Source: Craspedostauros australis
Taxonomy: Eukaryota
Direction: 5' to 3'
Assembly (NCBI GenBank): GCA_030167865.1
Contig: JALAGF010004099.1
Location: forward strand, 1-37,870
Length of the DNA stretch: 37,870 nucleotides
Shown here piece after piece: positions 1 to 37,870 of the stretch (position 1 is its first letter; each line of letters begins with the position of its first letter). The notes under the pieces were generated by a model that saw only the letters and a list, made by a program, of their open reading frames with translations, was not told where the DNA came from and made no database searches. The position numbers and the translations under genes were made by a program.

Positions 1-204
1 GTGCCGAATTGCGCACAATGGTCACCGCGAATCATCAATCATCACACTCCCATCACCTTCATCAAACAACACAGTAACGTCAACAAAGATCACAACACTC
101 GTGGCGGTGGCGCCGAAAACGGTGGTATTGGTGGCATCAAATACTCTACAGCGGCATACAGACCTCTCGAAGTACAAAGAGCGTGAGAGACTGCGCCGTC
201 CTTC

Positions 205-1779
205 ATGATCCGCTCCTTCAAACTACATCATCATCATGGCGACAAGAGAAGACGGGCGAGGCCCATTGCCACGAGGCTGCTGGCGTTCATGAGAAGAAGG
301 TCATGCATCATGCTGATGGTGATGGTGGCGATGGCCGCGATGGTACATTGGACAATGAATCATTCTCTGCAGTCCTTTGCGTTTCATACCATCGACGACC
401 AGGCAGATTCGATGATGACACATCCGTCTCATCCCAAATGGTCGTCACCCAATACCAATACGAAGCCATCCATGCAATATTTGCACCATCACTTTGCACA
501 GTTGCCCCAATGGATGCAGTCGTACTTACAATGGCACTACGAGATGCGTTCCAAGTTTCCAGACGAGGCCATCTACACCAACCCTGATGCACCACCCTTG
601 CTGATTCGACACTGTCGCAATTTCTGCGGCGGTTTGCATGACCGTCTGGGACAGCTGGAATGGGACATCTATCTCGCACATCGCACTGGGAGGGTGTGGA
701 TGGTGTGGTGGGAGGAACCATGCATCGAGCAGTACTTGCTTCCGGTGACAAGTGCCATGAGCGCTGCAGATGGATCTGCCCCGCCGTTGCTCAATTGGAC
801 GGTGCCGGCGTCATTGCGCATCACAGAGATGCTGCGCAAAGATCCGTCGATGCTGCTGTTCCATCGGATCCTCAAGCAGGAGGCCAATGTGGAAATGCCC
901 AACTGGTCAAGCAGGATTGACCAGGCAATCGAACGCGCCACAACTACTTGGCGCAATCGCAAAGTGCTGAAATACAAACTGACAGCACACGAAATGAACC
1001 ACGTCTTGGATGAACGGTTGGTGCGAGATGGCCAGTCGCCGCTGCCATTCGGCACGTACAGCCACCTGTTCCATCTGCTGTTTCGGCCGCATCCAAGAAT
1101 ACAGCACAAGGTGGAGGAGATCCAGCGGAAATGGAACATCCCTGCTGGCCAGTATGCTGCTGTGCATTGGCGAGTGCGGTATCCCATGGGGGTGGCCAAG
1201 GATGAACACCAAACTCTGTTGCAACCAGCAACGTCCACCACACACGCTCAATACAGCAATACCAATTCCCAAGCGAAAAGAGATGGCTCACGAAATCGAT
1301 CCATCTCCGCAGACTCCAATGGACTGGCATGGCACGGTGCCTCCAAGGATCATGCCATTCAGCAGGCGATGCATGCTTTGCGGTGTGTGCAGCAATCCAT
1401 GGACTTTCGCGCCGTATCGCATCAACGGCGCCTGCCAGTATTCATTTACGCGGACTCGGCGGATCTCATTGCGGATCTCAGGGACACGAATAGCCTTGAT
1501 CCATCCATGCAGCTGTTGACATCGAACGAAGCACAGACAGCAGTCCTGCATTTGGATCAACAACGCGGTGCATCCGCAGCATCGTACGATGCCACGTTTG
1601 TCGAGCTGTTCCTGGCGAGCCAAGCCAAGTGCATCGCGTACGGGTTGGGTCGATTTGGGTTGCTGGCCGCCAAAGTGTCCGGCACGCAGTGTCAGATGTG
1701 GTACCAGCGTGAAGTATGGAACGCACGTCGGGGCAAGGGTGAAGAAGGGTTTGTGGCAAAGTGCTTTGCATCGGACTGA
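205..1779 (+). CDS. Type II membrane glycosyltransferase-like protein (O-/alpha-fucosyltransferase-like GT-B fold), 524 aa
   Basis: Single-exon ORF. It has a basic N-tail followed by a hydrophobic anchor (IMLMVMVAMAAMVHW), then fucosyltransferase-like motifs: GGLHDRL..A..TGRVW, AVHWR (HxR GDP-sugar motif), VFIYADS and FVELFLASQAKCIAYG.GRFG. Substrate cannot be inferred. Confidence 0.65.
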   Translation: MIRSFKLHHHHGDKRRRARPIATRLLAFMRRRSCIMLMVMVAMAAMVHWTMNHSLQSFAFHTIDDQADSMMTHPSHPKWSSPNTNTKPSMQYLHHHFAQLPQWMQSYLQWHYEMRSKFPDEAIYTNPDAPPLLIRHCRNFCGGLHDRLGQLEWDIYLAHRTGRVWMVWWEEPCIEQYLLPVTSAMSAADGSAPPLLNWTVPASLRITEMLRKDPSMLLFHRILKQEANVEMPNWSSRIDQAIERATTTWRNRKVLKYKLTAHEMNHVLDERLVRDGQSPLPFGTYSHLFHLLFRPHPRIQHKVEEIQRKWNIPAGQYAAVHWRVRYPMGVAKDEHQTLLQPATSTTHAQYSNTNSQAKRDGSRNRSISADSNGLAWHGASKDHAIQQAMHALRCVQQSMDFRAVSHQRRLPVFIYADSADLIADLRDTNSLDPSMQLLTSNEAQTAVLHLDQQRGASAASYDATFVELFLASQAKCIAYGLGRFGLLAAKVSGTQCQMWYQREVWNARRGKGEEGFVAKCFASD

Positions 1780-2036
1780 ACGAATGAATGATTGTGCAGC
1801 ATGGCATGGACTAGTATGAAAGGGATAAACTGCAAGTGGATTGTGCCATCATTACACTCGACGCACATGCCAAAACGAGTAGCTTGCACTCGCAGTTGTA
1901 TAATACTTACAAGCTACTATATGTCTATATGTTAGTATCACGCCATCCCGTCATTCGTACGACGACTACTCCTCTGTTGGTTTCTGCTATATTTCTCTCT
2001 AACTAATGACCAATACTCGTATGCCGGCATGGTGGT

Positions 2037-5000
2037 TTACTGTGCGCGCTTGGTGCTCCTGTTGCTGGAACGTTGCGGCGTTTCCCTTTGATACGACTCA
2101 CTCGTATTCGTTGCCACTTTGACGTGTGGGTTGACGTACTCAGCCGATGAGTTCTGCGGGAGCTTCGTCAGGTCCACCTCGTGACGGTCTGCCATTGAGG
2201 ACTGGACGGTCCTGTCGATAGTTCCATCCTGACGGAGGATCTTGGTCACAGTCTTGACCTCGATTCTGCCATCATCGTGATGCAACGTCTTCGTCGTCAT
2301 CGTGACAGAAACTGGCTCCTCCTTCTTGTTGGCCTGCTCTTGTTCCTCGTTGTGATTGTTCTTGCCTTTCTTTGACTTCTTACCGTTTCGATTCCTCCTC
2401 ATGAACCCCCATCGCGAGTTTGGTGGGTTCGCGTGCTTGCTGTCGCTCTGCGTGGTGCTTGGATCAGTCCCGGCAGCAGAACCACCCGCGCTGAATTCTT
2501 CCCTCATGACGCGGTCGAAAATCTCGAATGGATCATGGAATCTGGCATTGGGATGGGTGTTGTTCGCATTCGTCCCCGGAGTGGATGGGGTTTGAGTACC
2601 AGATGGTGGCGAACCAGCGTGGTAAGTCGGTTTGACGGGCACCGGCTGAGGACCCACCTGTGTAGGACGAACGCTTTGGCCGTCGCTGGTCCTTTCTGTT
2701 TGGCCTGATTCTGCATTTGTGCTGCTCTGCCATCGCGGCGCAGACTCGGGCTCGTTGTGTGCCTGGCTGCGTCCTTGAAGATCAGGCATGGGCGGCGGTG
2801 ATACACCAGAGTCGTCTGCTGTGGTTTGCGCTTTCTCGTGACCGTCGTCATTTGGCATGGCGGATTTGGATGCACCAGATGCGGCAGATGCGGCGTCGGT
2901 GGACGAAGCAGCGGCATATGATCCACTTGGATTTCTGCGATGACCGCTGCGGCTAGCTTCGTATCCTGACTCTGCGTTGGAGTCTGATGGGGCGTTTGAT
3001 GCCATGCCGTTGGCGTCCCCACGATGTGTTTCAGAGGCTGACGCAGTTGATGCTGTGGAGGAAGATGAACCATGCTGGTTAACCCCCGGCTTTGGCGTCG
3101 AGTTCTTCTCGCTGTTGGATGCGAAACTGTGCGCCGTCGTTGTGGATTTGGTGGATCGTGTGGACTGCGGCGACGATTCCTGCGCGTACTTGTACTGATA
3201 ATCCTGATTCGACGTTGATCGCGGTTGTGGCGGTGGTGGCGTATGTGAACGTGCCCTCGATGTGTGGTCGGTGGAGCTGTCTCTTTGGCCATCGAAACCA
3301 CGGGAAGATGGGCCCGTCTGACTGTTGCTGCGACTAGTGTCACGATTGCCTCCGCTGTCTCTGTCGAAAGACGCCGACCGACGGTCAGAAAAGTGGAATG
3401 ATCGGTTATGTGCGCTCGAACTTCCGCGCTCACGGGACGCGCTCGTTTGTTCCTTGCCCTTCTTTTTCTTCTTGTAGGTTTGCGTGGAATGGGCGCTGAT
3501 GTAGCCGTCATCGTCTTCGTCATCGAAGGCGAAGTCGCTGGAGCTTCCATCGTATTGCGAATGCGTGGTGCTGTGCTTGCTCTTGCGATCTTCTTCGTCC
3601 CTGCTCTTGGTCGGGCGTCGGCCTGCAAAAAAGAACTTGTCTTGCACACCTGAGGAATAGCTGTACGAAGTACTGCCTGGCCGTTCCTTGGATTTCTTGG
3701 TCCCATCGTTAGAAAAAGAAGCATCCCTCCAGCTCTCCTTACCTCCACTGTTAGACTTGGCGTTGCCGTCCCTGTTGGTGCTGCTTGCGGCTTCGCCAGA
3801 TGCATGAGGCTCGCTGCTGTTATTCTTCGCTGCGTTGGGATAGCCAGAACTACCACCGCTGCTTCCGTCGCTGCCGGTCGATTTGCTTTGATTTGCTTTA
3901 TCCTTGCTGTGACCGGCGCTGCCTCCCTTTTCTGATTTTCGCCGGCCGGCAAAAAAGTACTTTTCTGGCATCGCAGAGGAATAGCTGTACGATGTCCTCG
4001 GTGGCGGAGACGGTGACGCTGGCGATGGTTCTCCTGATGCCGCGCTTGATGGGGTTTCTTTCTTCTTGCCGCCGTTCCTCTCAGGCGCTACATAGCTGTA
4101 CGATGTGGAAGGACGATCGGAATGCCTTGTCGACGAAGTGCCTCCGTACTCTGTGCTGTTATTGCCACCACCACGACTGTGGTGACTGTTGTTGCTGCGG
4201 CCTTCTGCCTCTGCTTTACCATCATCAAATTCGTCCGGAAAGTATTCCTTCTTCGCATCAGTGCGTCGGAAGAAGCTGAATGTCGGCTTGGACTCTCCTT
4301 CTGCTTTCCCGTGCTTGGGTGCTGCGTTGTCCGAGCTGGCGGATCGTGAACTCTGCGGTGGCGTGTCGCCCTTGTACGTGTTGTTGTCATCGTACGCGTT
4401 GTACCGCTTGTTGTTCTCTTTGCTGTTGGAGCTGGAGTAGGAGTAGGAGTATCCGCTGTTGGAATCGTCGTTGCGTCTGTCTGCTTTGGATCTTGGAGGT
4501 GACGGTGAACTGCTTCGCGGTGTGTTCGACCTGTAGCCTGAGCCGGTGTTGCGGCTGCTGGTATTAGCGCCGTTGTTTGCGCGTGCAGATGATGAAGGGT
4601 TCGAGGACGAGTACGACGACTGGTACGACGACGGGTATGATGACGAATATGACGACGAGTACGCTGTAGACTTCGGTGGTGTTGGCGGGGCTGATTGTTG
4701 AGGCCTGCTGGTTTCCTTCCAGTACGGATTCGAAGATGATGTGGACGCTGATGCCGGTCTTTCGGAGCGAGGTGGAGAGTGCGGTGTCCGATATGAGGAG
4801 GCAGAGGGCGGCGGCGATGCTGGCTTTTTTGGTGACGTCGTTCGCTTGGGTTTGGTGTTGGCGTGATCCATGTTGGGGCGTTTGTAATTGCGGCTCTTGT
4901 CCCAGTCCCGATGGGCGAGGTCGAAGTCTCTCTTCTTGATGGGGTCTGTGAGCATGTTGTAGGCGGCTGCGATTTTCGCGAATTTGTCATGGGCTCTTTT

Positions 5001-5150
5001 CGTCTCTGCTTCGGTCGCATCTGGGTTTTGCGTCCTGAGACGATCGGGGTGGAACTTCAAAGCCAGCTTGCGGTAGCACGTCTTAATCTGTGGCTGAGTC
5101 GCCTCCTTGACGACGTTGAGAATGATGTACGGGTTGTCATACTTGTCCAT
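2037..5150 (-). CDS. Large J-domain (Hsp40) protein, DNAJB6/B8-like architecture with a very long disordered middle (~1037 aa)
   Basis: Likely ATG at 5150 (MDKYDNPYIILNV...YRKLALKFHPDR...FAKIAAAYNMLTDPIKKRDFD) gives a canonical J domain with HPD. Near the C-terminus are FHDPFEIFDRVMREEF and a Thr/Val-rich beta segment. The frame is open upstream to 5513, so the start is not certain. Confidence 0.85.
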   Translation of the reverse strand: MDKYDNPYIILNVVKEATQPQIKTCYRKLALKFHPDRLRTQNPDATEAETKRAHDKFAKIAAAYNMLTDPIKKRDFDLAHRDWDKSRNYKRPNMDHANTKPKRTTSPKKPASPPPSASSYRTPHSPPRSERPASASTSSSNPYWKETSRPQQSAPPTPPKSTAYSSSYSSSYPSSYQSSYSSSNPSSSARANNGANTSSRNTGSGYRSNTPRSSSPSPPRSKADRRNDDSNSGYSYSYSSSNSKENNKRYNAYDDNNTYKGDTPPQSSRSASSDNAAPKHGKAEGESKPTFSFFRRTDAKKEYFPDEFDDGKAEAEGRSNNSHHSRGGGNNSTEYGGTSSTRHSDRPSTSYSYVAPERNGGKKKETPSSAASGEPSPASPSPPPRTSYSYSSAMPEKYFFAGRRKSEKGGSAGHSKDKANQSKSTGSDGSSGGSSGYPNAAKNNSSEPHASGEAASSTNRDGNAKSNSGGKESWRDASFSNDGTKKSKERPGSTSYSYSSGVQDKFFFAGRRPTKSRDEEDRKSKHSTTHSQYDGSSSDFAFDDEDDDGYISAHSTQTYKKKKKGKEQTSASRERGSSSAHNRSFHFSDRRSASFDRDSGGNRDTSRSNSQTGPSSRGFDGQRDSSTDHTSRARSHTPPPPQPRSTSNQDYQYKYAQESSPQSTRSTKSTTTAHSFASNSEKNSTPKPGVNQHGSSSSTASTASASETHRGDANGMASNAPSDSNAESGYEASRSGHRRNPSGSYAAASSTDAASAASGASKSAMPNDDGHEKAQTTADDSGVSPPPMPDLQGRSQAHNEPESAPRWQSSTNAESGQTERTSDGQSVRPTQVGPQPVPVKPTYHAGSPPSGTQTPSTPGTNANNTHPNARFHDPFEIFDRVMREEFSAGGSAAGTDPSTTQSDSKHANPPNSRWGFMRRNRNGKKSKKGKNNHNEEQEQANKKEEPVSVTMTTKTLHHDDGRIEVKTVTKILRQDGTIDRTVQSSMADRHEVDLTKLPQNSSAEYVNPHVKVATNTSESYQRETPQRSSNRSTKRAQ

Positions 5151-6999
5151 GGTGGCTGGGGTTTGCCACTGGTCGCCAGTGATTGAGCGTCCTGGTAGAT
5201 ACGAGTATGATGCTTCTCCACCGTCAAGCTGGCAGGGTCCACCAAGGTTGACGGACGCGTTGGTTTCGGATGCGCTCGAAGTTCGGACAGAGCTCAAGAA
5301 ACTCGATGCGATCGATCGGCCAGGTAGATCTCTCTCGAAAGCGATGGAGGGGCCTGGTGTTTGGTGGGTTCCGGGTGCTGGGGCGCTTGATGGCCTTCTG
5401 GTCTCCGACCACGCAAGCTTGCTCCAGCTCTTTTCTGTTTGGGCGGACCGACTTACGGCAAGAGTGGCCGTTTGTTCGTCTGCAAACGCGAGCTCGAAGC
5501 AATTCAATCGCACGAACGTCCCGGTTGTTGGCCAATCCTGTCGCTTGTGTTGCGATGTTCAGGTGTCGTCACGATGAAGGTGTTGAGATGTCGCGAGGGC
5601 GGGTCTTCAAAAGATACGAATCTGCAGATATGACCTTCGCCGAGATGATCTGCTTGCGGGTATTGGGAATGTGCCGTGATCGATGGTGATCGATGGTGAT
5701 TGTGATGATTGTGAAGGCTGATATAATACTCAAGAGTCGAGCGGAGGGGTGGAGTCGATGGCTGAAGTGTACCCGTCCTTCTCCTGGTCGTCTCTGTTGC
5801 CTGTTCTCCCAGCGTCGACTTCTGCTTCCGTTTTGGTCGGAGTGGCAATGTCCTATCTTGCCACTGGACGTATTATATTTGCGCGGGCTGTGCCTGGATT
5901 GATCGACGCTTCCACCCTCAACGACGTTGGTGGCGACGTTGATAACGACGTTGATAACGACGGTGACAAGGATGGCAGCACGGGTATCGCCGACAGCGAC
6001 GATGATCAACCCCCTCTCTTGGCTGGAGCGGGCTGTGGTGGTCTGGTTTAATCGATCACTGGCCCTGGCTGATTTCGCGAGCGCCTGCGTCGGCTAGAGG
6101 ATGGTTTACTCAAGGGAGAGGCCGAGTGCTCGAACAGCAGTCTTTCGGAGTGATAGATCGTGCTCGTGCGCGTATTGGGAGTACTACTATGATGAGCGAC
6201 CAACCGCGCAGCAATACCGCTGGTGGAGGCAACGGAGGTGATGGGAGTTCTGTCGAACAGAGCAGAGCAGATGTTGTGGCTGTGTCGAGAGCGCAGCTGC
6301 AGTGATCTCTCTCGTTTGTCGCTTTGGTGTGTTGATGCTTTGATGTGTTGATGCCTCTTGGTGCCTCTTGGTCCTTTCGCGCCTCCTGATCCTTTGATGT
6401 TTCGATGCTCTCCTTGTTGTGTGGCGTCGCAGTTCCCTTCGCGCAAGGAGGAGAACGATGCTGGGTGCTTTGCTCGTTGTCACGGCACGGAAGCCAGCAC
6501 ACAGCGCACAAGGACGAACGAAGCGACACCTCTGCTCCCAGCGAACTCTGTGCCTGAATGCGTGTACCAGTGCCGCGATGAAAAATCTCGCGCGTGCTGT
6601 CGCCATGAAGTCACTCAGAGAGCGAGAGAGTTACTCGCACGCACACAGACGCACACACGACACCAGATCCAGAACCGCATCTCAATCGCAAAGACAGTTC
6701 CGCAAAGCACACAAAACACGCAAAACACAAGACTGCTTCCGACAACGACAATTCATGCCCGGAACAGTCATCGAACACGACGCGAACGAGAACACGACTG
6801 GGGGGTCTTCCGGGAGGGTTTCCACGTTGATTCGGAACTCGTGACGAGTCACGCTCCGTTCCCATTCCATGATGCCACTACATTTTTAGTCGTTGATGCT
6901 GAAGATGATGGCGACTTCAAGCTATGAATATTAATTTAGGCCTCACATGCAAGCGGCGTTGGTTGATGCCAGCTTCGCGACTACACACTCGTACTCTCC

Positions 7000-7027
<28 letters not shown>
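7000..7027. repeat. (AG)n microsatellite, about 14 units
   Basis: Read directly from the sequence. Confidence 0.95.
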
Positions 7028-7030
<3 letters not shown>

Positions 7031-7292
7031 AGAATGATGTGCGCCCTGCTCTCTCTACCAATAGGGTGTACTTACGGATGCCGCGCCTCTCTTCTCCCTC
7101 CGGAGAGACGAGCACGATCTCTCAGTCATGGCATTGGCAGAGCACCACCCGTGCGCTCTACCAATACGCGCTCTTGCTGTGATGGAGTGTATCAGCGTCA
7201 AGGCAGATTTGAGCAAAGTTTGGAAACAAGTCGATCACTGTACCATGTTTACAGTCTATTCGCACTCGCAGTTGCGACAGAGCCGCGGAGCT

Positions 7293-10200
7293 CTATCGAT
7301 TCTTTGGTCTCAGCTTCATGTACCGCCGTCTCCTTTTCGAGGTGGCGGGCGTTTCCGTGGACACAATGGTGCCAGGTCTCAAGGAGCCGCTGTTGTATTC
7401 CTCCGATTCCTTGATGGTTCCAATTTGCTTCGAAACCGAGGGCGATGATGCTGCCGTTTGGAGCTGCCTGTTGCCTGTTGTCGACGTGGCACTCATCTGG
7501 CTGCTATGTTGGTTCAGGTAATATGAGTGACTACCATTGTGCTTCGGCGGAGTCAACGCGGACGAGCCACGGGTGGGTTCTGTGCTGCTGCCGTGGCTGG
7601 CGTCGTTGTCGTTGCCGCTGTCGTCACGCTCTCTGCGAGCGTAGTGAGCCGAGACGGTGAAGAGGAACGACAGCGTCAGCAAGAAGATGGCTGAGTATGA
7701 GAGAAACAGGCTCGCTGTTGCCAAGGCATCCTCACGCCAGGATCGGATGCTGATGTCTTCGCGCATGATCGCGACAATATGAGCCTCGTACTCCAACCAG
7801 CTCCGGAATGCCATGCTCGCCATACCTCCGCATCTAACGATGAAAGACACGATAAATCGGCCGGCCGCGTTGGACTCGAGAATCGCAGCATGAAAGATCC
7901 TGCCGGCCGAAGAGAGAGCCGATGAAACCATCCCGGCCACCAATCGCAAGTGCTCGAGAACGGGCACGAGGTTCGGAACGATCGTCTCGTTCCATGCCAG
8001 TCCAGCTGATGTGCTCGTCAACAGATGATCGACGGCATCCGACACTGCACGGTACCTCCATGGATTCAGCCATGTCACAAGTTCGGCCAGGATCTGGCGA
8101 GTCTGAACACCGAACCATACAGAGTACCGAAGGAATATGCCGATTCCCACCTTGAGCAGGGAGATGGCGATCATTGCAGCACTGGAGGATGCCACCACCA
8201 GGTGCACATTTTCGCTGTAGAACTTCCGAGCCTGCAGTCCTGCAATCTGGCCAATGTGCAACGCCCCAAATGAATACATCAACGCCGCGTAGCAGAGGGC
8301 GAAGTGCATGACCGCCACGAGGACCATGTACAGGATAGTCCCGGTGTCTTTCGCCGCTGCCACGTACCATCTGTCAGCGTCGTGAAGGAACAGGGTCTTG
8401 CCAATGACGGATTTCATCGAAAGGCTCCCAAAGAGCATGAGTAGCAACGACAGCACGGTGCATGCGCGCACCAAGACGTCGTGGTCGTTCCATTGGATCG
8501 CCCATTTCGTGGGCTGCTCGTCCTTGATGGAGGAATCGAAACTTTGGGTTTCTGCGCCAAACAGATCCCGTGATGCAATCCCGTTGATTCCACGATCCTT
8601 GGAGGTTGTGGATATGGCCGTTGGACTGGCGGAGGTGGTGGTGACAGTGCTGTTTCCGCTGCTCTGAGTGGATGACGACACTTTGGCCGCTCGCAGTTCC
8701 GCAAGACGGGCCTGCTGATTCTGTCGCAATCCTTTGGGCCGTAAGCGATGGGCCGCAGCCGTTCTTGCGTCAGCAATCTTCTTCGCCTTTCTTTGCTGCG
8801 TCTTTTCCTCGATCTCCCGCAGGTATGTGGAGACTGGATTCTTCCTCCACATGGATGACATGGTTGAGGAAGAGTTGAGGGATAGCTCTGATATAGTGTC
8901 CGAATCAGAGGTGCTGTGGTTGGTGTACCGATGTGACGATGACAGCGACGCATGCTGTTCTTGCTTGGCGTCGGACAGCTCGGGCATGGTCGACATCCCC
9001 CGAAATTGCACCTTCGGCGTTCCAGCCCTGCCGATCGAGTCGGCAGATCTTGCATGCATGTACTTTTTCTTGCTGGCCATAAATGCTTTCTCTTCTGCCT
9101 TCATGGCCTGAATTTCTTGCTGCGGAGTGAGATCGAATGCTGAGACTGGTGGCATTTGCCATCCGCGTATGTCGCAGATTCGCTGAAACTTTACCATCAG
9201 CCAATCCTTGTAGAACAGCTGCTCTTGCCTCATCTTGATGGCATGCGGGTTGGCCACTGGATCCTTCACCACACGCTTGGCGGCACCCTGAAGCTTGTGG
9301 AGCAGGACGCCGCAGAGCTTCTTCATCAGAAAGTCCAGCAATCCTTGCGGGAGCAGCGAAAGGTTCGGGTCGACGTTTGCGATCAATTTGGAGGTTGCTG
9401 TCGTCGGTGATGTGACTTCGATCGTGGCCTGGAACGTACGGATGGTCATTCTTCCGCTCCCCATCCTCGTTGGCGGTGGCGGAAGCTCGAGGTTCGTAAC
9501 GACGGGATCATCTCTCAGCGAATACGGAGCGCTCTGAGCCTCTGCTCCATTCTGCGGTTGATTCGCGTCTGCTGATGCCTGCTTGGCGCCTTTGCCCGCC
9601 GCCTTGTCAATTCCAGGTCGATCGGCAAGTCCTTCTCCAACCAACAATATGCTCCCGTCCTCTTCGATCGAATCACAACCAATCGCCCGGAAACAACCGT
9701 CGCGCGCGAGTCCGAAGTTTGGCAATCCGACGATAAACCAGCCAACCGTATCCAGCTTGTCCAGATGGGTCACCGTGAGGCTGGACGAACAAAATGGCGC
9801 CCATTTGCAGTGCAAGTCAACCTCACGCAGCACCGCGACTTGCTCGAACAACGGCACCCCTTCCAGCTTGCCTTCGAGCTTGATGCTGAGCGATCCGTCC
9901 GGTTCCCGTCTGTAGTACGTCGTGACACCAAACAGGACCTGCGCCAACGTCCAATCCTCGTTGAGGTCAAGATTCTTCTTCGCGGCCTCGAACAACCGAC
10001 AATGATTCTGAAACGAAAAGAGAAGCGAAGAAGAACGATTTGGGAAGCCAGGGTGGGAGGAGAAGATGGGCGCAATGAGATGGGATGACATACGTTTTGT
10101 GGCTGTCTGGCTGTGCGGAGTTCTCACATGTCCTAGCGGAGAGCTTACTCTGGACGCTGCGTCATCCACTTTCAGCCTCGTCCTGCGTCCGCCCCCGTAC

Positions 10201-10639
10201 ATATGTCCATCCGCGAAGATAGTGCGCGCGTAGTGAGCGTGATGCGTGCAATAAGGTGGAAGAGCATGCGTCCACGTACCTTGAGTTTCGTGATGATGTG
10301 CTGCTTCTTTTGCAGGAGCCGATCGACCTTTTCGATTTCCAATAGCTGGCGCTCCCGTTCGAGCCTTTCCTTCTTCCCACCTCGCTTGCTGAATCTGCTG
10401 GCGGTGCTTCCGCGGCCGTTCGTCCCGTTTGGTTGCTGTTGATTGGGGCTGTGCAAAGCCTTGAGCTTTTCGAAACGAGATATGACGCTGTCGTACAACC
10501 TCAGCGCGGCAAGGTGACGCTCATCGTCGATGAAGGCGAAGAGGCGATTGCTGTCCCTCCACAAATGGTCGGAGGCAGATCCATCGTCACCGGTCGTCGT
10601 TGGCGGTTTGATGATGAATCCAGAGGCAGGGTTGGCCAT
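7293..10639 (-). CDS. START/SRPBCC lipid-binding domain protein with a C-terminal multi-pass membrane region; 2 exons (10639-10280, 10007-7293), ~1024 aa
   Basis: Intron 10279-10008 (AAG|GTACGT...TTTCAG|AAT) joins the two ORFs in phase 0 (KLK|NHCRLF). START-like motifs: WTLAQVLFGVTTYYRRE, AVLREVDLHCKWAPFC, ARDGCFRAIG, ANVDPNLSLLPQGLLDF. Several hydrophobic helices lie in the C-terminal half. Confidence 0.75.
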
Positions 10640-11677
10640 GGTGCTTTGGGTGTGATGGTGTGATTGTGTGTTGGTGTGAAGTTGGACCAGGGTTTGACAG
10701 TTGATCGATCAGTCGATTGATTGATGGATGGATCGAGTGATGTTGCACTGACCAGTTTGCGAATCTGCCACTTGCCTCGCGAGTGGTATGGTGCCCGTAT
10801 TTCGATGAGAACGCCACAGTGGGAACAACGGGAGCTTTCACGGAGGCACGGAAGGTCGGCAAGAACAGGATAGAAGCTGCCCGGCAGGGATCGTCGGTCG
10901 TAGTTGTGGGGGGCAGAGCTGCTGTGGGTGGCTCGATCGGAAGCTTTTCGGAAATGAATACCTGCGGTACGAGCACAATTGTATGCGCAAGGTATTGGTA
11001 CGAGTAGATCGTATAGTACACGTAGTCGTATAGCAGGCCGCTCTGCCCGTGGGTCGTCGTACTATACTCTGCTTCTATTTGTGTGTTGCCTGGCGCTTCG
11101 GAGGAGATGGGCAGGTCACAAACGAGCCCAGAGAGCCAACAACACAAAACGAGGGAGTTGGGCGAATGGATCGCACGAAGGGATGGAAAATGACTTTTGG
11201 TCTCCGCACGCTCATTCGGGACTCGGACAGTGTCGTACTATTCACGAATTAGACCCGCGCCTGTAAAACCCAATTTTGGCGAACATGGTCCCGTCAGTCC
11301 CGTGGCGCTTGCGAAGTGGCGGGAGTCCTCGTGCTGTACTACTACTAGTATGGTACGTGGACTGAAGCACAGTACGAGGATGTACGTAGTCGTACGAACC
11401 ATGGCAGTCAGCTCCCGCACCAACACAAGGGCGAGTTCTTTTGGTGTTGAATCCAACCGACGAAAGAGATGACGGTGGTGTGTTCGTCATTGGGGAGGAA
11501 GAACGCAAATCCACAAAAGATCCAACACCACCGCCGACCCTGCTGGAACCTCGTTGGAACAGCTGCGGTCAACACGGCGTGTACATATTATATTACATTA
11601 CAGTCTATCACAACAAACAAGGTGAAGCCGAACCAACAAGAACAACGACGATACTTCTGCTGCCGCTGCCGCTAGTG

Positions 11678-13926
11678 ATGATGGCCGGTGCACTCGTTGA
11701 GCTGCCGGAGAGCGTCCAAGGTCAGCTGGCCGTCGTACTGATCGGGATCTACCTCGTGTACCATCTGCTGTCCTCATGGAACGTTGCCCACCATGCGATC
11801 GTCTACTCTGAGTACCTGCTGACATTGCCTGCCTCCATCGAGGACCGTGTGGTGCTGACGGACGTGGAGACGACGGATGACGGCGTTCAGGGCGACGCCT
11901 GCAAGGAGGCCATGCTGGTCGACCCGAAGCGGCCCACGATCCTCAACTGCTACGACCCGTCCACGCAGCAAAAGCTCGGAGAGGTGCCAAACATGAACGC
12001 AGAGCAGGTCCATGCCATGCTGGTGAAGGCCAAGGCCGCGCAGCAGGAGTGGAAGAAGACGACGTTCAAGCAACGACGCCAAGTTCTGCGAACGATGCAG
12101 GCATACATTTGCAAGCACGTGGAAGACATCTGCAGGGTTTCCGCGCGAGAGTCTGGAAAGCCCAAAGTGGACGCCGTGGTGGGAGAGATCATCACGACTT
12201 GCGAGAAACTGCGCACGATCATTGCCAACGGTGAGCTATGGTTGCAGCCGCAGTACCGCGCCACAGGGCCCATGATGATGCACAAGACAGCGTGGGTGGA
12301 GTATGTGCCTTTGGGCATCATCGCACCCATCGCTCCATGGAATTATCCATTCCACAATGTGGTACGTCCATGCTCTGAGGGAGCATCCAAAAAGATGTCC
12401 CAAATTTGTTCGCCAAGGCCGTGTGTGGCGATTGCGTGCTGTGTTGAACTATTGCGGCGCTGGATCTCCATCCATCCTGACCTCTTTGCCCCTTCAATCT
12501 GTTACACCTGTTCATTTCTTGACTCCCCCGGTACATTGGAACGTTGATGTTACGCATGGATCGGCCGCAATCAGATGAACCATGTCATCAGTGGTTTGAT
12601 GGCAGGCAACGCCGTAGTTGGTAAGGTTTCCGAGCATGCCTCGTGGAGTTCGCAGTTCTTCGGATCCATCATCCAAGAGGCGTTGAAGGTGAATGATCAC
12701 AATCCAGATCTGGCTCAGATTGTCACTGGAATGGCCGAGGCAGGGCAGGCACTCGTGTCTGATCCGTTGGTGGACAAGGTCATCTTCACTGGCTCCACAC
12801 CAATTGGCAGAAAGGTCATGCAAGGAGCATCGGCCAACCTCACGCCCGTCATTTTGGAGCTCGGTGGAAAGGACGCGATGGTCGTGATGGATGATGTCAA
12901 TGTAGACACTGCCATTCCATGGGTGATGCGTGGCTGCTTCCAAAACTCGGGTCAGAATTGCGTCGGAGTTGAACGCGTCGTGGTGTACGAATCCGTCCAC
13001 GACGAGTTTTTGGACAAAATCCTTCCCAGGGTCAAGGAACTGAGGCAGGGAATCCCATTGGCATGCTACGGTGCTGATGGCAAAGTTGACTGCGGCAGCA
13101 TGATCATGCCACAGCAAATCGATATCGTGCAGGCACTCGTTGATGACGCAGTGAAGAAGGGTGCCAAGTTGCACTGCGGTGGCAAGCGCAACTCCGGTTT
13201 GGAGGGGCAGTTCTTCGAACCGACTGTGCTGAGGTACGTTGCACGGGACTTCCATGCTGCACCTAATGTTCTCGCGCGACTTCGCATGTGCACGTGTGTT
13301 TCGCTCTGCCAAGTTGCGCCATGTTGCACAACGTATTATCCACTCATCAAATCTCAGCACCCACGTTTTGTTTTCATGCATTTTCTTGCACATGGCGGCA
13401 TGCCGACGTACTACCCTATTGCGACAACAAATGTAGTGGTGTGACGTCGGAGATGGAGATCTTTCACAACGAGGTGTTTGGTCCAGTCATGACCATCATC
13501 AAGGTCCCAGGCGATAGCGACGACAAGTGTGTGGAGATCGTGAACAACTGCGATTTCGGACTTGGATCGTCGCTCTTCTCCGGCAGCGTCTCACGTGGGC
13601 TTTCCGTTGGTCGCAAGTTCCGAACGGGCATGTTGTCCGTCAACGATTATGCATCCAACTACCTGGTCCAGTCTCTGCCGTTCGGTGGCGTGAAGGAAAG
13701 CGGCTTCGGTCGTTTCGCTGGCATCGAAGGCCTTCGGGCGTTGTGTCTGGAGCGCAGCATTGTCGCGGATGCCTACGGCATCAAGACTGCGATTCCAAAG
13801 CCCATCGACTACCCCATCGACATGGACAAAGGTTTTCCGTTCGTGGAGAGCCTCGTTCAGTTGTTCTACAGCGAGAGCCTGTTGGACAAGATTCGTGGTA
13901 TCGTTGGCCTCATCAAGTTTGGATGA
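11678..13926 (+). CDS. Aldehyde dehydrogenase, ALDH22A1/Msc7-like, with N-terminal membrane anchor; 3 exons (11678-12361, 12575-13233, 13437-13926), ~610 aa
   Basis: Introns 12362-12574 (GTACGT..TCAG) and 13234-13436 (GTACGT..GTAG) restore one frame. ALDH motifs: PWNYPF, FTGST, catalytic ELGGK and SGQNC, EVFGPV, LPFGGVKESGFGRFAG. The N-terminus carries a hydrophobic segment. Confidence 0.92.
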
Positions 13927-14454
13927 TGATGACGGCGTGCACAAAGAAGGTGAAGATGAGGATGAGGGAGAAAACAACAACAACAGAAACGACCAACAGT
14001 CAACATCGAAGATCGCCGCCAATGTCAATGCCAATGCATCCAGCTTGTTCACCCTTTTGATGCAGACGACCCCCCGCAGTCATACGGCCATGGTATCAAG
14101 CAAGCCTCATTCAATCTTGGCAACTATTATATGTTTACAGTTGAGTGTGGAATCCTTCACAAATAGCAACTTCCGTACTGTACGCACGCTGGTGGATGCC
14201 CTGTTCCACTCTTTCGATGGTACAAATGCTGGACAAGATGATGCTAAACCATATAATATCATACTGGCATCCATGATCTCTAGAGTGGGATTCTGGAACA
14301 GAGCATATGCTTGAATACAAACATTACGACCTATGCGGATGGTCGACTCCTGGGGGTAGTATTAGCTGCGAGGATGGCGCTTCGAGCGGGTATGGTTACT
14401 TTGAAGCTCCTATTCTGCTTCCGATTACATCGTTCCCACCAGAACATTGACACA

Positions 14455-16132
14455 TTATGCGAGATCCTTCGCCATTTCTCCAAGCACGTTGTCAAGGCCA
14501 GAGACAATGTCGTCGTCACTTGCATCCTCGGCAATCGTCTTGGCTGCTTCTGCCATGATGCGCTGCGCGGCTCTGCGCTTGCCAATCAGCGAGTCATCCG
14601 ACAGGATCAGGGTGAACCGATCTGGACTCTTGACGTAGTTGACAGTCTGCTCGCGGCCTTCCAGCAGGACGAACAATCCGTCCTTGCCCATAGTGGCAAC
14701 GGCATCTGCAGCAAAAATGATGACTTCGCCCTGGGTGACTTCGGCGACTGTCGGGATGTTCTTCGAGACAAGCGGGGATTTGAGTGTGGTGTTCTGCACC
14801 TGCGACACCATGAGGTCCAAGCCAAGACCGTTGATGTGGGTGTCGTACTTCTCACCGTCAAACTTGCCAAAGGAGAGCATTCCGATGAAAGAAGCAAGGT
14901 TTTCCTTCGTCAGAGCTCTCTCTTTGTCGAATCCATCCAAATCGCTTTGCTGTTCGCACCATGTGGCCGCCAGCAGGGTGACGCTGCGGAAGATATTACC
15001 ATTGGACCAGGTCATCACTTTCTTGCCTTCGTCCGTTTCGAGCTTCTGGCGCAGCTTTGTGACCGTTGTTCCCTACGAGTGCAGACCCATGGCAAACAAT
15101 GAAGGTACCGTATGTACCATACAAGCAAGTTTGTAAGAGGGAATATCGGTGATGGAGCGTGGCGGGTTGGTCGCAGTGTTCGTTGCGAATTGTGAATTGC
15201 GAAATGTGGATTTGCATGTGCGTGAGTCTGTATTCATTGGAGGAGTAGCGTAAACGCACTGCTGCAGAAGAATACGGCATGCGGTATCGTCTTGCGGATG
15301 GATGCACTTGCACGTCCACAGACTTCGCTGCATGATGTCGGCCCATCGGCTCAATTCTGCAAGGCCCAACAATGCGACGCTTACCTTTCCCGTTCCTGAC
15401 AAGCCACAAAGCACGATGACAGATCCAGCACCGGAATCGGATGATCCCTTGTCCTTCACGGAGGCAAGGATCTCGCCTGCCACCTGGTCTGGTGATTTCC
15501 CAAGCACATCAATCTGGTGTGGGGTTTTGAAGGTTGTTGTTTCGTTCGGATTCAGTGTTCATCGCCAGGCACGTACAGTGAGGAGCCCTCGCATGCATTG
15601 CGAGATATAGTATAAGAAGAAGGGCGGAAAGCAGAAATTGATGAGATGTTGGTCATTGGTGACGAAGTGCGCTTGCGTTCAGCTGATGTTGGCACACCAA
15701 GCGAACATCGCATGGGTATGCCATGCTCGCGGAGGACTCCAGTTTGTCTCCAGTACACGAGCATACCATGGCATTAGCAATGGAACATGCTGTCGTTGCA
15801 TTGGTTGCCTTGATAGGTTGGATAGCGACGTTGATGCATGCATGTGGAGGAATAGCAGAGTTCTCTACGCTGCTCTGCTCTGTTCTGTTCTGCTCTGATC
15901 GATTTACCTTCTTGTATGGTTCTGGGACGTAGTCTGGGTCGATGACGCCCTTGGACTTGGCAAAGTCGATTCCTTTCTGCAGCTTCTCGCCATCCTCATT
16001 GTCGCGGTCCATGGTGAGCTTGCCTTCGTACTCGGCCAACGACTGGAAGAGCTCCGATTCCTTCCAGTGCTCTATCAGCGCATTGGATGTCTCAGCATTC
16101 TGCTTCTGCAGGAGGTCGTACGTGATCGCCAT
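14455..16132 (-). CDS. Cytidylate (CMP) kinase-like P-loop NMP kinase, apparently circularly permuted; 3 exons (16132-15908, 15513-15385, 15072-14455), ~323 aa
   Basis: Phase-0 introns 15907-15514 (GTAAAT..CCAG) and 15384-15073 (GTAAGC..GTAG). Splicing rebuilds the Walker A motif VIVLCGLSGTGK|GTT. Downstream NGNIFRSVTL, VLLEGRE and IGKRRAAQ resemble Cmk-family motifs. Confidence 0.75.
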
Positions 16133-16881
16133 GGCGCTTGTCGTGATGTATCCTGGAGTGGAGTATGCGTATGGGTATGGGTATGCGTATGCGTATGTAA
16201 GTTCTGCCAACGTCTCAAGAAGTTTGGAAGTTTGTGAGATGCTTCCTCGGTTGGTTTGGAGATGCCTAGAACCTTGCAAATGGCACAATGGAGAATCGAT
16301 GAGAGCACCTCGTCGGAGTACCACTCTGTATCGTAGTCGTACAACACACGGAGTGTGTTGGGCTGCCAATGAAAGCACCCACGGAGAGTCTTCGTTTGAT
16401 GATGTGCTTCGGTGTGCGAAGAGGAAAGGCCGGTGTTGTTGGAGATGATGCTGTATTTGTCGTTTTTGGTGCGGCGAGACGGTCATCGTGTGGTTTTCTC
16501 CTTTTTTGTCGAGAAAAGTGCGAGGATTCTTGTTGTTGCTCATCCTCACACGATCCGCCTTTGGAAGTACCGTCAAATAATATGTTAAGCGAAGTTTTTG
16601 TTGCGGTTCGGGTTGTTGGCATCAAAGAAGAACCATGTTGCATACTGTTTGTCATTATTACAGACTGTCCATCATGCGTGTGGTGTTGAGCACCGTCTGG
16701 CCGCAAGCCGAGAGCGCCACAAATGAAAGAAACGAACAGAACAATCCCAACACAAACACAGACACATCGATCACAACCGAACCAGCAACACCCATTGTCA
16801 CCATCGCCGCTATTGTCGTCATTGTCGCGACCACAACAACGGCGGTGACGCAACACGTTTGAAGATCGCCGAAGGACGAAC

Positions 16882-16934
16882 CAACTCAACTCAACTCAAC
16901 TCAACGCACTCAACTCAACTCAACTAAACTCAAC
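16882..16934. repeat. (CAACT)n pentanucleotide repeat just upstream of the PAM18 start
   Basis: About 10 near-perfect CAACT units. Confidence 0.9.
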
Positions 16935-16966
16935 ACATCCCCCTTCTTCCAACCCACAACAAGACC

Positions 16967-17776
16967 ATGATTCCACGAAGGTTCCCGACAATGGTCGGAC
17001 GCGCGTTGCGTGGGTCTGTCTCCGCACCATCCAGCATGGCGCCATCAAGACCCGCAGCAGCATTGACAGCGCAACCTTTTCTCCGCGATGTTACCCGCTC
17101 CGCATCCTTGATGTCGTCGTCGCCGTCGTCTCGATTCGTCATGAAGACACCTTCGATGAGGCAATCAATTTCAGCGTGCGCAGATCTCCCGCTTTCTTGG
17201 GGATCAGACTTCAGAAGAAGGCAGGACGACGAGAGGGACAGCAACCAGATGAGAGCACTCCAGATTCGGTCTTTCCACTCAACCCCATCCAATGATAGGG
17301 CCGTTGCCATCATCTTGGGACTCGGCACAGTTTCCGCCACTGCCTACGCTGGGGCTGCCGCCCTGCGATCATACCGCGAATGGAAGGCGATGCAGCCGTC
17401 GGAGGAGGAGCTGGAAGAGCAGCGCAAAACGGACCAGGCTGAAGCAGCCAAGCAGAATATGGAGAATGACCAGCAGCAGCAACAACAGGCCCGAGATTCA
17501 AAGAGCAGCGGTGATGGCCAACGTACCAATATTTTCAAGGAATGGTTCGGTGTTGGGGTCGGTGCGCAGTTCTACCAGGGCGGCTTCGAGGACACCATGA
17601 CACGACGCGAGGCTGCGCTCATCTTGGGAGTGCGAGAGAGCACGTCGGCGAAGCGGATCAAGGAGGCTCATAGGAAGTTGCTGGTCCTCAATCACCCGGA
17701 TACTGGCGGTTCCACCTACATGGCTGGCAAGATCAACGAAGCCAAAGAGCTGCTTCTGAAGAACAAGGCGAAATGA
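16967..17776 (+). CDS. PAM18: Mitochondrial import motor J-protein Pam18/Tim14 (DNAJC19-like), 269 aa
   Basis: Arg/Ser-rich presequence ending at RSF|HS, one TM segment ([18 protein letters not shown]), and the diagnostic [21 protein letters not shown]...[29 protein letters not shown]. Confidence 0.95.
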
Positions 17777-18101
17777 AGAATTTAAAGCATGAGGAATATT
17801 CTTTGCGCTGTAGCCCTACATACGGGTGCGAACATCCCCGTGTCCATTAGAGGAGTTTCCTGCTCTTGCTGCTGTGGACCTGTGGTGATTGGTGGTGACA
17901 TGTGCAACAGAATGCAATCGGAGTACCGTACTCTGCAGTAAATATCTACAACTCTACCCCACCATGTTCTCCAAGCATGTGGTTGGACTCGAAGTACTCT
18001 TGCTATCTGCCCTCTGCTATCTTCCGAGAGGGGGAGAGAAAGAGAGAGATGGTGCAGATGGCGCGGCTGGTACGAACCACCGCCACAGTGGATGGACGTC
18101 C

Positions 18102-18130
18102 GAATGGAATGGAATGGAATGGAAGGGAAT
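18102..18130. repeat. (GGAAT)n pentanucleotide repeat
   Basis: About 5-6 units read directly from the sequence. Confidence 0.85.
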
Positions 18131-18346
18131 AGAGCAACCACTAAGTTAGTTCCTGTGCTATGAGGAGTTTCAAAATAGCATCAGCCATCACAACAACGCG
18201 CACTTTTTCTCGACCACACAAACACCACGTGTGACCAGCGACGGCATCAAGCTCATCCTGTTTGCGCAACACAACGCGACAACAGAGTTGGAGGGAAGCA
18301 CTATAGTACATGCCACCAGTACCACACAATACATACACAACCAACA

Positions 18347-19510
18347 ATGACAACCAATGCAAGCAACGCTGGCAGCAATGATGGCGATGAACGTAGCGAT
18401 GAACGTGGCGATGCACGCGGCACAGTCGCAAAGGCGATCGATGATTCGTTGACAGCCAACTGCATCGTCGAGGAGCTCACATTCCAAGACAGCCGAAGTG
18501 AAGAAGCTGGCGATCCATCTACGGGTGCGAGTGCCTTGACGTCGAATGATACTGTTCAGGATGGCGGGGCCGTCACAGTCAGGATATACAGCGCGACGAC
18601 CACAACGGGGTGCAACTTGACCGGAGAAGGCAGGGATCTCACGGGCATCATGGTCTGGCCTGCAACGTATGTGCTGTGCCAGCACGCCGCCTTCCACAGC
18701 TTCGGGTCGACGGTCGTGGAGCTGGGGTGCGGGGTCGGGATGGTGGGAGCCGTGGCCATGCGGAGCCAAGGCTGGACAAGTGCATCTGCATCGTCCGAAG
18801 TGACCCGTTTGTGGATTTCGACGGATCGCGACAGGAATGCACTGGAGATGTGTCGAAAGAATTTCGCGGCAAACGCCCTGGAGCAGACCACGGAATCGAG
18901 CTTGGATGATGGTTTCAGGCCCCATAATGATCCTGCACCGAATCCTGTCTATGACGTGCAATACTTGAGCTGGGGTGATGCGATGTCGATGGATGCCATC
19001 AAACAGAGACGGAGTGAGCTGTTGCCGACCGATGATGCCAACAGCAGTCGATTTGATGCCGTTGTGGCTGCCGACATCGTGTACCCCTCAACCTGCGGCG
19101 TGGTACTAACAGCGATGTTTGATACGGTTGATGCGCTGCTGCGTTCCGGTGGGATATTCTGGCTTTCCTTTGCATCCAGGGATGGTGCGCGGACGCCCGC
19201 GAAGTTGATCGACGCTGCCAGTGATGCGGGTTTCGCCATCGACGCCAAGCCACCGTTGAGCGATGCTGAACGCTCAAGGTTACCTCCGCTGCTGGATGCC
19301 CGGCTACTGATGCTGACACGTCATGACGATGCGAGACGACGCAACGATGCATTGGGACGAGTTGATTGCCACATATTTCCTGGTTTGCAGGAAAAGCTCG
19401 ATCGCTTGAACGAAAGCTCGAGCGACGAGGAATGGGTTGCTCCGTACTTCGAAGATGACATGTCCGACGAGGATGATCCTAGCGACGTCGGCGATCAGCA
19501 GCCATGTTAG
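18347..19510 (+). CDS. SAM-dependent protein methyltransferase, METTL21/Methyltransf_16 family, 387 aa
   Basis: TGIMVWPATYVL, motif I VVELGCGVG, post-I STD, YLSWG and FDAVVAADIVY (DxxY) are the typical MTF16-family motifs. Confidence 0.88.
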   Translation: MTTNASNAGSNDGDERSDERGDARGTVAKAIDDSLTANCIVEELTFQDSRSEEAGDPSTGASALTSNDTVQDGGAVTVRIYSATTTTGCNLTGEGRDLTGIMVWPATYVLCQHAAFHSFGSTVVELGCGVGMVGAVAMRSQGWTSASASSEVTRLWISTDRDRNALEMCRKNFAANALEQTTESSLDDGFRPHNDPAPNPVYDVQYLSWGDAMSMDAIKQRRSELLPTDDANSSRFDAVVAADIVYPSTCGVVLTAMFDTVDALLRSGGIFWLSFASRDGARTPAKLIDAASDAGFAIDAKPPLSDAERSRLPPLLDARLLMLTRHDDARRRNDALGRVDCHIFPGLQEKLDRLNESSSDEEWVAPYFEDDMSDEDDPSDVGDQQPC

Positions 19511-22008
19511 CACTGAGCCTGACAAACACGCGCACATGCAGCACTTATTCGAGCCGAGTGTTCGTGTGCTCGTGTGATCGCCAGCTACCTACAATGATGA
19601 TTGCTGTGGACGCGAATACACTTCACGAGTGGTGAGAACGAGGAGATTTCGTACGGTGCTCAACAATGTCATTACTCTGGCGTTGCTCCGAAAGAAAACG
19701 GACACATGCCACTAAGCCAAGTTCAAAGCATCTGCGATAATAAAAAAGTCTATTGGTACCGAAGAGGATACTCGAAGAACAAAGTGCGGAGAGATAGTAG
19801 TGCCGTGCAGTTTGCCTCCCTATGGTGCATTCCGCGGGCCTCGGCATCATGTAATGCTTGGTCTACCGTCGGGCACCAAACCACCAGTCGCAATCTCACA
19901 GAGTGTGCGGCTCATCATGCACGAGTGTGTAGGTATGGTATTTGTAGACACCGCATGTTACGAGCATGAGGGGGTGTACTCGTAAATCTCCCAACATTGT
20001 CGCCGTCCATCCCTCAAATTGTACCTCTCTGCCCTCCTCTCTTGCTCTCTCTCTCTCTGCCCATGTGTGTGTGCTCTCTTTGTCCTTGTGAGTGTCCACT
20101 CGCACGCACTTTCTCTTGTGACCGCTGCGGTACCTCGCAGTCCCACCATGACCCGAGCTGATGTGAAATCATGGGCATTCCACTCAAACAAACAAGCAAG
20201 GCACGTGGAGGAGTGATTGCGGAATGGAAGTATCAGTTCTTTGACATCAGCCATCTGGCACGACTGCTTCACGACGATCCAATCAGAGCATCCTCGGTGC
20301 GGGTGTCGGTTTCAGATCCGCAGACATTCGTGTCGGTTGCCGCCCTTTTGCAGCAGACCGCGTCAAATCGAATTGAATCGCATTGGGCTGCATCGAGAAC
20401 AGGGCTGGAGCAAAAAGGTGGCGGGGTGGAGGAAGACAGCAGCGCCTTTGGTGTGTCATTTCGTTCTTTGGTGGGTTTGGGACAAAATGGGTTCGCAATG
20501 TTGGTGGGAACGCATGACTCAAAACCTCGGAAGAGGCGGGAGTCCGCGCACGTCGAAATATTTTGTCTGTTGCTGACAAAATGGCCTCGTTTGTTCATGT
20601 CAGACGGACGCAGATGAGACATCGTTCAATTTGCACTCATAACTGCTTTGATGTCGCATCTGCAGGTGCAGCGCGCATCGACACAGCGCAACAGGCTCAA
20701 TTCCGCCAGATGCAGTCATGGATGCATATGTAGTTCTGGGTCAAGTAGATGTCTGATCGTTGATGATCGTATTGATGTGTGGTTATATTGTATTGATTCG
20801 AATGCCAAGGACTGCTCCCGCCCAGCCACATGTTTGTGACGGCGACAGTACTTAAAGTGCATCAGTGGGGCGCAATTCGAGACGAGGAACGCCACCCAGC
20901 GGATCCTCCGACCAACAACACACATGGTGGCCACACAATGGAGGTGCCGCCCCCAGCCCCTTTGTTTGGTGTCCTTGTTTCCTCTCCTGTTCCTGTTTCT
21001 CCAGTTTCGAACGGCCACGGTTACTTGAGTGCGCTTTCCGACGACAACTCTTCGCATCGTAACACAACCAAAAACAGTTCCAACCAGCACACAGGACAAC
21101 AGCGACAGCATATCGCAGACCAACCAACGAGGACGACAAACGGAGGACTGCTCGATCAATCACTCAGTCAGTCAGCCAGCCAGCCAGCCAGCCAGTCAGA
21201 AAGACAACCCAATCGAGGCAGCGATCAGCCGAAGCAAGCAGTCACGAGATCTTGTGGATTACTATTCTGCGACGCAGCCAGGCAGCAAACATCCGAGCAA
21301 ACCAAGGACACTCAAACCACGAAGAAGCTTCGATCGGACAACAGAGCAGTACATACCAATACTCCACTCGCATTACCATACATCCTCGCATACACCTCGC
21401 GCAGCCATCAGTTTGTACCCTCATCCTTTCATTCACTATCTTGCGCTGTGCTGCTGTGTGGGCATTGTCACACTGATTGACGTTATCAATATTGGCAGAA
21501 GACAGAAGACGGAAGACGGAAGATACAATAGAACGCAGCGCCACGCAGACTGACGGCTGAGCTCTCACCAGACACAATATCATCTCCTCAGTCAAGCATT
21601 CGCTGCAGCAAAGGCAACGGCAGCAACAACGCCAGCGGTGTCAAAGGTCAGAGAGTCGAGAAGACCAGAGTGCACTGCTCTATATACTACGATCAACGAA
21701 TAGCACCGAATCCGATCAGTTCCTCGGAGATATTGGCAGCATCATCGCCACCCAAGCGCAGCCATCTCTACATCTCCACACCTTCTACTTCGCGCTACAA
21801 GACGCTACAACAGCAAAGACGGCTACTTTATCCACTACGCAGGAGATCGAGTCGAAGATCAAGACTCCACAGCGTGAGACTGTTCCCGTCGCTTCCCTTC
21901 AGGTCGCATCACACCACACCCACATCATCACACCACGCTACACCACACAACACGACATAACACGAGCGCTCTACTTGTGCCACACTTGCAGGAGTACATG
22001 ACGAGGTA

Positions 22009-22050
22009 AGGCAAGGCAAGGCATGGCGAGGCAAGGCATGGCGAGGCAAG
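22009..22050. repeat. Degenerate (AGGCA/TGGCG) pentamer array
   Basis: AGGCAAGGCAAGGCATGGCGAGGCAAGGCATGGCGAGGCAAG, immediately after a GTAAG donor-like site at 22006. Confidence 0.8.
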
Positions 22051-22767
22051 TCACACGCACTGGGAGTTCTCAGCACAGCTACAATCAAGTCAATCGGTTC
22101 TGAGCGCCGCAGACGGCTGCCTCAACTGTGGGAAGTGACACCAACTACCACCGACGAGTTCAACGTCCATTTCCGCGTTCTGCGATTGTGTCTGTGTCTG
22201 CGTGTGCACGAGCGGCTTGTATCGACGGATGGGGTGACGACATGTTTCGCCCAGACGGACACCCCAAACGCACTGCGCACAAAACCTGGCATGCTCTGGT
22301 GGTACTCTGCTGTGCGTGGCCGACAGTCTTGTGTTGTGGACTCGCGCACTGTCGTTGCACATCAAGCGGAATGAAGTTTTGGGCCTCAAATGAGGTTGAT
22401 TCCTGTTGCTTTGTCGTTCCGTGCATGGGAAAGCCAACCATCGTCCACCACCAACCATTCCTCGCCTCACCTGATCTATTCTGACCTTGCCGTATGATGC
22501 CTCGCCTGACTGTACCTTGCCTGACTGTATCTTATCTCACCAAAACTCACTTCCGCATCATCGAATCGACCTCCGCTGTCGTGTTTCCATCTGTGCGATC
22601 CTTTCCAGATCCTTGAACACAACGCGCACGCACGTAGAATACTATTTTCCGCCAGCAGGACGAGAGGCAACATTGCTGTTTGACTAAAATTGACCATGGG
22701 AGGTGCTTCGGCTCGAAGAGGTGCAGTTACAAATCCAGACTCGACAACGAGGGAGGTCGTTTCCGCC

Positions 22768-25391
22768 ATGGATGTGCACAACAATGCAAGACTGCTGCTG
22801 AATGCCAAACAGCATAATGATGAAAACTCAGTCCTCATGACTGCATCGTCGAAGGGTCCGCATACACGCAGAGCATTGGTACGTTCATATTCACAGCTTG
22901 GGCATCACGCATTGTCCATGACGCATCACAGAGCGGTGCGACCCACGACGGCCGCGCTCACAGAGGCAGCACAAATACGGACACCTGATCACCACCAAAC
23001 ACGATGTGTGAGATGAAGAGCGAAGAAGGGATGTTCGGCTGTATTCACTTCATTTCGCACGGTCAAGGTGCTCTACTCTCTCGTCACCTCCGCATTCCAC
23101 ACTGGCTTGTTCATCTAACCTCATTCACTCTCCACTTGGTCTTCCGCATGGCCTTACGTACACCTCGTGTTTCCCTTATCCAGGACGATGTCTCGAATGC
23201 CACAGCAACGACCGGTAGAAAGGTCTCAACAGATTCACAAGAATCAGCTGCCAACGACAAACCGACTCGCGGTGGCGCGTCAAGCCTCCAAACGCGGCGA
23301 TCTGCACGCGTAATTCGTAAGAGCGAACGAGCGCACTCGATCCTATTCGAAGCCCCTCCGCGAGCGAGGCAAGCGAAGGATAGCCGAGGCAGCAGGGGGT
23401 CAAGAACAATGGGCACGAGCACGCACCAACGCCCGGCCAGACAGTCAAGCGGTCACCAGCCGCAGCTACTCGTTCATCAGGATAGGGATCTTGCGACCGG
23501 CGCTGCTACATACCAGACTCGTGCAGCATCTGCTCCGCACGCTGCTTCGCAGTACGACATATCGCACACTCGTAGTCGCACTCGGATGGCACGAACCGAC
23601 GATTCAACATCCTCCGTGGGAACGGAGGAACCCGCGCTTGCTGATGTCGCCTCCACTGCGGCAGAAGTAGTAGCAACGGGAGAAGGGGAGAATCTTCCAA
23701 CCAATGCAACGCACCGAATCAAAACGCAGGATGGGGGCCCAAAGCGACACAGGACAGAGCACAATCAGCTAACCACCGACGGCACATTATGCGCGAGCAA
23801 GAAGCAACGGAAGCTATGTCGCTCCACAGAATCACGATCAAACATTTCACAGTCACGCCGAGCGCCAGAATGTTGGCGTCGGGATATGGTCCTGGACTCC
23901 AAGTTCAGCATGAAGAGAGACAATTTTGATGCTGCTGAGTACGTTGCTGAATGTGGACCATTCGATGTGGAGCATCAACATGACACGGCGTTTGCCGCGA
24001 CGTATGTCACCGACATCTATCAACGGTTGTACGAGTCAGAGGTAAGAACAGAATGAATTGCATACATAAAGTCGCATTTGCTGCATCACGGCCGGAGCAG
24101 GAGGCTCGCCTCTTTGTATCATGCTCTCTGATTTCTCACGCAGTCTCTCACCTCCTCGCCTTCCACCATCCTTATTATGTCACTAAACCTCAACGAAACC
24201 GCCTTGGTGGCACATGTGCATTTGAACCAATTGCACGTCGTGATGTCTAACTCCCTCCATTTTGCCAACAATTGCATTGCATTGTCGTTGATGGCGATGT
24301 CAATGTCAATGGTGACATCGATGCTTGTTCGCTCTTGACTCCCATTTGCTGGACTTCGCAGGAGCAGTTCCAGCCAGATCAATACATGGAGCATCAGCCC
24401 CACTTGAACACCATGATGAGAGCGATCTTGATCGATTGGTTGGTGGAAGTTCACATGAAATTTCGTCTGGTGCCGGACACCATGTACCTGTGCGTGAACA
24501 TCATTGATCGGTACCTGTCCGTCGTTCAGATTCCGCGCCAAAAGCTCCAGCTCGTTGGCGTGACGGCGCTGTTGGTCGCGTGCAAGTACGAAGAGCTGTT
24601 TCCCATGGAAGTGAAGGACTGTGTGTACATCACCGACCGGGCCTACACGAAGGATGAGGTCGTTATGATGGAAGCTCATATCGCGAAGAAGCTCAAGTTC
24701 AGGCTGTCTGCCCCCACTGCGTTCCAATTCCTCCAGCGGATGTTGGTCATCACAGGCTCTGGTCGCGACGTTCGGAACCTGGCCAACTATTACTCGGAAC
24801 GAATGCTGCAAGAGTACTCCGCAATTCGATTCAGACCATCGTTGGTGGCCGTGGCGTCCATCAGCCTCGCCATGAACAACCCCGATCTTTCGTCAAGGGA
24901 GAAAAGCAAGCACCTTTGTGTCGGCGATATTCTCAGACCAGGGATTGTAAGTGCGCGTGATGTCCACATCGTCACGGTTGCTCCTTGTATCAAAGCTCAT
25001 TGCTGACGTCAAATCAAAGTCGTTGGGGCCATCCCTTCCGTCGTACGTGTTGTTGTGGCACATGTTTCCGCCCTTTTTTGACTGCTGTATTCCCAATTTA
25101 TTCTCGACTAACCCATCAGCATCGTGCCAATTTTTCGTCGTTGCCACCTGGAATACTCGTACTTGGTTACCGCAGCCCGAGATGCTTCTCCAATACACGA
25201 GGTACAGCGCCGCAGAAATCTGCGATGTCGCGAAGGTGATCGCCAGGAAAGTTGCGGAGCACACGAAGACGTATTCTCGCAAGGACCTTTTGGCTGTGAA
25301 GAAGAAGTTCGAATCCAGCAGATACAGCAACGCTTCAATCAACTTTGCGAACCCTGAAGCGTCGCACTTACATCTGCCAATGGATGAATGA
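22768..25391 (+). CDS. Mitotic B-type cyclin; exons 22768(or 22696)-22878, 23184-24041, 24362-24946, 25176-25391 (~590-615 aa)
   Basis: Three phase-0 GT-AG introns: 22879-23183, 24042-24361 and 24947-25175. Cyclin box MRAILIDWLVEVHMKFRL...KLQLVGVTALLVACKYEE, where HxKF is B-type. The spliced destruction box reads RRAL|DDVSN. The start codon is uncertain. Confidence 0.92.
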
Positions 25392-26510
25392 CTCCATCGC
25401 TGGACGGTCGGAGGCGTCCGCTCCACGCAACGAACATCATGTGCTTCGATGAGATTTCCATCGTTCCGTGAAGGATTGGATCCACATGGAGGACCCAAGG
25501 ATTGCGTTTAACCAGTGGCAGTGGAAACGCCGCATGTTTGAAGCATTACCATCACAAGTGCAACCTCGTCAACGAAGATGGGATGTGAATCCGAAAGAAA
25601 GCGGGGCAAGCCATGCACAGCTTCGTGCTGGCTGGCTGCCGAGCGGGTGGTCATCGAGCGCACGACGACATCAGCAGCGGTAGCAACGACATAACTCAAA
25701 ACTACAGAAATATCGCCACTCCGCTGAAGCACAGCAGAGATTGGCTGATGACGATGTTGGCATACATAGAAAGGCCATCAAGAAACCTCGAAGACACGAC
25801 AACAAACGAAAATAGTCGAGCAGGTACAGCAAACTCCAAGCAAGATCTTGTGTCTCATCTTGTCCGTGTTTATGTTTACATTGGATCAATGGGTGGATGG
25901 ATGGAGTGCGTGGCCAGTGGATGGCATCGGACGCATAATATATCGGAAGCGGCGATACTGATGTCGATGCTGGCAGTGAATGATGCGAGTTGGTGCAGTG
26001 GTTGCCTTCAATTTTTTGGTGTTGGTGACTGTCCATGACGTTCGATTGTTTTTTGATGTTGTGAAGCGGAGTGGTTGGCATCGGCTCGACCGGCTCGTGA
26101 GTTTGTCGCATGTTATAAATGAATTGACACGCAGGTGTCATCGTTGAAGTTCCAGTACTAGGTTGAACGTGGTCTACGGCGCCGCAAATCCAAAAACGAT
26201 TGGTTTGTTGTCTTGGGTACGTGGTGCGTCGGCGACGAGCACGCATCATGGTGAAGGAGCAAAAATGAACAACGCCAACGAACGGCAACGAGGAGAAAAC
26301 AACAGCAACAACAGGCCATAGTAGTACGACAACGTGAAGGTATCGGCATCCCCGCCAAAGTCGCCAACCACGCACCACCACAGCACTCTGCCAACGCCAT
26401 CCGAGTCATTCGACGGTACGACAAACTGTGCACATACCACACCATACACACACGAGCACGATTGGAGAACGAGTCCATTGCACCAAGGCAAGACTTCGAA
26501 CCGCAGCATC

Positions 26511-28630
26511 ATGAACCTCAGATTCTGTATCATCGCATCCGTGGCAACCACAGCCTTGGCGTTCGCGCCATCGCACAATGGTGCTGCTGTCTCTCGGTGA
26601 GTCGTCTCCCGTTGTGCAGCTCGGACGAGTACTGCGGCCGTCTTACTTGATCCGTTGGCGGATTAGTGCCGTTACGGGTTGGATTGCTTTGCGCAGCGAC
26701 TGCAAGTGGCTACTTGGCCCAGCCTCATTCCGTCCCGTTCCCCGATGTATCCCGGTGTTGTGTATCTTTGATGATCTTTGGTCCAGGTGGTCCAGTTATC
26801 AATGCGAGCGTCTCTCAAGTGCCAATGCCACAGCACCAATACACTGCGAGAGGGACAAATCACTCACCATCTTCTGCGTTTCCGCCATGCAATGGATTTG
26901 CTGTTGACCGCCCATTCCAATCTGACAATGCGCCGACACGCATGCAAACAGCGCTGAGACTGCGCTGGAGATGGCCAATGGCTCCAAGCGCAAGGCCGCA
27001 GCAAAGGTGAATAGAAATGATGCCCTGACATGCTTTGAAGATGTCCCGCGGCTCTGCTGGTGGAACTGGCCGGTCTGGTGGCTTGGATCGCTCAAAGGAC
27101 CGCCAGCAGCTCATTGCAGATATCTCACCTCTTGTGCTCTTGCTCTCTGTCATGAACATGATGGCTGATGATTCTCTGGACACGTGAATGGTCGAATGAT
27201 CAAATGGATGGATGGACGAATGGATGAATGAATGAATGACACCGCACACCATCGAACTATACGTACGCACACGAATATGGATGGATGGATGCTACTCCTT
27301 CGGCAACATGTCTCTGTCGATGCAATGTAATCTACCGGCCAATGGATGACAATGTTGGACACTCTTACGTACCTGCACCCACGCAACCGAACAACATGCC
27401 CGCAACAATTGCCACTGTCGTCGCATCGCGCAACCTCCCCCTACGGATGCGTGTCCGCCAACAACCTCCAACTTTTGCGTCATACTTGGTGCTGTTGAGC
27501 AGGTTGTGAAGCGTGCCGCCGGAGCAGCCGCCACCTTTGTTCTGGCATCGGCCGGGGCGCCACCAGCTGCCTTGGCTGCGAAGCAAGTCAAGGAGGTTGT
27601 CGAGGCAGTTGACAACACCAAGACCATCATCGCCAGCGGTGCGGCTGTAATCGCCGCTGGAGCTGTCGGCGCGAAGGTCCTCGGCGGTGGAGGATCCACC
27701 AAGCAGGACTTCCTGGAGGCCGAGCCGTACTATGACCAATCCACCGTCCCGGTCAACGTGTACAAGAACAAGTCGCCATTCACTGGAAAGGTCGTCTCGA
27801 CGAAGCGCATCGTCGGACCAAAGGCCACCGGAGAGACCTGCCACATCGTCATCGATCACAACGGCGACTTCCCGTACTGGGAGGGCCAGTCCTGGGGTGT
27901 CATCCCACCGGGCACCCGCGAGAAGGATGGCAAGCCGCATTCCGTGCGTCTCTACTCCATCGCCTCCACCCGATACGGTGATGACATGACCGGAAAGACC
28001 GGATCCCTGTGCGTGCGCCGTGCCACGTACTGGTGTCCCGAGCTCAAGGCCGACGATCCAGCCAAGAAGGGCATCTGCTCCAACTTCCTGTGCGACACGC
28101 AGCCAGGTGACGAGGTCAACATGACCGGCCCAGCCGGAAAGGTCATGCTCATGCCGGAGGAGGACCCAACCACCGACTACATCATGGTCGCCACCGGAAC
28201 CGGAATCGCACCATACCGCGGATTCATCCGCCGCCTCTTCACCGAGAACACACCGGCGGGCAACGCCTACAAGGGTGAGGCCTGGTTGTTCCTGGGAGTT
28301 GCCAACAGCGACGCCCTCCTTTACGACGACGAGTGGCAGGAGGCCAAGAAGAACTACCCAAACAACTTCCGCCTCGACTACGCTTTGTCGCGTGAGCAGA
28401 CCAACAAGTCTGGCGGCAAGATGTACATCCAGGACAAGGTCGAGGAGTACTCCGACGAGATCTTTGAGAAGCTCGAGAACGGTGCCCACATTTACTTCTG
28501 CGGATTGAAGGGAATGATGCCAGGAATCCAGGACATGCTCAAGGGAGTCGCCGAGAAGAAGGGACTCGAGTACACGGACTGGCTCAAGGGCCTCAAGGCC
28601 AAGAAGCAGTGGCACGTCGAGGTCTACTAA
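26511..28630 (+). CDS. petH: Plastid ferredoxin-NADP+ reductase; exons 26511-26596, 26952-27006, 27503-28630 (~422 aa precursor)
   Basis: Signal peptide plus ALA|FAP motif. Introns 26597-26951 (GTGAGT..ACAG) and 27007-27502 (GTGAAT..GCAG). FNR motifs: [39 protein letters not shown] and C-terminal WHVEVY. Strong C/G third-position codon bias suggests high expression. Confidence 0.97.
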
Positions 28631-29797
28631 ATCCGTGTTTGGTAGACGGCGACGACGGCAAAGATTACCTGCCCGCATCCTGCCGTACCTGTTCGGCAAC
28701 ATGCGACGAGCAGCAAAGTACTGCAACAAGTACTGATCTTTGTAATACCGAAGCACTTCTCATGATAGTACTCTCTTGGTGTGCCAGTGGTGGTGAATCT
28801 CTTCTGGGTGTGTGGATCCTTCAGCATGAAAGATATAATAGCGCCGTGCTCTGGATGCTTTTTGCACAAAGATGAACTGGATCTTTGGTTGGTCGAAGCG
28901 GCAAAACTTGCACTATCAGCATCTTTATCTTTCGAATGTGGCCGTTTTGCAGTTTCATCCACCGCAACTGAATGTTCCAAGATATTTACCGCATTTACCA
29001 ATGTCAGAAGTTCTGTTCTGTCCACCAGACACGGACGAGACACGATGACGAGAGCCTGCAGGCCAATCAGAACAGACGACCAATGTGTGCTGTCTTAGTC
29101 GTGATTGATGTTTCGCCCTGTGTTGCTCCTGCGAGTCCACAGCAGCTGCTTGTTTATCGGTCATTTTCGCCCCGTAGTTCTCCGCCGTTTGTTTTCTTCA
29201 TCACTTTTCTCCTTTTCCTCTGCGTTGTTGGGTTTGGTGGACTGTGCGAACCAACGAGTTGCCAAACACACAGACGCAAACACAAACGCAAATACAAAGA
29301 GCACAGAGCGGAACAAACACGAGAACCAAAGCTCCAGCTTGGGCAAGATCGTGGTAGTCAACGCACTCACAAACCGACTCACGCCCAAACACCCAAACAG
29401 CACCAACATCAACGGAAGTTGCGACGATACCGAGTCAAACCCGCACTCAACGAATACCAGAACACACGGCTGGACCCAACGACCGACCACAAGATCATCA
29501 TTGGGCAAAAGCGCTCGCATCCATCGCTGCCAACCTTCACAACACTGGACAGTGCAACACGTCAATACACATCAATACACTGCACAACAAGTGGAAGTAC
29601 GGAAGAGGACTCACAGAAAGGCCGTTCTGTCTCACATCTTTGCCCAACCTTCACTTGCCGACTTGGCATCCGCACCAGCGCAGAGCTCCGCCTTCACACC
29701 ACCGCACTTGGTCCGTGCAATTTCCAGCGTCACCGCTATCGTTATTGTCATTGCCATTGCCATTGTCAACATTGAGACCCGTCTTTGCACATCAACC

Positions 29798-30769
29798 ATG
29801 ACAGCAATGATTGCCATTCCAGCGCGTGGAGACGCCTTCGATGTTCAGAGCGACGGCGCCAAAAGCCGCCGAAGTGGCAACAGCGGGAACAGCAGCACAA
29901 CCTGCGCGACGAACAGCAAGAACTCGATCCAGAACGCTTTGGGCCAACAAGATTCTCCGTCCATGGCGATGAATGCGTTCCATGACCACCAGCACGAACA
30001 GCCATCGACACCAACTCACGGACAGACCGATCAAAATTCAGGAAATGGATGCCGCCAGATTCGCCATCGTCATCACTGCAACGACCTTCGACCTGTCGAT
30101 GACGGCAACGGGAACTGCAACGGTAACAATCATCAGTCATCGGCACCATGCTTCCGACCCCCGAAAGGCGTGAACTACGACGACAACAACACCGTATTTG
30201 GCAAGATCCTTCGCGGTGAACTCCCTGCCATGACGCTCGACGAATCATCGAATCTTCTCGCCTTCCACGACATAAATCCGCGCGCGCCATTGCACGCCCT
30301 CATCATCCCGAAGCGACTCGTCGACAGCGTCTTTTCGCTTGGCGCCGGTGACTTGGAGATGATGCATGAGATGATGGAATCGGCAATGGGTATCTTGGAG
30401 AAGGAACAGCCGGAGGCAGCCGCCGCTGGAGACTACACCCTCTGTTTCCACGTCCCGCCCTTCAACAGTGTCGACCACTTGCATCTCCACGTCCTCGCAC
30501 CGGCATCGCGCATGTCCCTGTACTCGCGTATCGTCCGCTACAACTGTTGGGCTGGCTGGTGCACATCCATCCAACACGTCGTGGGAAGACTGATGGCGGG
30601 GAAGTCCCCCGTGAACAACCGAGGAAGGCGGCCGAAAAAGACGCTCCTCACATCATCGTCACCATTGACGTCGGCGACAACAGAGACAGAGAAATCATGC
30701 CTCTCAGAGTTGACGCCGCAGTTGTCTGCTGCCGCTAGCGACGAAGTCGACACAGACATCGAAGAGTGA
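29798..30769 (+). CDS. Histidine triad (HIT) nucleotide-binding protein, HINT3/HINT4-like, with low-complexity extensions
   Basis: TVFGKIL, AFHDINPRAPLHALIIPK and FHVPPFNSVDHLHLHVL (HxHxH triad preceded by the HxPPF motif of the HINT3 type). The first plausible ATG is at 29798; the start is uncertain. Confidence 0.88.
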   Translation: MTAMIAIPARGDAFDVQSDGAKSRRSGNSGNSSTTCATNSKNSIQNALGQQDSPSMAMNAFHDHQHEQPSTPTHGQTDQNSGNGCRQIRHRHHCNDLRPVDDGNGNCNGNNHQSSAPCFRPPKGVNYDDNNTVFGKILRGELPAMTLDESSNLLAFHDINPRAPLHALIIPKRLVDSVFSLGAGDLEMMHEMMESAMGILEKEQPEAAAAGDYTLCFHVPPFNSVDHLHLHVLAPASRMSLYSRIVRYNCWAGWCTSIQHVVGRLMAGKSPVNNRGRRPKKTLLTSSSPLTSATTETEKSCLSELTPQLSAAASDEVDTDIEE

Positions 30770-31102
30770 GACCATACTACTGGGAGCGAGATCGCGAAGC
30801 GCTCGCCGCTTCAGCATAGACGATCGCGAGACAGGACGCACCACCCCGCCTTTACCTCTACCCCCAACTCACAAACAACAAAGCAACATGTATAAACAAT
30901 ACCTCTCTAGAGATCTTAGTCATATTATACTATCCAGTGTGATGCTTACGCTATTGTTTGAGAGGATCGAACCACGAAGCACGGGACAGGGAACTCCAGC
31001 ACCCACGTGATGCAGCCGTGCCAGACGACCAAGTGCCACACATATAGTGCGAGTCCTATCTGCGATGCTTCCACTCAATTCCGCCGCAGATGACACGACA
31101 AC

Positions 31103-32743
31103 TTACTTCCATTCCGGCACCGGGGCTTCGCTCTCCCAAGTGTCATGCAGGAATTTGAACAGCGACTGGGAAGCCATAACTGGGTAGGCAGTGGGGTTGT
31201 CGTATGCCTTCATGCTGTCTGGGAATGTTTGCAGCTGCTCTTGCGCGAACTGCCGCGTCTTTGAGAGATCCAGCGGTGGTCTGTGCTCTTCCACCACCTT
31301 GCCAAGCTCGATGATGGGGTGGTGGAGAGGGACCACGCGAGAAGGCGTGATGGCAACACGCTTCGTGGAATGGAAAGGGTCGCGGCAGACCAGCTTGCGA
31401 CCAACTTCGGGTGCCCCTTCGGATGCTAATGCCATGTAGTCGACGAGCGGCGAACCGTTGGCGCCGTGGAGGCGGTAGGCCCGTTTACGCCCCGGGATGG
31501 TGACCTTCGGCAAATCCTGCGAAATCTTGATGCGTGGCTGGCCCTTCCATTCCACCAGCTTGTACACGCAGCCCAGAGCTGGCTGGGCTTGGCATGTCAC
31601 CAAGTTCGTCCCGATGCCGAACGTCGTGATGCCGTGATCCTTCGTCGTCAGGTCTTGCAGGACGGACTCGTTGATGTCGTTGCTGGCCACGATGCTCAAC
31701 GACCCAAATGACTGGCGTGTCTTGGCGACTTCTTCGAATGCTTCTTCACACCGCAAACTCAGCTCTCTCAGATCGCCTGAATCCAACCGGATTCCTTTGG
31801 GCCGGTAACCGAAATCATCCAGGACCTTCGCCACGTAGATGAAGTTGCGGAGGCCGCTGCGCAACGTGTCATACGTATCGATGAGACAGAGGAAGGTGTC
31901 TGGGAATGCACCGGCATACGCAACGAATGCGGCCAATTCGCCATCGTTCGTTCCCGTCGTGGCTTCCGCCGCGTCCACGTTTGTTTCCGTTCCTGCAACA
32001 TCAGCATCGCGGTACTCCAAAACCTTGGGTAAGATTCGCTCACTTTTGCCGCTGCCCTTGTTGATCACGGTCGTTTCCTGAACCTCGTCCAAAGACACAA
32101 ACGACTGCACGAACGCATGTGCGTGGGTTCCCGCAATTGGTATGCCGAACTTCTTCCCGGCCTGGACATTCGAGGTTGCGACGAATCCACCGACGTAGCT
32201 GTACTTGCTCGCCGAGCATGCCCCATCAGGGCCTTGCGCACGTCTCAGGCCGAATTCGACACACGTCTTGCCAGGACCAGCCCGAAGGGACATGCGCGAT
32301 GCGTTGGTGGCAATCAACGACGGGTAGTTCACCAGATTCAATAGCGTGGTCTCGACCAGCTGCCCCAGACCCAGGGGACCTTCGATGATGATCAGCGGGA
32401 TGCGCGGGAACGCCACCGATCCTTCCTTCATGGCACGGACGGTGAGCTGCGCCGTGTCAAGTTGCAGGAGGTAGTCGAAGAACCCTTCCTCGCAATGGGA
32501 CAGAGATGGAACTGAGCGAAGGTAGTCAATGTCGTCGGGCGTGAACTTGAAGGATTGAAGGAACCTCGTGACCTCGTCGGAACCGCAAAAGATCGTGAAC
32601 TGGCCTTTGAAAGGATTCTTTCGGAAGAAGAGTTCGAACACGGCGTCTTCCTCGTGCTTCCCATTCTTCCAGTGCGCGTAGGTCATCGTAATCTGGTACA
32701 GATCCGTCAACAGCGCGGTGACAAGCGCGTTCGTTGGCTCCAT
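31103..32743 (-). CDS. NAPRT: Nicotinate phosphoribosyltransferase (Preiss-Handler NAD+ salvage), ~546 aa
   Basis: ATG at 32743 (MEPTNALVTALLTDLYQITM). Motifs FELFFRKNPF, EFGLRRAQGPDG, GTHAHAFV, LIDTYD, GIRLDSGDL, ASNDINE, FGIGTNLVT and ALGCVYKLVE. Confidence 0.97.
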   Translation of the reverse strand: MEPTNALVTALLTDLYQITMTYAHWKNGKHEEDAVFELFFRKNPFKGQFTIFCGSDEVTRFLQSFKFTPDDIDYLRSVPSLSHCEEGFFDYLLQLDTAQLTVRAMKEGSVAFPRIPLIIIEGPLGLGQLVETTLLNLVNYPSLIATNASRMSLRAGPGKTCVEFGLRRAQGPDGACSASKYSYVGGFVATSNVQAGKKFGIPIAGTHAHAFVQSFVSLDEVQETTVINKGSGKSERILPKVLEYRDADVAGTETNVDAAEATTGTNDGELAAFVAYAGAFPDTFLCLIDTYDTLRSGLRNFIYVAKVLDDFGYRPKGIRLDSGDLRELSLRCEEAFEEVAKTRQSFGSLSIVASNDINESVLQDLTTKDHGITTFGIGTNLVTCQAQPALGCVYKLVEWKGQPRIKISQDLPKVTIPGRKRAYRLHGANGSPLVDYMALASEGAPEVGRKLVCRDPFHSTKRVAITPSRVVPLHHPIIELGKVVEEHRPPLDLSKTRQFAQEQLQTFPDSMKAYDNPTAYPVMASQSLFKFLHDTWESEAPVPEWK

Positions 32744-33657
32744 GGTGACAGGCTGGTTGGGCAGAGGCTGATAGATGGATGGATGGATAGCCGGATGGAT
32801 GGATGGCTTGACGTGTAATACTGTATGCAAAAGTAATGTAATATGACAATTGCAGGTTGGTGTGGTGGGTTGGATGATACACTTCTTCGCGAAACGGGCG
32901 AAGTGCTTTTTGTGTGTTGGTGGCGGAAGATTCGGATCTCTGTGCTCTCACACACGCATGCCCACGCCACGCTGGAGAACACGGATGCATCCACGCGGCT
33001 TCTCTTTGTCGGCGGCGGTGGCATGTTGTTTCGTCTCCTGGTCTTGTTTCGCGTTGTCTTGTTTCTTTCTGCGTTGCGCAGATTTGGGTTTGGGTTTGGA
33101 AGTGTTCCCATCGTGGGTTTCTGTCGCCACGTTCCGTTCTTGTCCCGAACGTGGTCACTCCTCTCGTTTGGTCACATGTCAAGATTGATCGATTCATGCA
33201 CGAAGGCTATAAACTAACCTAGGCAAAACACACATCGTAACTGGTTTCTTGTCGGGATTCAACCACACCTACAGACGCACAGACCGAAATCAGCCACCGA
33301 AGACAAAAATTCCATTCGTGGCAGAACAACACGACTGGCCACCCGCCGTACCGAGTTGGGGAAGCCATCAGTCATTTTGTTCGTCCTTGTTCCAAAAAGT
33401 GATGTCATTGGGTTGCGTGCGTTGTGCCAGGCAACGACCACAGGGTGATGTTGTTAATCTTGGCTCGGCGGTAACAGACATCAACAACACCGACACAAAC
33501 GGATGCAGCGTCTACCCAGATTCCCGTCACATTTCGATCCACGCTCACCTCTGCCATCCTTTCTTGGGTCTATTGTCGTTCCCAACGCGATTGCTGATCC
33601 TGTCATTGATACTGGACCCGCACGCGAGGCGTACTCGGAAGAAGAAAACTGAAGGGA

Positions 33658-35405
33658 TTGGCCCTGGCGCAAACCAACGAAGCCAATGCAGCCAACATAC
33701 TATGCGTTGAATATGGAGAGCAGCAGCAACAACAGCAACAGCAATCGCAGCAACAGCTTGACATCGTCTATGCTGATGCTATCGCCACGGAGGTCTCCGC
33801 CGACTTCGACACTGCAGACATGTCCACCAACCAGCGTGCGAACGAAGTTCTGCCATCGAACGTTGTTCATGTTCTGGGACTCGTCCACAACCATGAATCG
33901 ACGCCGGCGACTGCACCGGCGGCAGCCGAAGCTTTGCCCACACCATCACATGAACACATTGATTATGACATGACTGGCGGTGATGCAATCGTCGTTGCGA
34001 CCACAGCACCAATTGCAAGCACGAGAGCAGATGGGGACAAAAAATTTCGTAGAGTATATCAAGGGATATTACTGGTGCTTGTGGCCGTCGCCTTTGTTTA
34101 CATCACGGTCGTCATTGCCCCGACCGTGTCGCCCGCGATTGAAGTGTACGGCGACGCGAATCACACGCCTGACGGGGCCAGTTGCGGTTTCCCAGCCCCT
34201 CAGATGCTCCACCGCTGTTCTCAACACCGATGTCAGCGTCAGCGTCAGCGTCAGCGTCACCATCACTGGGCACTTCATTCACAACGACGCCCACACCAGC
34301 GGCAACAGCAACGACGACAGGAGTACCTTCGTGGTTCCCTGCAACACCGTCACAATCGATGTCACCGTCACAAGCGCCACATCAGGCTGGAGCGATTGCT
34401 CCATCGCAGGTATCCAGGGAGGCTTTCGATCGTTTGGTCACTGCGTTGCGTCCAATCTTGATGGGATCGCCAGGCTTCACAGAAGACAGCGCATTCACAG
34501 ACTCTTCGTCCTTCACGCACCAAACGCTGCGATGGATGGCTGACGGCAGAGGCACCGCCGTTCCCATGTCTGAAGTTCTAGCCGAATCCGAGGCTGAACT
34601 CCAGAGAGTTTTGGAAAGATATGTACTCGGTTACGTGTATTTTTCCATGGACGGCCCCAGCTGGAGCCGCGAGTTCAACTTCACGTCCGATACAGATGCA
34701 TGCGATTGGAACAGCAGAGCAGACGCATCGATCGAAGATACTCCCACGAGCGCCTCAAGTTTTGGTTCTGGGTTTGTGGAAGCCATCAGCATGCCTGGCA
34801 ACCAACTGCGAGGAACGTTCCCACCTGAAATCCTGTATTTGAAGCACCTGAGAAGGCTTGATCTAAGTTTGAACGAAATCGAAGGGACAATTCCGACGGA
34901 GATCGGACAGTTGCCGAATTTGGAGCACTTCAGTATGCAGGGCACAGCTATCAACGGGACGATACCAACCGAAGTTGGGTTGTTGCCAAAACTGAAACAC
35001 TTTGATCTCACGACCACAGGCATCAGTGGAGCCATTCCCACGCAAATTGGGAAATTGGGAAAGCTGGAAGCCCTGTATCTGCACGACACTCGCCTGATGG
35101 GCACCATCCCAACAGAGGTTGGCCTCATGGCGAGCTTGGTTTACTTCCACGTATACGACACGGCAATCAGTGGGGAAGTGCCAACACAGATGAGTGCCTT
35201 AGTTCGTCTCGTCGAGTTCGAATTTCAAAATACCCACATCGAAGGCAACGTTGACCCACTGTTTTGCTCCGACGCGGACGGGTCTGCAAATCCAACGAAT
35301 CTGAGGAGCGACTGCCAAGAAGCTGGCGTCAAGCCCCGGCGCGTTATCTGTTCCTGCTGTTCCACATGTGATCCCCATGTGCGCTCGTACGATGCGAATG
35401 AGTGA
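33658..35405 (+). pseudogene. Diatom-type TM + Ser/Thr/Pro stalk + plant-like LRR protein, interrupted by a frameshift near 34173-34230 (pseudogene, sequencing indel or unrecognised intron)
   Basis: One frame gives polyQ, KKFRR and a TM (ILLVLVAVAFVYITVVIA). Another frame (34182-35405) gives the stalk, an LRWM...LERYVLGYVYFSMDGPSW..C.W cap, about six LxxLxLxxNxIxGTIPTEIG repeats and a C..CC..C end. Confidence 0.7.
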
Positions 35406-35559
35406 AGCGTACTAGTGGAGGATTATGACCAGCCGTACGTGCTCCCTCATGTATTTCTCAGATCAATCACTCGTTCATGTCCCCATGTTTTGTTCTTGCT
35501 CGAGACGAAGAGGGAAACCGCATCTGTTCCATTTGCGCTGCTGCCATATCGCATCACTG

Positions 35560-35563
<4 letters not shown>

Positions 35564-35616
<53 letters not shown>
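35564..35616. repeat. (AG)n microsatellite, about 26 units, between convergent genes
   Basis: Read directly from the sequence. Confidence 0.97.
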
Positions 35617-35619
<3 letters not shown>

Positions 35620-35731
35620 GGTACGTGGCTCTCACACAACAAGTCTAATTGTATCTCATTGTAATGTATTGCATTGTATTGTAAGATCTGTAGTTGTACG
35701 TACGATTGAGCGTAGGCGCCACGTCGTATTC

Positions 35732-37870
35732 TCAAACCGCATGCTCGGCTGGCGAGCAATCATCCAGCTGAAGGGCTTCAACGTTCGTCGAATCATCCCC
35801 GACATCCATGATGACATGCTGGGGCCCATGTTCCATGAGCCTTGCGTCCTCTTTCGTCGCGAACGCCTCCATGGCTCCCACGACGCTGCATTGCGGATGC
35901 AAGACACCGCTGAGGTGACATTTCTTGATCGTCACCGTGGAAAACACGCCGTAATGGCCATGGACCCGAGCATCGTCGATCACGCATCCGCCAGCGATGG
36001 TCACGTGGGTTGGTTCGTACAGACGGCAGCCAAAGTAGAGCAACCGACCTTCGGCCTTGACGCCTTGGAAGCGTAGCACCGCGTTCATCATCGACGTTCC
36101 CCACAGCACTGGCGTGAACGACCAGCTCATCACCCAGTGGCAGAAAGACAGGTATACCGTGTACAGCGACAGGCTCCATGGCTTCGTCCTCGTATTCTTT
36201 CCCGTGAACACAATGAACTCTACGATGCGTTGCACGATGATCCAAACGATGGTCTGGATGACAACCGCTGCGGCGAGGACAGGGACCACTCCGGCGGATG
36301 TCTGCGGCTTGGCCATGCTCATCCAGAACTCGTAAGCTGGGATGAAGCTGCCTGCCACGACCATGATCAAGGTGGCGTACAGGACGGTGCTCTTCACCAC
36401 GATCTGCGAAAGTTCCCAACCGGAGAAGGGCTGATTCTGAGGATGTTGCTGTGGTCGAATCAGGTTCTCGGCGACGGTGGTACGCGGCGATACCAGCGCC
36501 TTGCGGACCGTCACGCCCGCCTTGCACGAGACCATGATGCCGATGCTGCTGTCCTCGATCGTGACCATCTTGTACTGATCGCCGTGCTTGATGTCGAAGG
36601 AGAACATGGAGATGAACGACCTGCGGACCCTGATGAGGTCAGCCTTGGACGGAGGGAATTGCACCGCGAAGATCTTCGATCGCAAGTCGACGTCCATACC
36701 GTGGGCCATCATGACGAGGTTCCACAGCATCGAGTTGCTTGTCAGGATGTACAGGAGCATGCAGGATCGGTTGAAGTGATAATCACAAGCCCAGTCCGCG
36801 AGGTCAGACATGATCGTTGCCCTTGCCTTGCCCGGTTTCTTCTTGCCGATCAACACCCATTTGAGGATGATGCTGAACAGCAGCAGGAGCAGCGACGCGA
36901 TTCCGATCGACACGACCCAGTATTGTAGCCTGGAGTATCTCCAGTCTCGTAACTGGCCATTCACCATGATATTGCCGACGAGCATGCAAGAGAATGCAAT
37001 GTACAGCTCCACGACCAACCAAAGTAGCTTCATCGCTCCGATGATGATCCATCGATGGTTATTCGATGATCCTGCCGCTGTGGTTGCTGCTGATGCGGTT
37101 GCCTGCATTGCTTCTGTATTGTTGGCGGCAATGCTTTCTGAACTATCGTTGTGTTTGTCAGTAGTCGCACATGTCGATTTGCTGTCGCTTGAGCTTGCGA
37201 CGAAGGCCGGGTTGCCTTTGATTGCGGTGTTGGACGGCGCCTGCGCACCTTCTGGCATCACACAGAGACGTTGCACCTGACAGTTGGAACCGACCTTCAC
37301 ACCAGGGCAAAGGACGCCCTTGATCTTCGTGCCTGATCCAACTTCTACCTTGCGGAATCTCAGGGTGGGACCTCCCTCCTCGTCCCTCCACGGGCCGAAC
37401 ATGCGGCATCGGATGGGCTCGCCCACCGTGGCATGGGCGCCGATCTTCACCAGATCGAACTCCCGAATGGACACGCAGATGTTCGACGACCGATGGACGT
37501 TCGCGCCCATGAGGTAGCAGTAGAGCGTCATCAGGGGGGTGTTGACGATGAAACGCCCGACGAAGGTCTCCCACACATGGATCAGCCGATCAACGAACCA
37601 CCATCGCAGGAAGTAGATGCTTGTATAGCTCGCGTACCCTTCTCGGTATCTGCCAACGACGATCCACTTCATCAGAATGACCTCCACGGACAGCGCGGTC
37701 AACCAGACTGGAACGACGAAGGGATAGTACGCCCATTTGTACTCGTACTCGTCGGAGGATGTCCCAATGGTGAATTCTGCTTGCGTGTTGCTTCCATTGG
37801 CCAGCATCTTCCCAAATTCGTATGCCGGGATGATGGGAAGCGCAAATAGGAACAGAATGGCAAGGCCACC
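35732..37870 (-). CDS. 3' part of a Pls/PosA-type NRPS-like membrane enzyme (poly-amino-acid synthetase terminal domain); 5' truncated by the window edge
   Basis: The frame is open to the window edge (GGLAILFLFALPIIPAYEFGKML...). There are three repeats of a TM hairpin plus soluble domain. Repeat 1: MKWIVVGRYREG...YFLRWWFVDRL...TPLMTLYCYLMGANV...FDLVKIG. Repeat 2: LKWVLIGKKKPG. Repeat 3: LWGTSMMNAVLRFQGVK...VTIAGGCVIDD. Hexapeptide-like stretches (VEVGSGTKIKGVLCPGVKVGSNCQV) are present. Confidence 0.8.
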   Translation of the reverse strand, partial: GGLAILFLFALPIIPAYEFGKMLANGSNTQAEFTIGTSSDEYEYKWAYYPFVVPVWLTALSVEVILMKWIVVGRYREGYASYTSIYFLRWWFVDRLIHVWETFVGRFIVNTPLMTLYCYLMGANVHRSSNICVSIREFDLVKIGAHATVGEPIRCRMFGPWRDEEGGPTLRFRKVEVGSGTKIKGVLCPGVKVGSNCQVQRLCVMPEGAQAPSNTAIKGNPAFVASSSDSKSTCATTDKHNDSSESIAANNTEAMQATASAATTAAGSSNNHRWIIIGAMKLLWLVVELYIAFSCMLVGNIMVNGQLRDWRYSRLQYWVVSIGIASLLLLLFSIILKWVLIGKKKPGKARATIMSDLADWACDYHFNRSCMLLYILTSNSMLWNLVMMAHGMDVDLRSKIFAVQFPPSKADLIRVRRSFISMFSFDIKHGDQYKMVTIEDSSIGIMVSCKAGVTVRKALVSPRTTVAENLIRPQQHPQNQPFSGWELSQIVVKSTVLYATLIMVVAGSFIPAYEFWMSMAKPQTSAGVVPVLAAAVVIQTIVWIIVQRIVEFIVFTGKNTRTKPWSLSLYTVYLSFCHWVMSWSFTPVLWGTSMMNAVLRFQGVKAEGRLLYFGCRLYEPTHVTIAGGCVIDDARVHGHYGVFSTVTIKKCHLSGVLHPQCSVVGAMEAFATKEDARLMEHGPQHVIMDVGDDSTNVEALQLDDCSPAEHAV

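What the first reader, a model, noticed from the sequence alone, without database searches (positions are those of the whole stretch)
35732..37870. Pls/PosA-like homopoly(amino acid) synthetase terminal domain in an algal nuclear genome
Seen: at least 712 uninterrupted codons containing three tandem units of two TM helices plus a soluble acyltransferase/hexapeptide-like domain. The motifs KWxxxGRY/KWxxxGK, WWFVDR, TP/GTS..LxGAxV and a repeated IPAYEF recur across units. Established: this is the C-terminal architecture of epsilon-poly-L-lysine synthetase (Pls) and related single-module membrane NRPSs (A-T-C1-C2-C3 with six TM helices), known mainly from bacteria and some fungi. Inference: the full gene should carry adenylation and carrier domains beyond the right edge. 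It may make an isopeptide polymer or transfer activated amino or acyl groups across a membrane. In a diatom such a product could act in antibacterial defence, adhesion or silica-associated polycations, though this is speculative. The lack of introns here fits bacterial transfer but does not prove it, because several other genes in the window are also intronless.
Basis: partly seen in the sequence, partly recalled or inferred. Interest (0 to 1): 0.85.

Follow-up and report, generated by a model that had tools for sequence, protein, structure and literature searches.

The report
Diatom fatty-acyl-loading cousin of polylysine synthetase
This is the membrane-embedded back half of a diatom enzyme distantly related to bacterial polylysine synthetase, but its close relatives load a fatty or other carboxylic acid rather than an amino acid, so it probably makes an unknown acylated product rather than a poly-amino-acid.

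Summary
The 712-codon open frame (35732-37870, minus strand, running off the right edge) is real. It is a distant homologue of the Pls/PosA terminal domain: TIGR02353 E 5.7e-17, but 61 bits against a cut-off of 423. It is not a member of that family. In terminal-domain trees, all amino-acid-loading Pls/PosA proteins form one clade (support 100). The window protein sits in a separate clade (support 100) whose N-terminally complete members (62 of 75 other rows) all carry a fatty-acyl-AMP-ligase (FAAL) type loading domain; the carrier domain was confirmed in 5 of 5 relatives scanned. This FAAL-type lineage has 20 paralogues in Seminavis robusta and also occurs in Chaetoceros, a choanoflagellate, Picozoa and a pelagophyte. 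Only unit 1 keeps a clear hexapeptide signature; units 2 and 3 are strongly diverged. One histidine (His639, unit 3) is conserved in both lineages. Codon usage and neighbouring genes show a native diatom nuclear gene. Best reading: a FAAL-carrier-loaded, membrane-embedded acyltransferase. A homopoly(amino acid) product is unlikely. The N-terminal ~720-815 residues lie outside the window and are inferred from relatives.

The parts
35732..37870 (-). Open reading frame, 712 codons plus a TGA stop (35732-35734). It is 5'-open at the window edge. It is the C-terminal part of a larger gene.
   Evidence: Residue 1 aligns to about residue 724-817 of full-length relatives.
37808..37870 (-). End of transmembrane helix 1 (residues 1-21), including IPAYEF. 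It lies upstream of the first in-frame ATG (residue 22, 37805-37807).
   Evidence: hydrophobic segment. P15 is invariant in 13 of 13 FAAL-type rows. So the coding sequence continues upstream of Met22.
37652..37729 (-). Transmembrane helix 2 (residues 48-73), ending in KWIVVGR.
   Evidence: K68 is conserved at >=85% in both lineages.
37196..37651 (-). Soluble unit 1 (residues 74-225): two helices plus a left-handed beta-helix. It is the best conserved unit and includes W90 W91, G122 and D139.
   Evidence: Diatom U1 against bacterial/fungal U1: E 7.2e-35. LbH acyltransferase fold matches at Z 10-12. Period-6 signal in 32 of 38 rows. Weak Pfam hexapeptide hits at 172-217.
37055..37195 (-). Low-complexity Ser/Thr/Ala-rich linker (residues 226-272), modelled with low confidence.
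   Evidence: pLDDT <50 at residues 232-266. The A222-to-K281 interval is 59 residues here against 20-30 in the 37 other diatom-clade rows.
36836..37054 (-). Transmembrane helices 3 and 4 (residues 273-304 and 313-345), ending in KWVLIGKKKPGK.
36413..36835 (-). Soluble unit 2 (residues 346-486). It is a diverged homologue of unit 1 and includes W360, D363, G391 and D411.
   Evidence: U1-U2 E 1.3e-10; against the bacterial/fungal units only 1e-9 to 3e-11. No period-6 signal.
36203..36412 (-). Transmembrane helices 5 and 6 (residues 487-514 and 523-556). TM5 ends in the second IPAYEF.
35792..36202 (-). Soluble unit 3 (residues 557-693). It is a diverged homologue of unit 1 and includes G591, G603, H639 and E680.
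   Evidence: U1-U3 E 7e-11 over 167 columns, including the beta region. Period-6 z is 2.2 in the window but the clade mean is 0.9.
35954..35956 (-). Codon for His639, the candidate catalytic base (inferred).
   Evidence: Conserved at >=85% in both lineages. Invariant in 13 of 13 and the only invariant column in 27 of 27 sequences. It is present in unit 3 only. The catalytic role itself is not tested.

Best explanation
The ORF is the C-terminal, membrane-embedded catalytic half of a single-module, carrier-protein-dependent synthetase. That synthetase belongs to a protist lineage that is sister to bacterial and fungal Pls/PosA.

Shown:
- Six helices in three hairpins carry three homologous soluble units.
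- Unit 1 is a left-handed beta-helix of the acyltransferase type. Units 2 and 3 are diverged copies.
- A small core of residues, including one histidine in unit 3, is shared with Pls/PosA.

Shown for relatives, inferred for this gene: about 720-815 residues beyond the window edge encode a FAAL-type adenylation domain and a phosphopantetheine carrier domain.

Inferred mechanism:
1. The FAAL domain adenylates a fatty or other carboxylic acid and loads it on the carrier.
2. The carrier delivers the thioester to the cytosolic face of the pseudo-trimeric beta-helix assembly.
3. A single active site uses His639 as base to transfer the acyl group to an amine or hydroxyl acceptor.
4. The helical bundle passes the product into or across the membrane.

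The product is therefore more likely an N- or O-acylated molecule or lipid than a cationic homopoly(amino acid).
For: Architecture and fold. The published PosA model has the same plan (PMC10522769, passages read).

Homology to Pls/PosA: TIGR02353 E 5.7e-17; named bacterial Pls/PosA proteins hit at E 1e-25 to 1e-8.

FAAL-type loading in relatives:
- 5 of 5 scanned relatives have PF00501 + PF23024 + PF00550.
- Their best NCBIfam match is fatty-acid--AMP ligase at 280-312 bits. TIGR01733 scores 112-138 bits against a cut-off of 317.
- The nearest solved structures to the N-half of P0004 are FAALs, E 1e-84 to 1e-36.
- With local HMMs, 81 proteins typed FAAL, 61 amino-acid type and 22 incomplete or neither. 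No complete N-terminus was ambiguous.

Separate lineage:
- FastTree, 165 rows: all 61 amino-acid-type rows form one clade (support 100). The window sits in a 76-row clade (support 100) holding 62 FAAL-type and 13 incomplete rows.
- IQ-TREE on 41 of those rows: the 16 amino-acid-type rows lie on one side of a branch (SH-aLRT 100).

Functional gene: 57 of 59 clade-conserved positions are kept.

Different chemistry: many residues conserved at >=85% in the amino-acid type, a good share charged and in U2/U3, are not conserved in the FAAL type.

Topology: K+R counts of 3, 6 and 3 follow TM2, TM4 and TM6, against 1, 2 and 1 in the hairpin loops.

Modular use of the terminal domain: one relative has PKS domains upstream (P0078). 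Others have FAD-oxidase inserts or a C-terminal alpha/beta-hydrolase.

Native diatom gene.
Against: - The window does not contain the N-terminal half, so the FAAL and carrier domains of this particular gene are inferred, not seen.
- No substrate, acceptor or product is known for any member of the FAAL-type lineage. I found no experimental paper on it.
- A FAAL-type domain could activate a bifunctional acid (amino or hydroxy fatty acid), which would allow Pls-like polymerisation.
- The catalytic role of His639 rests on conservation and on a recalled analogy to LbH acyltransferases. No Pls/PosA catalytic residue is defined in the texts I could read.
- 13 of the 75 other rows in the window's clade lack a visible loading domain. 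They look truncated but could include genuinely shorter forms.
Confidence: 0.6

Rival explanations
1. One reading: a genuine Pls/PosA-type homopoly(amino acid) synthetase. It would load a diamino acid and polymerise it through isopeptide bonds into a secreted polycation.
For: - Homology to the Pls/PosA terminal domain.
- The same six-helix, three-unit plan.
- A shared conserved core including His639.
- The Atlas places the Seminavis relative P0016 next to Pls/PosA and delta-poly-L-ornithine synthetase clusters.
Against: - TIGR02353 scores 61 bits against a cut-off of 423.
- The loading domain is FAAL-type in 62 of 62 complete members of the window's clade.
- TIGR01733 is below its cut-off in 5 of 5 relatives.
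- The terminal domain lies outside the amino-acid-type clade (support 100).
- Residues conserved in the amino-acid type in U2/U3 are not kept.
Confidence: 0.12
2. A polymerase of bifunctional fatty acids. The FAAL domain would load an omega-amino or hydroxy fatty acid. The terminal domain would then work iteratively, as in Pls, to extrude a polyamide or polyester.
For: - The terminal domain is homologous to an iterative polymerase.
- FAAL-type loading.
- FAD amine-oxidase-like inserts in some paralogues suggest the tethered acyl group is modified.
- There are 20 paralogues in the one Seminavis genome.
Against: There is no direct evidence. Units 2 and 3 are much more diverged than in the known polymerases: 1e-10 to 7e-5 between units against 1e-26 to 1e-42. 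That argues against an unchanged polymerase mechanism.
Confidence: 0.12
3. A stand-alone membrane acyltransferase-like protein. It would have no fused loading or carrier domain, starting shortly upstream of the window edge or at Met22.
For: - 13 of the 75 other rows in the window's clade show no or only part of a loading domain.
- An in-frame ATG exists at residue 22.
Against: - Residues 1-21 are the conserved end of TM1, and P15 is invariant in 13 of 13 rows. Starting at Met22 would leave five helices.
- The sister protein P0002 is full length with a FAAL domain, a DIP2-type C-lobe and a near-threshold PP-binding match.
- The short forms come from short contigs (4-6 kb where looked up).
Confidence: 0.08
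4. An artefact: bacterial contamination, a chimeric assembly, or a decaying pseudogene.
For: The gene shows no intron over 2.1 kb. No read or contig bridges the microsatellite between it and the neighbouring gene.
Against: - RSCU correlates at r 0.87 with the pooled neighbours, and GC is even across the window.
- The neighbours are eukaryotic gene types, and the NAPRTase is closest to raphid pennate diatoms.
- Every named member of the FAAL-type lineage is eukaryotic.
- 57 of 59 conserved positions are intact and there is no stop in 712 codons.
Confidence: 0.03

Closest known systems
Epsilon-poly-L-lysine synthetase Pls (Streptomyces albulus) and delta-poly-L-ornithine synthetase PosA (Acinetobacter baumannii); NCBIfam TIGR02353 terminal domain
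   Same: A single-module, carrier-dependent enzyme whose C-terminal ~700 residues have six membrane helices in three pairs, alternating with three homologous soluble units. It shares a conserved core (K68, W90/W91, D139, W360/D363, H639, E680). The modelled fold plan is the same.
   Different: - The loading domain of relatives is FAAL-type, not an amino-acid adenylation domain.
- The TIGR02353 score is far below its cut-off.
- It falls in a separate clade.
- Units 2 and 3 are strongly diverged and lack the residues conserved in the amino-acid type.
- All named members are eukaryotic protists.
Fatty-acyl-AMP ligases that load carrier proteins (FadD32, FadD28, FadD23, Legionella FAAL 3KXW, E. 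coli FAAL 3PBK, PKS loading FAAL 7R7E)
   Same: The N-terminal half of the full-length relatives matches these at E 1e-84 to 1e-36 and is followed by a PP-binding domain.
   Different: By recall, the known FAALs hand their acyl group to PKS, NRPS or lipid-assembly partners. Here the partner is a fused membrane LbH assembly. This part lies outside the window.
Left-handed beta-helix (hexapeptide) acyltransferases, e.g. maltose/galactoside O-acetyltransferases, QdtC, serine acetyltransferase, LpxD
   Same: Unit 1 has this fold: 3ECT Z 11.9, 3SRT 11.6, 3FS8 11.5, 4N69 11.3 and the LpxD-ACP complex 4IHF 8.0. Three beta-helices packed around a threefold axis is the arrangement the PosA paper compares with sugar-nucleotide acyltransferases. 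That LpxA and LpxD use acyl-ACP donors and an interface His is recalled, not tested.
   Different: Here there are three fused, unequal units on a six-helix membrane base, not a soluble homotrimer. Pfam hexapeptide hits are below threshold.
PtNRPS1 (A-T-R1-R2) of Phaeodactylum tricornutum
   Same: It is another single-module NRPS-like enzyme of diatoms (PMC13194791, passages read).
   Different: It has an unrelated offloading part (two reductase domains), activates an amino acid, and is soluble.

Membership tests
Pls/PosA family (TIGR02353 terminal domain) | Terminal-domain HMM score at or above the curated cut-off (423.1 bits) | tested here: not met
   The window protein scores 61.3 bits, E 5.7e-17, over two stretches, the best covering residues 65-398. 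The Seminavis relative P0016 scores 93.1 bits. The genuine member P0060 scores 852.6 bits.
Pls/PosA family | Six transmembrane helices in three pairs, alternating with three homologous soluble units | tested here: met
   It matches the description in PMC10522769.
Pls/PosA family | N-terminal amino-acid adenylation domain (TIGR01733, cut-off 317.4) plus a carrier domain | not testable with these tools
   This part lies beyond the window edge and no genome is held. In 5 of 5 close relatives the carrier domain is present, but TIGR01733 reaches only 112-138 bits and the best match is fatty-acid--AMP ligase. So the feature is not met in the relatives.
Pls/PosA family | Terminal domain groups inside the clade of amino-acid-loading members | tested here: not met
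   FastTree: all 61 amino-acid-type rows form one clade (support 100) and the window lies on the other side. IQ-TREE on 41 rows: SH-aLRT 100. Both trees are unrooted.
Pls/PosA family | Product is an isopeptide-linked homopoly(amino acid) | not testable with these tools
   This needs biochemistry.
Unnamed protist FAAL-carrier-LbH3 lineage (Seminavis, Chaetoceros and others) | Terminal domain inside the clade, with clade-conserved residues kept | tested here: met
   The window sits in a 76-row clade (support 100) as sister to P0002 (support 100). It matches 57 of the 59 positions conserved at >=90%.
Unnamed protist FAAL-carrier-LbH3 lineage | FAAL-type adenylation domain and PP-binding domain upstream in the same protein | not testable with these tools
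   This part is off the window. It is present in 62 of the 75 other clade rows; the remaining 13 are N-terminally incomplete.
Left-handed beta-helix (hexapeptide) acyltransferase superfamily | LbH fold with period-6 aliphatic repeats | tested here: inconclusive
   Unit 1 meets it: Z 10-12 and a period-6 signal in 32 of 38 rows. Pfam hexapeptide models are below their cut-offs. Units 2 and 3 show no family-wide period-6 signal, and a separate fold search could not be run.

The most novel reading that the evidence does not exclude
The FAAL-type lineage is a protist-wide class of membrane synthetases. It would load bifunctional (amino or hydroxy) fatty acids, or acylate polyamines, and extrude a lipid-derived polyamide, polyester or acyl-polyamine material. 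That would be a eukaryotic biopolymer or surface-lipid pathway with no characterised counterpart. Its expansion to 20 paralogues in the benthic diatom Seminavis could be linked to adhesion, signalling or defence.
Probability: 0.12. Interest if true: 0.9.

Novelty: new variant of a known kind. Interest (0 to 1): 0.62.

Why it matters
The Pls/PosA terminal domain is known only as a polymerase of diamino acids in bacteria and some fungi, and has no experimental structure. Here the same membrane machine is joined in protists to a fatty-acyl-AMP ligase. The terminal domains of the two loading types form separate clades, so the split looks old. This suggests the domain is a general carrier-dependent offloading module, not solely a polylysine polymerase.

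It also gives a concrete partner for much of the FAAL expansion in diatoms that the FAALPred paper reported without, in its main text, naming a downstream partner. Public records label these proteins FadD21 or DltA-like, which hides the fusion. The product is unknown, and ordinary loading assays and lipidomics could find it.

Tried and rejected
- Own genome: none is held, so the locus could not be extended.
A single-protein scan with the FAAL-type P0152 found 6 pattern matches but no relative. Whether bacteria have FAAL-type versions therefore stays open.
- Sequencing runs: no RNA holder is listed. The one holder, X1 (kind guessed), has contigs over 34000-34032, 34059-35555 and 35719-35997 only. 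Nothing bridges the microsatellite and nothing covers 35998-37870. So the reads give no verdict on expression or on a chimeric join.
- ESM Atlas does not hold the window protein. I used the stored relative P0016 instead.
- PDB by sequence and by fold holds no entry with the whole architecture. Only single LbH domains match.
I used a period-6 test instead.
- Retained in-frame intron in the long linker: the only GT..AG candidates have a weak GTGCGA donor and there is no RNA evidence. I judge it unlikely but it is not excluded.
- Earlier scan notes: three look-ups returned nothing.
- Literature:
  - 'poly-L-lysine synthetase' + diatom: 0 papers.
  - NAPAA + diatom: 3 papers, none relevant by title and abstract start.
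  - FAAL with polylysine-synthetase, Pls-like or hexapeptide terms: 20 papers hold two of the five terms. Among the 15 listed, none combines FAAL with a Pls term.
  - The Seminavis genome paper's main text has 0 occurrences of six relevant terms.
The FAALPred domain-architecture tables could already list this fusion.
Full report
**Observation.** The minus strand carries an open frame from 37870 down to a TGA at 35732-35734. It has 712 codons and no start within the window. A hydropathy scan finds six hydrophobic segments: residues 1-21 (cut by the window edge), 48-73, 273-304, 313-345, 487-514 and 523-556.

An AlphaFold2 model built on a 56-sequence alignment is confident (mean pLDDT 88, pTM 0.88). 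It repeats one plan three times: two long helices, two shorter helices, then a beta-rich coil. Confidence is low only at residues 28-31, 232-266 and 694-712. Profile-profile comparison of the three units within the diatom clade gives E 1.3e-10 (U1-U2), 7e-11 (U1-U3) and 6.6e-5 (U2-U3). So the tandem triplication is real.

The motif claims hold only in part:
- KWxxxG[RK] occurs twice.
- IPAYEF occurs twice.
- WWFVDR occurs once.
- One glycine per unit is invariant (G122, G391, G603).

**Is it Pls/PosA-like?** Yes by descent, no by membership. NCBIfam TIGR02353 matches at E 5.7e-17, but with 61.3 bits against a curated cut-off of 423.1. A genuine member, P0060 from Sphingomonas, scores 852.6 bits. 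Pfam gives only sub-threshold hexapeptide hits at residues 172-217.

PDB holds nothing with the whole architecture:
- By sequence there are only weak hexapeptide transferase hits, E >= 0.027.
- By Foldseek, 1 match reaches E <= 0.001, and the top matches are single LbH domains.
- By an independent aligner over 48,161 chains, 41 reach Z >= 8. The top rows are LbH acyl/acetyltransferases aligned within about residues 64-274: 3ECT Z 11.9, 3SRT 11.6, QdtC 11.5, serine acetyltransferase 11.3, and the LpxD-ACP complex 8.0.

The PosA paper (PMC10522769, passages read) states that no experimental structure of this domain exists. It describes AlphaFold and RoseTTAFold models with six bent helices under three five-turn left-handed beta-helices in pseudo-threefold packing. 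My model has the same plan.

**What lies beyond the window edge?** The word-indexed search restricted to longer proteins returned 96 hits.
- The top 40 (E 1.9e-175 to 1.7e-67, 29-42% identity, 79-99% query coverage) are proteins of 1296-2550 aa.
- They include 20 from Seminavis robusta and one from Chaetoceros tenuissimus.
- By my count of that table, 28 of the 40 list PF23024 and none lists PF13193.
- Of the other 56, none lists PF23024 and 49 list PF13193. These include the named bacterial Pls/PosA and three fungal proteins.

Direct scans confirm the difference. Five of five diatom-clade relatives have AMP-binding, the DIP2-type C-lobe and PP-binding; PP-binding is just under the Pfam cut-off in P0002. 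Their best NCBIfam model is fatty-acid--AMP ligase (280-312 bits), and the amino-acid adenylation model reaches only 112-138 bits against 317.4. The nearest solved structures to the N-half of P0004 are FAALs (7R7E, 3KXW, FadD32, FadD23, FadD28, 3PBK). None of the 39 PDB matches reaches beyond about residue 598.

Window residue 1 aligns to about residue 724-817 of full-length relatives. So some 720-815 codons are missing. The first in-frame ATG (residue 22) is not the start. Residues 1-21 are the conserved end of TM1, and P15 is invariant in 13 of 13 FAAL-type sequences.

**A separate lineage.** The exhaustive search found 990 relatives at E <= 1e-3, 444 at <= 1e-10 and 106 at <= 1e-30. From the 244 proteins then held, I kept those whose terminal domain was covered from HMM position <= 40 to >= 600, and dropped four near-duplicates (P0238, P0239, P0242, P0244). 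That left 165 rows.

A row counted as one type if its score exceeded 250 and was more than twice the other score. The result was 81 FAAL-type, 61 amino-acid type, 22 incomplete or neither, plus the window.

In the FastTree tree of the terminal domain alone:
- All 61 amino-acid-type rows fall in one clade (support 100, stem length 0.82).
- 79 of 81 FAAL-type rows lie across a starred branch. The other two (P0222, P0223) are long-branched and unresolved.
- The window sits in a 76-row clade (support 100) of 62 FAAL-type and 13 incomplete rows, as sister to P0002 (support 100).

IQ-TREE on 41 of the 165 rows gives the same split: 16 amino-acid-type rows on one side of a branch, SH-aLRT 100, length 0.99. 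Both trees are unrooted, so I draw no direction of transfer.

Named FAAL-type members outside diatoms come from the choanoflagellate Salpingoeca kvevrii, Picozoa sp. SAG31 and the pelagophyte Chrysophaeum taylorii. No named bacterial protein in my sets is FAAL-type. My attempts to scan prokaryote genomes were weak, so bacterial members are not excluded.

**How the terminal domain differs from Pls/PosA.** These comparisons use 38 diatom-clade rows and 16 amino-acid-type rows (13 bacterial or unnamed, 3 fungal). Two intermediate rows (P0042, P0045) were left out.
- In the bacterial and fungal proteins the three units resemble each other at E 1e-26 to 1e-42. In the diatom clade the figures are 1e-10 to 7e-5.
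- Diatom U1 matches bacterial U1 at 7.2e-35. U2 and U3 match any bacterial unit only at 6e-5 to 3e-11, with no clear one-to-one partner.
- The period-6 aliphatic signal of a left-handed beta-helix is family-wide only in U1: mean z 2.9, with z > 2 in 32 of 38 rows. U2 gives 0.5 (3 of 38) and U3 gives 0.9 (5 of 38). Controls give 0.2-0.4.
- Twenty-two positions are conserved at >= 85% with the same residue in both lineages. They include K68, W90, W91, D139, W360, D363, H639 and E680.
- Many residues conserved at >= 85% in the amino-acid type are not conserved in the FAAL type. A good share are charged and lie in U2/U3: D422, R440, R476, R491, K542, R561, D621, R644, K647.
- His639 is the only invariant column in a 27-sequence alignment of units 2-3. 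It has no counterpart in unit 1.

**Is the gene native and alive?**
- The window keeps 57 of the 59 positions conserved at >= 90% in its clade.
- GC is even across the window, 0.50-0.58.
- RSCU correlates at r 0.87 with the pooled neighbouring genes, as high as any neighbour scores, and GC3 is 0.74 against 0.57-0.71.
- The neighbours are eukaryotic gene types: DnaJ, a split aldehyde dehydrogenase, a lysine methyltransferase, DcpS/HIT, NAPRTase and an LRR protein.
- The NAPRTase's named best hits are raphid pennate diatoms: Nitzschia inconspicua 63%, Cylindrotheca 63%, Phaeodactylum 57%. The best hit overall is unnamed at 68%.
- A 103-aa public fragment is 99% identical to residues 610-712.

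Reads gave no verdict on expression or on the join to the neighbouring gene.

**Mechanism.** Shown:
- The fold plan.
- The homology to a carrier-dependent membrane enzyme.
- The FAAL-plus-carrier front half in all complete clade members.

Also shown is that the terminal domain is used modularly. One relative (P0078) has PKS domains and a carrier upstream. Others insert an FAD amine-oxidase-like domain (P0012, P0100, P0108) or add an alpha/beta-hydrolase (P0100). An amino-acid-type member (P0200) carries a phosphopantetheinyl transferase.

Inferred:
- The soluble units face the cytosol, the same side as the loading domains. K+R counts of 3, 6 and 3 follow TM2, TM4 and TM6, against 1, 2 and 1 in the hairpin loops.
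- The carrier brings an acyl thioester to a single active site that uses His639 as base. By recall, this is what LbH acyltransferases such as LpxA and LpxD do with acyl-ACP.
- The acyl group goes to an amine or hydroxyl acceptor, and the helices handle a membrane-bound or exported product.

A plain fatty acid has no nucleophile, so simple Pls-like polymerisation is unlikely. It remains possible if the substrate is an amino or hydroxy fatty acid.

**Literature.**
- FAALPred (PMC12820801, passages read) reports that diatoms have the most FAALs among eukaryotes, with 16 in Seminavis. Its main text has 0 occurrences of 'Pls' and of 'hexapeptide'. Its supplements were closed.
- A 2026 JACS Au paper (PMC13291983, passages) notes an A-PCP-Pls/PosA-like NRPS in a bacterial cluster.
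- The epsilon-PL review (PMC8506220, passages) and the PosA paper give the known architecture. I saw Yamanaka 2008, Kito 2013 and Hamano 2014 only as citations there.
- The diatom NRPS-like enzyme PtNRPS1 has a different architecture (PMC13194791, passages).
- Searches for a Pls-type enzyme in diatoms, or for a FAAL coupled to a Pls-type domain, found nothing relevant.

**Verdict.** This is a real, native diatom gene fragment. It is a distant relative of Pls/PosA but not a member of that family. It belongs to an uncharacterised, widely mislabelled protist lineage in which the Pls-type membrane domain is fed by a fatty-acyl-AMP ligase. It is a new variant of a known kind. I rate interest moderate to high because the product class is unknown and testable.

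Noticed in passing
window 35564-35615: A 52-bp (GA)n/(CT)n microsatellite lies about 120 bp downstream of the stop codon, between this gene and the convergent LRR gene. The contigs of run X1 break there.
   Followed up: partly
window 37055-37195: The linker between unit 1 and TM3 is a Ser/Thr/Ala-rich stretch. The A222-K281 interval is 59 residues here against 20-30 in the 37 other clade members. It is either a lineage-specific insertion or, less likely, a retained in-frame intron with a weak GTGCGA donor.
   Followed up: partly
window 34182-35405 (+): The tail-to-tail neighbour is a leucine-rich-repeat protein. A 1533-nt contig of run X1 covers 34059-35555 with no differences. The overlapping ORF 33658-34461 carries a poly-Gln run.
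   Followed up: no
window 11441-12547 (+): This ORF matches only profile positions 8-145 of 461 of the aldehyde dehydrogenase model. That suggests a gene split by introns, so introns do occur in this window.
   Followed up: no
protein P0078 (2837 aa, not in the window): The same terminal domain (183 bits on my local HMM) sits behind PKS domains (AT, DH, carrier), with a flavin monooxygenase-like region further upstream. A terminal reductase domain follows it. So the domain can also be fed by a polyketide line.
   Followed up: partly
proteins P0012, P0100, P0108, P0200 (not in the window): Fusion variants. P0012, P0100 and P0108 have an FAD amine-oxidase/DAO-like domain after the FAAL domain. 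P0100 has a C-terminal alpha/beta-hydrolase. The amino-acid-type member P0200 has a C-terminal 4'-phosphopantetheinyl transferase.
   Followed up: no
Seminavis robusta proteins P0016-P0041 (not in the window): Public names for this family ('fatty-acid--CoA ligase FadD21', 'D-alanine--D-alanyl carrier protein ligase', 'MSMEG_5435') describe at most the N-terminal half. They hide the Pls-type membrane domain.
   Followed up: partly
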